From an uncultured Chloroflexia bacterium (lineage in GTDB: Bacteria; Chloroflexota; Limnocylindria; Limnocylindrales; CSP1-4), in contig CAVQUM010000021.1 of the NCBI GenBank assembly GCA_963716815.1, positions 3,299 to 67,298 on the forward strand: a DNA stretch of 64,000 bases. The letters are read 5' to 3'. The translations under genes and the position numbers were made by a program. This document shows, piece by piece, positions 1-64,000 of this stretch. Each line of letters opens with the position of its first letter. Position 1 is the stretch's first letter. The notes beneath the pieces were generated by a model. That model was not told the DNA's origin. It searched no databases and saw only the letters and a list, made by a program, of their open reading frames with translations.

Positions 1-108
1 CGAGCATCAGGCTGCCCTGACGAAGAACCGCCTGACGCGGAACTCGCCCGAGCGAGGGAGTCGGGTCCGTGTGCCGCCTCGTCGATCGGCCTGCATGGGG
101 GGCCGACC

Positions 109-672
109 ATGGTCGATTCCAGTGTCGTTCTCTGGGGCCAGGCGTTGGTGTACACGCTGTACGCGGCCGCCGTGCTCCTGATCATGGCGGTCTTCGCCAT
201 CATGATCACCAGACCCGGGACGGCGAAGGTGCCCAAGGTCCTCTTCACGGTCTGGGCCATCATCCTCGTCGTCACCGGCGTCTCGATCCACATCGTCTCC
301 TCCAGCACCATCCCGTGGGTCCACATGGACCTCGACCGCGACTCCTATACCGCGGACAAGACGTTCGAGATCTCCGTCGCCGACCATGAGTTCGAGCTGC
401 CGGCCGAGAAGCTGGCCATCGACTGCGGCGACCTGGTCCTCTTCGACGTCACGTCGGAGGACCTGACCTACGGCTTCGGGCTGTTCCGGCAGGACAACTC
501 GCTCGTCTTCCAGATGCAGGTCGTGCCCGGAAGTCGCAACGACGTGCTCTGGGAGTTCGAGAAGGACGGGGTCTACACCATCCGCTCGACCGAGTACTCA
601 GGGCCTGAGGGCCACCAGATGATCTTGCCCGACGCCGTCGAGGTGACCGGCTGCGCGGAAGACGCGGAATAG
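109..672 (+). CDS. Heme-copper oxidoreductase subunit II-like protein (2 TM helices + cupredoxin-like domain) lacking CuA cysteines
   Basis: 187-aa ORF with two N-terminal hydrophobic helices. It has STEYSGPEGHQM where CuA proteins have CxExCGxxHxxM, so both Cys positions are Ser. It has DLTYGF where CuA proteins have DV(I/L)H(S/G)F. It lies 17 nt upstream of the subunit I gene. Confidence 0.6.
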   Translation: MVDSSVVLWGQALVYTLYAAAVLLIMAVFAIMITRPGTAKVPKVLFTVWAIILVVTGVSIHIVSSSTIPWVHMDLDRDSYTADKTFEISVADHEFELPAEKLAIDCGDLVLFDVTSEDLTYGFGLFRQDNSLVFQMQVVPGSRNDVLWEFEKDGVYTIRSTEYSGPEGHQMILPDAVEVTGCAEDAE

Positions 673-689
673 GGCGGGGGTGACGTGAG

Positions 690-2321
690 ATGACCTTCAT
701 GAAGACCCTCGTCGGTGGCAACCAGGGCGCCTTCGACGCCTCCACCCTCACGCCCATGCAGAAGCTGACGCTGCGCTTCGTGGTCGTCGGCATCGGCTAC
801 TACGCCTTCGCTGCCATCGAAGGCATGATCATGCGGATCTACGCCATCGAGCCGATCTCGCTGATCCCGCCGAACCAGTACTTCGGCATCCTCACCGCGC
901 ACCCGCTGGTGGGCATCTTCGGCTCGACCTACCTGCTCTCGCTGGGCGCGTTCCTGTTCCTCGTGCCGTTCATGATGCAGAAGCCGCTGTACAGCTACAA
1001 GCTGGCGCTGTTCACCTTCTGGTCGATCGCCATCGGCACCTTCGTCTTCTGGTTCGATGGCTTCCTGACTCACTACGCGCCGCTGTACACGCTCTACTGG
1101 CCGCTGCCGGCCGACACGTCGCAGTTCGAGCCGTGGAGCGGCGTCATCTTCGTCGCCGGCATCGCGGTCATCATGCTGGGCACGCTGGCCTTCGTGTGGA
1201 ACACCTTCGCCACGATCCTGTACACGCCCAAGGGCGAGGATCACATCGAGAAGTGGCCGGTCTTCAAGTCGGCCATCGGACTGACCGGCTTCCGCAACAT
1301 CTTCCGCGGCCACAGCCAGGATGACGAGCCGGTACCGCTGGGCGTGGCGGCGGTGGCTCGAGGTGCGGTCGATGCCGCGCTCAACTCGTTCATCATCCTC
1401 GGCGCGGGCGTGCTGATCATCGTCTTCCTCTTCGCGGCCGCCATCGGCATCTCGCTCGATGACACGATCATCGACGCGCTGCTCTACAAGAACTTCTTCT
1501 GGTGGGGCCTCGACCTCATCGCCGACGGCCTGGTGCTCATCTGGGTCGCGGGCGCCTGGTACATCCTGGCCACGCTCATCACCGGCCGGCGGCTGTTCAT
1601 GGCCAACGTCGCTCGCGCGGCCCTGCTCGTGGAGCTGATCGTGTCGTGGACGGTGTGGTCGCACCACCTGCTCTCCGACCAGGGCCAGCCGGCGATCCTG
1701 AAGGTCGTCTCGGGCGAGATGGTGACGGCCTTCGAGCTGATCACCCAGGGCCTGGCCTTCTTCATCACGCTGGCCACGCTCTGGCTGGCCCGGCCGCTGA
1801 AGATGACCAACGAGCTCAAGTTCCTGCTCGGCGGCCTGACGGGCTTCGGGCTCGGCGTCGCTGCCGGCATCCTGCAGGCAGATATCGGTCTCAACCGCAT
1901 CCTGCACAACACCCAGTGGGTCATCGGCCCGCACGTCCACGTGGCTGTGCTCGTGGGCCTGACCATGACCCTCTACGCGGTCGTCTACAAGCTCTTCCCC
2001 ATCCTCACCAACGGGGCGGTGCTGTGGAGCGAGCGCCTGGTCAACGTCCACTTCTGGTTCCACTTGCTCGGCGGCATCGGCATGGGTGCCTTCATGGGCA
2101 TGGCCGGCCTGTCCGGCATGCTCCGGCGGACCATCTACTACGAGGACGAGTACCTCGTCTTCATGATCCTCGCGGGCATCTGCGGGGCGATGCTGATCGT
2201 CGCGCTGGCGGCGTTCCTCATCAACATCGTCATGACCGTCGGGCTCAAGGGTGCCATCGGCATCTTCCTGCCGGCCAAGGGCAGTCCCGACCAGCTGCTA
2301 CCGGAGGCCCCCGCGGAGTAG
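690..2321 (+). CDS. Heme-copper oxidoreductase subunit I-like protein with an altered (carboxylate) binuclear-site ligand set
   Basis: 543-aa polytopic ORF. Candidate heme ligands are H71 (LTAHPLVG) and H415/H417 (HNTQWVIGPHVHV, compare HNTAWVPGHFH in ba3). The HH pair is at 325-326 (WSHHLL). The CuB helix reads FFWWGLDLIADG instead of FWWxGHPxVY, giving D275 and D279. Confidence 0.8.
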   Translation: MTFMKTLVGGNQGAFDASTLTPMQKLTLRFVVVGIGYYAFAAIEGMIMRIYAIEPISLIPPNQYFGILTAHPLVGIFGSTYLLSLGAFLFLVPFMMQKPLYSYKLALFTFWSIAIGTFVFWFDGFLTHYAPLYTLYWPLPADTSQFEPWSGVIFVAGIAVIMLGTLAFVWNTFATILYTPKGEDHIEKWPVFKSAIGLTGFRNIFRGHSQDDEPVPLGVAAVARGAVDAALNSFIILGAGVLIIVFLFAAAIGISLDDTIIDALLYKNFFWWGLDLIADGLVLIWVAGAWYILATLITGRRLFMANVARAALLVELIVSWTVWSHHLLSDQGQPAILKVVSGEMVTAFELITQGLAFFITLATLWLARPLKMTNELKFLLGGLTGFGLGVAAGILQADIGLNRILHNTQWVIGPHVHVAVLVGLTMTLYAVVYKLFPILTNGAVLWSERLVNVHFWFHLLGGIGMGAFMGMAGLSGMLRRTIYYEDEYLVFMILAGICGAMLIVALAAFLINIVMTVGLKGAIGIFLPAKGSPDQLLPEAPAE

Positions 2322-2354
2322 CGGCACCGGACGCACAGCGGCAAGACACGCCAC

Positions 2355-2386
2355 GGCCGCGCTACCCCACCAGGGGCGGCGCGGCC
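2355..2386. terminator. GC-rich hairpin between convergent genes
   Basis: ggccgcgctacccc-acca-ggggcggcgcggcc forms an 8 bp + 4 bp stem with a 2x2 internal mismatch. It sits between the oxidase stop (2321) and the stop of the minus-strand oxidoreductase (2416). No T-tract. Confidence 0.4.
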
Positions 2387-2415
2387 GGTTCGGCGGTTCG
2401 GCGTGTGCTCGAACC

Positions 2416-3610
2416 TCAGATCACGCGGTCGCTGAAGTCGCCGCTCCGGGGGTCCTTGAGGATGAGCTTGGAGCGGCCGTCGGGCAGCAGCTCGCGCTTG
2501 ATCACCACCTGACCCTCGTAGATCTCGGGCTCCTTGCTGATGGGCGCGGTCTTCCCGCCGCGCCAGTCGAGCTCGACCGGCTCCCAGGCCCGGCTCGCGG
2601 CCGACTGGTAGCAGGCGTCCATGATGGCGTTGACGACGTAGCCGTCGTAGAGCGTCTCCATGGGTTCGCGGCCCTCGTCCATGGCATCGAACATGTCGCT
2701 GAACATGTCCGTGTAGCCCAGCTCGGAGACCTCGTCGCCGACGGGGAAGAGCCAGCCGGCGTCGGTCTCGGCCTTCTCCGCCACGTAACTCTTGTCGCCC
2801 TCGCCGGCGGTGAACATCTCGAAGCCCGTGCGCAGGAAGTTGTTGATCCAGACGGTGCCGCCTGTGCCCGCGACCTCGGTGCGCAGGTCCATCCCGCCAC
2901 GGAAGGTCCAGCTCACCTCGAACTGGCTGGTCGCACCCGACTCGTAGCGCACGAGCGCGATGGCGTTGTCCTCCGCGTCGATGGGATGCACCAGCGTGTC
3001 GGTCTGGCACATCACCTCCACGGGCCGGTTGCCCTTGCCCAGGAAGACGCGCCCGATCTCGATGCAGTGGCAGCCCAGGTCGATGATGGCGCCGCCACCA
3101 GTGAGGCGGTGGTCCCAGAACCAGGCCGAGTGTGGCCCCGGGTGCGCCTCACGGGCCCGGACCCAGGTGATATCGCCGAGCGCGCCGTCCTGTGCGGACT
3201 TCATGGCCTTGAGCGACTTGGGCGAGTACACGAGGTCCTCGAGATAGCCGTGGAAGACCCCGGCCTTCTCGACCGCGTCGAGCATGCGCTTGGCCTCGGC
3301 CGCGCTGCGCCCGAGCGGCTTGGTCACGAGCAGCGTTCTTGCCGGCCTCGGCCACGGCCACGACCGCTTCCTCGTGCAGGAAGTTGGGCAGGGCCACGAT
3401 GACCGTGTCGGTGTCGGGGTGGTCGATGGCGGCGGGCATGTCCGTCGTCGACTCGGGAATGCCGTGGCGCGCCTTGAAGGCCTGGCCACGCTCATCCGAC
3501 CGGGAGTAGACGACCTGCACGCGGTCGCGGCTGCGCTGTCCGTGCAGGGTCATGGTGTAGAAGTCGCCGATCAGCCCGGTGCCGAGCATGGAGACCTTGT
3601 GCTGCTTCAC
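2416..3610 (-). pseudogene. Gfo/Idh/MocA family NAD(P)-dependent oxidoreductase, one frameshift
   Basis: The N-terminal Rossmann part ([18 protein letters not shown]...AVAEAGKN) lies in ORF 3149..3610. The C-terminal part ([15 protein letters not shown]... to the end) lies in ORF 2416..3495. The frames join at about 3336 (aagaac-g-ctgctcgtg), consistent with one extra base. Confidence 0.8.
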
Positions 3611-3833
3611 AGCGTGTACCTCCTGGTGAAGTTCGTGGCTCGATCCTACGCCTGTGGGTCAGCGATCGGCAGTTCGGATCGACCGTGCCTGTACGGGACA
3701 GGTGCGGGCAGCGGGTCTCGGCAGCGAGAGGGGTCTCGGCAGCGCCGTGGAACGGTCTGGTGGGCGGCGAGGTAGGGCGGCGGCGACGTCCTCGGCCGGC
3801 GCTCACGCAGCGCGTGACGTCGGCCGCGCGGAG

Positions 3834-4037
3834 CTATTCGGCGTCTTCGGCCGGGTCGACCGCGTGGACCGTGCCTGCGGTGGGGCGGAAGGTCGTCTCG
3901 TGGCCATCGTCCCAGGCCACGCGATAGCTGTCCCCGTAGTCGTGCTCCACGATCTCGAGGATGGTGCCCCTGCGCGGGGGCTCGTCCACCTTCTGGGAGT
4001 CGACCATGATGCGATCGCCTACGTTGACATCAGCCAT
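3834..4037 (-). CDS. DUF1918 domain-containing small protein
   Basis: 67-aa product MADVNVGDRIMVDSQKVDEPPRRGTILEIVEHDYGDSYRVAWDDGHETTF, read from the internal ATG at 4037. A GGAGG lies 6 nt upstream. The longer listed ORF has an Arg/Pro-rich, non-protein-like N-terminus. Confidence 0.75.
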   Translation of the reverse strand: MADVNVGDRIMVDSQKVDEPPRRGTILEIVEHDYGDSYRVAWDDGHETTFRPTAGTVHAVDPAEDAE

Positions 4038-4162
4038 GGGAGCCTCCTCTCGTGCCTGCCGACTACTCGTGGGGCGAGGATAGCGGGCCGAGCGGCCGCT
4101 TGGTAGGGCCAGACGGCCGGCACGGGGCACCCTGCGCGCATGATCGCTGGCATCCTGTGAGT

Positions 4163-5779
4163 ATGCGCCGACCGTTGCTCCTGGTCGCTCTCGCCCTCGC
4201 CACTGCCCTGGCGGTCCTGCCCGCGATGAGCGTCGCCCAGGAGGACACACCGCCGCTGGTCACGCTCGAGGCACGGGGTGCGCCCCTGGTCGTGGGACAG
4301 GATGAGCGCATCGCCCTCTTCGTCACGCTGGCCCGGCCGGCCGAGTTGCGGCTGTACGTGGAGGACTTCGATGGACGGCTCGTGCGCGAGCTCTTCGCTG
4401 GCAGCCGCCGCGCCGGGGAGATGCGGGCCGGCTGGCACGGCCGCGATCCCGACGGGGCGCGGGTCCGTTCGGGCCCCTATCGTGTGGTGGCCAAGGCCCG
4501 CGCCGAGGGCATGACCGAGCGGGCCGCGACCTGGGTCACGGTGGCAGAGCAGGCGGTCTACCCGAAAGCGCCGGGACTGATCACGGTCGCGGTCGACCCG
4601 GGTCACGGTCGCGACTACGACGGTGCCATCGCGGCCGATGGCACGCGCGAGGCCGATCTCAACCTGGACATCGGGCGACGCCTGTGGCGCATGCTCCAGG
4701 GCGCCGGCGTCGAGGTCGCCATCACGCGCAGGTCGGACGCGAACGCCAACGAACCACCGCGCGACCGCACCGGCGATGGCGAGCTCGACAACGACGATGA
4801 CCTGGCCGCGCGCACCGACCTGGCCAACGAGGCCCGCGCGGACCTGTTCGTCTCGATCCACAACAACTGGGCGGTCAACCCCGCGGTCGGTGGTCCTTCC
4901 ACCCACTACTTCGCCGAGCGGCCCTTCGGTACCCGTTCCGCACGGCTGGCGCGCCTCGTGCAGGAGGAGATGGTGGCGGCGCTCGATGGTGCCACCGACG
5001 GCGAGTGGGAGCCGCACGACCACGGCGCGCTGACGTACCCCTACTACGTGCTGCGCGGCTACGATCCGCCGCGCCTCAAGCGGCCGACCCAAATGCCGGG
5101 CGTGCTCAGCGAGGGCCTCTTCCTCTCCAACGCGCGCGAGCTGGCGCTGCTCAAGCGCCGACACGTGCGTGCGCACATGGCCGTGGCCTACTACGACGCG
5201 ATCGCGCGCTATCTCGCCGGGCGCGGCGCCCACGTGGGCTACGAGCTGGTCAGGGGCCCGGCCGAGCCGGTAGCCCCCGGCGAAGCCACGACCTTCACGG
5301 TGGAGGTACGAAACCAGGGCACGCAGACCCTGGTGGGCTGGCGCCTGGGCGCCGACGCCATCGGCGCACCCGCCCGCTATGTCGGTCGCACGGGCCGCGG
5401 CCGAGAGGCCGGCGTCGCCAGGATCCCGCGGCTGGCCCCGGGCGAGACAGCGGTGGTGCGGATCGAGGTCACGCCACCGGCCGACGCGCGCGAGTGGATG
5501 CTCCTCTTCGACGCCCGCGACCGCGACGGTGTGCGTGCGTCGGCGCTCGGCAGCCCGGCCTTGCAGGTCCGCCTGCCCGTGCTCGAGCTTCCCCGCCTTC
5601 CCCGCCTTCCCCACCTTCAGACGAAGGCGTTCCCGAGGCCGCACCAGCCGCGAAGATCGAAGGTCTCGCTCAGCCTTTCTAAAGGTTCTCCAGATGTGCG
5701 CCGGGCACCTTTAGGCCCATCGTTCCGGTCAGACGCGACGACCCCCGGTCGCGAGGCAGCAGACAGGACTGACCGATGA
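4163..5779 (+). CDS. Secreted N-acetylmuramoyl-L-alanine amidase (Amidase_3 family) with an N-terminal FlgD-Ig-like domain; 3' end uncertain
   Basis: Signal peptide MRRPLLLVALALATALAVLPAMSVAQ. Amidase_3 motifs are DPGHGRDYDG, DLFVSIHNN and PGVLSEGLFLSN. The last ~100 nt of the ORF have atypical codons and cross a hairpin (see findings). Confidence 0.8.
   Translation: MRRPLLLVALALATALAVLPAMSVAQEDTPPLVTLEARGAPLVVGQDERIALFVTLARPAELRLYVEDFDGRLVRELFAGSRRAGEMRAGWHGRDPDGARVRSGPYRVVAKARAEGMTERAATWVTVAEQAVYPKAPGLITVAVDPGHGRDYDGAIAADGTREADLNLDIGRRLWRMLQGAGVEVAITRRSDANANEPPRDRTGDGELDNDDDLAARTDLANEARADLFVSIHNNWAVNPAVGGPSTHYFAERPFGTRSARLARLVQEEMVAALDGATDGEWEPHDHGALTYPYYVLRGYDPPRLKRPTQMPGVLSEGLFLSNARELALLKRRHVRAHMAVAYYDAIARYLAGRGAHVGYELVRGPAEPVAPGEATTFTVEVRNQGTQTLVGWRLGADAIGAPARYVGRTGRGREAGVARIPRLAPGETAVVRIEVTPPADAREWMLLFDARDRDGVRASALGSPALQVRLPVLELPRLPRLPHLQTKAFPRPHQPRRSKVSLSLSKGSPDVRRAPLGPSFRSDATTPGREAADRTDR
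5588..5614 (+). repeat. 9-bp tandem repeat x3 (cttccccgc cttccccgc cttccccac)
   Basis: Read directly. It encodes LPRLPRLPH in the ORF frame or SPPSPPSPP in the adjacent frame. Confidence 0.9.
5679..5714. terminator. Hairpin with a perfect 8-bp stem in a locally AT-richer stretch
   Basis: ctaaaggt-N20-acctttag. A TAA at 5680-5682 in the adjacent frame sits at the base of the stem. Confidence 0.35.
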
Positions 5780-5955
5780 ACGACCTCCACATGACCACCC
5801 TGGCCGGCGAGCGTACTGCCGCCTACCGTGCCGAGGCCGACCGCGAGCGACTGGCTCGCAGCGTGAGCCAGGTCCCGAGCCGCGAGCGTCGAGCTGCGCA
5901 GCGCACTCGTCGTCCGAGCCTGAGCATGATCTTCGGCCGCGTGGCCATCTTCTAG
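5776..5955 (+). CDS. Possible small basic protein (59 aa), unknown function
   Basis: ATG overlaps the TGA of the upstream ORF (ATGA). The product is MNDLHMTTLAGERTAAYRAEADRERLARSVSQVPSRERRAAQRTRRPSLSMIFGRVAIF, with mostly G/C at codon position 3. It is below the ORF-track length cutoff and I recognise no homolog. Confidence 0.3.
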   Translation: MNDLHMTTLAGERTAAYRAEADRERLARSVSQVPSRERRAAQRTRRPSLSMIFGRVAIF

Positions 5956-6040
5956 GGCACGACAGCTTGGGGGCCGTGTCAGCGGCCCCGGCCCCGATGC
6001 CGACCCGCACACCGCAGCGCGATCGACCGGACCCGCCCGT

Positions 6041-9030
6041 ATGATCGGCTCCATGGCTCGCAGGATGGCCAGCCCGGTGCTGGTCGGACGGACAGAGGTG
6101 CTCGGTGGGCTGCACGCGTCCATCGAGGCGGCGCACGCGGGCACGCCGCGGCACACCGTCATCGGCGGCGAGGCCGGCGTGGGCAAGACCCGGCTCCTCG
6201 AGGAGCTGAGCCAGATGGCCCAGGCCGAGGGCCTGCGGGTGCTGATCGGGGGCTGCGTTTCGATGGGTGCCGAGGGCCTGCCGTTCGCGCCCTACGCCGA
6301 GATCGATCCGGACCCTGGTGACCCAGGACGGCGCACCCGAGGTCACTGCGCTCGCCGGCCGCGCCGCGGCCGACCTGTCCCGCCTCGTCCCGGCCCTGCG
6401 GACAGGTGATGCCCCGCCGGACCGGGACCTGGCGCAGACGCGCCTCTACGAAGCGCTCCATGACCTCATCCGCAACCTCGCGGGGCAGGGTCCGCTGCTG
6501 GTGGGGGTCGAGGATCTGCACTGGGCCGACGCCGGCACCCTGGCGGCGACCTCCTATCTGCTGCGTGCCATCCGCGACGAGCCGGTCGCCATCGTCGCCA
6601 CCTTCCGTAGCGACGACGTCACTCGCACGCACCCATTGCGTCGCTGGCTGGCGGAGGTCGGCCGCGATGCCGACGTCGAACGGGTCGAGCTGGAGCCGCT
6701 CGATGAGGCCGAGGTCGGCTCGCTGGTCGAGCACCTCATCGGGGAGCGGCCGAGGCCAGGCGAAGCCGAGTCCATCCACCGACGCTCGGACGGCAACCCC
6801 TTCTTCGTGGAGGAGCTCGTCTGTTGCCGGGTAGCGGGTCCCGCTCGCCTGCCGGCCTCCTTGCGCGACGTGCTCGCGGCTCGCGTCGACGCCTTGCCCG
6901 AGGGCGCACGCTCGCTCATCGCGACCGCTGCTGTCGGTGGTCGCGAGGTCGAGCACGACATCCTGGTGGCGGTCGTGGGCGGCGACGAGACGGCCATCTC
7001 GAGCGATCTCGCGGCGCTGGTCGAGGCCGGCTTGCTGACCCCGACCCGCGCCGCCGACGGCGACGATGCCTACTCCTTCCGGCATGCGCTGCTGCACGAG
7101 GCCGTCTACGACGCGATGCTGCCGACGGAGCGCCGACGCCTCCATCGATCATGGGGTGAGTACCTCAGCGCGCACCAGGTCCGCGACGCAGGCCCGGCAC
7201 ACCTCGTGCAGATCGCCCACCACTGGCGGGAGGGCCGTGACGAGCGGGCTCTCGCGGCATCGATCGCGGCCGGTGACGCGGCCATGGCCGCTTTCTCCTA
7301 CGACATCGCCGCGGACGAGTTCGAGTCCGCGCTGCTGCTGTGGGAGGACGACGCCGAGGTCGGTCCTCGACCACGTCGCCTTGCTCGAACGGTCCTGCCG
7401 CGCGGCCTACCTCAGCTCGGACTATCGCCGCGCGGTCGCCGCCTGCCGCGCGGCCATCGACGAGCTCGGCGAGGGTGATGCAGCGCGTCTGACCGAGCTG
7501 CTCACCCTGCTCGCCCGGGTGCTGTGGGTGTCGGGCGACTGGGGCGACGCCATCGACACCTACGAACGTGCCGTGGACGTGTCGCCGGCGGAGCCGGCCA
7601 TCGTACGACTCAAGGCGCTCGCGGGCCTGGCCCAGGTGTACATGCTCCACGAACGCAATCAGGAGGCGCGCCCCCTGTGCGAGGCCACCATCGAGGCGGC
7701 GAGGGCCATCGGTGCCCGTGACCTGGAGGGACACGCCCTCAACACCCTGGGTGTGGTGCTCTCCGAGCTGGGCGAGACCGAGGCTGCCCGGAAGTCGCTC
7801 GACGACGCCCTGGCCATCGCGCTCGAGCTGGGCATCCCCGACGACATCGGCCGCGCCTACGTCAACCGCTCCGAGGTCGAGAGCTGGAACGGCTATCCCG
7901 AGCTGGGGCTCGACATCTCGCGGGAGGGCATGCGCGTGACTTCGGAGTGGGGCGTCGGAGCTAGCTACGGTTCCTCCATCGGCGCTGGCGCGGCGTCCTT
8001 TGCCTTCGAGGCGGGCCGGTGGGCCGAGGGCTACCAGCTGCTGGCCGAAGGCCGACCGGCAGGCCGGTCCTGTATCAGGGCACCGACGTCTATCGCTCGA
8101 CGTACGTGCTGGAGCTGCTCGCGTGCGCGGGCGACCAGGGATTCTGGCCGCTGTGGGAGGACACGCGGCCGATGCTCCTGGCGCGGCCGGCCACGGACAA
8201 CTCCGGGCTGGCCTACATGGCCGGGATCCAGCATGCCGCCTTCGCCGGCGACGACGCCCAGGCCCTGGCCTGGGGCCACGAGGGCGTCGACCTGCTGAGC
8301 ACCTCGGAGGCGGGCATCCGCCTGGTGGAGCTGGCACGAGTCACGGCCTGGCCGGTAGCCGACATGGGCCGCCGTGCGCGGCTCGCCGGCGATGTCGCGG
8401 CGCTCCAGTCGGCCCGCGCGGAGATGACCTGGCTGGCTGAGCTCGTCACGACCTCGCGGCGGCAGTTCGAGCGTTACCCCAGCCGGTTGAAGGACATCCT
8501 GGCCCACTGCGGCGACCAGGTCGAGGCCGAACGCGCACGCATGGAGGGGGAGGGGGCCGTGGCCCCGTGGGCCACGCTGGCCGACCGCTGGGCGGACCTG
8601 GGGCGACCATATCGCGCGGCCTACTGCCGCTGGCGCTTGGCTACCGCTGGCGGAGGAGGCTGGTGACCGCGACCCCGCTGTGAACGCGCTGCGTGAGGCC
8701 CACGCGATCGCGGGCGAGCTCGGAGCCCGGCCGCTGCTGGGGCAACTGGAGACCGCGGCCCGCCGCATGCGCGTGCGCCTCGGCGCTGCCGCGAAGTCCG
8801 CGGGGGCCAAGCCCGACGATGCCTACGGCCTCACCCGCCGGGAGCGAGAAGTGCTGGCTGAGGTGGCGGCCGGGCGCACCAACCGCGAGATCGCCGAGGG
8901 GCTCTTCATCAGCGAGTCCACAGCCGGCGTCCACGTCAGCAACATCCTGGGCAAGCTCGGCGTCTCCACTCGCACCGAGGCTGCCCGTGTCGCCCTGGAC
9001 CAGGGCCTGGCCGGCGCCTCCGTCGAGTAG
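6041..9030 (+). pseudogene. Large ATP-binding LuxR-family regulator (AAA/STAND NTPase + TPR-like repeats + C-terminal LuxR HTH), four frameshifts
   Basis: Walker A GGEAGVGKTRLLEEL, then LVGVEDLHWAD, helical repeat region, and a C-terminal LTRREREVLAEVAAGRTNREIAEGLFISESTAGVHVSNILGKLGV. The reading passes through ORFs 6041, 6267, 7066, 8019 and 8680, joining at about 6305, 7362, 8066 and 8640. Confidence 0.8.
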
Positions 9031-9075
9031 CTCGGCGCCCCCGCCCGGGACGGGACGGAGGCGCCGTCGAGGACA

Positions 9076-9641
9076 TCAGTCCAAGGGGTCGGAGTCGAGG
9101 AGCGTCGCATCCGGGATCGGCGGCGGTTCGCCGGGCCAGATCGACTGCCCTCGCCGGTGTGGACGTCCGAAGCCGTGTCATCGTGGTAGCTGTAGAAGAA
9201 GCTCAGGCCCTCGTAGGCGCCCTCGCCCGTCAACCAGCCATTCTCGATGGTCATGTAGTCAGGCAAGTCCACGACGGTGACCGGCCCTTGCCAGGCGCCG
9301 TCGGCGTTCTCGATGCGCACGAGAGCGGTGCCGCGACCCAGGTCACCGCGCTCTGCTGAGGAACTGTCACCGCTGTAGACGGCGGTCTGCTCGCCGCTGA
9401 CGCGCGGGTCACTGGCCTTGAAGGTGATGCGCAACCCATCGTGGTCGCGCTCGCCCCAGTCGTGCACCTCCGCGGGCACGCCGACCGAGAACCCGTAGTC
9501 GAGCGCACCCTCCCACGTTAGGTACACGGGGGTGTTGGTGTCGACCGCCACCCGCTCCGACGTCTGGCCCAGCGCGGTGGCCGGGAGGACCAGCAGCGAT
9601 AGCGCCACCAGGCTTCCGATGGCTGGTCGTGTGCCTTGCAT
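9076..9641 (-). pseudogene. Secreted protein paralogous to the extracytoplasmic domain of the adjacent anti-sigma factor, one frameshift
   Basis: Signal peptide MQGTRPAIGSLVALSLLVLPATALGQ, with GGAGG 8 nt upstream. The core LVRIENADGAWQGPV...IENGWLTGEGAYEGLSFFYS aligns with MRLENEWGAWEGAV...IEYGWLLGDGAYAGYSYFHS of 9708..10430. The shared C-terminal IWPGEPPPIPDATLLDSDPLD* is reached only after a frame change at about 9146. Confidence 0.6.
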
Positions 9642-9707
9642 CTTGTTACCTCCGCTGGGTCGGCGCCACCGATCGCGACGCCGACCGTCTTCCTTGTTCG
9701 GCCGCCG

Positions 9708-10430
9708 TCAGGGGCCAGCCAACGGGTCGGCCTGTAGCAGCGACGGATCGGGCATCGGGGGTGGCTCACCTGGCCAGATGGCCCCCTCGAGTACCCGCTC
9801 CGCTTCAGCAGGGTGGTCTCGTGTGGAGTGGAAGTAGCTGTAGCCGGCGTAGGCGCCATCGCCGAGCAGCCAGCCGTATTCGATCTCGGTGCCGTCGGGA
9901 TAGCGCACACCGTTGACCGCGCCTTCCCAGGCGCCCCACTCGTTCTCCAGCCGCATGACGCCGCCCGAGCGGCCAAGGTCGGCCTCCGGCGCATCCTCGA
10001 TCGCGAACACCTGGTGTGCCTCGCCGCGGATGCGTGGGTCTTCGCTCTCGATGCGCAGGAAGCGCTCGGCGCCACCCTCTGTCTCGACGTGTCTGACCAC
10101 TTCGACGCTGCCCTCGATGACGCGGACCGCCGACGGGTCCATCGGGGGCGCGCTCCCCGCCCCGCCGAGTGGCCCGAAGGTCAGCGTCGACACCGCCAGC
10201 AGGACCACGCCCACGATCACGACGGTCGCCAGTGGCAGCGGGCGTGCGCTGTGCTCACGGTTCCACGACCGAGCGTCGAACAGCAGCCCCAGGCGAACCC
10301 GCAGCGGGTGATGTTGGCGGCGCTCGGCGGTGCGCTCCAGGGCGTCGTCGATGACCTGGTCCGGCGCGACGACGGGACCGTCAGCGAGCCAGTCGCCCAG
10401 GTGGCGTTCAAGGTCCTGATCACGGGTCAT
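9708..10430 (-). CDS. Anti-sigma factor (N-terminal cytoplasmic segment, one TM, extracytoplasmic domain of unknown family)
   Basis: Internal ATG at 10430 (MTRDQDLERHLGDWLADGP) with a GGGAG-type RBS upstream. TM segment LPLATVVIVGVVLLAVSTLTF. It lies directly downstream of the ECF sigma region and in the same ORF. Confidence 0.65.
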   Translation of the reverse strand: MTRDQDLERHLGDWLADGPVVAPDQVIDDALERTAERRQHHPLRVRLGLLFDARSWNREHSARPLPLATVVIVGVVLLAVSTLTFGPLGGAGSAPPMDPSAVRVIEGSVEVVRHVETEGGAERFLRIESEDPRIRGEAHQVFAIEDAPEADLGRSGGVMRLENEWGAWEGAVNGVRYPDGTEIEYGWLLGDGAYAGYSYFHSTRDHPAEAERVLEGAIWPGEPPPMPDPSLLQADPLAGP

Positions 10431-10997
10431 GCTGGACGCTCCCACGCCTCGGTGCGACGGGCCTCCGAATTCGAGCGCGGCGCGCAGGCTGCGCGTGGCG
10501 TAGTGCAGGCGCGATCCCACCGTGCCCGGCCGGATCGACAGGGTCTCGGCGATCTCACTCAGGGTCAGGCCCAGGTAATAGTGCAGGACCAGGACCGCTC
10601 GATGCTCCGGCGACAGGCGGCGGAAGGCGCCCTCCATCTCGTCGTGATCGGCGACCCGGGGCTCCAACGCGGTCGCCCTCGCTGAGCTCGGATCGGCCAC
10701 GATCGGCAGCGACGCGCGCCGCTCGCGCTTGGCCAGGCGATAGCAGCAGCGACACAGGATGCGCGCGGCCCAGGCATCGAAGCGGTCCGGGTCTCGCAGC
10801 GCGGGCAGGTCGTCCCACACCTTCACCAGCGTCTCCTGCAGTGCGTCGTCGGCGAGGTCGGCGTCACGCAGGATGCGGTAGGCGATGGCGTACAGTCGTC
10901 CCGAACCCGCGCGGACCACGGCCGCGAAGGCCTCGTGGTCGCCGTTCGCGGCCCGGTCGACCAGCTCGCGCAACTCCAGCTGCATCCGCTCCCCCAC
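10427..10997 (-). CDS. ECF-type RNA polymerase sigma-70 factor; no stop codon before the anti-sigma start in the current frame
   Basis: Region 2 is DDALQETLVKVWDDLPALRDPDRFDAWAARI. Region 4 is LSPEHRAVLVLHYYLGLTLSEIAETLSIRPGTVGSRLHYATRSLR. The lower coordinate is the TGA that overlaps the anti-sigma ATG in the +1 frame. Confidence 0.75.
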
Positions 10998-11138
10998 TCG
11001 TCGTTCGGTGTCATCTACCCCTATGGGGCCGAGAGTCCGAGGTTCTCTTCGATCTTCGTGGAAGACGCTGTTCGCACGGCAAGGCTACTCTCGGGGGAGT
11101 CGACGGGGAGCCGCGAGCGAGGCCATGATGCGCGCGTG

Positions 11139-11327
11139 ATGGCACAGACGCTGCTGCTCTGGCTGCTGGCCTACCTGGGCCTGCTGGCGGCGGTGGGCTT
11201 CGTGCTCTACCTCGCCCGCGAGTCGACCGGCCGGCGCTGGACGAACCGGACCTTGCTGCGCACCAGCTCGCTCGTCGCCTTCGGCGCCGCGACCGTCTTC
11301 TGGCTGGTGCTGGCGGTCGCCGAGTAG
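11139..11327 (+). CDS. Possible small two-TM membrane protein
   Basis: 62-aa MAQTLLLWLLAYLGLLAAVGFVLYLARESTGRRWTNRTLLRTSSLVAFGAATVFWLVLAVAE, read from an internal ATG. The upstream part of the listed ORF overlaps the sigma gene antisense. No clear RBS. Confidence 0.35.
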   Translation: MAQTLLLWLLAYLGLLAAVGFVLYLARESTGRRWTNRTLLRTSSLVAFGAATVFWLVLAVAE

Positions 11328-11337
11328 ACGTTCACGC

Positions 11338-12414
11338 CTACGGGGTCGGTGCCTCCTCGGGCAGCAGTCGCTCGTGCTTGAGCTCGGCCCAGAGGTCATC
11401 CGGAACGGGGTAGCGCATGGCCTCGTCGTTGTCCACGACGTGCTCGGGCGCCCGCGGCCCGATGACCACCGCGGCCACGGCCGGGTGGTGGAGTGGGAAC
11501 TGCACCGCAGCCACCGCGAGGGGCACGCCGTGCCGGTCGCACACGGTCTTGATGGCGGCGGCCTTGTCGATGACCGAGCGCTCCGCCGGTTGGTAGTTGA
11601 AGGTGACGTTGTCCTTCCAGTCGCCCATGGCGTCGGCCTCGCGGCTGACGTGGCCGATGGAGCCCGGGTCCGGATGGGCCAGGATGCCGCTGTTGAAGAC
11701 GCCGGCCGCGATGACGGCCACGCCGCGTGACTCGCATAGCGGCATCAGCCCCGGTAGTGCCGTCTGGTCCAGCAGCGTGTAGCGGCCGGCCAGCAGGATC
11801 GCGTCGTAGTCGCCTCGTTCGAGCAGCCACAGGTGGCAGTCCCAGTTGTTGGAGCCGATGCCGATGGCGCCCACCTCACCGGCGCGGCGCAAGTCCTCCA
11901 GCGCCCGGTAGGCCCCTTCGGCCGCCTCCCCCATGAACGGTTCCGGGTCGTGGATGTGGACGATGTCGAAGCGCTCGATGCCGGTTCGCTCCCGGCTGGC
12001 CTCGAGCGAGCGCATGACGCCGTCGTAGGTGTAGTCGTAGTAGGGCACCGCTGACCCGGTGTCCCGGTAGAGCAGCTCACCCCGGTAGCGCATGAGCTCG
12101 TCCCGCCGCTCGGGCGGGCCGTCGACTGCAAGCAGCCGGCCGACCTTGGTGGTCAGGGCGAAGTCCTCGCGTGGTTGTTCGCGCAGGACATCACCGACGA
12201 AGCGTTCGGCAAAGCCGAAGCCATACAGCGGCGCGGTGTCATAGAAGCGGATGCCCTCGGACCAGGCGGCCTCGACCGTGGCTCGCGCCGTCGCGTAGGG
12301 GACCGCCTCCATCAGGCCGGCCAGCGGGTTGGTGCCGATACCCATGCGCGTCACGCGCACGTCCGTCCGGCCCAGCACCACCCGCTCGGTCGGCTCGAAG
12401 CCGCTGCCGCTCAC
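11338..12414 (-). CDS. Aldo/keto reductase family oxidoreductase
   Basis: VTRMGIGTNPLAG...IRFYDTAPLYGFGFAERFVGDVL...TTKVGR and the length are typical of the AKR family. The GTG at 12414 is preferred because the ATG at 12474 would overlap the LacI gene end. Confidence 0.8.
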   Translation of the reverse strand: MSGSGFEPTERVVLGRTDVRVTRMGIGTNPLAGLMEAVPYATARATVEAAWSEGIRFYDTAPLYGFGFAERFVGDVLREQPREDFALTTKVGRLLAVDGPPERRDELMRYRGELLYRDTGSAVPYYDYTYDGVMRSLEASRERTGIERFDIVHIHDPEPFMGEAAEGAYRALEDLRRAGEVGAIGIGSNNWDCHLWLLERGDYDAILLAGRYTLLDQTALPGLMPLCESRGVAVIAAGVFNSGILAHPDPGSIGHVSREADAMGDWKDNVTFNYQPAERSVIDKAAAIKTVCDRHGVPLAVAAVQFPLHHPAVAAVVIGPRAPEHVVDNDEAMRYPVPDDLWAELKHERLLPEEAPTP

Positions 12415-12439
12415 GCGGTCGCATGCCGTGAGACTGCGC

Positions 12440-13534
12440 TCACGCGGCGACCTCTGCACGGGGCTGGATCTCACCCGAGCCGCGGATGATCAGGCGCGTC
12501 GAGATGGTGCGGTGCTGGCTGGGCCCGGAGTAACCGTCGAGGCGGGCGAAGAGCAGCTCTGCCGCTGCGCGGCCGATGGCGTACGGATCCTGGGCCACGA
12601 CCGTGATCCCGGGTTCGAGCATGGCCGCCAGCTCGATGTCGTCGAAGCCGACGAGCGCGACGAGGTGCTGCAAGTCGTGCAGGTGGAGCGCGTTGATCGC
12701 GCCGATGGTGATGAGGTTCTGGCTGGCGAAGAGCGCCGTCGGGCCTTCGTGCTCCGGCAGCCGCAACAGGCTCTCGGCCGCACGCTGAGCGGTGTCGCGT
12801 GTGTGCAGGTCGGTGCGCACCAGTTGAGCGTCGACAGGGATGCCGGCCGCGTGCAGGGCGTCGGTGTAGCCGCGGAGGCGGTCCTCGGCGGTGGCGATGT
12901 CGGTGAGGTCGCCGAGGAAGGCGATGCGTCGGTGGCCCACCGCGATGAGGTGCTCTACTGCTTCGCGCGCGCCGGCGCGGTTGGTGGCGAGGACGGTGTC
13001 AGCGTCGAGGTACTTGGGCGGTCGGTCGACGAAGACCGTGGCCAGGCCGGCCTCCATCTCCGCCCGCAGGTACGACTGGTCAGTGCCCGTGGGCACGATG
13101 ATGAGCCCGTCGACGCGGCGCTGGATCATGGCCCGCGCGACCTCCCGCTCGCGCACCGGGTCCTCGTCGAGGCTGGTGGCCAGCACGGCCATGCCGCGCT
13201 CGATGGCGGCATCGTCGACAGCGCGGTGGACAGCGCCCGAGTAGGGGTTGGCTACGTTCTCCAGCATCAGCCCAAGGGTCGAGGTCTGCCGGCCGCGACG
13301 CAGGTTGGAGGCGGTCAGGTCCGGCCGGTAGTCGAGTAGGCGCGCTGCTTCCTGCACGCGCTCGGCCAGATCGCCCGAAACGCCCGCCTCCTGGTTGACG
13401 ACACGCGATACCGTCTTGATGCTGACCCTGGCCAGTGCGGCCACGTCGCGCATCGTCGCGCGTCGGCGAGGGAGGCCGCTCTCAGCCTCGCGCCCTGACA
13501 ACGTTGTCCGCTTCGTGCTGGTCATTGGGCGCAA
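12440..13534 (-). CDS. LacI family transcriptional regulator
   Basis: N-terminal HTH ATMRDVAALARVSIKTVSRVVNQEAGVS followed by a periplasmic-binding-protein-like fold. It is divergent from a sugar ABC operon. The start is 13534 or 13525. Confidence 0.85.
   Translation of the reverse strand: MRPMTSTKRTTLSGREAESGLPRRRATMRDVAALARVSIKTVSRVVNQEAGVSGDLAERVQEAARLLDYRPDLTASNLRRGRQTSTLGLMLENVANPYSGAVHRAVDDAAIERGMAVLATSLDEDPVREREVARAMIQRRVDGLIIVPTGTDQSYLRAEMEAGLATVFVDRPPKYLDADTVLATNRAGAREAVEHLIAVGHRRIAFLGDLTDIATAEDRLRGYTDALHAAGIPVDAQLVRTDLHTRDTAQRAAESLLRLPEHEGPTALFASQNLITIGAINALHLHDLQHLVALVGFDDIELAAMLEPGITVVAQDPYAIGRAAAELLFARLDGYSGPSQHRTISTRLIIRGSGEIQPRAEVAA
13497..13508. promoter_or_regulatory. LacI-type operator, perfect palindrome GACAACGTTGTC (auxiliary site inside the lacI-family 5' end)
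   Basis: The 12-bp perfect palindrome is read directly. It is identical to the site at 13609 and matches the LacI-family TGxAAxCGxTTxCA pattern. Confidence 0.6.
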
Positions 13535-13574
13535 CCATATGACATCGATTGCACCGAAACAACCCCGAAACGGG

Positions 13575-13604
13575 TTGACACGGCAACGACCACAGGACTA
13601 CCGT
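13575..13604 (+). promoter_or_regulatory. Putative promoter of the sugar ABC operon
   Basis: TTGACA at 13575-13580, an 18-nt spacer, then TACCGT (TANNNT) at 13599-13604. The operator lies immediately downstream. Confidence 0.4.
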
Positions 13605-13608
13605 GCGA

Positions 13609-13620
13609 GACAACGTTGTC
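13609..13620. promoter_or_regulatory. LacI-type operator, perfect palindrome GACAACGTTGTC (primary site)
   Basis: Same 12-bp palindrome, 5 nt downstream of the putative -10 and 63 nt upstream of the binding-protein ATG. Confidence 0.65.
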
Positions 13621-13682
13621 AGTTGGCAGCGGGAGGAGCTGCCACCCAGGTAGCTGGAGGAAAGAGGAGGCTCGCCGAAGCG

Positions 13683-14764
13683 ATGACCTTTGTTCGAAGC
13701 CGCGCCATGCGGCTGACCGCGATCTTCCGCGGTGATGGCGCTGACCGCCGGTGCGTTCGCCGGCTCGGCTGTCTTCGCGCAGGACGACATGGAAGAACTC
13801 GACGGCACCGGTGTCGATATCGAGCTCGTCGTCAAGGAGAACATCAACCCCTTCTGGGTCTGGATGATCGACGGCGCGACCGCGCGCGCGGAAGAGCTGG
13901 GTGCCAGCCTTCACGCTTGCTGGGGCGTCCAGGATCCCGACCCTGAGGGCCAGACCGAGTGCATCGAGAACGCGATCTCGCGCGGTGCCACTACCATCCT
14001 GATCGCGCCTGCCAACGCTGGCGTGACCCCGGCCGTCGAGCTGGCCCGTGAGAACGGTCTCATGGTCATCGCGCTCGACACCGCCACCGATCCGCCCGAC
14101 GCGGTCGATGTCACCTTCGCCACGGACAACTACGAAGCCGGTGTGCTCATCGGCAAGTGGGCTGCGGCCAAGATGGGCGACGCCGCCGCTGACGCGGTCA
14201 TCGGCATGATTAACATCGACCCCTCACAGCCGGTCGTGGGCGTGAAGCGCAACCAGGGCTTCCTGGAGGGCTTCGGCATCGACAACGGCGGATCCGACCA
14301 CCTACATGGACGAGACCGACCCGCGCATCGTGGGGCAGGAGTTCTCGCAGGGTAACCAGGAGGGCGGCGTGACCGCCATGGAGCTGCTGCTCCAGGCGAA
14401 CCCTGACATCAATCTCGTCTACACCCTCAACGAGCCGACCGCCGCCGGTGCCATGCAGGCACTCGAGGCCGGCGGCAAGACCACCGACGAGATCATCATG
14501 GTCTCGGTCGACGGTGGCTGCGCTGGCGTGACCGATGTCCAGAGAGGCATCATCGACGCCACGTCGATGCAGTTCCCCTCGAAGATGGCGTCCCTCGGCG
14601 TGGAGGCGGCTATCCGCTACGCGCAGGACGGCACCATCCCCGAGCCCAGTGAGGGCCTGGACATCTTCAACACGGGCGTCCAGCTCATCACCGACGATCC
14701 CCAGGAAGGCGTGCCCTCGATCACGTCCGCTGAGGGTCTCGAGATCTGCTGGGGCTCCGCGTAG
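13683..14764 (+). pseudogene. Sugar ABC transporter substrate-binding protein (RbsB/CUT2-like), two frameshifts
   Basis: AGGAGG upstream of the ATG at 13683. Signal peptide MTFVRSRAMRLTAIF/AVMALTAGAFAGSAVFA. Periplasmic-binding-fold sequence runs through ORFs 13732 and 14306, with frame joins at about 13727 and 14290. Confidence 0.75.
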
Positions 14765-14903
14765 TCACTGGCTAGTACGAACGAACGGGGTGGCCGCACG
14801 GCCACCCCGTTCGTTTGTCTATCATTCGCGCGAGTAGAGTACGTGTGCGCGAAGGCGCACGACTTACGGGATCTGGAGAGGGACACCACATGAAGGGCAC
14901 GGC

Positions 14904-16010
14904 ATGAGCGGGCCGCAGCCAGAGCATCGTGGAGAGGACCACGCTGCTGCCGAGGCGACCGCGGCCGCGGTCAGCGGTGAGATCGTCGAACAGGAACGAC
15001 AGAGCCTGACGCCGGTCCAGCGCGTGCAGCGCGTCCTGCACCGCTATCCGGCCATCGCGCCGCTCATGTTCCTGGGGCTGATGCTGATCGTCTTCAGCCT
15101 CATGTCAGATCGGTTCCTGCAGCCGTTCAACATGAGCCTGATCATCCAGCAGGTCACCGTCGTGGGTACGCTGGCCATCGGCCAGACCATCATCATCCTT
15201 ACCGCTGGCATCGACCTCTCGGTCGGGGCCATCACGGTCTTTGTCTCGGTCATCATGGCCAAGATCTCGTCCGACCTGCTCGGTACCGAGAGCGCCTTTG
15301 CGTGGCTTCGTGGCGTTGTTCATCGGCTTCGGTGTCGGGCACCACCTGTGGTCTCATCAACGGCCTGCTCATCACCCGCCTGCGCTTGCCACCGTTCATC
15401 GTCACGCTGGGCACGCTCAGCATCTTCTTCGCACTCAACCTGTACGTGTCAGCGTCCACGACCGTCCGTGGTCGGGACATGCGATTCGCTCCTGACCACG
15501 ACCGCCGGCAAGCAGGGCACCCTGGAGCTGTTGGACACGCCCATCCCCATCGCCTCGATCGGCATGGTGCTGATGTACGTGGTCATGACCTATGTCCTCA
15601 AGTACACCGCCTGGGGCCGGCACATCTACGCCACCGGCGACGATCCCGAGGCCTGCGCGGCTCACGGGCATCAACGTCAACCGTGTGCTCGTGTCCGTCT
15701 ACGCCGTGGCCGGACTTCATCTACGGCATCGGCGCCTGGTTCCTCATCGGCCGCGTCGGCGCGGCTAGCCCGCAGGTCGGTCTGAGCTGACAACCTCGAC
15801 ACCATCACCGCCGTCGTTATCGGTGGCACCAGCCTCTTCGGTGGTCGCGGCATGGTCTTTGGGACGTTGCTCGGCGCCATCATCGTGGGCATGGCTCGTA
15901 ACGGCCTGATCTCGCCGGCATCGACCCGCTGTGGCAGCGACTTCACCGTCGGCGTGCTTGTCATCGCTGCTGTCACACTCGACCAGTGGATCCGGAGGGT
16001 GAGCGCATGA
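14904..16010 (+). pseudogene. Sugar ABC transporter permease (RbsC-like), about eight frameshifts
   Basis: Conserved pieces occur in alternating frames. They include TAGIDLSVGAI, FVALFIGFGVG, TTCGLINGLLITRLRLPPFIVTLGTLSIF, WGRHIYATGDDPEA and ARLTGINVNRVLVSVYAVAG. Further pieces are IYGIGAWFLIGRVGAASPQ, DNLDTITAVVIGGTSLFGGRG and AGIDPLWQ. Joins are at about 15300, 15339, 15482, 15654, 15714, 15788, 15912 and 15938. Confidence 0.7.
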
Positions 16011-16846
16011 CCGCTCCTACGACGACCGATCTTCCGCAGCCAGTCATGCGGGCCAGCGGCCTGGTCAAGAACTACGGCCGCGTGGTGGCGCTCGATCACG
16101 CCAACCTCGAGCTCTACCCGGGCGAGGTGCTCGGCGTCATCGGCGATAACGGCGCCGGCAAGTCCACGCTCATCAAGTGCTTCAGCGGTGCGGTCATCCC
16201 CGACGAGGGTGAGATCCGACTCGACGGCGAGCAGCGTCCACTTCACTCGCGCCCAGCGACTCTCAGGCCGCCGGCATCGAGACCGTCTACCAGACGCTCG
16301 CGGTCTGCCCGGCCCTGGACATCGCCACCAACCTGTACCTCGGTCGCGAGCGACGCAAGCCGGGCATCTCGGGGCGGTCTTCCGCATGCTCGACCTGGGT
16401 GGCATGCGCGAGGCTGCACGCAAGGAGGATGCTCAGCGACCTGGACTGCTCACCATCCAGGACATGAGCCAGGCCGTGGAGACGCTTTCGGGCGGCCAGC
16501 GCCAGGGCGTGGCCGTGGCCACGGGCCGCCGCATTCGGCCAGCGCGTGGTCATCATGGACGAGCCGACGGCGGCGCTCGGCGTGAAGGAATCGCGCAAGG
16601 TGCTCCAGCTCATCCGGGACGTCCGTGACCGGGGTATCCCGGTCGATCCTCATCAGTCACAACATGCCCCACGTGTTCGAGGTGGCGGACCGCATCCACA
16701 TCCACCGGCTGGGCCGGCGGGTTGCGGTGGTCACGCCGCAGACGCACTCGATGTCGGAGGCGGTGGCCATCATGACCGGCGCCACCCAGGTCGACATGAC
16801 GGACGAGGAGATGGCTCGCCCGGCCGCGCAGATGGCCGCGGCCTGA
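16007..16846 (+). pseudogene. Sugar ABC transporter ATP-binding protein (single ABC domain, FrcA-like), about seven frameshifts
   Basis: Its ATG overlaps the permease TGA. It has Walker A GDNGAGKST, Q-loop TVYQ, signature LSGGQRQ and Walker B VVIMDEPT, followed by LISHNMPHVFEVADRI. The reading uses three frames, with joins at about 16235, 16248, 16376, 16428, 16444, 16521 and 16642. Confidence 0.75.
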
Positions 16847-16880
16847 GCCGGCGGTTCGTCCTGACCTCTGCGGCCAACCA

Positions 16881-17475
16881 CTAGACGTGCTTGCCGCGCG
16901 TCCAGCCCTGGTCGCCGAGCGTCTCCTCGGCAAAGGCGGCTGAGCCTTCCTCGAGGGGAGTGGCGAGTGAATCGTTGAAGCGGTTGAGGAAGCCGTAGAG
17001 CGCGACGGCCGCGAGGATTCTCCACGATCTGGCCCTCGTCCCAGTGCTCGCGCATGCGCGCGAAGTCCTCGTCGCGCACGGCGTTGGGCACGGATGCCGC
17101 CTTGACCGAGAAGTCGAGCGCGACCTTCTCGGCCGGGCTGAAGAGGTCACTGTCGGCGAACTCCCAGACCGCCGTCAGACGCGCCTGCTCGGCTCCGGAA
17201 CGGGACGCGCCCTGGATCGAGTGGGCCTGACAGTAGCGGCAACCGTGCGCTCGCGACGCGAGGTGGGCGCACAGGTTCTTGAGCTCCGCGGGCACCGTAC
17301 CCGAGGCCGGGTCCAGTACCGCCCGGCGCAGGGCGATGAAGCCCTTCACGATCTCCGGCCGACGAGCCATGATGCGCAGCCCGTTGGGCACGAAGCCGAG
17401 TGTCCGCTGGTAGGTCAGCTCGACTTCTTCGAGGCCCTCGACCTGGTCGAGCGAAAGTGGTTCGAGTCGTGCCAT
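16881..17475 (-). pseudogene. Carboxymuconolactone decarboxylase (AhpD-like) family protein, one frameshift
   Basis: AGGAGG 5 nt upstream of the ATG at 17475. It carries the CxxC-type motif AHGCRYCQAHS. The C-terminal ILAAVALYGFLNRFNDSLATPLE lies in ORF 16881..17150, joined at about 17019. Confidence 0.7.
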
Positions 17476-18022
17476 GGCGTCCTCCTGCGGGTGGTGGGGT
17501 CTTGACCCTATCGCGTCCACACACGTGGCGGGGCCTTCCTGGGCCTGCGGCAAGCCCTGTGGGTCGGCTGCTGATGGCGCTGTCCTGGGCGCGCTTGGCA
17601 ACATGCTCGGCTTCAGCCTGCTCCTCCACGCCCCGGGCGAGAGCTGGTTCCGCGAGGTGCTGGTGCTGGCGGGCTCTTCCTGCTGCTGAGCCTGCGCATC
17701 CTCCTGGCCGTCGACCGCTCCAAGCGCCGCCAGGCCGCGCCGACCATCTCGAGGGCCGCACAGCGGGGCCGAGCGGCGAACGGCGACCCGAGGGCCGAAC
17801 GGTGGGGCCGTGGCGCGGCAGGTCGGTTCGTGACGCTTCCACACGAGCGCTGAACGGATCGGTGTCGATGGGATCCGCTCGCAGCCACCTGGCGCCGACG
17901 GGCGCCTCGCGATGCCCTCGGCGTGCACGATTCTCGGGGTTCGGCGGGCGGCAGCGCTGCTCCGACAGCCGAATGGGCGCGTCGAGGGCCCAGACGTCCA
18001 GCCCTCGTGTGAAATCGTCGGC

Positions 18023-18052
18023 CGGCAGGCGTCGAGGGTCGGCAGGCGTCGA
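18023..18052. repeat. 13-bp direct repeat cggcaggcgtcga x2 (17-bp period) upstream of the YceI-like gene
   Basis: Read directly at 18023-18035 and 18040-18052, about 110-140 nt upstream of the GTG at 18162. Confidence 0.8.
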
Positions 18053-18161
18053 CCGGCCATCGGTCGCGGGAGGTCGCGGGCTGCTTACATCGCGTTGATG
18101 TGAACGTCACACATCGGGGCTATCCTGCGCGTCTCTCAACGCACCCGACAGGAGAACCTAC

Positions 18162-18962
18162 GTGAGCCGAGTCCGTACCCGCACCGCCGATCAGCCACTC
18201 CGCCGACTGGCCTTTCCCGCGAGCGTCCTCGCGCTGAGCGCCGCCTTCATCGTCAGCGCCGGCGCGGTCAACGCCCAGGACGAGGAGATGGCCGACAGCG
18301 GCATCGATGGCACCTGGACCGTCGACACTTCCATCGGCAACTTCGATGATTTCAGCTCGGCGTGGGTCGGCTTTCGCGTGGCGGAGGTGTTGAGCCCCGG
18401 CGGTGAGGTGGATGCGGTCGGGCGCACGCCCCTGGTGAGCGGCCAGTTGGAGGCGGCCGGCACGGTCATCGAGAGTGCGGTCATCGAGGCCGACCTCACC
18501 GGCATCGTCAGCGACCGCGAGCGGCGCGACGGCGCCATCCAGCGCGCGCTCGGCACGGCCGACTTCCCGACCGCCACGTTCGAGTCGAGCGGCCCCGTGG
18601 ATCTGGGTGCGGTGCCGCCCGACAACGAGCCCTTCAGCGCCTCGGTGCCGGGCACTGTCACCATCCGCGACGTCGCGCAGGAGGTCACCCTCGAGCTCGA
18701 CGGTCAGCGCGTCGGTGACGTGGTCGTGGTCGTGGGCACCCTGCCGGTCGACTTCAGTACCTTCGGCGTGACCATGCCCACGGCGCCCATCGTGGTCTCG
18801 GTCGAGGACAGCGGCGATCTCGAATGGCAGCTCTTCCTCACCCGCGCCATCGACGACATGGCCACCGACGACATGGCCACCGATGACATGGCGGACGACG
18901 GCATGGCCGAGGACGACATGGCCGAGGACGACATGGCCGAGGACGAGCCCGCCGACGGGTAG
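18162..18962 (+). CDS. Secreted YceI-like (polyisoprenoid-binding) domain protein with an acidic repeat tail
   Basis: GTG start with GGAGA upstream, and a signal peptide ending AVNAQ. YceI-like core: WTVDTS...SSAWVGFRVAE...LTGIVSDRERRDGAIQRALGTADFPTATFES. The C-terminus is (MA[TED]DD)x6. Confidence 0.65.
   Translation: MSRVRTRTADQPLRRLAFPASVLALSAAFIVSAGAVNAQDEEMADSGIDGTWTVDTSIGNFDDFSSAWVGFRVAEVLSPGGEVDAVGRTPLVSGQLEAAGTVIESAVIEADLTGIVSDRERRDGAIQRALGTADFPTATFESSGPVDLGAVPPDNEPFSASVPGTVTIRDVAQEVTLELDGQRVGDVVVVVGTLPVDFSTFGVTMPTAPIVVSVEDSGDLEWQLFLTRAIDDMATDDMATDDMADDGMAEDDMAEDDMAEDEPADG
18855..18944 (+). repeat. 15-bp in-frame tandem repeat x6 (gacatggccaccgac and variants)
   Basis: Six consecutive 15-bp units read directly, encoding DMATD DMATD DMADD GMAED DMAED DMAED. 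Confidence 0.9.
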
Positions 18963-18968
18963 CTACTT

Positions 18969-19032
18969 GGCTCGACCGGGGCAGAGGGGCGAGGGGGAGA
19001 GGATCCCTCTGGTCGACGCTCCCGGTCGAGCC
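18969..19032. terminator. Long hairpin between convergent genes (perfect 12-bp outer stem)
   Basis: ggctcgaccggg ... cccggtcgagcc with a nested agagg/cctct stem. It lies between the YceI-like stop (18962) and the anti-sigma stop (19103). Confidence 0.5.
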
Positions 19033-19102
19033 GTGACCCGAGACTGACGGCCGCGCGTGCCACGTGCTGCGTGCTGCGTCACGCTCGCGCTGTCGCTCCT
19101 CG

Positions 19103-20246
19103 CTAATCGCCGCTGATGGGCTCGGCGATACTCCGCGGGACCGTCGCTATGGGCACCACGCAGTCGTGCCGCACGATGAGCCCGTCGCGTTCCCAGAAGG
19201 TACACAGGCTCCCGCCGCCGATGCTGCCGAACGCCGCCCAGCGGTGTTCACCCGCGGGTGCGGGCAGGGCCAGCGGCGGAGCCAACTCGACGATCTCGCC
19301 GTAGCCCATGACGCTCATGTACTCGCGGATGCCCTCGAGCGTGTACTCGTGGTTGTCGTAGGCCACGTGGTGAGAGATGTCGGGCGAGACCGTCTGTTCG
19401 ATGGCCTCGAGGCTTGCCTGGGCCCAACCCTCGGTGAGCGTGGGTCCGATCTCTTGCCACAGCGCCAGGCTGTCCGGCGACGGGGCCGAGAACGCCGGCG
19501 TGGCGGTGCTCGTGGAGGCCATCGGCAGGATGCAGTCGTGGCGTGTGATCAGGGCATCCCGCACCCAGACGACACAGGCGATCCCGTCGAGGCCCTTCGG
19601 CACGCCCAGGTATCGGCGGTCGTCCGTCCAGGCCGAGTCCGGCAGCCGGATCCAGTCATGCCCTTCGACGGTGCGCGAGATCACTGATGCGCTGCCAGAT
19701 GTCGGACGGGCCCACGGAACGCTCCTCGGTGTCGTGCCAGAGCGCCGTGTGGACCGCGTCTTGGGCGTAGACATCGCGCACATCGTCGAGGCTGGTCTCC
19801 TGGCCCGACCAGACGCCTTCGAGGCGAGCCATGAGCTCGCGGTCGGCCGGGTCCAGCGTGGGCTGTGGCGAGGCTGATGCTGACGCGCCGGCACCTGGCG
19901 TCACCGGCTCATCTGACGGTCGCAGCGTAAGGAAGGCGAAGCTGGTCGCGATGAGTGCGATGACGGCCATCGCGCTCATCAGCGAGGCGGCGATCCCGCC
20001 ACGGCCGAACATGACCAGGCCCGCGCCACGACCCGCGGCGATGAGGTCTTCGTCGATCTCATCGACCCTCGTGGCCCCGCGTCGGAAAGGGAGCAGACGC
20101 CACGCCCCGCGCCGCTGGCGGGTCTCATCGACGCGGCCCATGATGCGGCCGACCTGGCGGTTGCGGTCGGGCGGGCGCTCATCGTCGTCGCGCATCCAGC
20201 TGCGCACCGCCTGCTCCATCTCGCGATCGTCAGGCAGCCTCGTCAC
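19103..20246 (-). pseudogene. Anti-sigma factor with one TM and two extracytoplasmic NTF2/SnoaL-like repeats ending in RHDC, one frameshift
   Basis: GTG start with GAGGAGG 8 nt upstream. TM segment IAASLMSAMAVIALIATSFAFL. Repeat 1 ends ACVVWVRDALITRHDCILP and repeat 2 ends LCTFWERDGLIVRHDCVVP. ORFs 19656..20246 and 19103..19894 join at about 19673. Confidence 0.65.
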
Positions 20247-20258
20247 GGGACCACCTCC

Positions 20259-20906
20259 TCACCGACGACAGGCGGCTCGGGCTCGGCGCTCGACAGCCTC
20301 GACCGTCGCCGCGGGGCGCGCGTCGGCCTCCAGCGCGGCCCGCATCTCGGCCAGCGCTCGGTACAAACGCGACTTGACCGTGCCACTGGGGACCCCCAGG
20401 ACGCGGCCGACCTCGTCGAGTGGAAGGTCGAGGTAGTGATGCAAGACCACGACCGCGCGATGGTCCATCGACAGGCGGCGGAAGCCGCGCTCGAGTTGGT
20501 CGCGGTCGATGACCGCGCCGTAGTCGCCACCGGTCCGCGGTTCCGAAGGCGAGCCTTCCTCGATGCCGGGCATCCAGCGCGGTGCTCGCTTGTACTCGGC
20601 GTAGCAGGCGCGCACGAGCAGCTTGTAGGACCAGGCGTCGTAGCGGGACGGGTCGCGCAGCCGCGGCAGGTCACGCCAGACGTTGACCATGGCCTGCTGC
20701 ACCGCGTCCTCCGCCAGCTGCGAGTCTCGCAAGAGCCGCATGGCCACGGCGTGGCAACGGTCGAACGAGACGTTCACGATGCGTTCGAACGCGTCTCGGT
20801 CGCCCTCTTGCGCCCGCACCACCAGCTCTTCGTCCACACGCTCCCCCGTGCGTCGGACGGCGCGACACACGCCGCCCTCGAATGGTACGTGCGCCGTCCA
20901 ACGCAT
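20259..20906 (-). CDS. ECF-type RNA polymerase sigma-70 factor
   Basis: Region 2 is AEDAVQQAMVNVWRDLPRLRDPSRYDAWSYKLL. Region 4 is LSMDHRAVVVLHHYLDLPLDEVGRVLGVPSGTVKSRLYRAL. The true start may be an internal GTG. Confidence 0.85.
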   Translation of the reverse strand: MRWTAHVPFEGGVCRAVRRTGERVDEELVVRAQEGDRDAFERIVNVSFDRCHAVAMRLLRDSQLAEDAVQQAMVNVWRDLPRLRDPSRYDAWSYKLLVRACYAEYKRAPRWMPGIEEGSPSEPRTGGDYGAVIDRDQLERGFRRLSMDHRAVVVLHHYLDLPLDEVGRVLGVPSGTVKSRLYRALAEMRAALEADARPAATVEAVERRARAACRR

Positions 20907-20942
20907 CGGGGTTCCGATTTCGCCGAGGTCCGCCCGAACGCG

Positions 20943-21737
20943 CTATCCGGAGACCGGCAGCACGCAGTCGTGGCGCGTGACCATGCCGTCCGCGGCACGG
21001 AAGATGCAGACACTGCCGCCGGCGATCGTGGCCACCGACGCCCACGCCAGCTCGCCACCAGGCGCCTCGAAGTCGACGCGGTCACCTATCCGTCGATGCG
21101 CGCCGCCGAGGCTGGCGACGGCGAAGATCTCCTCCGGGCCGGTGTAGGTCCTGGTCTTGTTCAGGTATCGCGCGGTGTGCACGGCATCGGGAGCGTAGAC
21201 CTCGGCCAACCGCTCGACAGTGGTGCCGCGTCCCCAGACGCCGTCCAGGCGCTCCACGATCTCGTCGATGGCGGCCGATGTCTCGGCATCGGCGAGCCGA
21301 CCTCGGGCCCGGCCCTCGTACGAACGCTTGGGCACCAGGCAGTCGTGTCGGAGCGATCAGGCCGTCGACCGCGCGGAAGAGGCAGGCGATGCCGCCACCG
21401 AGGCCCGCGAAGCTGACCCAGCGCCACTCGTCGTCAGCCGCGAGGATGTCGATGCGCGGTCCGATCTGCTCGAGACGGCCGAAGGCCAGCGACGGAGGCA
21501 ATCCCTCGGGCCCGGGGAATTCGGTGGTGAAGTCGTAGTACGTGGCGGTGTGCACGCCATCGGGTGCGTAGACCTCATCGAGCAACTCGGTCTCGCCGGC
21601 CCAGGCGCGCATGCTCAGCTCCGCCAGTTCGTCGATGGTGGCCGCGGAAGCCATGGCCGACTCCGCTCAGCCCGAGCACGGCGGCGCAGGTGCAGGCGAG
21701 CACGCGGGCCCAGGGTCGCGCGGATGGTGGACGACAT
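20943..21737 (-). pseudogene. Probable secreted or lipoprotein with two NTF2/SnoaL-like RHDC repeats (paralog of the anti-sigma sensor region), one or more frameshifts
   Basis: Repeat 1 ends ACLFRAVDGLIA/RHDCLVP (join at about 21351) and repeat 2 ends VCIFRAADGMVTRHDCVLP. An ATG at 21737 has GGAGGG 6 nt upstream. The signal-like RPWARVLACTCAAVLGLSG lies in another frame, so the N-terminus is unresolved and the intact ORF begins at 21654. Confidence 0.55.
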
Positions 21738-21826
21738 CGTCGACCCTCCCGGTTGGACGACGCTCGCAGATCGTCGTCGCTACCGGGTTCGTGTGTCGAA
21801 CGGTGGCCCCGGGTTCCGTCTGGTGC

Positions 21827-21967
21827 GAGCGGGTCGAGCCGGCGCACGTCCGGGTCGCGGGCGAAGTCCCGGTCCGCGCTCAGGAGTTCCAGTCCGCACT
21901 CGATGGCCAGCGCCGCCAGGTGGGCATCGCCGGTGTGGTTGCCGCTGGCCTTGCCCTCGACCAGCAG
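21827..21967 (-). pseudogene. C-terminal remnant of a PIN-domain VapC toxin (TIGR00028 / Mtu_PIN type)
   Basis: Reads LLVEGKASGNHTGDAHLAALAIECGLELLSADRDFARDPDVRRLDPL. Compare the family C-terminus G-D-L-x-P-D-A-x-L-A-A-x-A-x-E...S-x-D-R-D-F-A-R-F...R. There is no start codon, and the N-terminal ~90 aa would have to overlap the next gene. Confidence 0.55.
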
Positions 21968-21986
21968 AGGCCGGGGCCGGGGCCGT

Positions 21987-22445
21987 TCAGCGCTCGTCGT
22001 CGGTCTTGATGGTGGTGGCGGCGAGGCGGGTGATGAGGCCGATCTCCAGCTTCGGTGCGTCCTCGGCCAGGTCGGTCGGCGGGGTCACGCGCACATCGTT
22101 CTCGCCACCACCCACGATGGTCTCGTCGACGGTCACGGCCCAGTCGTCGCGGACGAGGATGACCAGCCCGCCCATGGTGTTCTCGACCAGGAGCCGGGCG
22201 CCGGCCGGGTCGATCACGGCGCCACGCAGGTCGACCTGCCCACCGCCCATGACCACAGTGATCTCACCGCTGCGCAGTCCACCGGCACGGCTGGTGAAGT
22301 CGAGGCTGCCCATGATGACCATCCGGCGGAATTCGTCGCTGACCTCGCTGCCCTCCTCGAACTGCTTGGAGACCACGAGGGTGGCAAGACGCGTGACGAT
22401 CATGCTGACGATCGCGAACAGCAGCAGCTTGAGCAGCGGGCGCAT
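21987..22445 (-). CDS. LiaF-like / DUF2154 domain membrane protein
   Basis: ATG at 22445 with AGGAGG 7 nt upstream. N-terminal TM MRPLLKLLLFAIVSMIVTRLATLVV, then the pattern VVMGGGQVDLRGAVIDPAGARLLVENTMGGLVILVRDDWAVTV typical of LiaF C-terminal domains. Confidence 0.6.
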   Translation of the reverse strand: MRPLLKLLLFAIVSMIVTRLATLVVSKQFEEGSEVSDEFRRMVIMGSLDFTSRAGGLRSGEITVVMGGGQVDLRGAVIDPAGARLLVENTMGGLVILVRDDWAVTVDETIVGGGENDVRVTPPTDLAEDAPKLEIGLITRLAATTIKTDDER

Positions 22446-22664
22446 GTGGTCCTCCTCTGGCGCCGGAGTGGGCCCGGCAGCACCTGGCGTGACGATAGCG
22501 ACTCGGCCGGCGGGCGTGTCCCGCCCATTCGCCCGTCCGGAGCGGGCGCAACGGCACTGTCTGGGCGGACGTCGCCCAAGGCACCCTCGAATGGGTGTCC
22601 CCGTGCGGTACCGCGGGGACTTCGGGTGGACGTGCCCCTGGTTCTCTACGTGCAGGAGGAGATC

Positions 22665-23141
22665 ATGCCTACGGTCGATCAGGCCATCGATGAGTTCCTG
22701 TCGCAGAAACGCATCGCCGTCGCGGGCGTATCGCGCAACGCTGGTGGCACGCACGCCAGCAACGGCATCTACTCGCGCTTCAAGGAGCGCGGCTACGAGG
22801 TCTTCCCGGTGAACCCCAATGCCGACGAGGTCATGGGCGACACCTGCTACCACAGCGTCAAGGACATCCCCGGCGGCGTCGACGCGGTGGTCATCGCGAC
22901 CAACCCCAAGGCCTCGCTTTCGGTCGCGCAGGAATGCAAGGAGGCCGGCATCGACAAGGTCTGGTTCCACAAGAACTTCGGCGCCGGCAGCTACTCGCAG
23001 GATGCCCACGACTACTGCAAGCAGAACGGCATCACCGCCCTCGTCAGCTGCCCGCTGTGGTACGGCCAGACCGCGGACGGCTTCCACAAGTTCTTCGGTG
23101 CCGCCTGCCGGGTCCTGCGCCAGGTTCCGAGCAAGCTCTAG
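22665..23141 (+). CDS. CoA-binding domain protein (YccU/YneT-like)
   Basis: AGGAGG upstream. Reads KRIAVAGVSRN...GYEVFPVNPNADEVMGDTCYHSVKDIPGGVDAVVIATNP...AGIDKVWFHKNFG. Confidence 0.7.
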   Translation: MPTVDQAIDEFLSQKRIAVAGVSRNAGGTHASNGIYSRFKERGYEVFPVNPNADEVMGDTCYHSVKDIPGGVDAVVIATNPKASLSVAQECKEAGIDKVWFHKNFGAGSYSQDAHDYCKQNGITALVSCPLWYGQTADGFHKFFGAACRVLRQVPSKL

Positions 23142-23244
23142 CGGTTGATCGAGGCGGTCGAGCCTCGCGGGGCTGGCCGGCCACGCTGTTCACTGCTGCT
23201 GTCATCGCCTTGGTCTACGCACTGCCGATCGGCCGGTACATCCG

Positions 23245-24864
23245 ATGAGCGACACACACCGGCCGTCGGACTTCTCCATCTTCATGTCGCGGATGCGCCG
23301 TACGCCGTGGCGCAAGGCGGTGCGTCAGGCCTGGCGCTCGCGCGGAAAGGACGATCACTTGCTGCTGCCCGAGCGCCTCGAAGGCGCGATCTACGGTCAC
23401 CTCTGCGGCGACGCGCTGGGCGTGCCTTACGAGTTCAAGCCGGCGTCCTCCATCGGCGAGGTGGAGTGGCGCGGCCACGGCACGTACGATCTGCCGCCCG
23501 GCACCTGGAGTGATGACGGCGCGTTGATGCTGGCGTTGCTCGATTCGCTGCTCGAGGCGGGCTTCGATCCGGCCGACCAGGGCCGCCGGGCGCTGGCTTG
23601 GTACGACGATGGCGTCTATGCCGTCGGCGGGCAGGTCTTCGACGTCGGCAATTCCACGCTGACGGCGCTGCACGAGCTGCGTTCAGGCACACGGGCCGAG
23701 GAGGCCGGCGCGGTCTCGGCCAAGGGCAACGGTGCGCTCATGCGCATCCTGCCGCTGCCGCTCGTGCACCGCGATGCCGACGCTGAGACGCTGCTCGAGA
23801 TGACCTTCCGGGCCTCGCGCGTGACCCACGGCAGTGCCGAGTCGCAGATCGCCTGTGGTCTCTACACGCTCATCGTGCGCCGTTTGCTCGCTGGCGAAGG
23901 GGACCGTGAGGCCGCGCTGGCCCATGCCCGGCGGGAGGTGAGGGCGGCCCTCGCCGCAGGCGGCCTGCCCGGTTCGAAGGAAGCCGCGGCACCGACCGAG
24001 GCGATCGCCCAGCTCGATGCCTTCGAGGCGTGGTCGGAGCGCTCTGGGCGTGGTCGGGTCGTCGACAGCTTCTGGTCGGCGTGGGCTGCGTTCGCCGCCG
24101 CGGACGACTACCGCGGCGCGGTGGTGACGGCCGTCGAGTATGGCAACGACACCGACACCACCGCCGCCATCGCCGGCGGCCTGGCAGGGGTCTACTTCGG
24201 CAGCGGCAGCGTGCCCGTCGCCTGGCATCGGGGGCTGCGCGACCGGGGCGTGGCCCAAGGGCTCGTCGACCGGCTGGTGGAGACCGACCGTTCGGAGTGG
24301 GGCGGCACCGCCTGGAGCACGTCCTCGGCCAACCCGCTGCGGGTCGACCTGATGGACCTGGCCGGGACCGACCTCGGGGCCGCCGGCGGGCGCGCCGGCA
24401 TGACGTTCCTGCCGGGCAAGCGCTACCTGGGCTACTACAACGGGCCGCAGTGGCGCGATCTCGACAGCGACCTCGCCGCGCTGCACGAGGCCCGGGTCGA
24501 CGTCTTGCTGCTGCTGGTCGAGGATCACGAGCTGCAGCGCTGCCGAGTGAGCCACGTGGCGGAGGCCTTTGCCGGTGGCGACATCGAACTCGTCCGCCAC
24601 CCGGTGCGCGACCCCATGACTCCCTCGGACGACGCTGCCTACCGCCGCATGATCACGGCCATGGTCGAGCGCGTCCGTGCCGGGCAGACCCTGGCCATCG
24701 CCTGTCGCGGCGGCCTGGACCGGGCCGGCATGACCTCGGCCTGCCTGCTGCGTGAGGCGGGACTGGATGCGGCCGCAGCCATCGATCGCGTGCACGCGGC
24801 CCGCCGCCACACGCTGACCATGCCCGACCAGCTCGACTACGTGCGCGGCTGGCCGCACGCCTGA
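23245..24864 (+). CDS. Fusion protein: ADP-ribosylglycohydrolase (ARH/DraG family) + C-terminal Cys-based (CX5R) phosphatase-like domain
   Basis: ARH motifs: GHLCGDALGVPYEF, NGALMRILP, YGNDTDTTAAIAGGLAG. The C-terminal ~170 aa carry IACRGGLDRAGMTS (C-x5-R), with HPVRDPMTP as a candidate general-acid loop. The start codon is uncertain (several in-frame ATGs). Confidence 0.75.
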   Translation: MSDTHRPSDFSIFMSRMRRTPWRKAVRQAWRSRGKDDHLLLPERLEGAIYGHLCGDALGVPYEFKPASSIGEVEWRGHGTYDLPPGTWSDDGALMLALLDSLLEAGFDPADQGRRALAWYDDGVYAVGGQVFDVGNSTLTALHELRSGTRAEEAGAVSAKGNGALMRILPLPLVHRDADAETLLEMTFRASRVTHGSAESQIACGLYTLIVRRLLAGEGDREAALAHARREVRAALAAGGLPGSKEAAAPTEAIAQLDAFEAWSERSGRGRVVDSFWSAWAAFAAADDYRGAVVTAVEYGNDTDTTAAIAGGLAGVYFGSGSVPVAWHRGLRDRGVAQGLVDRLVETDRSEWGGTAWSTSSANPLRVDLMDLAGTDLGAAGGRAGMTFLPGKRYLGYYNGPQWRDLDSDLAALHEARVDVLLLLVEDHELQRCRVSHVAEAFAGGDIELVRHPVRDPMTPSDDAAYRRMITAMVERVRAGQTLAIACRGGLDRAGMTSACLLREAGLDAAAAIDRVHAARRHTLTMPDQLDYVRGWPHA

Positions 24865-25016
24865 GCCCATCGTGGGACCCTCTCGCTGACGCGCCGGCGA
24901 CATCTCCACGCAGCCTCCACACGCGATCCATCGTGACTGCGTGTGGGCTCGTCATCGTCTGTGGCAACCAACCCCCGATGTGCGCTCCCGAGCGCACGCC
25001 ACAGGAGCAACGAACG

Positions 25017-25946
25017 ATGACCATCCGCTCACCTCGAACGATCCTGGCGGCCACGGCCGCGGTCGCCCTGACCGTCTCCGCGCTGGCTCCCACCGCGGTC
25101 CTGGCCAAGGGTCCCGGCGGCAGCGGCGACTGCGACGGTGACTGCAGCGCCGATCGGCCGCAGGCGCAGCTGCAGATCCAGGCACGGGACGGTTCGGGCG
25201 GTGGCGCTCAGCAGCGCTCACGCGCCCGTGACGTATCCGCCCAGCAGACTGCGACACGGGCCAGCGCCGGTGGCGGCGGACAGGTCCAGGCCCAGGCCGG
25301 CAACGGCGGCAACCAGAACCGCCAGAGCGCAGGTGGCCGCAACCAGAACAACAACCAGAACACCAACCAGAACGCCGCCCAGGGTCAGGGCCGCAACGCC
25401 AAGGATGCCAAGCAGGGCGCGGGCAAGGGCCCCAACGAAGACGGCGAGCGCGGCCCCGGCAGCTGCGACGACTGCGAAGTCGAGATGGGCGTGCTGACCG
25501 AGGATCAGGAAGACGGCCTCGTGTACATGGCCTACGAGGAGAAGCTGACCCATGACGTCTACGCCGCCTTCGCCGAGCAGTACGGCGTCAGGGTCTTCGC
25601 CAACATCGCCGGCTCCGAGGCGCGCCACCAGGAGGCGGTCGCGGTCGTGCTCGAGCGCTACGGCCTCGAGAACCCCACCGCTACGCTTCCCGCGGGCGAC
25701 TTCAGCGGCAACGACCTGATGGCCTCGCTGTACGAGACCCTCGTGGCCGAGGGCTCGGAGAGCCTCGAGCAGGCCATCGCCGTGGGCGTGCAGATCGAGG
25801 AGATGGACATCGAGGACCTGCAGTCCCGCATCGCCGGTCTCGAGGAGGCGGCGCCCGAGGACTTCGCCGCCGACGTCCACGAGATGTACTCGCACCTGCT
25901 CGCCGGGAGCCAGAACCACCTCGCCGCCTTCGGGGGCTGGCAGTAG
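25017..25946 (+). CDS. Secreted DUF2202 (ferritin-like) domain protein with a Gly/Gln/Asn-rich low-complexity linker
   Basis: AGGAG 9 nt upstream and signal peptide MTIRSPRTILAATAAVALTVSALAPTAVLA. The DUF2202-like core is LVYMAYEEKLTHDVYAAFAEQYGVRVFANIAGSEARHQEAVAVVLERYGLENP. Confidence 0.65.
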   Translation: MTIRSPRTILAATAAVALTVSALAPTAVLAKGPGGSGDCDGDCSADRPQAQLQIQARDGSGGGAQQRSRARDVSAQQTATRASAGGGGQVQAQAGNGGNQNRQSAGGRNQNNNQNTNQNAAQGQGRNAKDAKQGAGKGPNEDGERGPGSCDDCEVEMGVLTEDQEDGLVYMAYEEKLTHDVYAAFAEQYGVRVFANIAGSEARHQEAVAVVLERYGLENPTATLPAGDFSGNDLMASLYETLVAEGSESLEQAIAVGVQIEEMDIEDLQSRIAGLEEAAPEDFAADVHEMYSHLLAGSQNHLAAFGGWQ

Positions 25947-26026
25947 CGCCGACGGCCGCAACACCGACGCGATCCACGCCGACGGCCGGGGGCGAACCCC
26001 GGCGGTCGGCGTACCATCGCGCTCAC

Positions 26027-26710
26027 ATGTCACGCATCCTCGTCGTCGATGATGAGCCCCACATCACCGACGTCGTCAGCGCGTACCTCACGCGCGAGGG
26101 GCACCAGGTCGACACCGCCGCCGACGGCGACACCGCCTTCGAGCTGGCCCGCGCGGCCCGGCCCGATCTGATCGTGCTCGATGTGATGCTGCCCGGCCGC
26201 TCGGGCTTCGACATCCTGCGCGAGCTGCGCGCTCAGGGCCATGACAGCGCCGTGATCATGCTCACCGCCCGAGACGACCTCATCGACCGCGTGGCGGGTC
26301 TGGAGATGGGCGCGGACGACTACGTCACCAAGCCCTTCGAGCCACGCGAGCTGATGGCCCGCATCGGTGCTGTGCTGCGGCGCAAGGGCGAGATGGTCCC
26401 CGGCCCATCCGTGCGCTCGTTCATGGACCTGGCCATCGACATCGATGCTCGAGAGGTGACGCGCGAGGCCGAGCGCATCAGCCTGACGCGGGTCGAGTTC
26501 GATCTGTTGGCCACGCTCACCGAGCGTCCAGGGACCGTGCTCGGGCGAGGACAGCTGGGGGAGCGCATCTACGGCGAGGCCTTCGAGGCCGATGACCGCA
26601 CCATGGACAGCCACGTCAAGAACGTGCGCCGCAAGCTGGGTCGCCCGCCCGACGGTGGCGGTTACATCGAGACCGTCCGCGGCGTCGGCTATCGGGCCGC
26701 CCGTCGATGA
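26027..26710 (+). CDS. OmpR/PhoB-family response regulator
   Basis: Receiver domain (VVDDEP...DLIVLDVMLPG...TKPF) plus a winged-helix C-terminal domain (YIETVRGVGYR). Confidence 0.9.
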   Translation: MSRILVVDDEPHITDVVSAYLTREGHQVDTAADGDTAFELARAARPDLIVLDVMLPGRSGFDILRELRAQGHDSAVIMLTARDDLIDRVAGLEMGADDYVTKPFEPRELMARIGAVLRRKGEMVPGPSVRSFMDLAIDIDAREVTREAERISLTRVEFDLLATLTERPGTVLGRGQLGERIYGEAFEADDRTMDSHVKNVRRKLGRPPDGGGYIETVRGVGYRAARR

Positions 26711-27822
26711 GCCTGCGGCTCCGCCTCGCGCTCATCTTCGCTCTCGTCGCCTTCGCCACCGCGGGCGTCATCGCGGTCGTCACTCCGGCCATCGTCGACC
26801 ATGGCTTCGCCCAGCAGGCGGAGGACGACCGCGCTCGGGGTCAGGGCCAGGGGTTGGGTCCGGGTCCGCGCGAGGGCAGAGGACCGGGTCGAGCGCAGCG
26901 GGAGACGACGATGGCCATCATCGCGCTGGGCATGGCCACCGCCGCGGGCGCCTCCATCCTTGGCTTCCTGGTGGCCGGCCGCCTGGTGGCACCGCTGGGC
27001 CGGCTGCGCGATGCGGCTGCCGACGTGGCCGCGGGTGACCTGGAGCGTCGCTCGGACGTGGCCGACCGGGCCGATGAGATCGGCGACCTGGGCCGCTCGT
27101 TCGACACCATGGCCGCCTCGCTCGAACGCTCGGACGCGGCGCGCAGGCGTCTGTTCCAGGACGCGGCCCACGAGCTGAAGACGCCATTGACCGTCATCGA
27201 CGCCACGACCACGGCCATCCTTGACGGTGTCTACGAGCATGACGACCGGCACCTCGAGACCATCCGCGGCCAGTCCCACATCCTCTCCCGCATCGTCGAT
27301 GACCTGCGCACCGTCAGCCTCGCCGAGGCCGGCCAGCTGCCGCTGGAGTCGGTCGAGCTCGACGCGGCCGGGGTCGTACTCGACACGGTCGCCGGCTTCA
27401 CGCCAGCGGCCGAGGTGGCAGGGATCGAGCTGCGGGCAGAGCTCGACGACGATGTCCTGCTCCTGTACGGCGACCGGCAGCGAGTGGGCCAGCTGCTCGG
27501 TGCGCTCATCGACAACGCCTTGCGCCACACGCCGACAGGCGGCCACGTCATCGTCGAGGGCCGCCGCCACGGCGAGGACATCGAACTTGCCGTGCGTGAT
27601 GACGGGCCGGGCATCTCGGCCGAGGACCTGCCCTACGTCTTCGACCGGTTCTATCGCGCCGACCCCTCGCGACAGCGCGCTTCGGGCACGTCGGGGCTGG
27701 GTCTCTCCATCGTGCGGGCGCTCGTCGACGCCCAGAGCGGGACCGTCGACGTAGTCAACGTCGAACCCCACGGCGCCTGCTTCCGGATGCGCTTGCCGGC
27801 CCTGTCGGCGCCTAGTGGTTGA
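26707..27822 (+). CDS. Sensor histidine kinase (TM-HAMP-HisKA-HATPase_c)
   Basis: ATGA overlap with the regulator gene. H-box FQDAAHELKTPLTVI, N-box IDNALRHTP, G-boxes DDGPGI and GTSGLGLSIV. Confidence 0.85.
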   Translation: MSLRLRLALIFALVAFATAGVIAVVTPAIVDHGFAQQAEDDRARGQGQGLGPGPREGRGPGRAQRETTMAIIALGMATAAGASILGFLVAGRLVAPLGRLRDAAADVAAGDLERRSDVADRADEIGDLGRSFDTMAASLERSDAARRRLFQDAAHELKTPLTVIDATTTAILDGVYEHDDRHLETIRGQSHILSRIVDDLRTVSLAEAGQLPLESVELDAAGVVLDTVAGFTPAAEVAGIELRAELDDDVLLLYGDRQRVGQLLGALIDNALRHTPTGGHVIVEGRRHGEDIELAVRDDGPGISAEDLPYVFDRFYRADPSRQRASGTSGLGLSIVRALVDAQSGTVDVVNVEPHGACFRMRLPALSAPSG

Positions 27823-28013
27823 GGCCAGATATCAAGGCCACCTGAAACCGCGGGCCAAGTGGTCCAGTGTTGGGGCCACAAGGCCCATCGACTCCGTCCG
27901 GTGGTCACTTTCGAGCGCGTCCGCGTTCGGGTCTACTGGGTTCTGTGATATCCGACTTGCCAAATCAGGATTGCCTCCACCGCTCGTGTCGGTGGCTGTC
28001 TCGCGTCGTCGCC

Positions 28014-28325
28014 ATGGGCCGTCCCGTGCCCAAGCGCTGCCGCAAGTACTGCCCCGCGGCGGCGTCGATCGTGAGCCTGGACCAGCTCGGCCGAGGCCAG
28101 ACCGGCCGGATCCTGCGAGTCGGCGGTCGACCAGCGGCGCGGCGCAGACTCCTGGAGCTCGGCGTCGTACGTGGCGAGACCATCATGCTGCAGCGTGCCG
28201 CGCCGCTCGGGGACCCACTCGAGTTCATCGTCAAGGGCTATCACCTCTCCCTCCGCAAGCGTGAAGCCGCCACCATCATCGTGGAAGCGCTGGAGGCACC
28301 GGCCAGATCGGCCACCGCCGCATGA
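28014..28325 (+). CDS. feoA: Ferrous iron transport protein A
   Basis: FeoA-like SH3 domain LDQLGRGQTGRILRVGG...RRRLLELGVVRGETIMLQRAAPLGDPLEFIVKGYHLSLRKREAATIIV. Its stop overlaps the feoB ATG. The start is chosen at an internal ATG. Confidence 0.7.
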   Translation: MGRPVPKRCRKYCPAAASIVSLDQLGRGQTGRILRVGGRPAARRRLLELGVVRGETIMLQRAAPLGDPLEFIVKGYHLSLRKREAATIIVEALEAPARSATAA

Positions 28326-28852
28326 GCGGCACGCTCACGCTGGCCCTCGCGGGCAATCCCAACGCGGGCAAGACCAGCATCTTCAACGCCCTCACCGGCT
28401 CTCGCCACCACGTGGGCAACTGGCCCGGCAAGACCGTGGCCAAGATGGAGGGCACCTTCCGCCACGGCGATGTCGTCGGCCGGCTCGTGGACCTGCCCGG
28501 TACCTACAGCCTCTCGGCTCTCTCGCCGGAGGAGGTCATCGCTCGTGACTACCTGCTCACCGGTGAGGCCGACGTGGTCATCGACGTCGTCGACTCCACC
28601 AACCTCGAGCGCAACCTCTACCTGACCGCGCAGCTGGCCGAGCTGGGCATCCCGCTGGTGCTGGCACTCAACGTCAGCGACAGCGCCCGCGCCCAGGGCA
28701 TCAAGATCGACCGAGAGCGGCTCTCCGCGCTGTTCGGCCGCGCGCCCGTCGTCGAGACGGTCGGCCATCGCGAGCAGGGCCTCGGTCCGCTCATGGATGC
28801 GGCCATCGGCCTGGTCGATCCCACTCGAGCGCGTCTGCGCCTCGTGGCCTAG
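28322..28852 (+). CDS. feoB: Ferrous iron transporter FeoB, N-terminal G-domain segment ending at an in-frame TAG
   Basis: G1 GNPNAGKTSIFNALTG, G3 DLPGTYS, G4 NVSD. The ORF stops at TAG 28850-28852, in the same frame as the membrane part. Confidence 0.85.
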   Translation: MSGTLTLALAGNPNAGKTSIFNALTGSRHHVGNWPGKTVAKMEGTFRHGDVVGRLVDLPGTYSLSALSPEEVIARDYLLTGEADVVIDVVDSTNLERNLYLTAQLAELGIPLVLALNVSDSARAQGIKIDRERLSALFGRAPVVETVGHREQGLGPLMDAAIGLVDPTRARLRLVA

Positions 28853-28861
28853 CCGAGATCC

Positions 28862-30565
28862 ATGACCACGTTCGCGGGCACGTCCGACCACCCCGGCTTC
28901 CGCATCGACTACGGGACCGACGTGGAGGCGGAGCTCTCCGCGCTCGTCGAGCGCATCGTCGCGGTGCCCGAGCTGGACGAGGCCTTCCCGTCGCGCTGGC
29001 TGGCGATCAAGCTGCTCGAAGGTGAGGCCGACCTCGTCGCGCGGGTGGCCGCTGCCGTCGGCGGCGCGGCCATCGTGGACCGGGCGGAGGCGGGCCGCGA
29101 GCGCATCGAGCAGATGCACGGCGACACGGCCGACCTCGCCATCGCCGACGCGCGCTACGGCTATGTGCACGGGGTCGTGCGCGAGGTCGTCGACACCTCG
29201 GGCATGTCCCGCTACACCGTCACCGACCGGCTCGACCGCGTCCTCACCAACCGCTGGCTTGGCCTGCCCATCTTCTTCGCGGTCATGTTCGTCGTCTTCA
29301 AGCTCGTGGTCGAGGTCTCGGCCTACTTCCTCGACTGGGTCGACGCGGTCTTCGCCGGTCCGGTCACGCGCTGGGTGACGGGGCTGCTGGAGATGGTCAA
29401 CGCTCCCGACTGGTTCGTCTCGCTTGCGGTCGACGGCGTCATCGCAGGCGTCGGTGCGGTGCTCGTCTTCGTCCCCGGGCTCATCGTGCTCTACATGTTC
29501 CTGACGCTGCTCGAGGACAGTGGCTACATGGCCCGCGTGGCCTTCGTCATGGATCGCGTCATGAGCTTCACCGGGCTCCACGGCAAGTCCTTCATCCCCA
29601 TGGTGCTCGGCTTCGGCTGCGCGGTGCCCGCGATCTACGCCACGCGCACGCTCGAGAACCGCACGCAGCGGATCATGACCTCGTTGCTGGTGCCGCTGAT
29701 GTCGTGCTCGGCGCGGCTGCCGGTGTACGTCGTCTTTGGGCTGGCCTTCTTCGGCGCGGCCGCGGCCACGGTCATCACCGGGCTCTACGTCGTGGGCATC
29801 CTCATCGCGGGCCTCGTCGCCATCGTCCTCTCGCGCACGATCTTGAAGGAGCGCGACGACTCGGTCTTTGCACTCGAACTGCCGCCGTATCGCATGCCCA
29901 CGATGAAGGCGCTGACGACCCACACCTGGCAGAAGACCAAGGAGTTCGTGGTCAAGGCCGGGACGGTCATCCTCGTCGTCTCGGTCGCGCTGTGGTTCCT
30001 GATGAACCTGCCCTGGGGCGTGGAGGAGCAGCGCGACAGCTACTTCGGCCAGGTCAGCGCTGTTGCCGCGCCGGTCTTCGAGCCGGCTGGGTTCGGTACC
30101 TGGGAGGCCTCGGGAGCGCTGGTCACCGGCTTCATCGCCAAGGAGGTCGTCGTGGCCACGATGGCCCAGACGTACCTCGGTGAGGACGAGCCAGCCGCGG
30201 CGGGGCCGGTGCCATCGATGGGCGAGGACATCCGCGAGATCGGCACGTCGCTGGTCGCGGCGGCCGACGGTGCCGTGCGTTCCACGCTGAGCATCGTGCC
30301 CGGGGTGGACCTCGTGGCTGACGAAGAGGCGGAGCCACAGGACACCGCGCTGAGCAACGCCCTCGCCTCCAACTTCACCCCGCTGGCGGGCCTGGCCTTC
30401 GTCATGTTCGTGCTCATCTACACGCCCTGCGTGGCCACACTGAGCGCCATCAAGAGCGAGCTCGGCTGGCGCTGGGCGGCGTTCTCCGGCTTGTATCAGT
30501 TCGCGCTGGCCTGGTTCCTCGCGGTGGTCGTCTTCCAGGTCGGCACCTTCCTGGGCTACGCCTGA
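28862..30565 (+). CDS. feoB: Ferrous iron transporter FeoB, helical and membrane segment
   Basis: LEDSGYMARVAFVMDRVM...GLHGKSFIPMVLGFGCAVPAI and LIYTPCVATL match FeoB gate motifs. It is in the same frame as 28322..28852, 9 nt after the TAG. Confidence 0.85.
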   Translation: MTTFAGTSDHPGFRIDYGTDVEAELSALVERIVAVPELDEAFPSRWLAIKLLEGEADLVARVAAAVGGAAIVDRAEAGRERIEQMHGDTADLAIADARYGYVHGVVREVVDTSGMSRYTVTDRLDRVLTNRWLGLPIFFAVMFVVFKLVVEVSAYFLDWVDAVFAGPVTRWVTGLLEMVNAPDWFVSLAVDGVIAGVGAVLVFVPGLIVLYMFLTLLEDSGYMARVAFVMDRVMSFTGLHGKSFIPMVLGFGCAVPAIYATRTLENRTQRIMTSLLVPLMSCSARLPVYVVFGLAFFGAAAATVITGLYVVGILIAGLVAIVLSRTILKERDDSVFALELPPYRMPTMKALTTHTWQKTKEFVVKAGTVILVVSVALWFLMNLPWGVEEQRDSYFGQVSAVAAPVFEPAGFGTWEASGALVTGFIAKEVVVATMAQTYLGEDEPAAAGPVPSMGEDIREIGTSLVAAADGAVRSTLSIVPGVDLVADEEAEPQDTALSNALASNFTPLAGLAFVMFVLIYTPCVATLSAIKSELGWRWAAFSGLYQFALAWFLAVVVFQVGTFLGYA

Positions 30566-30843
30566 TGCTTTCAGCCATCCTCTCGACCATCCGTGCGGCC
30601 GGCAGGCCGCTGTGCCTGGCCGACCTCTCAGGCGCGCTGGGCATCGACGAGGCGGCACTCGAAGGCATGGTCGAGACCCTGGTGGCGCGTGGGCGGCTGC
30701 GGCCGATCGCCTTCGACGATCAGGGCTGCACGGCCTGCCCGGTCAAGAGCGGGTGTTTCATCATGAACGACGGCGTAGCCAAGACCTACGCCCTGCCACC
30801 CGACCCCGCCGGCACCGAGCAGGGGTGGCCTACCTTCAGCTGA
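30565..30843 (+). CDS. feoC: FeoC-like small winged-helix protein
   Basis: 92 aa, with ATG overlapping the feoB stop region. Reads LSAILSTIRAAGRPLCLADLSGALGIDEAALEGMVETLVARGRL followed by the Cys cluster GCTACPVKSGC. Confidence 0.6.
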   Translation: MLSAILSTIRAAGRPLCLADLSGALGIDEAALEGMVETLVARGRLRPIAFDDQGCTACPVKSGCFIMNDGVAKTYALPPDPAGTEQGWPTFS

Positions 30844-31065
30844 GCTGTAGCTCAGGATGTCGCTGGCGCGCCGCTGCCCCCAGGCTTCCGCTTGCACCTC
30901 GTGGCAGAGTCCGACGGGTCCTGGCTGGTCCTGGCTGGTTGTGGCTGCGGTCTTGCGCCTGACGACGGCCGCTGTTGTTAGCCAATACCAGCTGCAAGGC
31001 ATGAGCCGACGAACGCCGGGGACGGTCGCACTCTGCCATCAGGTGCATGGCACGGGGCCCTGGCG

Positions 31066-31719
31066 TCAGAGCAGCACGATGGCACTGCCGCCTGGGTCGC
31101 GCCCCTCTCCGAGGCGCTGCAGTGCCGTACCGCCCGGAACGGGGAAGTCCGCCAGGAAGCCGGCTCCCGCACTGCGCAGGAACGTGCGGTTGTGCCGCGT
31201 GTCAGCCAAGAGCAAGATCACGTGATCGACGTCACTGTCGCGCCGCTTCAGCGTGAGCCGCCGCTGCAGAGCCTGCGAGTCCCGGGCTCGCGTCTCGGCC
31301 TCGACTCCCACGCGCACCCGCGGCACCTGTGCCATGCCGTCCCATGCTCGTTGATCGCGTTCACGGCCGACGGGTACCTCGGTGCGCCACCGAACCTGCG
31401 GGCCGAGTCTGGCTCGGAACCGCTCCAGGAGCTCGAGATGCGCCTTGTCACGAAGCGGCGCACCTCCCTGGTACGCGCGAACGCTGATGTCCAGGCCGAC
31501 CACGGCACCAGCACGCGTCAGTTGGGCGATCGACAAGCTCGGGCTCAGGCCGCGCTCCAGGCGACTCCACGTGGCCTCGGACACCCCGATCGCGGCAGCA
31601 CACGTGGCCATGCTCAGATCATGCCCGAGGCGCGCGTCTCGGACCTCCTGACCTGACCGCACCAGCGATCGCTCGGCTTGTCGCCGGGCGTGCTCCATTC
31701 TTCGCTCCTGTCCCGCCAT
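31066..31719 (-). CDS. XRE-family HTH protein with a C-terminal PD-(D/E)xK-nuclease-like region
   Basis: HTH is LSMATCAAAIGVSEATWSRLERG. The C-terminal AWDGM...VGVEAETRARDSQALQRRLTLKRRD...HVILLLADTRHNR resembles a restriction-endonuclease-like core. That assignment is inferred from motifs only. Confidence 0.55.
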   Translation of the reverse strand: MAGQERRMEHARRQAERSLVRSGQEVRDARLGHDLSMATCAAAIGVSEATWSRLERGLSPSLSIAQLTRAGAVVGLDISVRAYQGGAPLRDKAHLELLERFRARLGPQVRWRTEVPVGRERDQRAWDGMAQVPRVRVGVEAETRARDSQALQRRLTLKRRDSDVDHVILLLADTRHNRTFLRSAGAGFLADFPVPGGTALQRLGEGRDPGGSAIVLL

Positions 31720-32104
31720 CGCGCGATCATCCCCGCATCCTCTTCACCGAGACTGCGCATCGACGTACCCCGACCTTCGAGCAGGCGTTGCACTAGTTGC
31801 AAGAGCGCGCCCCAACCGAGACCCGGTTCGCACCTGCCCTGCACCAAGGTGCACGCCACCGTCATCCACTTGCAGCTGCCGCAAGGGTCGTGCGCGGGGA
31901 CGGTCCGATCGGTCGCACTCTTTCAGGTCGTGCAAGGTTCGCCCGGCCGACCGGCGCCATGGCCGACCAACGGCCCCCGATCCGGTGGCCGAACGGCCCA
32001 AGCCTACGTGTTTCAGACAGTTAGACCATGTGCGTCTAGCGTGGGCCTCACGAGGGAGAGGGCTGCGCGCGTGAGAGGGAACACGTAGCGGGGGGTCACG
32101 TCGC

Positions 32105-33517
32105 TTGGACGCAGAACTGCTGGCGAGATTGCAGTTCACGCTCACAGCCAGCTACCACTTCATCTTCCCGCCTCTGAGCATGGGGCTTGGTCTGATGCTG
32201 CTGTTCGTCAGCGGCGCGTACCTGCGGACCAGGGATCCCAAGTGGCGGCAGCTGCAGTTCTTCTGGGTGAAGGTCTACGGCATCGTCTTCGCCATGGGTG
32301 TCGCCACCGGCATCGTCATGGAGTTCGAGTTCGGCATGAACTGGGCCGAGTACTCGCGCTTCGTGGGCAACGTCTTCGGATCGCTGCTGGCAGCCGAGGG
32401 CGTGTTCGCCTTCTTCCTCGAGGGTGGCTTCCTGGGCCTGATGCTCTTCGGCGGCAACCGCCTGGGACCGCGGATGTGGTTCCTGGCCAGCTTCATGGTC
32501 GTCTTCGGAGCGCACTTCAGCGCCATCTGGATCACCGCGGCCAACTCCTGGATGCAGACACCCGCCGGCTACGAGCTGCAGGCGCTGCCGGAGCCGGCGC
32601 GTGCGGTCATGACCGACTTCTGGGCCACCGTCTTCACGCCCTCGTTCGTCCCACGGCTTCTGCATGTCTTCTTCGCCAGCTGGACCGCCGGCGCCGCCCT
32701 GGTGGCCAGCGTCGGGCGCCTGGTACATCCTGCGCAAGAAGGAACACGCCGAGCTGGGCAAGGCCTGCCTCAGCATCTCGCTTCCGTTCTTCATCCTCTT
32801 CTCGGTGGCTGAACGCCGGCATCTTCGGTCCGGAGTCGGCCCGTAGCGTGGCCGAGAACCAGCCCGAGAAGCTGGCAGCCATGGAGGGCATCTGGGAGAC
32901 CGAAGAGAACGCCCCCGCCTACGTCGTGGGCTGGGTCGACCAAGGTTCAGGCGACACCATCGGCATCGCCATCCCCGGTCTGTTGAGCTTCCTCAGCGGG
33001 GCCGACACCGTCACCGGCATCAACGACTTCGAGGTGCCGCCGACGCTCTCCAACCTGACCTTCCAGTCGTACCACCTGATGGTCGGCCTGGGCATGGCCA
33101 TCGTGCCCTTCGCCCTGCTGGCGGCGGGATTGTGGTTCTGGAAGCGCAAGCTGCTCGAGCAGCGCTGGGCGCTGTGGATCGTGGTGTCCTCGGTGTTCGT
33201 GGCGCTGTTCGTCATCACCATGGGCTGGTGGGTGGCCGAGTTCGGCCGGCAGCCGTGGATCGTCTACGGGCTGATGTTCACCGCCGATGCCGACATCGCC
33301 AGTGGTGGAAGCGTGGGAGATCGTAGCCTCGCTCGGTGGCTTCGTGCTCATCTACATCCTGCTGCTGGTGCTCTTCCTGTACCTGCTCAACCGCAAGATC
33401 CAACGTGGCCCGGCGGCACTCGAGGAGGTCGAGTCCAAGCCGGTCGGTGACCTGCCCGATTCCCTGCGCGGCATCTTCGCTGCGCGCGGCAGCGGCGAAG
33501 AGAGGATGACCCGATGA
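32105..33517 (+). pseudogene. cydA: Cytochrome bd ubiquinol oxidase subunit I, three frameshifts
   Basis: TTG start. LARLQFTLTASYHFIFPPLSMGL and the Q-loop region ENQPEKLAAMEGIWET are typical. The reading passes through ORFs 32105, 32664, 32242 and 33287, joining at about 32716, 32808 and 33291. Confidence 0.85.
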
Positions 33518-34533
33518 TCCTCAACGAAGTCTGGTTCATCCTCTTCATCGTCATCCTCGGGGGCTATCTCATCCTCGACGGCTTCGACATGGGCGTGGGC
33601 ATCCTGCACATGGTCGCGGCCAAGACCGATGACGAGCGGCGCACGCTGCTCAACAGCATCGGTCCCGTGTGGGACGGCAACGAGGTCTGGCTCATCCTCG
33701 GCGGTGGCGTGCTCTTCGCCATCTTCCCCTTCGCCTATGCCTCGCTCTTCAGCGGCCTCTACCTCGCGTTCATGCTGGTGCTGGTCGTGCTCATCTTTCG
33801 GACGGTGACCTTCGAGTTCCGTTCGCAGCGCACGAGCTCGACCTGGCGCACGGTCTGGGACTGGTCATTCAGCCTGTCCTCGCTCTTGCTGGCACTGCTC
33901 CTGGGCGTGGCCTTCGGTGGCGTCATCAGCGGCCTGCCCCTGGGTGCCAACCAGGAGATCGAGACCAACCTCCTCGAGCTGCTCACGCCGTTCAACCTGC
34001 TGGTGGGCGTGGCCACGGTGGCCATGTTCGCCATGCACGGTGGCATCTACCTGTCGATGAAGACCGACGGCGAGCTGCTGGCCCGCCTCAAGCGCTACAT
34101 GCCCTACCTGATGGGCGCCTTCGTGGTCCTCAACACGCTCGTGGTGGTGGCCGCGGTGGCGCTCGGCCTGCCCTTCACCGAGCGCTACCTCAAGGAGCTC
34201 TGGCCGGTCGTCTTCCCGGCCGCGGCGCTCGTGGCCATGGCGGTGGTCTGGTACTACGTGCAGCAGGGTCGGCTCTTCCCTGCCTTCATGGCCTCGTCGC
34301 TGATGATCCTGTTCCTGATCATGGCCGGTGGCATCGGCATGCACCCGAACCTCATCATCAGCAGCATCGACCAGGCCTACAACCTGACCATCTTCAACGC
34401 GGCCTCGGAAGAGCCCACGTTGATCGTGGCCCTGATCATCGCCCTCATCGGGATGCCGTTCGTCCTGCTATACACCGCAGGTGTCTACTACATCTTCCGG
34501 GGCAAGGTCAGCGTCGACAGCACGAGCTACTAG
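33514..34533 (+). CDS. cydB: Cytochrome bd ubiquinol oxidase subunit II
   Basis: ATGA overlap with cydA. Reads FILFIVILGGYLILDGFDMGVGIL...GPVWDGNEVWLI. Intact. Confidence 0.9.
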   Translation: MILNEVWFILFIVILGGYLILDGFDMGVGILHMVAAKTDDERRTLLNSIGPVWDGNEVWLILGGGVLFAIFPFAYASLFSGLYLAFMLVLVVLIFRTVTFEFRSQRTSSTWRTVWDWSFSLSSLLLALLLGVAFGGVISGLPLGANQEIETNLLELLTPFNLLVGVATVAMFAMHGGIYLSMKTDGELLARLKRYMPYLMGAFVVLNTLVVVAAVALGLPFTERYLKELWPVVFPAAALVAMAVVWYYVQQGRLFPAFMASSLMILFLIMAGGIGMHPNLIISSIDQAYNLTIFNAASEEPTLIVALIIALIGMPFVLLYTAGVYYIFRGKVSVDSTSY

Positions 34534-34572
34534 CCGCGATGGTCGCAGCCCCGTGAGCGGGCTCGGCCGCGC

Positions 34573-36381
34573 ATGATCTCGACTCGAGCAGCCGGTGACT
34601 CGCCAGAGCGCCGGCTGCTTGGTCATGACCGGTGGGCCCGTCGCTGGATGGCCGTGGCCGTGGCGGCAGGCGTGGGCGCCTCGATGGCACTGGTGGCGCA
34701 GCTCATCGCGGTCGCCCTGGCGGTGGCTGGTGTCTTTCTCGAGGACCGGACCCTGGGCGACGTCCTGCCGCTGCTGGCCATCGGCCTGGGGCTGCTCCTC
34801 CTGCGCACCGCCCTGGGCATCACCGCTGAGTTGGCGGCGCGTCGCTCCGCCGAGCAGCTCGTGGGCCGGCTGCGCAGCGATCTTACCGGGCAGGTGCTGC
34901 GCCTGGGCCCGACCTGGACGGGCCGCGAACGCGCCGGTGAGATCAGCGGCGTGCTCATCGGCGGGCTCGAGGACATCGAGAGATACCTGACCCAGTTCGT
35001 GCCCACGCGCCGCCTGGCCACGATCGTGCCGGCCCTGGTCCTGCTGCTGGTCCTGCTGCTCGACCCGCCCTCGGTGCTGGTGCTGCTCTTCACCGGCCCG
35101 CTGCTGCTGCTGCTGCTGGCGGTCATCGGCAGCCGCACGCGCGCCGTCAGCCAGCGCCGCTTCATGGAGATGCGCGCTCTCTCCGCCTTCTTCCTCGACA
35201 TCCTGCGCGGCATCGCCACGCTCAAGATGTTCGGCCGCAGCCGGGAGCAGGTGGACAACCTCGCTCGTGTCAGCCGTGGCTACGGCGACGCCACCATGGA
35301 CGTGCTGCGCACCGCGTTCCAGACCAGCCTCGTGCTCGAGTGGGGTGCCACCATCGCCATCGCCCTGGTGGCGGTGGAGATCGGCCTGCGCCTGCTGGAG
35401 GGCACCATCCCCTTCGAGCGTGCCCTCGCCGTCCTGCTCATCACGCCCGAGTTCTTCCTGCCCCTGCGCGCGCTGGCGATCCGCTTCCATGTGGGCACCG
35501 CGGGCGCAGCCGTGATCACGCGCACCTTCGAGGTCCTCGACGAGCCGGCGCCGACGTCTGCCGGTGATCGGGCCGATGGAGAAGGAGTGCGGGCGACCCC
35601 GGCCCCGGCGTCAGCCATCTTGGTCAAGCCGCCGCGCATCTCATTCGAAGGGGTCGTCCTGCGCTATCCCGGACGGGAGGTGGCCGCGCTCGACGGCGTG
35701 AGCCTGGAGCTACACCCCGCTGAGTCGGTGGCGCTGGTGGGCGCCAGCGGCGCCGGCAAGTCGACGATGGCCAGTACCCTCCTGCGCTTCATCGAGCCCG
35801 ACCGCGGCACAGTCAGCGTGGATGGCCGGCCGCTGGGCGAGCTGGCCCTCTCCGACTGGCGCGCGTCCGTGGCATGGGTGCCGCAGCGGCCGCACCTCTT
35901 CGACGGCTCGGTCGCCGACAACATCCGACTGGCGCGGCCGGGCGCCCCGGACGAGGAGGTCGCGGCGGCCGCTCGTGCCGCCAACGCGCTCGAGTTCATC
36001 GAGCGGCTGCCGGCCGGCCTCGAGACACCCGTCGGCGACGCCGGGTCGCGGCTGAGTGGCGGACAGCGCCAGCGCATCGCCATCGCCCGAGCCTTCCTGC
36101 GCGACGCGCCGGTCCTCATCCTCGACGAGGCCACCAGCCACCAGGACGAGGCCAGTGAGTCGGCCATCGCCGACGCGCTGGAGCGGCTGATGGCCGAGCG
36201 CACGACGCTGATCATCGCTCACCGCCTGCGTCTCGCGCAGCGCGCCCGGCGAGTCGTGGTGCTCGAGCACGGCCGGGTCGTAGAGACCGGCACAGCGGGC
36301 GAGTTGCTCGCGGCCGAGGGGCCCTATCGCCGCCTGTTCGACGACCAGGGCCAGCTCGTCGCTGGGGAGTCCCGAGCGTGA
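34573..36381 (+). CDS. cydD: Thiol reductant ABC exporter subunit CydD
   Basis: Six-TM domain plus ABC domain (GASGAGKST, LSGGQRQRIAIARA, ILDEAT), directly downstream of cydAB. Intact. Confidence 0.8.
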   Translation: MISTRAAGDSPERRLLGHDRWARRWMAVAVAAGVGASMALVAQLIAVALAVAGVFLEDRTLGDVLPLLAIGLGLLLLRTALGITAELAARRSAEQLVGRLRSDLTGQVLRLGPTWTGRERAGEISGVLIGGLEDIERYLTQFVPTRRLATIVPALVLLLVLLLDPPSVLVLLFTGPLLLLLLAVIGSRTRAVSQRRFMEMRALSAFFLDILRGIATLKMFGRSREQVDNLARVSRGYGDATMDVLRTAFQTSLVLEWGATIAIALVAVEIGLRLLEGTIPFERALAVLLITPEFFLPLRALAIRFHVGTAGAAVITRTFEVLDEPAPTSAGDRADGEGVRATPAPASAILVKPPRISFEGVVLRYPGREVAALDGVSLELHPAESVALVGASGAGKSTMASTLLRFIEPDRGTVSVDGRPLGELALSDWRASVAWVPQRPHLFDGSVADNIRLARPGAPDEEVAAAARAANALEFIERLPAGLETPVGDAGSRLSGGQRQRIAIARAFLRDAPVLILDEATSHQDEASESAIADALERLMAERTTLIIAHRLRLAQRARRVVVLEHGRVVETGTAGELLAAEGPYRRLFDDQGQLVAGESRA

Positions 36382-38042
36382 GCGAGGTTCGACGCCTGCT
36401 GCGCTTGGCCCTGCCGCACTGGACGTGGCTGGCTGCCGGAGCGCTCCTCGGCGTCATCGCGGTCGGCTCCAACGTGGCGCTCATGGGCCTTTCCGCCTAC
36501 CTCATCTCCAAGGCGGCCATCGCCACGGGCGTGGCCGAGCTGGCCCTGGCGGTGACCGGCGTGCGCGTGCTGGCCATCTCGCGTGCCGGCTTCCGCTACC
36601 TCGAGCGCTACACCACGCACCGGGCCATGTTCCACGTGCTCTCCACGATGCGCGTCTGGTTCTACCGAGCCGTTGAGCCGCTGGCGCCCGCGCGCCTCGT
36701 GCACCAGCGCAGCGGCGACCTGCTGACCCGTTCGGTCCACGACGTCGACGCACTGGAGGACTTCTACATCAAGGTGCTGGTGCCGCCGGTCGTGGCCGCG
36801 GTGGTGGTCGCGAGCGTGAGCCTCATCTACGGCCTCTTCGACCTCGCCATCGGCCTCGCGACGGCGTTCTTCCTGGTGCTCACCGGCGTGGTCCTGCCGC
36901 TGGTCTCACGCTGGCTCTCAAGAGCGCCCGCAGCTGCCGCGGCCACACTGCGCGGCGATGTGGGGGCCATGCTCGTCGACGAGGTCGGGGGCGTGGCCGA
37001 TCTGGTCGCGCTCGACGCCGCCGCGGCCCACCGTCGCCGGCTGCTGTCACGCGCGGCGGAGCTCGACGCCGCGCGTGGTCGGCTGGGCCTCATCGAGGGC
37101 GTGTCCAACGCGCTCGCGGGGCTGTTCGCCTCACTCGCGGGGTTGGTCATCCTGGTCCTGGCGATGCCGCTGGTGACCACGGGGGAGTTGGAGGGCGTGT
37201 TCCTCGCAGCCCTGCCGCTGGCCGCCATCGCGGCCTTCGAGGCAGTCCAGCCGTTGTCGCGCTCACTGCAGCTGTACGACACGACCAAGGTCTCCGCGCG
37301 ACGACTGTTCGAGCTCATCGACGAGGAGCCGCCGGTGATCGATCCCCGGCCCGCCGCCGCGCCACCCTCCGAGCACGACCTGGTCGTGTCGGGGCTCTCG
37401 TTCCGGTTCGCCCAGGAGGAACCCTGGGTGCTGCACGACTTCGACCTGCAGGTCGGGGCAGGCGAGCGCGTGGCGCTGGTGGGGCCGTCCGGCTGCGGCA
37501 AGTCCACGCTGGTCGCACTGCTGCTGCGATTCTGGGACTACGACACCGGCCAGGTCCGGATCGGTGGGCGGGAGCTGCGCGATCTGACGCAGGAGGACGC
37601 ACGCTCGCTACTCTCGGTCGTGCCACAGGACGTGCATCTGTTCAACGCCACGATCGAGGACAACCTGCTGGTGGCCGACGCGCACGCCACGGGCGAGGAC
37701 CTCGACCGCGCCTGTGCCGTGGCCCAGCTGGATGCGTTCATCGCTTCGCTACCCGATGGCTATGACACGGTCGTGGGCGAGGACGGCGCCCTGCTCTCAG
37801 GCGGCGAACGGCGCCGATTGGCGATCGCGCGGGCGGTGCTCAAGGACGCTCCGGTCGTGATCCTCGACGAGGCCACCGCCGACCTCGACACCACCACCGA
37901 GGCGGCTTTGTGGTCGGCGTTGGACCCGTGGCTACGCGGTCGGACGGCCTTGGTCATCTCGCACCGCACCACCGTCAGCGCCCACGTCGATCGCGTGGTC
38001 GAACTGGTGACGGCGCCGCCTCTGACCAGCCGGCAGAGGTGA
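36378..38042 (+). CDS. cydC: Thiol reductant ABC exporter subunit CydC
   Basis: Overlaps the cydD stop. TM domain plus ABC domain (GPSGCGKST, LSGGERRRLAIARA, ILDEAT). Intact. Confidence 0.8.
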   Translation: MSEVRRLLRLALPHWTWLAAGALLGVIAVGSNVALMGLSAYLISKAAIATGVAELALAVTGVRVLAISRAGFRYLERYTTHRAMFHVLSTMRVWFYRAVEPLAPARLVHQRSGDLLTRSVHDVDALEDFYIKVLVPPVVAAVVVASVSLIYGLFDLAIGLATAFFLVLTGVVLPLVSRWLSRAPAAAAATLRGDVGAMLVDEVGGVADLVALDAAAAHRRRLLSRAAELDAARGRLGLIEGVSNALAGLFASLAGLVILVLAMPLVTTGELEGVFLAALPLAAIAAFEAVQPLSRSLQLYDTTKVSARRLFELIDEEPPVIDPRPAAAPPSEHDLVVSGLSFRFAQEEPWVLHDFDLQVGAGERVALVGPSGCGKSTLVALLLRFWDYDTGQVRIGGRELRDLTQEDARSLLSVVPQDVHLFNATIEDNLLVADAHATGEDLDRACAVAQLDAFIASLPDGYDTVVGEDGALLSGGERRRLAIARAVLKDAPVVILDEATADLDTTTEAALWSALDPWLRGRTALVISHRTTVSAHVDRVVELVTAPPLTSRQR

Positions 38043-38151
38043 CCGGCGGCACTTGCGCGTCGTGGCAGAGCGCTCGATAGTCGGCCTGCGCGGTTCGGGG
38101 ACTGCGCGTCTGGCGTCGTCCCGACGATCGCGCCCAACAGGGAGGCAGCGC

Positions 38152-39442
38152 ATGCGCCTGAGAAGACTGGGTCCTTTGTTCACGCAAGGCATCGCCGCGA
38201 TGGTGGCGGCAGCGCTGGTGCTGCCCGCCACGACCATGGGCCAGGAGACCGAGGCAACGGTCGCGCCCATGCAGACGGCAGAGATGCGGTTCCTCGCCGG
38301 GAACCAGTTCGGACCCACCGACATGCTCATCGACGGTGAACCGGTCTACGAGGACCTCACGCCCAGTGCCATCACCGACTACGTCGACGTACCCGTCGGC
38401 GAGCACGTGCTCGCAGCCGACGGCTTCCAGAGTGCGGAACGGCCGCTCACGCTCAAGCCTGACGGCAGGTACACCGCGGTCCTGGTCCCGAACGAGGACG
38501 GCATCGAGATCGCCGTCGTGGCGGACAAGCCCAAGCCCAAGGCCGGCCAGGCGCAGGCGCGCGTGGTCTCGCTCTGCCCGGGGTGCCGGTCCATCCTCTA
38601 CGACGCGGCTCGCGAGAAGAGACCGCTGGCCAAGAACCTGGACTACGCCAAGGGCAAGCTGGCGGGCGCGTACGTGAAGGTGAAGCCGGGTGAGCTGCAG
38701 CTGCTGGCTCGCGAGAAGGGCGCTGATGTCCCGCTGGCGGACTTCGGGCCGGTGACGCTCGCACCCGGCACCAGCAACTCGCTCTTCGTCGTCGGCCAGG
38801 ACGCCGCTGGCGTCAAGCTCGTGTCGAGCGTGGACGCGGCGCATCTCGAGTGCCCGCTTCATGAATGCCTCGCGCGAGCCCTCTGTCGTGGACGTGTACG
38901 TCGACGGCAAGAAGGTCGCCAAGCGGATCTTCCCTGGACAGGCCGCCGCAAAGCCGGTCGAACTGCTCGCCGGCGACCACTTCGTGCAGGTGGTCGAGAC
39001 CGGCAAGAAGCCGTCCGCCGGCGCTCTCGTCGAAGGCACGGTCGAGTTTCCCCGCGGCGCAGTTGGCGTCGAGGCCGTGGCCGGCGAGTCGCTTGAAGCG
39101 GTGAACGTGCCCACGAGCACTGCGCCCAAGCCCAAGGTCTCGCAGATCCGCTTCGCGCACATCGACCCGGAGATCCCCGCGGTCGATATCGACCTGCGCG
39201 GCATGGAGCCGATCGTGGGCCTTGAGGCCGGGGAGTGGACCGACTACATGACGGTGCCGGGCAACTCGTCCTATGTCTGGATCCGGCCGTCCGATCGACC
39301 GCAGGACATCTATCACGAGTTCCCGCTCGATCTTGGTCCAGGAGAGAACCTGACTGGCTACCTCGCCGGATCACCGGACATCCCCACCGTCGAGGTCGTC
39401 ATCGTCAGCGATCCCGTCGCCAAGGCCAAGAAGAAGAAGTAG
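38152..39442 (+). pseudogene. Secreted DUF4397 repeat protein, one frameshift
   Basis: GGGAGG upstream of the ATG at 38152, with signal peptide MRLRRLGPLFTQGIAAMVAAALVLPATTMG. There are three DUF4397-like units (MRFLAGN..., ARFMNASREPSVVDVYVDG, IRFAHIDPEIPAVDIDL). The frame join is at about 38848. Confidence 0.65.
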
Positions 39443-39461
39443 CGCACGACCGCATCCGGCC

Positions 39462-39490
39462 GGAGCTGGCACGTGGACTGTGCCGGCTCC
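39462..39490. terminator. Hairpin downstream of the DUF4397 gene
   Basis: ggagctggcac-gtggact-gtgccggctcc forms an 11-bp stem with one G-U pair, 20 nt after the stop. Confidence 0.45.
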
Positions 39491-39711
39491 ACCGGCTCCA
39501 CCGGTGGACACAGGGCGTACGTCGTCAGCGCGCGATCACACCGGGACCGCCAGCTCACCCTCCCGCGTGGCCGCTCGAATCACAAGATTCCACACCCGTG
39601 CTAACGTGCAGTCCGCTGCAAGTCGCAGCCCGCCCGCGTGGTCACACCTTTTTGTCTCGAACGGACCGTGCGCTCTGAGTCAAAGGTTCGGGATCCCCAA
39701 GGAGGGCCCTC

Positions 39712-39915
39712 ATGGCCACCGGTACCGTCAAGAAGCTTGTTTCCGATCGTGGGTTCGGTTTCATCGGCACGGACGACGAGAAGGAATACTTCTTCCATCG
39801 CAACGAGCTCGAGAACCCGAGCGACTTCGACCGCCTCGTCGGCGGCGAGAAGGTCGAGTTCGAGATCGGGCAGAGCCCCAAGGGCCCGCAGGCCCAGCGC
39901 GTTCGCCTGAGCTGA
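39712..39915 (+). CDS. csp: Cold-shock domain protein (CspA family)
   Basis: 67 aa, MATGTVKKLVSDRGFGFIGTDDEKEYFFHRNEL, with RNP1 (GFGFI) and RNP2 (FFH) motifs. AAGGAGGG lies upstream, and the upstream untranslated region is about 220 nt. Confidence 0.9.
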   Translation: MATGTVKKLVSDRGFGFIGTDDEKEYFFHRNELENPSDFDRLVGGEKVEFEIGQSPKGPQAQRVRLS

Positions 39916-39953
39916 CCTGAGCGGCGCGGATCACGCGCCGACCAGATACGCGA

Positions 39954-39983
39954 AGAGGCCGGTCCCGCCAGGGGCCGGCCTCT
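39954..39983. terminator. Strong GC hairpin after the csp gene
   Basis: agaggccggtccc-gcca-ggggccggcctct forms a 13-bp stem with one G-U pair, 39 nt after the stop. Confidence 0.55.
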
Positions 39984-40082
39984 GGCGTTCCCGCCAGGGG
40001 GACACCGGCGGCGGCCTCCGCTTCGGCTCCTCGTTGCGCTCGCCGTTCCCGCGCCGCGGCGATCTCGACTCGCGCCGAGTGA

Positions 40083-40723
40083 TCAGGACCGGCCGCGGTC
40101 CGTCGCCTCGACCCGATCCTTGATGGTTTGCCGCATCTTCTGTTCCATGGCGGAGGTCCCGGGCTCCACCAGCAGGTTCATGAAGAACATCGCCACTGAT
40201 CGCTCGAACCGCGACCGCCAGCGGTTGACGAGGCGCGTGGTGCCGTCACCGGTGGGGTAGAGCGCGAGACACCACGATGCCGATCCGTCCTCAAGCAGAC
40301 TCACGGTCGAGTGCGGCTGGTCGATCGCCATCACCTCGAAGCCCATGCTCGGCATCGTCAGGATGCGGTCGCCCACGCCCAACTGCTGTAGCTCGGGCAC
40401 GATGCGGTCCGCACTGGGCTTGAAGTCGTCGTCGATCCAGTCGAAGCTGTACCAGCCGGCGCGCCCGTAGCCGAGCTGCACGAGCCAGGCCCAGATGGCC
40501 TCCGGCCGCGCCCTGATGATGATGGCGCGCGTGGCCGACTCGGACCCCGGCAGCAGGTCGTCGCCGGGCATCGACCTCGTCAGCTCCTCGTCCGTCGCAC
40601 CCCAGTCCAGATGACAGGGCCGAATGCGATCCGGAGCTGACAGCCACGACGGCGACGACTCCCAGCGCCAGGAGTGTCCCGCGACCGCGGCAGGGCCGAG
40701 CTCATGACGATGAGTCCGATCAT
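40083..40723 (-). CDS. SRPBCC (START/polyketide-cyclase-like) family protein; N-terminal anchor region apparently frameshifted
   Basis: The intact ORF 40083..40571 reads RARPEAIWAWLVQLGYGRAGWYSFDWID. In-frame upstream sequence DRIRPCHLDWGATDEELTRSMPGDD matches the usual family N-terminus. The TM segment (LLALGVVAVVAV) and the ATG at 40723 (MIGLIVMSS) lie in other frames. Confidence 0.65.
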
Positions 40724-40761
40724 CAGCCAGTCACAACGTCTCCCGCGCTTGCCAGAGCCGC

Positions 40762-40793
40762 TATACTACCACTGGTAATGACCACTGGTAATG
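40762..40793 (+). promoter_or_regulatory. -10-like TATACT plus a tandem 13-bp repeat (ACCACTGGTAATG x2), each containing the palindrome ACCANTGGT
   Basis: TATACT at 40762-40767. The repeats are at 40768-40780 and 40781-40793. The TetR ATG (40778) is the end of copy 1, so the transcript is probably leaderless or short-leadered and the operator overlaps its start. Confidence 0.5.
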
Positions 40794-41482
40794 CAGCGAG
40801 CGACCCCGCTCGCTCGGGTGCCGCCACCGAGCAGCGCTTCGTCGAGGCCACCCTCGAGCTCATCGCCGAGGAGGGCGGTTCGCGCGGAGTGAACCTGCGT
40901 GCGGTCTCGCGGCGCGTCGGCTGCGCCCACACCAACGTCTACAACTACTTCGGCAGCTACGGTGACCTGCTCTGGGCCGCCTTCCGCCGGGCGCTCGACG
41001 TCTACGGCGAGCACCTGACGCGAGGGCTCGACGCCGCCATGGCTCCCGACGCATACCTGCGACGCACCATCGAGAACCTCGCTGCGTTCCCGCAGGAGAA
41101 CCCCGGGCTGTACCGCTTCATCGGCTCCGATCCCATCGACCTCGAGACCATCCCCTCCCATGTCATGGACATGGTCACTGGCATGAAGCGATGGTTCGCA
41201 GCCGTGGTGGAGGCTGCCGCGGGGCCAGGGTCCGATGCGGACGAAGCTCGGGAGGCAGCCGACATCATGCTGGCCTACATCGACGGCGAGACGCTCAACC
41301 TCATCAACGGCCGGGCCGTCGCTGACGAGGATCTCGGCGGCCGGGTGGTCACCAACGCCCTGCGGCTGTTCGAGCTACTGGTGGGTGACCAGGCCAGGGC
41401 AGGGGGGCCATCGGACCGCCGCCCAAGCCGGCCACCCGCGCCCGACTCGATCTTCGGCGTCGTGGAGGATGCCGCCAGCTAG
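40778..41482 (+). CDS. TetR/AcrR family transcriptional regulator
   Basis: The N-terminal HTH region is RFVEATLELIAEEGGSRGVNLRAVSRRVGCAHTNVYNYFGSYGDLL. Confidence 0.85.
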   Translation: MTTGNAASDPARSGAATEQRFVEATLELIAEEGGSRGVNLRAVSRRVGCAHTNVYNYFGSYGDLLWAAFRRALDVYGEHLTRGLDAAMAPDAYLRRTIENLAAFPQENPGLYRFIGSDPIDLETIPSHVMDMVTGMKRWFAAVVEAAAGPGSDADEAREAADIMLAYIDGETLNLINGRAVADEDLGGRVVTNALRLFELLVGDQARAGGPSDRRPSRPPAPDSIFGVVEDAAS

Positions 41483-41491
41483 GGGGTCGCC

Positions 41492-41920
41492 ATGGAACTA
41501 CTCTGGGGCATCGTCATCATCGGGCTGGGCCTGCTGGCCTGGGGCGGGCAGGCGATCTCGTGGCTCGCACCGGCGACCGCCGTCAGGTTGAGCCTGGCCG
41601 ATGCGGAGGGCAGCGTCGATGCCGTCTTCTGGGCCGATGGTCGCGGCGAGGCGACGTGGGACGCTGTTTCGCTGTGGACGCTGCCGCTGGCGGGTGTGCT
41701 GCTCCTCGCCGGCCACGAAGCCTGGGCCTGGTTCGGGCTCCTCGGCGGTGGCATGTACGTCTACTTCGCCGGTCGCGGGATCGTCACTCGCGTGGAGTTG
41801 CAGCGGCGTGGTCACCGCATCGGTGAGCCGGCGGTCGTCCGGCTGGGCCTGGCGGCGCTCGCAGTCTGGGGTGTAGCCGGATCCATCACGGCCATCGCCG
41901 CCGGCGTCGCGCTGGCCTGA
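41492..41920 (+). CDS. Integral membrane protein, unknown function (4 predicted TM)
   Basis: 142-aa hydrophobic ORF 10 nt after the TetR stop, with good codon bias. No family recognised. Confidence 0.55.
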   Translation: MELLWGIVIIGLGLLAWGGQAISWLAPATAVRLSLADAEGSVDAVFWADGRGEATWDAVSLWTLPLAGVLLLAGHEAWAWFGLLGGGMYVYFAGRGIVTRVELQRRGHRIGEPAVVRLGLAALAVWGVAGSITAIAAGVALA

Positions 41921-41947
41921 CAAGGCACACAGCAGGGGAGAGCTGAC

Positions 41948-42388
41948 ATGGACGTGACGCTCGGGACCTGGGTCGTGGCCGCCGTCGGCCTCGTCCTCAT
42001 CGGGCTGCTGGGGCTGCTGCAGCTGGCCGCCGTGCTGCGGCCGCGGGCGCCGTGGACGGTCAAGACGGTCTACGGCGGCGACCCCGGTTCGACCGACCCG
42101 ACCGCCTACTTCGCCTTCAACCAGGGCCTCGCCTGGGCCGACGTCCTGGTCTGGGCACCACTGCAGGTCGCTGGCTCCATCGGCATGCTGCTGGGCCAGG
42201 AGTGGGGTTTCCTGCTCGCGCTCGCGGCATCGGTCCCGTACGTCTACACGGCGATTCCCATCTTCGTCTGGGATCGCGACCTCGGCTTCCGCGGGCAGGG
42301 CTTCACCTACTGGGTCGTGATCTGGGCGATGTGGCCCGCCTTCGGTGTGCTCCAGGGGGTCTACGTGCTGGTGCGGATGCTCGGGTAG
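41948..42388 (+). CDS. Integral membrane protein, unknown function (4 predicted TM)
   Basis: 146-aa hydrophobic ORF in the same apparent operon. No family recognised. Confidence 0.55.
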   Translation: MDVTLGTWVVAAVGLVLIGLLGLLQLAAVLRPRAPWTVKTVYGGDPGSTDPTAYFAFNQGLAWADVLVWAPLQVAGSIGMLLGQEWGFLLALAASVPYVYTAIPIFVWDRDLGFRGQGFTYWVVIWAMWPAFGVLQGVYVLVRMLG

Positions 42389-42391
42389 CGG

Positions 42392-43207
42392 CTAGAGCAG
42401 CCAGGCGCCGAGCGCGGTCGCACCGACCACGGCGAAGCCCAGGACCATCTGGCGCACACCGAGGGTCTTGGCTGGTCGTGGCGGGCGGGCGAGCGTGATG
42501 CGCTGGATGACGACGAGCCCGACGATGGCCAGGGCTCCGACGACGAGCGCTGGCTCCAGCATGACCGCCACGAGGGCGGTGGCCAGCGCAGCGACGTCGC
42601 CGATGAGCGTGGGTGCTGCGGGTACGTCGCGGCCATGGATGCGCAGCACCTGGGCGCGGACGTGCGGGATCGAGGAGAGCACGCGTGCGGCGAGGACGAG
42701 CCACGCTCCCATCGCCAGCGGCCAGTCGGCACCGCCTGTGAGCGCGCCCATGGCGGCCACGCTGGCGAGAGCCACTGAGCCCACGATCTGCGGCACCAGG
42801 TGCCGGCTCAGGGAGCGCGCGTCGAACCACAGCGCCATCGCGAAGAGGGGCAGCGCCACCGCCGCGGGCACCCACCACATCGGCTCCACCGCCAGCCAGC
42901 CGGTGATGAGCAACGAGAGCGTGATCGCCGCCATCTCGACGGCGGCGACACGCGTGGCCAGGCGTGCCCGTTCGCGGCCGAACGACGTGCTGGGTCGGTC
43001 GGCCGCGCGATGACGCCCGATGAGCACCAGCCGCAGCGGGGTCCGCGCGAGGAATGCGAGCAGCGCCGCGAGCCCCAGCAGCAGACCCGCGAGGCTCGGT
43101 GCCAGCAGCACGCCCAGGAGCCCAGGCTCCAGGGTCAGGCCCCAGCCGCCGTGCTCGGTCGGCAGCGCCACCGAGCGCAGGGTCGGACGGCGTGCGCGTG
43201 CGGACAT
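42392..43207 (-). CDS. YwiC-like polytopic membrane protein
   Basis: The N-terminal PTEHGGWGLTLEP resembles the YwiC-like family signature, and there are about 8 hydrophobic segments. The family call is from memory. Confidence 0.5.
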   Translation of the reverse strand: MSARARRPTLRSVALPTEHGGWGLTLEPGLLGVLLAPSLAGLLLGLAALLAFLARTPLRLVLIGRHRAADRPSTSFGRERARLATRVAAVEMAAITLSLLITGWLAVEPMWWVPAAVALPLFAMALWFDARSLSRHLVPQIVGSVALASVAAMGALTGGADWPLAMGAWLVLAARVLSSIPHVRAQVLRIHGRDVPAAPTLIGDVAALATALVAVMLEPALVVGALAIVGLVVIQRITLARPPRPAKTLGVRQMVLGFAVVGATALGAWLL

Positions 43208-43217
43208 CTCCAGCGGC

Positions 43218-43628
43218 CTAGGCTGAGAGTGCCTCCGCCACCTGCGCCAGCCGGGCGTGGGCGTCGTCGGCCACCGCCTTGAGCTCGACGATGTCGATGT
43301 CGCCGAGCATGCCGATGGGGTCTACGACCGAGACGGTACTGCCCGCGCTGTCCAGGTCCTCGTAGACGATCACGTTGCAGGGCAACAGCAACCCGACCAG
43401 TGGCTCGGCGCTCAGCGCCCGGATGGCGAGGCGTGGATCGCAGGCGCCGAGGATGGCGTACTTGCGGAAGTCGCGGTCGAGCTTGGCCTTGAACGTCTGG
43501 CGCATGTCGATCTCGGTGATGACGCCGAAGCCCTGATCCTTGAGGGCAGCCTCGGTGCGCTCACGTGCCTGCTCATAGGGCACATCCAAATGGACGGTGA
43601 AGGCGTATTCGCCCAGTGTGTCGGTCAT
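43218..43628 (-). CDS. DUF302 domain-containing protein
   Basis: 136 aa. Reads FGVITEIDMRQTFKAKLDRDFRKYAILGACDPRLAIRAL...LLPCNVIVYE. Confidence 0.8.
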   Translation of the reverse strand: MTDTLGEYAFTVHLDVPYEQARERTEAALKDQGFGVITEIDMRQTFKAKLDRDFRKYAILGACDPRLAIRALSAEPLVGLLLPCNVIVYEDLDSAGSTVSVVDPIGMLGDIDIVELKAVADDAHARLAQVAEALSA

Positions 43629-43814
43629 CGCCCGAGGATAGCCGCCTCCTTGTCGTCTGGTTGAGGCGCATGGCTACGACGACTGCGCGAAGCAGCGCTC
43701 GAGCTTCGTGCGCGTGGCGACGGTCCCGGACGGCTCGTGCATCTCCACACCTGAGTTCATGTGCCCATGGCCCTCGAACGCAATCGAGACTGAATCTCGT
43801 TACGATGGTCGGAG

Positions 43815-44249
43815 ATGACCCCCTCCGACCCCCTCGTCGACGCGCTCGCGGCAGCCGGCTACCGGCTCACCGAGCCTCGTCGCGTCGTGGCCGAGCTCGT
43901 CGCCGCACGCTCGCGCCACTTCACGGCCAATGACCTCATCGCCGACGCGCAGGCGCAGGACCTGGACGTCGGCCGGGCCACGATCTTCCGCGCGCTCGAT
44001 CTCTTCACCGAGCTCGAGGTGCTCGAACGCGTCGACCTGCCCAACGGCGATCACGCCTACGTGCCGTGCCTGCCGACCCACCACCATCACCACGTCATCT
44101 GCCAACGCTGCGGCAAGGTGACCGAGGTCGAGGACCTGGGCCTCGGCCAAGCGCTCGCAGCCATGGAGCACTCCTCGGGCTGGCGCGTGGAACGGCATCG
44201 CCTCGAGCTCTTCGGCTGCTGCCCCCGTTGCCAGGAGCTGGAGCGATGA
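43815..44249 (+). CDS. Fur-family metalloregulator (Fur, Zur or PerR not distinguishable)
   Basis: Winged helix (RLTEPRRVVAELV...), a His run HHHHHVICQRCG, and a second CxxC (CCPRC). Confidence 0.85.
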   Translation: MTPSDPLVDALAAAGYRLTEPRRVVAELVAARSRHFTANDLIADAQAQDLDVGRATIFRALDLFTELEVLERVDLPNGDHAYVPCLPTHHHHHVICQRCGKVTEVEDLGLGQALAAMEHSSGWRVERHRLELFGCCPRCQELER

Positions 44250-44867
44250 CGGCGCCGCTCGATCCGGTCGCACGCTGGGACGAGCGCTACGCCGGGCGCG
44301 ACTACCTCTGGGACGTCGGCCCCAACCAGTTCGTGGAGCACCATCTCGCCGACGTCACGCCGGGCACGGCCATCGACCTGGCCGCGGGGGAGGGACGCAA
44401 CGCCGTCTGGCTCGCTCGCCGGGGATGGGCCGTGGCTGCGGTCGACTTCTCGCAGGCCGGACTGGACAAGGCGGCCCGGCTGGCCGCGGACCACGGCGTG
44501 GCCGAGGCGGTGACGACCATCCGGGCCGACGCGCTCACGTGGGAGCCGGCCGAACCGGTCGACCTCGTCGTCATCGCCTACCTCCAGCTGCCCGTCGAGC
44601 AGGTCCGGGTCGCGCTGGAGCATGCCGCCAGCTGGCTGCGTCCCGGCGGTCGCCTGTTGGTCGTGGCCCATGATCGCACCAACATCGAGCACGGTTACGG
44701 CGGACCCTCCGATCGGGACTCACTGCTACGACCTCGACGAGACGCTCGACGCGCTCGCCGCCCTGGAGATCGAGACGGCCGAAGTCGTGCGACGGCACGT
44801 GGACACCGAAGCGGGACCGCGCACGGCGCTCGATACGCTCGTGATCGCGAGACAGCCGGCTCCGTAG
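44246..44867 (+). pseudogene. Class I SAM-dependent methyltransferase, one frameshift
   Basis: ATGA overlap with the Fur-family gene. Motif I is AIDLAAGEGRNAVWLARRGWAVAAVDFS. The C-terminal YDLDETLDALAALEIETAEVVRRHV lies in ORF 44622..44867, joined at about 44726. Confidence 0.7.
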
Positions 44868-44903
44868 GAGCTCGACCGGTCGAGCGAGGCCCGGCCGGTC
44901 GAG

Positions 44904-45812
44904 CTAGGCAGCCAGGACCTGCGGCTGCACCCGCTCCCTGCCCGGGGCCTGTTCGTCGATGCCCTGCAGTGCCCGCGCGCCGATGAGCACGCTGGCGAGG
45001 GCCACGAGGACGAAGACGATCAGCGGCGGTACCAACAGTTCGTCGGTGACCTGCCATTCCACGATGAGCATGGCCGCGATCGCCAGTGCCATCGAGGCAC
45101 CCTTGACCAGCAGCAGCATGCCCAGCAGGTAGCCCACCGGGGCTCGCTTCCAGACCGCGATGGCGGTGAAGAGCGCCAGTGGCAGGAGCAGGCCCAGGTC
45201 GAAGGCGGGAACGACCAGCGTGGAGGCGCCCTCGAGCTCATCAGTGACCTCTCCGCCCAGCGTGCCGCCGATGACCGGCAGCCACAGGCCGAGCAGGACG
45301 ATCACGATGAAGGCGGCGTATCCGACGACGGCTCGTCGCGGGAAGCGCTCGTCGATGCAGGTCGCGAGCCTCTCCAGATCGAGCCCGTAGATGAGCAGGG
45401 CCAGCGCGGAGACGCTCAGGGCCAGCACCGCGACGTAGAGCGGATACAGCGGTCCATAGGCCCAGAAGACGGCGTACTCGGCCGACTGATAGACGAAGTA
45501 GGCCAACAGGCCGGCGCTCACGAGGGCGGCCCGAAGCGAGCCCCGCCAGAGCAGGGCGAGGGCCACGAAGGTCGCGGGCACGACCACGAGGAGTGTGACG
45601 AAGTCCCAGCCCACGCCCTCCGCCACGATGCCTTCCGAGTTGTAGCGATAGACGCCGTCGGTCACGACCTGGACGACCTCTCCGCGCACGGTCACGAACT
45701 CCTTGGTCGCGAGGTCACCCCGCAGGAAGACACCCGCTGCACTGGCCAGCCCCGCGAGTCCGGCCGCGATGCCGCCGAGCAGCACCACGACCCTGGCCAT
45801 CGTCCCATCCAT
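44904..45812 (-). CDS. Polytopic membrane protein, unknown function
   Basis: 302 aa read from the ATG at 45812 (MDGTMARVVVLLGGIAAGLAG), with about 8 hydrophobic segments. It lies downstream of a TetR gene. The upstream part of the listed ORF is Arg/Pro-rich. Confidence 0.55.
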   Translation of the reverse strand: MDGTMARVVVLLGGIAAGLAGLASAAGVFLRGDLATKEFVTVRGEVVQVVTDGVYRYNSEGIVAEGVGWDFVTLLVVVPATFVALALLWRGSLRAALVSAGLLAYFVYQSAEYAVFWAYGPLYPLYVAVLALSVSALALLIYGLDLERLATCIDERFPRRAVVGYAAFIVIVLLGLWLPVIGGTLGGEVTDELEGASTLVVPAFDLGLLLPLALFTAIAVWKRAPVGYLLGMLLLVKGASMALAIAAMLIVEWQVTDELLVPPLIVFVLVALASVLIGARALQGIDEQAPGRERVQPQVLAA

Positions 45813-45832
45813 CTCGATACCCCCTGTCTGTC

Positions 45833-46441
45833 TCAGTCTCTTTCTGGCCCGATGCCGGACCAGAGCAGTCGCGTCTGTCGTTGCGCCATGTCTTCGATCT
45901 CGTCGCCGGACGGGCCCGGAGCACCCACGGCCATCCGCCCCATCACGAGCGTGGAGGTCAGGCTGAAGAAGGCTTCGGCCAGCAGGGCCGCCGGGAGGTC
46001 GGTCCGGAGCTCCAGACGGTCCTGGGCGCGCTCGAGCCACGCGGTCAGTCGGGCGAGGTTGGAGCCGGAGACCTCACCCATGGCTTCGCCCAGCTCGGGC
46101 ACCGCGCGCGCGTCGAAGGAGAGCCGCAGCACCAGGCCGCCACTCGCCACGGCCGCCTCGATCTCGATGGCGGCGAGGTTCCGCAGCGTCGTCTGGAGGT
46201 CACCCGGGACGACGGCCTCAGCCGGCGGGTACGCCCGCTCGGATGTGTCGAGCGTGGCACCGAGTGCGCGCACGATCCCCAGCTTGCTCTCGAAGTGGCG
46301 GAAGAGCGTGACCTCGTTGACGCCGGCCTGGACCGCGATGGCGCTGGTCGTCGTGCCTACGTAGCCGCGCTCGGCGAACAGCTCCGCCGCCGCCTCCAGG
46401 ATGCGCGCCCTGGTCTCTTCCCTGGCCATCTGACGCCTCAT
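45833..46441 (-). CDS. TetR/AcrR family transcriptional regulator
   Basis: The HTH region is RARILEAAAELFAERGYVGTTTSAIAVQAGVNEVTLFRHFESKLGI. The start is ATG 46441 or TTG 46450. Confidence 0.85.
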   Translation of the reverse strand: MRRQMAREETRARILEAAAELFAERGYVGTTTSAIAVQAGVNEVTLFRHFESKLGIVRALGATLDTSERAYPPAEAVVPGDLQTTLRNLAAIEIEAAVASGGLVLRLSFDARAVPELGEAMGEVSGSNLARLTAWLERAQDRLELRTDLPAALLAEAFFSLTSTLVMGRMAVGAPGPSGDEIEDMAQRQTRLLWSGIGPERD

Positions 46442-46443
46442 GG

Positions 46444-46465
46444 AATGCAAGTACTTACTTACATT
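46444..46465. promoter_or_regulatory. Imperfect 22-bp palindrome in an AT-richer stretch at the TetR start
   Basis: In aatgcaagtacttacttacatt, the half-sites AATGCAAGTAC and AATGTAAGTAA match at 9 of 11 positions. It is a candidate TetR operator. Confidence 0.35.
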
Positions 46466-46571
46466 AGCAGGAAAGCGCCCGCTGTCAAGTGTCGTTCCGC
46501 GTGGATGCGCCCCTGGGCTCGACTGTCGGCCTGCGCCCGAGGGCAGTTCCAGCCGGTGCTACGGCTGCGAC

Positions 46572-47552
46572 TCACGCGCCGGCGCCGGCGACCGCGATGA
46601 CGATCTTGCCCAGCGCTCGCCCATCGGCCACGTGTCGCAGGGCAGCGGCCGCCTCCGCCAAGGGGTACGTCCTCTCGACGACCGGTCGCACCGAACCCGA
46701 CACGATGAGTTCGTTGACCTCGTCCATGTCTTGCCGCGCGTGGGGCCAGCCGGGCAGGATGCCGAGCGTCTGCTCGCTCGAGCGCGCGGCCAGCTGTCCG
46801 AGCAGCGCGCCCTGCAGGATGCGACGGCCGGAGCCGCCGACCATGAGGTAGGTGCCGTCGGGCGTGAGCACGCGCTGCCAGTCGCGGACCGAGCGATGGG
46901 CCTGTACGTCGAGGACCAGCTCGTAGCGTTCCACGGAGCGCGTGGGGTCGTCGACCCGGAAGTCGATGGCGCGGTCGGCACCGAGCGAGCGGATGAGCTC
47001 GAGCTTGGCGGCGCCGTCGACACCCGTCACGCGCGCCCCCCTGGCCGCTGCCATCTGCAGCGCGAACGTGCCCATGCCCCCACCGGCGCCGTTGACCAGC
47101 ACGTGGCTGCCGGGGCCCAGACTGGGGCGTGCGCGGATGCCCTTGATGGCGACCCACGCGGCTGCGGGCACGGCCGCGGCCTCCTCGAACGTCAGCATCG
47201 ACGGCTTGGGTGCGAGTGCCAACGCAGGTGCGGTGACGAGCTCGGCGAAGGTGCTGTAGCCGTGCTCGGAGAGATCGCCCATGACCTCGTCCCCGGCCTG
47301 CCAAGCGGTCACCCCTGGGCCGACCCGTTCGACGACGCCAGCGACGTCCGAACCGACGATGCGGCTGGCCGGTCGGAGCGGCGAAGCCATGCGCACCATC
47401 CACCAGCCCCCGAGGATCTCGATGTCGGCGGCGTTGACCGAGGCGGCGCGGACGCGCACCGACACCTCGCCTGTCTTCGGCGCCGGTTCGGGCACGTCGC
47501 GCAGCTCGACCGATTCGGGCGGTCCGTACCTGGGCTGGACGATGGCACGCAC
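46572..47552 (-). CDS. NADPH:quinone oxidoreductase / zinc-type alcohol dehydrogenase-like (MDR superfamily)
   Basis: GTG at 47552 gives VRAIVQPRYGPPESVELRDVPEP. The nucleotide-binding motif is VLVNGAGGGMGTFALQMA. It is in the same ORF as fetB upstream. Confidence 0.75.
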   Translation of the reverse strand: MRAIVQPRYGPPESVELRDVPEPAPKTGEVSVRVRAASVNAADIEILGGWWMVRMASPLRPASRIVGSDVAGVVERVGPGVTAWQAGDEVMGDLSEHGYSTFAELVTAPALALAPKPSMLTFEEAAAVPAAAWVAIKGIRARPSLGPGSHVLVNGAGGGMGTFALQMAAARGARVTGVDGAAKLELIRSLGADRAIDFRVDDPTRSVERYELVLDVQAHRSVRDWQRVLTPDGTYLMVGGSGRRILQGALLGQLAARSSEQTLGILPGWPHARQDMDEVNELIVSGSVRPVVERTYPLAEAAAALRHVADGRALGKIVIAVAGAGA

Positions 47553-48332
47553 GGCGATCAGGTTTCCGCTGAGTGGGCGCAGCTGGTGCGCTGGGGTGAA
47601 CAGGATACGGCGCATGCCGAGGGCGATGACGCTGGTGGTCACGGCCACAGAGCCGAGCACGAGGTACATGATCACGAGCTGTGCCTGGACCGCATCGAGC
47701 GGGGTCACACCGGCGAGGAGGAGGCCCACCATCATGCCCGGCAGGAAGACGATGCCGACGGCCTTGGTCGTCTCGATCTGGGGGATGAGCGCGGTGCGCA
47801 GGGCCTCGCGCAGGTACGGGGCCGCAGCCTGCGCGGAGGGCTCGCCGAGCGCGAGCCGCGCTTCGATCTCCAATCGCTTGTCCTTGAACTCGGCGGTGAT
47901 CCGGCGGGCGACGAGCACGGTCGCGGTCATCGAGTTGCCGATCATCAAGCCGGCCAGCGGTACGACCGTGGTGCTGTCCACGGGGAAGACGCCGGCGCCG
48001 AAGAGGACGCCCAGCGTGACCACGGCCGAGGCTGTGAAGGCGCCCATCGAGAGCAGCCAGATGCGCGGTACCTGGGGCACGCGTCGCTGCACGGTCCAGC
48101 CCGCGAAGACGACCATCACCGCCACCCACGCCCAGGACAGGATCAGTGGCTGGCCGGGCGCGAGGATAGCCACCAGCACCAGGCCCAACAGCGCCAGCTG
48201 GGCGGCGGCGCGCAGGCCCGCGGTGACGAGGTCGCGCTCGAGGCGCAGGCCCGCCCACCAACTGATGCCGATGGCCACCAGCACCAGGGACCCGGAGGCG
48301 ACGACACCGAACAGCTCGACCGGGCCGCTCAT
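47553..48332 (-). CDS. fetB: Iron export ABC transporter permease FetB (UPF0014/YbbM family); no stop codon in frame
   Basis: PLAGLMIGNSM, LALGEPSAQA, LRTALIP, TKAVGIVFLPGMMVGLLLAG and the terminal AHQL match my recollection of E. coli FetB. The frame then runs on into the oxidoreductase gene. Confidence 0.7.
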
Positions 48333-48979
48333 ACGGCCACCACGCGGCCGGCCTCGAGCATCACTCGATGGTCGGCGATGCGCTCGACCTGGGCCAGGTC
48401 GTGGGTGACCCACAGGACCGGCACGCCGTCGTCGGCGAGGCGGCGTGCGAGTGACTCCAGCAGCAGCGTGGACTGGTGGTCGAGTGACGAGGTCGGCTCG
48501 TCGGCCACCAGCACCTGCGGCCGCATCAGCAGCGTCCGCGCCAGGCACACCCGCTGGGCCTCGCCACCGGACAGGGTCGTGCCGGCACGGTCGACGAAGC
48601 CATCATCGAGGCCCACCGAGCCCAGCACCTCCCGCTGCTTGGCCCGATCCTCGACGCCGGTGGCAGCGAGGTTATCGCGCACCGTGCCGTCGAAGAGGGT
48701 CGGCCGCTGGAAGACCATGCCCACGGTCCGGCGGAGCTCCAACACGTCGAGCGCACGCACGTCCCTGCCTCGCAGGCTGACGGTCCCGGTGGTCGGGTCG
48801 AGCAATCGGTTGGTCAGTCGCGTCAGCGTGGACTTGCCCGAGCCCGACGGGCCCAGCACCGCGGTGACGCCGGCAGCGGGGACCTCCAGGTCGATCTCAC
48901 GCAGGACGACCGCAGTGCCGAAGGCGACGGTCACACCCGCGAAGGTGAAGGCGGGGAACGAGGTCGGCGTGGTCGGCAC
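48329..48979 (-). CDS. fetA: Iron export ABC transporter ATP-binding protein FetA
   Basis: GPSGSGKST, LSGGEAQRVCLART, LVADEPTSSLD, with an ATGA overlap with fetB. A GTG start is chosen at 48979, because the upstream part of the listed ORF is Arg/Pro-rich. Confidence 0.7.
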   Translation of the reverse strand: MPTTPTSFPAFTFAGVTVAFGTAVVLREIDLEVPAAGVTAVLGPSGSGKSTLTRLTNRLLDPTTGTVSLRGRDVRALDVLELRRTVGMVFQRPTLFDGTVRDNLAATGVEDRAKQREVLGSVGLDDGFVDRAGTTLSGGEAQRVCLARTLLMRPQVLVADEPTSSLDHQSTLLLESLARRLADDGVPVLWVTHDLAQVERIADHRVMLEAGRVVAV

Positions 48980-49086
48980 ATCGACATTCTGGCAGTGCGG
49001 GCGCTTGCTCCGCGCTCCCGCATGGACTACGGTGCTTGCTCCGGTCTTGCAGCGGCGCGGGGCCTCCTGGCACGACACGGTAGGGA

Positions 49087-50154
49087 GTGATGGCAGCCTT
49101 CGCCGCACGGGCATACACGAGCCTTGAAGAGATGCTCGAGCCGAGTGTGCTCGGCGAGCTGCTTGGGCGTCCCGTTTCGGCTGTCCGGCGTGAGCCTTTC
49201 GAGCCGCCGGGCTGGTCGTCCACCGACGCGGTGTTCGAACGCGTCGCGCTTGACGGGGAGCCCGAGCCGAGCCTGGTGGCCAAGACCACTCGCCGGGACT
49301 ACGACTGGGTGGCGGTGGCGACCGATGACACGGTCGACCGGGAGGTGCGCTGCTGGGAGGCGGGGCTGCTGGCGCGCCTGCCGGCGCCCATGACCCATGC
49401 CGTGGTCGGCGCGGCGCGCACCGACCACGGTTACACGCTGCTGATGCACGACGTCTCGCGCTGGCTGATGGTGAACACCGCAGCCGCTCCCGCCTCGTGG
49501 GCCACACACCAACTCGTGCTCGAAGCGCTCGCGGCGATGCATGCGAGGTTCTGGTTGGACGAGGAGCTGCAGAAACGCGAGCTTGGCCTCAGCTCGTTGG
49601 CTGGCTTCGTCAACCACACCTCGCCGAGCACGATCGAGCAGATCCGGCTCAAGGGTGGTGCCTCGGAGGCCCTCGACATCGCCGAAGAAGGCTGGCGACG
49701 CCTGCCCTTGGTGTCCGACCCCTCGTTCGCGGCGGACGTGCAGTGGCTGGCCGAGGACCCGGCACTGCTCGTGAGCGCGGCTGCGCGGCTGCCGTGGACC
49801 CTTGTGCACGCCGACCCACGCTCCGACAACCTGGCCATCGACGGCGAGCGCGTGATCCTGCTGGATTGGGGTCGTCCGGCGGTCGCCCCTCCGGCACTGG
49901 ACCTGGCCTACTGGCTCGTCGCGGGCAACCAGCATGGAGCCATCCCGCACGACCGGCTCATCGCTGCCTACGAGGCCGCGCTGCGTGCGCGGCTCGGTCG
50001 GCGTCGCTTCTCGGATGCCTGGTGGGAACCGCAGCTGCGCCTCTGCCTGCTGGCGGTATTCGTGGCCATGGCCCCCTTCATCGCGCGCTTCCATCCAGAG
50101 GCCACGCCCTGGTGGATGGAGCGTGTCCGCCCCGAGTTGTGGGCGATCGGCTAG
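49087..50154 (+). CDS. Phosphotransferase (APH / protein-kinase-like fold) family protein
   Basis: The Brenner-type motif is LVHADPRSDNLAIDGERVILLDWG. Confidence 0.7.
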   Translation: MMAAFAARAYTSLEEMLEPSVLGELLGRPVSAVRREPFEPPGWSSTDAVFERVALDGEPEPSLVAKTTRRDYDWVAVATDDTVDREVRCWEAGLLARLPAPMTHAVVGAARTDHGYTLLMHDVSRWLMVNTAAAPASWATHQLVLEALAAMHARFWLDEELQKRELGLSSLAGFVNHTSPSTIEQIRLKGGASEALDIAEEGWRRLPLVSDPSFAADVQWLAEDPALLVSAAARLPWTLVHADPRSDNLAIDGERVILLDWGRPAVAPPALDLAYWLVAGNQHGAIPHDRLIAAYEAALRARLGRRRFSDAWWEPQLRLCLLAVFVAMAPFIARFHPEATPWWMERVRPELWAIG

Positions 50155-50807
50155 TTCGTCGGCCGTCGCCTGCGGCGGAGCCGGATGCCCAGGCTCAGGG
50201 CCACCAGCCACGCCACCCCGGCCAGCGGCCAGACCCAGGCCAGACTGCCGGGTCCATCGGCTGAGGTTTCCTTGCGCATCGGTCGAAGGCGAAGGAGGCG
50301 ATACATGCTGGTCGCCTTGTCGATCGTCTCATCGCTCATCTGGTGCGGGTGCAGGCCCAGCATGGGCGCCACGAAGCCCGAGTTGACCATGACCTGCCGC
50401 ACGATCGCGAGGCGGTCCGGGTCGTCAGAGGCATCCTCGGCGCTGGCCACCCAGCGACCGTCGGGCAGCCAGATGGCAGTCTCGGGCGCGGCCAGGATGT
50501 TGCGATACCAATGGGTCTTCTCGCCGAATGCGGCGAGCACGTAGACCTCGTCGCCCACGGTCGCGTAGTTGACGGGCGTGCGATAGGGCTTCCCGCTGAC
50601 CCGCCCGACGTGCTCGAGCACGAGGAGGCGTCCGCCGCCCTCCGGCCAACTGTTCATCATGCGTGCGAGGCCCAGGCGCCATAGCGGCACCATGGCCTTG
50701 TTCATCTGGTTGAAGCCGCGGCGCATGATCTCGAGGACACGTGGGTCGAGCACGCGCTCGTAGCGTCCGGCAACACCGCTCGGGCCTTGGTCGGTGTGAG
50801 TCATCAT
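50151..50807 (-). CDS. Nitroreductase-family deazaflavin-dependent oxidoreductase-like protein (DDN/DUF385 type) with a C-terminal TM
   Basis: Reads HVGRVSGKPYRTPVNYATVGDEVYVLAAFGEKTHWYRNILAAPE. The C-terminal anchor is WVWPLAGVAWLVALSLGI. Confidence 0.65.
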   Translation of the reverse strand: MMTHTDQGPSGVAGRYERVLDPRVLEIMRRGFNQMNKAMVPLWRLGLARMMNSWPEGGGRLLVLEHVGRVSGKPYRTPVNYATVGDEVYVLAAFGEKTHWYRNILAAPETAIWLPDGRWVASAEDASDDPDRLAIVRQVMVNSGFVAPMLGLHPHQMSDETIDKATSMYRLLRLRPMRKETSADGPGSLAWVWPLAGVAWLVALSLGIRLRRRRRPTN

Positions 50808-50863
50808 CCCTCCTGCTGGACCTCAGTCTCCGGCCCCGCCCGGCCTGTGCCAAGGGTCAGAGG

Positions 50864-51060
50864 TCAACTGGAGACGGGACTCGGCGGGAACTCGAGCGTC
50901 GCTGCCATCGCGAGATCGTCTGGCGCTGTCAGCTCGGCGGGGAGCGCTCGCAGGCCGGGGAGCGCTTGGAAGGCCGCGTCCGCGTAGCGCTGTGGCAGCC
51001 TGCTCCCTCACCGTGCGCTGGCCGATGACAGCCTGCGTCGGGTCATCGTCTCCCGTGACT
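50864..51060 (-). pseudogene. Gene remnant paralogous to the decayed gene at 58520..59340
   Basis: Reads GDDDPTQAVIGQRTV... then, after an in-frame TGA, LPQRYADAAFQALPG...*. It shares a 34-nt block (33/34 identical) with 58793-58826 and weaker flanking similarity. Confidence 0.35.
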
Positions 51061-51191
51061 GATACTCAGACTGGGCCCTATGCCCGCTGGGCGTTCTCCC
51101 ATGGACCCTGCAGGCGAGTGGAGTGGATGGACTCCGGGTCGCCCGCTCGCAAGCGGATGGCAAACTTGGAGAACATCGGAAGGGGAGTGCC

Positions 51192-52691
51192 GTGGCCGGT
51201 CCGACGATCCCGCTCGTTGAGGCAACGATCGATGATGTCCACCGGGCCCTAACGCGGGGCCAGTTGACGGTACGCGCACTCGTCGAGGGCTACCTCGCGA
51301 GGATCGAGGCCTACGATCGTCACGGCCCCACGCTCAACGCCATCCTTGCCCTCAACGAGCAGGCCTTGCCTGAGGCCGACCGGCTGGACGGCGAGCTGGC
51401 CCGGCAGGGCCGGCTGTCTGGCCCGCTGCACGGGGTTCCCGTGCTGGTGAAGGACCAGGTCGAGACGGCGGGCATCGCGACGACGTTCGGTTCGATAGCC
51501 ATGGACGGCTACGTCCCCGCGGCCGATGCGGCCGTCATCGCGCGGCTGAAGAAGGCTGGAGCCATCATCCTGGCCAAGACGACGCTGCCAGACTTCGCGA
51601 CGTCATGGTTCTCGTTCTCGTCGCTCTCCGGCGTGACCAGGAACCCGTATGACCTCGATCGGGACGCGGGTGGCTCAAGCAGCGGGACCGCGTCAGCCCT
51701 GGCCGCGAGCCTGGGACTCGTGGGCATCGGGGCGGACACCGGGGGCTCGATCAGGGTCCCCGCATCGTTCAACAGCCTGGTCGGCGTCCGCGTCACGCCG
51801 GGGCTCATCAGCCGCCGGGGCGTGTCCGCGCTCGTTTCGTTCCTTGACACAGCCGGCCCGATGGCGCGGACCGTGAGGGACGCGGCGCTCCTGCTCGACG
51901 CCATCGTCGGCTACGACCCGGGCGACGAGTACACGGCCGCGTACGTCGCTGCTCGTCCACCGGTCAGCTATGCCGACCTGCTGGATGCGGGCGCGCTGCA
52001 GGGTGCACGCATCGGCGTGCTCCGGCAGGTCTTCGGCGGCTCGGCCGATCCTGACCGATCCCCCGTCGACACGGTCATCGAGCAGGCCCTGCATGTCATG
52101 GCCGACGCCGGGGCCACGTTGGTGGACGTGGAGATCCCGGACTTGGATGACTTGCTGGGATCCACGGCGCTCTACCTCACACACAGCCGGCACGACCTCG
52201 ACCGGTTCCTGGCCGCGCGGCCCAGCCTCCCGTACTCGGCCATCGCGGACATCGTCCGCGACGGCAGGTATCACCCGGCCCTGGAGTGGCTCAAGGCCAT
52301 GTCGGAAGGCCCCGAGAGGCCATCGGACGACCCGGACTACTTCCCCAAGATGGCGGCGAGGGAGCGCTTCGAGCGCACGGTCGTCAACGCCATGGCCCGG
52401 GCATCCGTCGCTGTCCTGGTGTACCCGTCGGTCCAGGTCGTGGCACCCATGCGTTCCGAGCTCGACGCAGGCCGCTGGACGGTGGAGGCATTCCCGACCA
52501 ACACGATGATCGCCCCGCAGGCCGGGTTGCCCGCCGCCACCGTGCCGGCGGGCGCCACCCCGACGCGACTACCCGTGGGGCTGGAGATCCTCGGGTCGCC
52601 CTACGACGAGCCCACCGTCCTGACCATCGCCTACGCCTTCGAGCGGCAGGCTCGCGCCCGCATCGTGCCCAGGACCGCTCCGGAGCGGTGA
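51192..52691 (+). CDS. Amidase-signature family amidase
   Basis: Reads GPLHGVPVLVKD...AGGSSSGTASALAASLGLVGIGADTGGSIRVPA. The GTG at 51192 has AAGGGGAG 5 nt upstream, and the listed ORF begins at 51123. Confidence 0.85.
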   Translation: MAGPTIPLVEATIDDVHRALTRGQLTVRALVEGYLARIEAYDRHGPTLNAILALNEQALPEADRLDGELARQGRLSGPLHGVPVLVKDQVETAGIATTFGSIAMDGYVPAADAAVIARLKKAGAIILAKTTLPDFATSWFSFSSLSGVTRNPYDLDRDAGGSSSGTASALAASLGLVGIGADTGGSIRVPASFNSLVGVRVTPGLISRRGVSALVSFLDTAGPMARTVRDAALLLDAIVGYDPGDEYTAAYVAARPPVSYADLLDAGALQGARIGVLRQVFGGSADPDRSPVDTVIEQALHVMADAGATLVDVEIPDLDDLLGSTALYLTHSRHDLDRFLAARPSLPYSAIADIVRDGRYHPALEWLKAMSEGPERPSDDPDYFPKMAARERFERTVVNAMARASVAVLVYPSVQVVAPMRSELDAGRWTVEAFPTNTMIAPQAGLPAATVPAGATPTRLPVGLEILGSPYDEPTVLTIAYAFERQARARIVPRTAPER

Positions 52692-52722
52692 TCGGATCGG
52701 CGTCGACCCCAGCCAGGCCTGC

Positions 52723-53496
52723 TCACATCCGCGGTAGCCGCGGCACTGCCGCGAGGAGTTGCCGCGTGTACGCCTCGCTCGGTGCCCCCAACACGCCCGC
52801 CGTCGTTCCCTGCTCGACGACTCGCCCTTCCTTCAGCACGATGGTGCGCTGACAGAGCGCCCCGACCACGCCGAGGTCGTGGGAAACCATGAGCACGGTC
52901 AGATCCCGACTCTCGCGTAGCTTTGCCAGCAGGTCGATCACCTGGCCGCGGGTGATGACATCAAGGGCGCTGACCGGCTCATCGGCCAGGAGAACGCGAG
53001 GTCGGCTGACGATCGCCCGGGCGATGGCGATGCGCTGGCGTTGCCCGCCTGAGAACTCGTGCGGGTAGCGGGCGGCGGCGTCAGCCGAGAGCCCGACCGA
53101 AGCGAGCGCTTCCGCGACGAGCGCCTCTGCCTCACGCCCCTTCGCGATGCGCAACGAGCGCACCGGCTCGCCCACGATGCGACCGACGCGTTGCCGCGGG
53201 TCCAGGGACGAGTAGGGGTCCTGGAAGACGGTCTGCACGCTGCGGCGGAACGAACGGACTTGCGTGCGGTCGCCCAGGTCGAGCGGAACCCCGTCGAAGA
53301 GGACATGGCCCCTGGTCGGTCGCAGGAGGCCGAGCAGCAGTCTGACCAGCGTCGTCTTGCCGGATCCGGATTCGCCGACCAAGCCGGTGTTCTGTCCGGG
53401 TTCGATGCTGAACGAGATGTCCTGCACAGCGTAGTGCCCGGCATCGGCGCCTCGGTACGCGAAGCTCGCGCCATCGAGCCCCAGGATCGGGGTCAC
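52723..53496 (-). CDS. Peptide/nickel ABC transporter ATP-binding protein (DppF/OppF-like)
   Basis: GESGSGKTT, FSGGQRQRIAIARA and LLADEPVSALD. Last gene of a five-gene operon. Confidence 0.85.
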   Translation of the reverse strand: MTPILGLDGASFAYRGADAGHYAVQDISFSIEPGQNTGLVGESGSGKTTLVRLLLGLLRPTRGHVLFDGVPLDLGDRTQVRSFRRSVQTVFQDPYSSLDPRQRVGRIVGEPVRSLRIAKGREAEALVAEALASVGLSADAAARYPHEFSGGQRQRIAIARAIVSRPRVLLADEPVSALDVITRGQVIDLLAKLRESRDLTVLMVSHDLGVVGALCQRTIVLKEGRVVEQGTTAGVLGAPSEAYTRQLLAAVPRLPRM

Positions 53497-54305
53497 TGGT
53501 CCCGACCCTGGTCGAGAGCCGCCACGAACCCGGATTCCATCTCGTACGCGCTCGCCGCGAAGGCCGCCGTGTAGGGGTGCTGTGGCGACGCCAGCAGTTG
53601 CCCGATGCTGCCGCGCTCGACCGCCTCGCCGGCCCGCATCACCAGCGCGTGGTCGGTCATGCGCGAGACGATGGCCAGGTCATGGCTGACGAAGATCATG
53701 GCCATGTCGCGGTCGGTGACCAGCTGATCGAGCAGGTCGAGCACGTCGGACTGGACGGTCACATCGAGGGCAGTGGTGGGCTCGTCGGCGATCAGCAGTC
53801 GTGGCCGGCAAGCCAGGGCCATGGCGATGGCGACGCGCTGCCGCTGGCCGCCGGAGATCTCGTAGGAGCGCGATCCCGCGATGCGCTCGGGCTCGGGCAG
53901 ATGGACCTCCTCGAGGGCATCCAGCACGGCTCGCTTGAGCGCCGAACCGCGCAAGCCCTGGTGGCGCGCGATGGGCTCGGCCAGTTGCTGGCCCAGCTTC
54001 ATCAGCGGATCGAGTGCGGTCAGCGGCTCCTGGAAGATGAAGGCGCCGACGCGGCCGCGCAGCGGCACCAACTGCTTCTCCGGCGCGCCCACGACCTGGG
54101 TGCCATCGAGCACGATGCTGCCGGTCGCCTTCAGCCCTGCCGGGAGCAGCCCGATGACGGAGAAGGCCGTGAGCGACTTGCCAGAACCAGACTCGCCGAT
54201 CAGCCCCAGGCGTTCGCCGGGTGCGACCGAGAACGAGACGTCCCGCACGAGCGCACCACCGTCCGACGAGGTGACACCGAGCGCTGTGACCTCCAGCAGG
54301 TTCAT
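53493..54305 (-). CDS. Peptide/nickel ABC transporter ATP-binding protein (DppD/OppD-like)
   Basis: [23 protein letters not shown] and [11 protein letters not shown]. It overlaps both neighbouring genes. Confidence 0.85.
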
Positions 54306-55186
54306 CGCGTCCGGGCCTGCGTCGGATCCGCCACGTCGCGCAGCCCGTCGACCAGCAAGTTGACGCCGATCACGAGGATCACCAGCACGACGCCCGGAGC
54401 GATCGCTCCCAGCGGTGCCGTCACGACCGTGCTCTGGGCCTCTTCCAGCAGGCGACCCCAGGACGAGTTGGGCGGCGGTGCACCCAGGCCCAGGTACGAA
54501 AGGCTCGCCTCGGCGAGGACGGCGACGCCGAACAGCAAGCCCAGGTTGACGCTGATGGTGGGCCAGATGTTCGGCAGCACGTGCTGCCAGACGATGCCCA
54601 GTGAGCCCGTGCCGGACGTGCGTGCGGCCGTGATGTACTGCTGCGCCAGGACGCGCTTGGAGACGACACGGGTGAGCCGGGCCACGATCGCCGACACGGC
54701 CAACCCGATGGCCACCGTTACCGTGAGCAGCGAGGCTCCGGTCACGGCCACGAAGAGCATCGCCAGCAGGAGCAGGGGGAAGGCGATCATGATGTCCATA
54801 CCCGCGGACAGCACGTCATCCAGCCAGCCGTGGGCGAACGCAGCCGCCAGGCCGATCGGCACGCCCAACGCAGCACCCACCGCGACGGCGCCCACGCCGA
54901 CGATGATGGCGATGCGGGCGCCGACCATGATCTGCGTGAAGAGGTCCCGGCCCAGCCTGTCTGTGCCCAGCCAGTGCGCGAGTGACGGGCTCTCCAGGCG
55001 GGTGCCCGAGGTGTCGCTCGGATCGTAGGGCAACCACGCCAGCGACACGATCGCGATGAGCACGATGGTGACGACCATGAGCAGGCCCACGATGAGGAAC
55101 AGGGAGCGGCGCTTGCGGGCTCGTGCAGGCGGAACTTGCGTGTCGCCCTGATCGGCCTCAGCCAGCCCCTCCCGCTGAGGGCTCAC
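54302..55186 (-). CDS. Peptide ABC transporter permease (DppC/OppC-like)
   Basis: GTGA overlap with the upstream permease. Reads HWLGTDRLGRDLF, with the EAA-like region AARTSGTGSLGIVWQHVLPN. Confidence 0.8.
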   Translation of the reverse strand: MSPQREGLAEADQGDTQVPPARARKRRSLFLIVGLLMVVTIVLIAIVSLAWLPYDPSDTSGTRLESPSLAHWLGTDRLGRDLFTQIMVGARIAIIVGVGAVAVGAALGVPIGLAAAFAHGWLDDVLSAGMDIMIAFPLLLLAMLFVAVTGASLLTVTVAIGLAVSAIVARLTRVVSKRVLAQQYITAARTSGTGSLGIVWQHVLPNIWPTISVNLGLLFGVAVLAEASLSYLGLGAPPPNSSWGRLLEEAQSTVVTAPLGAIAPGVVLVILVIGVNLLVDGLRDVADPTQARTR

Positions 55187-56142
55187 GACGATCGGGTCCT
55201 GTGGCGCAGGCGCGGATCGACCACGCGCTGCGCCACGTCGGCGATGAAGCCGACGCTGAGCACCAGCAACGTGCTTACGAAGAGGATGCCCTGGATGTTG
55301 GGATAGTCGTGCTGCGCGATGGCCTTGAGGAGCATGCTGCCGAGGCCAGGGAGCGCGAAGACGGCCTCGATGACCACCGCTCCGAGGAAGGTGGTGGCGA
55401 GTTCGATGCCGAGGATGGCGATGACCGGAACCGCGCCGTTGCGCAGGCCGTGGCGGAGCATGGCCACGCCCATGGTGGAGCCCATCGCCCGGGCGTTGCG
55501 CAGGTAGTCGCTGCCCAGCACGTCGATGGTGGCACTGCGCACGTAGCGCGAAAGCGAGCCGGCCATCACCAGGGCGATGGTCAGGACCGGCAACGCGAGA
55601 TGCGTGAGCGCTGCCCCCGGGTCGGACCAACCGTCACGCGGGAAACCGCCGGCGGGTAGAGCCTTCAGGCGCAGGGAGAAGATGCCGATGAGCAGGATGC
55701 CCACCCAGAACGCCGGGATGGCGATGAACAGCTGGGAGAAGGCAGTCAGCGCGGCGCCGTACCAGCGGTCCGCCTTGTAGGCGGCGATGAAGCCGATGAT
55801 CAGCGACAGCACGAACGCAAGCCCGAACGCGAGGAAGGTGAGGGGGATGGTCACGGACAAGCGGGAGGCGACCTCTGGAGCCACCGGCAACGTGCTGATG
55901 AAGGAACTCCCGAAGTCCAGGGTGACCATCCCCCCGAACCAGTCGGTGAACTGCTCGAAGAGCGGAAGGTCAGCCCCCACCTGGGCTCGCGCTGCGGCGA
56001 TCTGCTCGGGTGTCGCCTGGACCGTCAGCAGCGCGTTGGCCGGGTCGCCCGGCAATGCTCGCAGGAGGAGGAAGATCGCCACCATCGCGATCAACAGCGA
56101 ACCCACGAGGATGGCGGTGCGACGGAGTAGGTACTGAGCCAT
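55183..56142 (-). CDS. Peptide ABC transporter permease (DppB/OppB-like)
   Basis: Reads MAQYLLRRTAILVGSLLIAMVAIFLLLRALPGDP, with the EAA-like region ARAMGSTMGVAMLRHGLRN. Intact. Confidence 0.85.
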   Translation of the reverse strand: MAQYLLRRTAILVGSLLIAMVAIFLLLRALPGDPANALLTVQATPEQIAAARAQVGADLPLFEQFTDWFGGMVTLDFGSSFISTLPVAPEVASRLSVTIPLTFLAFGLAFVLSLIIGFIAAYKADRWYGAALTAFSQLFIAIPAFWVGILLIGIFSLRLKALPAGGFPRDGWSDPGAALTHLALPVLTIALVMAGSLSRYVRSATIDVLGSDYLRNARAMGSTMGVAMLRHGLRNGAVPVIAILGIELATTFLGAVVIEAVFALPGLGSMLLKAIAQHDYPNIQGILFVSTLLVLSVGFIADVAQRVVDPRLRHRTRSS

Positions 56143-56232
56143 CGTGCGTTAGCCTCGCTGTCCCCTCCAGGCTCAGCCGCGGATGAGTCGACCGGGGTCC
56201 CGCCGCGCGCGCGTCAGGACCCCGATCGGTCG

Positions 56233-57733
56233 CTATTCCTTGACGATGCCGTAGGCCGGGAACTGCGAGTTCAGACCGTTGATGGGGTAGCCGCTGACGT
56301 CCGCGGAGGCCACCACCAGCTGCGGGTACAGGTACAGCCACACGCTGGCCGCATCCTTGGCGATCTGCTCGTTGACGAGCTTGAGCTTCGCCGTCTGCTC
56401 TTCGACGGTCTTGGACGCCTCGGCTTCGGCGACCCAGGCCGTCACCTGCGGGTTGTCGTAGCCCCAGTAGAAGTCGGGGTTGCCGTACCAGACCACGTCG
56501 CGGTCGTTGACGTGCTCCTGCAGCGTCGCCTCGAAGTCCTGCTGCCTTGAACACCTTCGAGTACCACTCGTCGGAGGTGATCGGGTTGATGTTGACGGTC
56601 ACGCCGACCTTGGCCAGCTCGCTCTTGATGAACTCCGCGACCAGCGGGTGGGGATCGTAGGTCGGCGTGTCGAGCGTGAACTCGAAGCCGTCCGCGTACC
56701 CGGCATCGGCCAGCAGCTGCTGCGCCAGCTCGGGATCGTACGGGTTCTCGTCCACGAGATCGATGTACCAGGGGTCCGTCGGCGGGACCATCGAGCCGAT
56801 GAGCGTGCCCTTGTCGCCCCAGACGGCGTTGAGCAGCTTGGCGCGGTCGATGGCCGAGTAGACGGCCTTGCGCACCTCGACCTTGTCGAACGGTTCGACG
56901 CGGTCGTTGAAGGCCATCAGCTCCTTGGTCGTGGAGGTGCCGTTGTTGACCACGTAGTCGGGGTTGTCCTCGAACAGGCCGAGCGCATCCGGGCTCTGCA
57001 CGTTCGTGACGATGTCGACGGCATCGGTGAGCAGCGCGTTGCTGAGGGCCGTGGCATCGGTGAAGTAGTTGAAGACGACTTCCTTGTTGGCCGCGGGCGT
57101 GCCCCAGTAGTCATCGAACCGGCTCAGGGCCAGGGCGCTACCGCGCGTCCACTGGTCCAGCACGTAGGGGCCGGTGCCGTCTTCGGTGGTCGTGAAGTCC
57201 GTGGCGTCCTTGTTCATGACCCAGACGTAGGTCAGGTTGTAGATGAACGAGATCGACGGGCTCTCGAGCGTCACCACGAGGGTGTCCGGAGTCGGTGCCT
57301 CGATGCTGGCGATGGCACCGAAGCTCGACCTCCGAGCCGACTGCGATTCGGGGGCGAAGACACGCTCGATGCTGAACTTGACATCCTCCGACGTGACTTC
57401 CTTGCCGGAATGGAAGTGCACTCCTGGCTTGAGCTGGAAGGTATACGTCAGGGCGTCATCGCTGAGTGTGTAGCTCTCGGCCAGTAGCGGCACGACGTCG
57501 CCGTCGTCTGTGAGCTGGAACAGGCTCTCGTAGACGTTGCCGTTGAACGCCTCGGTGACACCCTGTCCGCCCCCGGCCGTGTTGTCGAGGTTCTGCGGTT
57601 CGTACAGCGAGCCGATGTAGATGGATGCGTCGGAGGAGTCATCTGCCGCCGCTGCCACCAGGGATAGGCTGCCGCTGAGGGCGACCGCGGTCGCTAGCGT
57701 GCTCGCGAGGAGCGTAACCATTGGTCTCTTCAT
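56233..57733 (-). pseudogene. Peptide ABC transporter substrate-binding protein (family 5), one frameshift
   Basis: AAGGAGGG 6 nt upstream of the ATG at 57733, with signal peptide MKRPMVTLLASTLATAVALSGSLSLVAAAA. The C-terminal QQDFEATLQEHVNDRDVVWYGNPDFYWGY... lies in ORF 56233..56496, joined at about 56546. Confidence 0.8.
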
Positions 57734-58032
57734 CGAGTCCCTCCTTGGGTCTCCGTGTCGCTTGTCGAACGGGCCGTGCCTGTAGCGGACTGACATCGAT
57801 CCGGAGACCGGTTGGCGAGGGAACGGGGCACGGGCCCTGGTCCGGCGCCGGTCGCCGCGGTCTTAGTCGCCGGCGTGACACATCCGTCAGCGAGCGTCCC
57901 TGGCAGGACTCGATCTCGCTGCTTCGGCATGCCTTGGACTGCAGCATATCGTACCGTCAGCCGTGGCCCGAGCTCGCTTCGAGCAAGAGCCGTGGCCATC
58001 CTGGCTACCCATGATCGTCGCGGAGGGAGGCC

Positions 58033-58518
58033 ATGACCCACAAGACAGTCGAGATTCACCATGACCGCGAGATGCGCTTTGTCGCTCGCACGGGTACGGG
58101 TCATGAGCTCGTGGTGGACGACCGCAACGGTGACAGCGGGCCACGGCCCACCGAGTTGCTCATCGCTGGGCTCGGGGGGTGCACCGCCATGGACGTCATG
58201 GCGATCCTGGTCAAGAAGCGTCTGGAGCTGACCCGCTTCGATGTCCACGTGCGTGCGACCCAGCGGGCCGCGTATCCGCAGATCTTCACGGACATCGACA
58301 TCGTGGTCGAAGCCGAGGGCCCGGGCGTGAGTGTCGCGGCCGTCCGCCAGGCGATCGAATTGACCGCCCGGAAGTACTGCTCGGTCGGAGCGATGCTCGC
58401 AGCCGGGGAAACGGTGATCCACCACCGCTACCGGGTGATCGGGACGGGTGCGCTGCCGTTCGACGAGTCAGGGGAGGTCGGGGTCAGCGGGCCCTTTGCC
58501 CGACCAGAGGCCCTCTGA
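58033..58518 (+). CDS. OsmC/Ohr family protein
   Basis: GGAGGGAGG upstream. Reads GPRPTELLIAGLGGCTAMDVMAIL...ELTARKYCSVGAML, carrying the two conserved Cys. Confidence 0.85.
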   Translation: MTHKTVEIHHDREMRFVARTGTGHELVVDDRNGDSGPRPTELLIAGLGGCTAMDVMAILVKKRLELTRFDVHVRATQRAAYPQIFTDIDIVVEAEGPGVSVAAVRQAIELTARKYCSVGAMLAAGETVIHHRYRVIGTGALPFDESGEVGVSGPFARPEAL

Positions 58519-58519
58519 G

Positions 58520-59340
58520 GGCAGGACGCGCTCGACCGCGCGTGGCCGACTGGGCTGCGCCTCCACGGCCTGCACCAGTCGGGTCGTGCTCAGCAGAACG
58601 CGGCACTGAGGACTGGAGCCGCCCCCCGTGCTCTCCCGGTGAAAGTGGGCTGCGTCCGGAGGGGTCAGCCGGGCCAAGGCGGCCTGAGCGACCGCTCGGG
58701 ACCCACTGAGCCGCCCATCCCAGCGGCGACGATTCCCACTGAGAGCCAACAGGACGTGGAGCGGGAGACGGGGTCCGGACCCGCGACATCCAGCTTGGAA
58801 GGCCGCGCCCGCGTAGCGCTGTGGCACCGTGCTCGAGAGCGGAGTGAGAGCCGTCCAATGACTGTCTCCCCAGGCCCAGGCGGACCCGACGGACCGGGGG
58901 GCGGCTCGTCTAGCAGATCGTGGTCATCGCCCATGTCGGCGGACCAGGCACGATCACCTGTCCCCGAGCCAGGGGATGACGACCGCGCCGGACGCCACGC
59001 CGAAGCGGCAGGAGGCGGTGCCACCGAGGGCCAGCTCGAAGCGGCACACGGGAGCGGGATCGTCGGCCGGGCCGATGTCATCGACCCGGCCCGACGCAGA
59101 TGGAGGAGGGGGAGAACGTCCGTGCGCGTCTTGGGACTGCGGGGCGATCAGGGCGACGCCAAGCGTGGAGTCGTACGGATGTGCGGGAAGCCGAACGGAA
59201 GGAGGATGAGGAGGGATGCCCGATCGGCGTACAGGACGCGACGAGCTGGCCGAGCGGCGAACCTGGCTGCCAGCCAGGCGCTGATCGCGAGGGCGATGGC
59301 CGGCCAGAAGGGGATCTCATGGCGGTGGAGTGTGAGCGTG
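58520..59340 (-). pseudogene. Decayed gene downstream of arsR (possibly alpha/beta-hydrolase-like), multiple frame breaks
   Basis: The GTG at 59340 overlaps the arsR stop (GTGA). Its first 66 codons read VSTLTLHRHEIPFWPAIALAISAWLAARFAARPARRVLYADRASLLILLPFGFPHI and then stop. Protein-like pieces continue in other frames (VVIPWLGDR, GDDHDLLDE, TVPQRYAGAAFQA). The family call is weak. Confidence 0.35.
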
Positions 59341-59341
59341 C

Positions 59342-59680
59342 TCACCCGAGTACCTCGCGGAGGGCCGCGCCCGCCGCCGCGAGCGCCTCCTCGTCGCGCT
59401 CGTAGTAGACCCAGCGGGCGTCGACCGCGTGACGGCTGGTCCGTACCAGGCCAGCCTCGCGCAACTTCGCGAGGTGGTTGCTGAGGTTGTTCTGCCGCAC
59501 GTCGAGCGCGGCGGCCATCTCGCACACGCAATGGGGGCCGTCACGCAGGATGGCCAGGATGCCGGCGCGGACGGGGTCGCCGATCAGCGCCGCGATGCCG
59601 GCCGACGCTCCGATGTCGGGGGCCGGCAGATCGAGGCGCGGCCCAGGCAGGATCGGCAGCTCGGCTCGTGGGGCGATCAT
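59342..59680 (-). CDS. arsR: ArsR/SmtB family metalloregulator
   Basis: Reads ALIGDPVRAGILAILRDGPHCVCEMAAALDVRQNNLSNHLAKLREAGLV. Its ATG overlaps the acr3 stop (ATGA). Confidence 0.85.
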   Translation of the reverse strand: MIAPRAELPILPGPRLDLPAPDIGASAGIAALIGDPVRAGILAILRDGPHCVCEMAAALDVRQNNLSNHLAKLREAGLVRTSRHAVDARWVYYERDEEALAAAGAALREVLG

Positions 59681-60840
59681 GAGCGCATGGTCCCCGCTCT
59701 CGCCGAGCCGGTCGAAGACAGGTCCTCGCCCGCGCCGGTCGAGCCGCCGAAGAGGCGTGGCCGCAAGCGCATCGCGGCCCACACCAGGAAGAGCATGACC
59801 GGGACCTCGATGAGCGGGCCCACGACCGTGGCCAGGGCGACCGTCGGGCTGAAGGCCGTGATGGCGATAGCGATGGCGATCTCGAAGTCGCGCCCGGTGG
59901 CGTTGAAGGCGACCGCCACGCCGTCCTCATAGCTGAAGCGCAGGCGCGAGCCAATGAATAGGACGAGCAAGAACATGACCGCGAAGAAGATGGTCATGGG
60001 GATGGCCATCTCGAGCACGATGCCCGGCTGCTCGAGGATGAGGTCGCCCTTCAACGAGAACATGACGATGAGCGTGAAGAGAAGGCCGATGATCGACAGC
60101 GCGTTGAGGCCCGGTTTCAGGTGGTCCATGGCCGCCTCGCCACCGCGTCGCACGACCGCCATGCGGGTGAGCACCCCGGCGAGGAGCGGGAGCCCGAGAT
60201 AGAGGATGACGCTCTGGCCGACCACGAGGACGTCGAACTCGACGTTGCCGATGAGCAAGCGGGCATACACCGGGATGAGCAGCATCTGCAGGACCGAGTT
60301 GACGGCCACGAACACGAGGGCCATGGGCACGTTGCCCTTGGCCAGGTAGGTGAAGATGATGACCATCGCGATGCAGGGCGCGAGGCCGTAGAGGACGAGT
60401 CCGGTGTGGAGCTCGGGGTCGCTGACGAAGAGGTTGGCCAGCAGCAGCATGAAGAACGGGGCGATGGCGAAGTTGAAGAACAGCACCACCGCCAGCTGAC
60501 GCGGCGAGCGGAAGGCCGTACCGACCTCGCCGAGGCGCACGTTGGTCATGGCCGGGTACATCATCATGAACAGGCCGATGGGCACGCCCAGGCTGATGGC
60601 ACTCGCGACCGAGAGTTCGAAGGTGCCGTCCGCCATCGCCTTGAGGGCGTCGATGGGCGGGGTGAGCTCGAAGTCCGAGATCGACAGCGCCTTGCCGATG
60701 GCGATGCCGATGGCCATGCTGACGATGACGAAGACCGGCAGCAGGCGGAAGTCCTCGAGCTTCTGGAGCAGACGGCTGGCGTTCATGGACCCCCGGTGAC
60801 CGTAGCGTGCTACCTCATCGATGAATGTGTCATCGAACAC
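59677..60840 (-). CDS. acr3: ACR3-family arsenite efflux transporter
   Basis: About 10 TM. Reads MMYPAMTNVRLGE, GLAPCIAMVIIFTYLAKGN and VAFNATGRDFEIAIAIAI. The start may be the internal ATG at 60786. Confidence 0.8.
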   Translation of the reverse strand: MFDDTFIDEVARYGHRGSMNASRLLQKLEDFRLLPVFVIVSMAIGIAIGKALSISDFELTPPIDALKAMADGTFELSVASAISLGVPIGLFMMMYPAMTNVRLGEVGTAFRSPRQLAVVLFFNFAIAPFFMLLLANLFVSDPELHTGLVLYGLAPCIAMVIIFTYLAKGNVPMALVFVAVNSVLQMLLIPVYARLLIGNVEFDVLVVGQSVILYLGLPLLAGVLTRMAVVRRGGEAAMDHLKPGLNALSIIGLLFTLIVMFSLKGDLILEQPGIVLEMAIPMTIFFAVMFLLVLFIGSRLRFSYEDGVAVAFNATGRDFEIAIAIAITAFSPTVALATVVGPLIEVPVMLFLVWAAMRLRPRLFGGSTGAGEDLSSTGSARAGTMRS

Positions 60841-61198
60841 TGAGATGTCACAGGGTCATCCGGCATGTCCCGGAGAGCCGGAGGTTGGCACGACTGACAC
60901 CTGGGGGTCTCGGTTGGCCGGTGCGAGCAGGCTGCCTCAGCCTAGGGTTGGCTCAGTCCGCGCTGCCGACCCGCGGACCGAGCCACCCCGCAGGTGATCG
61001 ACGACGTCCCGGGACTCGGCCCCTCCGGCACCGGCGGATCAGTAGTCCGCTCGACCTGGCTCGTGCCGGGCCCGAGACCGATGTGACGAACGCCACAGGT
61101 CGCGCACGTCGTATCGAGGGACAGGCGGCCATCGAAGGAGAGTGCTACCCCACCGCGCCAGCCAAGTGGGGCGGTCCTACGTGGTGCATCATCGGGTC

Positions 61199-61936
61199 AT
61201 GGACACCTTGCAGCGCATCCGAGCAGCGAGCCGGATCCCGCCGCCCTCGACCTCGCCTCATGAGAGCCGGGCGACGTCGTTCCTGCGGCCGGCCGTCTTC
61301 GGCGGCAGCGACGGGCTCGTCTCGAACCTGGCGCTGGTGATGGGTGTCGCCGGTGCCACCGCCGACAACCAGGCCATCGTCATCGCGGGCATCGCGGGGC
61401 TCCTCGCGGGCGCCTTCTCGATGGCGGTCGGGGAGTACATCTCGGTCCGCTCGCAGCACGAGCTGTTCGAGTCGCAGCACCGGCTCCAGGAACGGCAGCT
61501 CGCGGAGGACGAAGCGGGGGAGCGCGCGATCCTGGAGGGCATCTATCGGGACCGCGGTTTCACGCCCGAGGAGGCGAGCTCGATCGTGGCGACGCTGTTC
61601 GCGACACCCGATCGGGCACTCGATGCGATGCTCCGCGACGAGGTCGGGCTGGACCCGCGCGTCATTGGCGGCCCGTGGGCCGCGGCGACCAGCTCCTTCA
61701 TCGCCTTCGTCTCCGGGGCCATCATCCCACTGTTGCCATTCCTGCTCCTCAGCGGCACGCCGGCCTTCGCCGGGAGCGTCGCGCTCTCACTCGCCGCCCT
61801 CTTCCTGCTTGGCCTCGGCGTGAGCTTCCTCACCGAACGGCCGCCCGTGCACTGCGGCCTGCGCCAACTCGGACTCGGTGGGGTCGCCGCGCTCGTCACA
61901 TACGTCATCGGCCAGGCCATCGGCTCGGCGCTCTGA
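61199..61936 (+). CDS. VIT1/CCC1-family iron/manganese transporter
   Basis: Reads AVFGGSDGLVSNLALVMGVAGA...AGAFSMAVGEYISVRSQ and a cytoplasmic acidic helix region, followed by three C-terminal TM segments. Confidence 0.8.
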   Translation: MDTLQRIRAASRIPPPSTSPHESRATSFLRPAVFGGSDGLVSNLALVMGVAGATADNQAIVIAGIAGLLAGAFSMAVGEYISVRSQHELFESQHRLQERQLAEDEAGERAILEGIYRDRGFTPEEASSIVATLFATPDRALDAMLRDEVGLDPRVIGGPWAAATSSFIAFVSGAIIPLLPFLLLSGTPAFAGSVALSLAALFLLGLGVSFLTERPPVHCGLRQLGLGGVAALVTYVIGQAIGSAL

Positions 61937-62094
61937 GTTCGCACACGCTGCGATCACGACTTTCGGGACCGCAACGGCCCGCGACCTGCCACTGAGCACA
62001 ACGGAGACGGTGCACGCAGCCCTCGCATGGCGGGTCCCTGGTCGGTAATCTCGATCGACTGGCGCCATCGCGGCGCCACCGAGGAGAGCAGGGC

Positions 62095-64000
62095 ATGGGG
62101 GGAGCACTCGACCGGTTGGACGCCTATGCGGCGCGCTTCCTGCTGCCCCTCACCCTCGGTGGCCTGCTCCTGGGCCTGGCGTTCTCGTTCGGCGGTGATG
62201 AAGCCGCGGCCACGCTGTGCTGGGCCATCCCGTCGTTCCTCGTCGGCACCTGGCTGGCCCTTTCGATCATCCGCGATCTCTTGCGCGGTCAGGCCGGCGT
62301 GGACCTCATCGCCGTGCTGGCCATCGCGGGTGCGCTCCTGCTGGGCGAGGCGCTGGCAGCAGCGGTCATCGGCGTCATGCTGGCCACCGGCGAGTGGCTT
62401 GAGCGCTACGCCGCCGGACGCGCCAACCGGGAGCTTTCCGCGCTCGTGTCCCGCGCGCCGCGGGTCGTCCATCGCTATCACGCTGGCGGTATCGAGGACC
62501 GCGGGATCGTCGACGTGTCGGTGGGTGACCGGCTGCTCGTCAAGCCAGGAGAGGTCGTGCCCGTGGACGGCACCGTCATCGGCGAGCCGGCGGTCCTCGA
62601 TGAATTGGCGCTCACCGGTGAATTGCGCCTGGCCACGCGCGAGGCCGGCGACCCTGTCAGCTCCGGGACCGTCAACGCCGGGGCGCCCTTCGACCTGCTC
62701 GCCACGGCCACCGCGGAGCACAGCACCTACGCCGGCATCGTCCGCCTCGTCGAGGAGGCCCAGTCCTCCAAGGCGCCGTTCGTGCGCATGGCCGACCGCT
62801 ACGCGCTGCTCTTCGTGCCGCTCACGCTGGTCCTCGCCGGCGTCGCCTGGCTGCTGTCGGCGGACCCCGTACGGGCCCTCGCCGTCCTCGTCGTGGCCAC
62901 GCCCTGTCCGCTGCTCCTGGCTGCGCCCATCGCTATCGTCTCGGGCATCAGTCGCTCGGCCAAGCGGGGCATCATCGTCAAGGGTGGCGGAGCCCTGGAG
63001 GCGTTGGCTCGGGCGCGCGTGATGCTCTTCGACAAGACCGGCACGCTGACGGCTGGACGCCCCCACCTGGCGGAGGTCGTGGCGGCACCCGATCGTACGC
63101 CGGAGAGCGTGCTCGGTATGGCGGCTTCGCTCGAGCAGGTCTCTCCCCACGTGCTAGCGGCCTCCATCGTCGGCGGAGCCCGCGAGCGTGGCGTGGCCCT
63201 GACACTGCCCGAGAGCGCGACCGAGGTCCCGGGCGCGGGCATCTCCGGGACCGTCGACCGCGTCCGCGTCCAGGTCGGGACCGCCGAGTTCGCGGGCAGT
63301 GGTGCGGCCCTGCCGCCGTGGGCGCGCGACGTGCGTCGCCGCGTGAGTCTCGAAGGCGCCACCGGGGTCTATGTCGGTGCGGACGGTGTCCTCGTCGGGG
63401 CTCTCGTCCTCGATGACCCCATCCGACCCGAGACCCCTCGCGTCATCCGCTCGCTCCGTCGGGTCGGTGTGCGACGCGTGGTCATGGTAACCGGCGACCA
63501 CTACGGCGTGGCCGACCTGGTCGCGGCCGCCATCGGAGTCGACGGCGTCCTCGCCGAACGCACCCCGGCCGACAAGGTCGATGCGGTCGTCGGCGAGAAG
63601 CGCGAGGCCGACGGCATCCTCGTCATGGTCGGCGACGGCATCAACGATGCTCCGGCGCTCGCCAACGCCGACGTCGGGGTGGCCATGGGTGCGCGTGGGG
63701 CCACCGCCAGCTCGGAGGCCGCTGACGTAGTCATCACCGTCGATCGGCTCGATCGACTCCCCGAGGGCATCCGCATCGCCCACCGAGCCCGACGCATCGC
63801 CCTCGAGTCGGTGGTCATTGGCATGGGCCTATCGCTCGTCGCCATGCTCGTCGCGGCCGCGGGCTACCTGCCCCCGGTGGCCGGCGCGCTGGTCCAGGAG
63901 GCCATCGACGTTATCGTCATCCTCAACGCTCTGCGAGCCCTCACCGGTGGCGTCGAGCGCTCACCGAAGATCCCCGGCTGGGGCGACCTGAGCGCACGGC
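62095..64000 (+). CDS. P1B-type heavy-metal ATPase with a TPCP transmembrane motif and no N-terminal metal-binding domain (3' end outside the window)
   Basis: I translated this frame by hand, because it is absent from the ORF track (no stop before the window end). GAGGAG lies 8 nt upstream of the ATG. Motifs: LTGE, VATPCPLLLAAP, DKTGTLT, MVTGDH, GDGINDAPAL. Confidence 0.85.
   Translation, partial: MGGALDRLDAYAARFLLPLTLGGLLLGLAFSFGGDEAAATLCWAIPSFLVGTWLALSIIRDLLRGQAGVDLIAVLAIAGALLLGEALAAAVIGVMLATGEWLERYAAGRANRELSALVSRAPRVVHRYHAGGIEDRGIVDVSVGDRLLVKPGEVVPVDGTVIGEPAVLDELALTGELRLATREAGDPVSSGTVNAGAPFDLLATATAEHSTYAGIVRLVEEAQSSKAPFVRMADRYALLFVPLTLVLAGVAWLLSADPVRALAVLVVATPCPLLLAAPIAIVSGISRSAKRGIIVKGGGALEALARARVMLFDKTGTLTAGRPHLAEVVAAPDRTPESVLGMAASLEQVSPHVLAASIVGGARERGVALTLPESATEVPGAGISGTVDRVRVQVGTAEFAGSGAALPPWARDVRRRVSLEGATGVYVGADGVLVGALVLDDPIRPETPRVIRSLRRVGVRRVVMVTGDHYGVADLVAAAIGVDGVLAERTPADKVDAVVGEKREADGILVMVGDGINDAPALANADVGVAMGARGATASSEAADVVITVDRLDRLPEGIRIAHRARRIALESVVIGMGLSLVAMLVAAAGYLPPVAGALVQEAIDVIVILNALRALTGGVERSPKIPGWGDLSAR

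Follow-up and report, generated by a model that had tools for sequence, protein, structure and literature searches.

The window analyzed here, a stretch of 64,000 nucleotides from an uncultured member of the Chloroflexota, opens with a compact two-gene operon on the forward strand, to which all coordinates below refer. The gene for subunit II (positions 109 to 672, a predicted open reading frame of 187 amino acids) is followed by the gene for subunit I (690 to 2321, 543 amino acids), which encodes the 12-transmembrane-helix catalytic subunit of a heme-copper oxidoreductase (HCO) of the putative gNOR type; the limits of both reading frames stand as they were first given. Ahead of them lies a 5′ leader (1 to 108), which aligns with the loci L001 and L002. 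In L001, a syntenic relative that is 90% identical and that we used for comparison upstream of subunit II, the leader aligns to a gap of ∼180 bp that separates subunit II from an unrelated hypothetical gene, and we therefore rejected the idea that the first 108 nucleotides are part of another subunit gene. The earlier suggestion that the operon might extend upstream of position 1 finds no support in the relatives, since neither L001 nor any of the 72 loci with room upstream offers a further subunit gene; the gene found there encodes an Rrf2 regulator or is unrelated. Subunit II lies directly 5′ of subunit I in all 78 loci with room to tell. The leader contains a conserved stretch (GCCTGCCCTGA..AAGGGCCGCCTGAC..CCCGAGCGAGGGAGTCGGG) and an inverted repeat (4 to 12 and 30 to 38) and probably holds a promoter or operator; no σ70-like promoter consensus was found within positions 1 to 108, and nothing in the whole window matched Rfam.

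Subunit I has the fold of an HCO catalytic subunit, as seen from its match to Pfam COX1 (5.9e-50) and from its AlphaFold (AF2) model (pLDDT 84, pTM 0.88), which Foldseek places at a TM of ∼0.75 to subunit I of aa3, bo3, and ba3. An HMMER alignment with plant COX1 (7jro) and the alignment of homologues both bear out the original prediction that the heme ligands and the HH pair are kept. H71 on helix II (900 to 902) falls on the heme histidine of that helix, the axial ligand of the low-spin heme; H415 and H417, which share a stretch with an H406-N-T motif (1905 to 1940), fall on the HFH motif, H415 being proximal to the high-spin heme and H417 the second ligand of the low-spin heme; H325/H326 on helix VII (1662 to 1667) fall on the HH pair and would belong to the predicted non-heme metal site; and R479/R480 (2124 to 2129) fall on the arginine pair that contacts the heme propionates. 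The unusual part of the protein is helix VI, where FFWWGLDLIADG begins at residue 269 and runs into D275-L-I-A-D279 (1512 to 1526), with D275 encoded at 1512 to 1514 and D279 at 1524 to 1526. HMMER pairs ...fwwgLDliaD... with ...FWFFGHPEVY of the plant protein, and in a MAFFT alignment with ten distant HCOs the H and Y of GHP(V/I)VY line up with D275 and D279. The register thus holds independently of any hand alignment and leaves no histidine or tyrosine at the canonical positions: D275 stands in place of the first CuB/FeB histidine, and D279 in place of the cross-link tyrosine (or of the cNOR glutamate). Nor is there a migrated tyrosine before the HH pair, unlike in cbb3, the helix VII stretch reading VSWTVWSHH. 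H71, D275, D279, H325, H326, H415, and H417 are identical in 45 of 45 homologues drawn from three subclades that share 39 to 47% identity with one another, so that the ligand pattern is not a matter of chance.

Two further sets of polar residues in subunit I deserve attention. In the outer half of transmembrane helix I (residues 22 to 53 in the model), E44 and R49 (819 to 836) form a charged pair that is invariant in the same 45 homologues; its depth in the membrane resembles that of R71/D75 in Escherichia coli bo3, which makes the pair a candidate for the quinol site. The glutamate of the D-channel is absent from the protein, and the K-channel of A- and B-family oxidases runs on helix VIII. 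In the window protein this helix (335 to 366 in the model) bears a polar stripe composed of S341, T346, E349, T352, and Q353 (1710 to 1748), the first four of which are invariant in the A3 alignment (45 homologues) and the last only within the window's clade (A1 alignment). The stripe is a possible proton path from the cytoplasm; a gNOR preprint describes conserved residues in gNOR that could not be mapped onto the B-type channel.

Subunit II consists of two N-terminal transmembrane helices and a periplasmic cupredoxin domain without a CuA site. Its AlphaFold model (pLDDT 83) accordingly shows two transmembrane helices and a β-sandwich, and in the PDB its fold comes closest to the CuA domains of N2O reductase and of subunit II from ba3, caa3, and aa3. 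Y121 (469 to 471), in the motif DLTYGFG (DVIHGF in ba3), occupies the place of the first CuA histidine, and Ser160 and Ser164, in the degenerate loop S160-T-E-Y-S164-G-P-E-G-H169-Q-M171 (586 to 621), those of the two CuA cysteines. These replacements, already proposed from the window alone, are a family trait: all 78 of the 78 relatives compared carry DLTYGFG and RSTEYSGP unchanged, and Y121 is also kept across subclades. The loop of subclades B and C, STEYSGPRHPxM, retains the canonical C-x3-C-x3-H-x2-M spacing with both cysteines turned into serine. Within the window's own clade, Met171 is the sole conserved member of the CuA ligand set; H169 (...GHQM), part of the loop as first described, is variable there and usually V, A, or I. 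The subunit II helices also suggest a link to ba3, which has a small subunit IIa. In sister clades, the counterpart of helix 1 of the window's subunit II, as judged by alignment, is encoded as a separate peptide of 34 to 35 amino acids; this peptide is like the ba3 subunit IIa, and the window copy would then carry IIa fused to subunit II.

The family to which the pair belongs is large, with members in at least 496 GTDB species and ∼2,660 distinct subunit II sequences. Its carriers comprise hundreds of species of Bacteroidota, Chloroflexota, Actinomycetota, Ignavibacteria, and archaea, and most hosts come from anaerobic lineages (Bacteroidales, Anaerolineae, Ignavibacteria, and Methanomethylicia). 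A homologue search seeded with the divergent sequence P0122 brought in archaeal and Anaerolineae subclades, and a tblastn search of plasmids returned no match. Within the window's clade, sequence identity is at least 68% even across phyla. A contig scan covered the best 80 of the at least 496 loci, and these 80 all lie in MAGs.

The original prediction pointed to a "gNOR" family with a His-to-Asp swap, which is reportedly treated also in Hemp and Gennis 2008 and Sievert et al. 2008. This is borne out by Murali et al. 2024 (PMC11214002), for whom gNOR stands alone among the HCO families in having exchanged an active-site histidine, namely for aspartate; they further describe its cupredoxin subunit II as devoid of the CuA residues and name quinol as a possible donor. 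The family is predicted to be an NO reductase, possibly quinol dependent. An aspartate at the tyrosine position of gNOR is given in Table A4 of PMC8756737 (modified from Hemp and Gennis 2008). The features that define the family are present in the window proteins, namely, the HCO subunit I fold with its low-spin and high-spin heme ligands, the aspartate for the active-site histidine (D275), the aspartate at the position of the cross-link tyrosine without a migrated tyrosine (D279), and the cupredoxin subunit II without CuA ligands (Tyr121, Ser160, and Ser164). Judged from its sequence, the window pair thus appears to fit the published gNOR type, and none of the traits compared speaks against it; this placement draws on the published features and on an argument by exclusion, as the 2024 survey knows no other family in which an active-site histidine is replaced (PMC11214002). 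The reference carriers of gNOR are Sulfurimonas (denitrificans), Sulfurovum, Persephonella, and "Ca. Methylomirabilis (oxyfera)" (DAMO_1118/1119). Signs of B-family kinship are the IIa-like peptide in the sister clades, the missing D-channel glutamate, and the GHPVVY-type sequences that are the nearest relatives outside the family; profile searches of the PDB score A- and B-family chains about alike. We rejected identity with cNOR or qNOR because the first histidine is an aspartate, the partner is a cupredoxin, and the PDB profile search gave no cNOR or qNOR chain at E ≤ 1e-3. The window enzyme is most likely a further member of an already published type and not a new kind of enzyme, and several of the carrier genomes were probably public before the 2024 survey, judging by their accession prefixes.

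What might such an enzyme do? On balance, we find it probable, with considerable room for doubt, that the pair of genes is an operon complete in itself and encodes a copper-free gNOR-type HCO, a putative quinol-driven NO reductase. Subunit I would carry the low-spin heme on H71/H417 and the high-spin heme on H415, and beside the latter, where oxidases hold CuB, D275, D279, H325, and H326 would form a 2-His/2-carboxylate site. By analogy to the 3-His/1-Glu FeB site of cNOR, this site most likely holds non-heme iron, as is also expected in the literature. Since the histidine and the tyrosine of the His-Tyr cofactor are both absent, canonical four-electron O2 reduction is excluded, and we rejected an O2-reductase function on this ground; the three-His CuB site and the His-Tyr cofactor that mark the A/B-family O2 reductases (aa3, ba3, and bo3) are absent from every family member examined. 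The chemistry that we infer is most likely 2 NO + 2 e− + 2 H+ → N2O + H2O. Subunit II, for its part, would derive from a CuA subunit and be a membrane-anchored cupredoxin, predicted to be unable to bind CuA, for which reason the electrons would most likely come from (mena)quinol in the membrane, probably at a site close to subunit I helices I and II.

The gene neighborhoods add a physiological perspective. In the window, the operon is bare, without N-oxide gene neighbors. The denitrification genes that had been thought worth looking for nearby did not turn up, with no nir, nos, or nor accessory gene among the 23 open reading frames scanned, about half of those in the window, and none of the family's recurrent neighbor genes was found in the window. 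An operon that stands so alone is easier to reconcile with NO detoxification or a single NO-reduction step than with complete denitrification. The window also encodes a cytochrome bd subunit II and CydDC-like transporters, which indicates that the organism has quinol-oxidizing respiration. Elsewhere in the family, the neighbors point to NO or N-oxide biology: in 44 of 72 loci, the gene immediately 5′ of the operon, in the same orientation, encodes a 3-Cys Rrf2 regulator of the Fe-S type, hemerythrin is found in 4 of 6 sister-clade contexts and Crp/Fnr regulators are found in 3 of the 6, L087 has narHJI 6.5 kb upstream, and L093 has NosL. The Rrf2 regulator scores below the NsrR equivalog cutoff and resembles IscR, RirA, and SUF regulators to an equal degree. 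Within the window's clade, an Rrf2 gene stands beside the operon in most lineages outside the window's Chloroflexota group.

The original prediction also held that gNOR is biochemically uncharacterized, and the literature searched up to 2026 indeed yields neither a purified or structurally solved gNOR nor any gNOR biochemistry. This leaves room for a reading in which the site is real but serves another metal or substrate, a heme next to 2-His/2-Asp (with Fe, Mn, or Zn) acting on N2O, peroxide, nitrite, or sulfur/oxygen species, which the anaerobic carriers would use in defense or respiration. The predominance of anaerobic hosts agrees with it, as do the reported enrichment of gNOR in sulfidic habitats (PMC11214002), the YeeE/TsuA-like sulfur transporters downstream of the operon in 12 Bacteroidota loci, and the recurrent neighbors in the sister clades, that is, a cation-diffusion-facilitator (CDF) metal exporter (4 of 6 contexts), a Creatinase_N/Peptidase_M24 protein (5 of 6), and hemerythrin, none of which is a classical nor accessory gene. 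We nevertheless consider it unlikely, since every characterized HCO that lacks the tyrosine is an NO reductase (PMC11214002), D-x3-D mirrors the H-x3-E of cNOR, and the nar, NosL, Crp/Fnr, and Rrf2 neighbors lead back to N-oxide biology. A more elaborate version of this idea, likewise doubtful, starts from the CDF exporter, the Creatinase_N/M24-like protein, hemerythrin, and a protein of ∼96 amino acids that recur beside the operon in the sister clades: these may be a dedicated module that matures a copper-free heme/2-His-2-Asp enzyme with a metal or substrate other than that of cNOR, the window's clade having spread horizontally among anaerobes.

Less probable still is an NO reductase that draws its electrons from a donor other than quinol, with a soluble or tethered periplasmic carrier docking on the pseudo-CuA face of subunit II and passing electrons to the low-spin heme. 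The RSTEYSGP and DLTYGFG loops, copper free as they are, are invariant across subclades of ∼40% identity, which suggests that an interaction surface has been kept, and the protein shows no residue-level match to a known quinol site. However, none of ∼90 loci has a gene for a cytochrome c, a cupredoxin, or another carrier linked to the operon, and many of the hosts are probably menaquinone-using anaerobes with few c-type cytochromes. The invariance of E44 and R49 on helix I, comparable to the charged helix I pair of bo3, also argues for quinol, as do the conserved candidate quinol-binding residues reported in gNOR (PMC11214002). The invariant RSTEYSGP may, though copper free, have a role beyond a simple quinol-donor model. 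That the protein is a terminal O2 reductase or a noncatalytic relic of one is very improbable, for although databases name family members cytochrome c oxidase subunit I or cbb3-type oxidase and the A-, B-, and C-family oxidases and NORs cross-react on each other's substrates at low rates (PMC11214002), both partners of the His-Tyr cofactor are replaced, the HH pair has no nearby tyrosine of the cbb3 kind, both copper sites are lost, and the conservation (at least 68% identity across phyla in the clade, ligands in 45 of 45) is far too strong for a relic.

Should the prediction of a quinol-driven NO reductase of the gNOR type hold, the family would give sulfidic and anoxic habitats a means of making N2O, or of detoxifying NO, that needs no copper, and would also be a natural example of a 2-His/2-carboxylate site next to a heme. 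This matters because environmental surveys count gNOR-type enzymes as N2O sources on sequence alone. The window by itself adds little; the comparison helps in the choice of an expression target and of regulation experiments, its useful outcomes being the frequent upstream Rrf2 gene, the CDF, hemerythrin, and M24 neighbors, the split versus fused IIa, and the tight conservation of the clade.

The predicted enzyme can be compared with several known systems. With cNOR and qNOR it would share a binuclear site of heme and non-heme metal without tyrosine and a helix VI carboxylate four residues past the first ligand (H-x3-E there, D-x3-D here), and with qNOR also an extra domain without a redox cofactor and, as proposed, quinol as the donor. 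Yet cNOR and qNOR belong to the C-family branch, keep all three histidines (3-His plus 1-Glu FeB), and have a cytochrome c subunit (NorC) or a fused NorC-like domain in place of the cupredoxin. The B-family ba3 of Thermus thermophilus resembles the window protein in its overall fold, in the absence of the D-channel glutamate, and in its small cupredoxin subunit II, with ba3 CuA domains among the best fold matches and a separate IIa-like peptide of ∼34 amino acids in the sister clades; in contrast, ba3 has a three-His CuB site, the His-Tyr cofactor, CuA, and O2 reduction, where the window proteins have Asp/Asp and serine. In the bo3 and aa3-600 quinol oxidases, the cupredoxin subunit II has lost CuA, as here, and the entry point for electrons from quinol is at subunit I helices I and II, the former of which bears the invariant pair E44/R49 in the window protein. 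The quinone-site residues R71, D75, H98, and Q101 of bo3 have no demonstrable alignment to the window protein, and bo3, an A-family O2-reducing proton pump, differs in keeping CuB and the tyrosine. The eNOR, sNOR, bNOR, and nNOR families resemble the window enzyme in having lost the tyrosine (to Gln, Asn, or Glu) and in having a cupredoxin partner, and they derive from O2 reductases, as it may; they differ in that all keep the three histidines and that eNOR, sNOR, and bNOR keep CuA. The H-x3-N relatives P0207 and P0230, which look sNOR- or bNOR-like, are 24 to 27% identical to the window protein. The His-to-Glu change of a heme ligand that one preprint describes for gNOR is absent from the window's family. 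The published gNORs fall on the A/B side of the superfamily and show B-family traits, a position that the window's family may share, and they occur in Bacteria and Archaea, mostly in uncultured organisms, as is the case here.

The two gNOR-type genes are both full length in the window and lie on the forward strand, with the subunit II ORF (109-672, 187 aa) separated by 17 nt from the subunit I ORF (690-2321, 543 aa) and a G-rich, Shine-Dalgarno-like stretch preceding the ATG of each. Subunit I matches Pfam COX1 (5.9e-50) and scores far under the NCBIfam equivalog cutoffs of CtaD, CcoN, and SoxB, which places it among the heme-copper oxidoreductases (HCOs) outside the curated oxidase families. 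Its AlphaFold model (pLDDT 84, pTM 0.88) superimposes on subunit I of the aa3, bo3, and ba3 enzymes with a TM-score of ∼0.75. Subunit II shows only subthreshold similarity to COX2/CoxB in Pfam and NCBIfam; its model (pLDDT 83) features two N-terminal transmembrane helices and a β-sandwich, whose top PDB fold matches are CuA domains, namely those of N2O reductase and of subunit II from ba3, caa3, and aa3.

The active site of subunit I departs from that of the oxidases at two positions. The segment FFWWGLDLIADG begins at residue 269 and thus contains D275 and D279, which the original prediction had equated with the first CuB histidine and the cross-linked tyrosine. HMMER and MAFFT agree with this register: against FWFFGHPEVY of a plant COX1, HMMER aligns the histidine with D275 and the tyrosine with D279, and MAFFT gives the identical result with ten distant full-length HCOs, seven of them carrying an H-x3-Y motif of the GHP(V/I)VY type and two carrying H-x3-N. 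The predicted placements of H71, H325, H326, H415, and H417 were likewise all correct on the translated protein, with the plant COX1 alignment pairing H71 with the helix II heme histidine, H325/H326 with HH, H406-N with H-D, H415/H417 with H-x-H, and R479/R480 with the propionate arginines. The canonical ligands of two heme sites are present, the helix VI D-x3-D and helix VII HH lie where CuB or FeB is ligated, and the His-Tyr pair is absent from the aligned CuB and cross-link positions, as is the D-channel glutamate, where subunit I has I277. All seven positions (H71, D275, D279, H325, H326, H415, and H417) are identical in 45 of 45 homologues, drawn from three subclades—the window's own and two sister clades—that share only 39 to 47% identity. 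E44 and R49, both in the outer half of helix I, are invariant too, as is a polar stripe on helix VIII (S341, T346, E349, and T352). Separately, a distant HCO relative from a Logan assembly (P0214; 462 aa, 27% identity) has LRFYLQG in place of GHPxVY and WQHLLSD at the HH position, so that only one of the three CuB histidines remains and the tyrosine is missing; from these motifs, it may represent a further unusual variant of the active site.

The predicted loss of CuA from the partner cupredoxin is borne out by the motifs DLTYGFG and RSTEYSGP, which are identical in all 78 relatives and leave no CuA site at the ligand positions of subunit II. The sister-clade version of the loop, STEYSGPRHPxM, keeps the canonical C-x3-C-x3-H-x2-M spacing of CuA, with serine in place of both cysteines, so that subunit II clearly descends from a CuA protein; H169 of the window protein is shifted by one residue from the CuA histidine spacing and is unconserved within its own clade. 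Because the RSTEYSGP loop is invariant though copper free, it is possible that it serves for docking a partner. Subunit II of the sister clades is just 140 to 145 aa long and follows a separate gene for a hydrophobic peptide of 34 to 35 aa (L088, 7458-7562; L090, 7453-7560; L092, 9462-9566). The peptide aligns to helix 1 of the subunit II encoded in the window (YT(L/I)(Y/F)...F...K/R), and both the window's clade and one archaeal lineage (L084) carry it as a fusion with subunit II. We take this peptide to resemble subunit IIa of cytochrome ba3.

Subunit II lies directly 5′ of subunit I in all 78 loci with room for it, and in the window a convergent Gfo/Idh/MocA gene downstream closes the two-gene unit. 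The suggestion that the operon continues upstream of position 1 is not supported: on the syntenic, 90%-identical contig L001, positions 1-108 align within a gap of ∼180 bp preceded by two unrelated hypothetical genes without a Pfam match, and nothing there points to extra subunits. This leader (window 1-108; L001 5285-5462; ∼180-373 in the homologous locus L002) is conserved among the closest Chloroflexota relatives in the stretches GCCTGCCCTGA..AAGGGCCGCCTGAC..CCCGAGCGAGGGAGTCGGG and contains an imperfect inverted repeat (window 4-12 and 30-38). Window 1-108 has no Rfam match and no σ70 consensus; the conserved leader may act as an operator or as an RNA element.

Scanning a single genome for each species found carriers in at least 496 GTDB species. 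The best 80 of these are all metagenome-assembled genomes (MAGs) and come from Chloroflexota (Limnocylindrales and Anaerolineae), Bacteroidota (very many Bacteroidales), Ignavibacteria/Chlorobiota, Actinomycetota, Planctomycetota, Gemmatimonadota, and Marinimicrobia; the closest relatives among the matches listed are Chloroflexota MAGs (86 to 93% identity), which hints at where the window comes from. Searching with subunit II gave 2,662 distinct proteins (90% nonredundant), none with a precomputed Pfam domain. In a library of 1.84 billion proteins clustered at 50%, the only high-scoring full-length representatives were the proteins P0090 (70%) and P0122 (50%), followed by ordinary HCOs at ≤31% identity. 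Seeding a search with P0122 yielded the two sister subclades, one including Thermoprotei and Methanomethylicia archaea and the other comprising Anaerolineae, Dehalococcoidia, and other bacteria. In a sampled alignment of the window's subclade, subunit I identity stays at 68% or above across Chloroflexota, Bacteroidota, Actinomycetota, Ignavibacteria, and unclassified MAGs, and tblastn matches at 64 to 71% identity extend the subclade to Planctomycetota and Gemmatimonadota MAGs. Such cross-phylum identity is unusually tight for a protein with 12 transmembrane helices and suggests that the gene either spread horizontally in recent times or is under extreme constraint.

In the window, the two genes stand by themselves in an uninformative genomic context. 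Elsewhere in the family, 44 of the 72 loci with room carry, directly 5′ and on the same strand, a regulator with the motif C-x(5-8)-C-x(4-6)-C; this Rrf2 protein is of the Fe-S type, is not assignable to NsrR over IscR, RirA, or SUF regulators, and is absent from the window's own Chloroflexota clade. Six distinct sister-clade contexts (L084, L087, L090, L092, L093, and L094) feature a Creatinase_N/Peptidase_M24 protein (five of six), a hemerythrin (four), a cation diffusion facilitator exporter (Cation_efflux/ZT_dimer; four), a Crp/Fnr regulator (three), narHJI 6.5 kb upstream (L087 only), and NosL (L093 only). A protein of ∼96 aa is encoded after subunit I or nearby in L087, L092, and L093. 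None of these neighbors occurs in the window. The first four, with the ∼96-aa protein, may form a maturation, metal-delivery, or stress module. Overall, the family context leans toward NO, N-oxide, and anaerobic-stress biology. In 12 Bacteroidota loci, genes for YeeE/YedE (TsuA-like, Pfam Sulf_transp) sulfur-compound transporters lie directly 3′ of subunit I (L010, 9923-11158; L011, 9693-10202; L021, 6913-8008; and nine others), which is of interest because gNOR is reportedly enriched where sulfide is present.

A Pfam scan of 23 window ORFs found cytochrome bd subunit II, CydDC-like transporters, FeoB, regulators, and sugar metabolism genes, with no nir, nor, or nos gene among them. The cytochrome bd region (∼32100-38042) holds CydB (33514-34533, +; Cyt_bd_oxida_II, 2.3e-97), followed by two CydDC-like ABC transporters (34573-38042, +); the ORF upstream of CydB (32105-32812, +) may be part of cydA. 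FeoB appears as two ORFs 10 nt apart on the forward strand, one with the N-terminal GTPase domain FeoB_N (28322-28852) and one with the cytosolic helical, Gate, and C-terminal membrane parts (28862-30565), a split that is either natural or a frameshift/stop artifact. Three neighboring genes are broken across reading frames relative to intact L001 orthologues: the Gfo/Idh/MocA oxidoreductase (2416-3610, −; Rossmann N terminus in ORF 3149-3610, C-terminal domains in ORF 2416-3495), an AAA_16/TPR regulator (6041-8124, +; three frames), and a GerE/LuxR regulator (8172-9033, +; two frames). This suggests indel errors of long-read assembly or pseudogenes.

By analogy with the H-x3-E and HH of cNOR, D275, D279, H325, and H326 would bind non-heme Fe(II), and we infer that the enzyme would reduce NO to N2O with electrons from quinol. 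The invariant E44 and R49 of helix I, candidate quinol-site residues, recall in their depth the R71/D75 pair of Escherichia coli bo3, and the helix VIII stripe could, from its conservation, provide a cytoplasmic proton path; a gNOR preprint describes conserved residues that fail to map onto the B-type K-channel. Loss of both copper sites would make sense in settings where sulfide sequesters copper, an idea prompted by the sulfidic habitats of gNOR (PMC11214002).

Murali et al. (2024; PMC11214002), whose survey covered GTDB and IMG, describe gNOR as the sole HCO family with a replaced active-site histidine, the substitute being aspartate, and as derived from the B-family side of the tree, with a subunit II cupredoxin that, like that of E. 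coli bo3, has no CuA residues, conserved candidate quinol-binding residues, and largely uncultured hosts among Bacteria and Archaea, enriched in sulfidic habitats. The table in PMC8756737, modified from Hemp and Gennis (2008), gives D at the tyrosine position and Sulfurimonas, Sulfurovum, and Persephonella as carriers; DAMO_1118-1119 of "Candidatus Methylomirabilis oxyfera" has also been called gNOR. Several MAGs with the window family were, judging from accession prefixes, probably public before the 2024 survey. A 2019 preprint states a His-to-Glu change at a heme ligand of gNOR, whereas all three heme histidines are invariant here. We found no biochemical or structural study of gNOR in the literature searched, which runs to 2026, and environmental N2O studies already rely on this family with a predicted function. 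The window proteins share every sequence-level feature that defines gNOR in the published descriptions, in support of the original reading of a gNOR-type, NOR-like, uncharacterized site. From these features and by exclusion, since the 2024 survey reports the replaced histidine in gNOR alone, the genes very probably belong to gNOR, and the window operon adds a member to a described family rather than representing a new kind of system.
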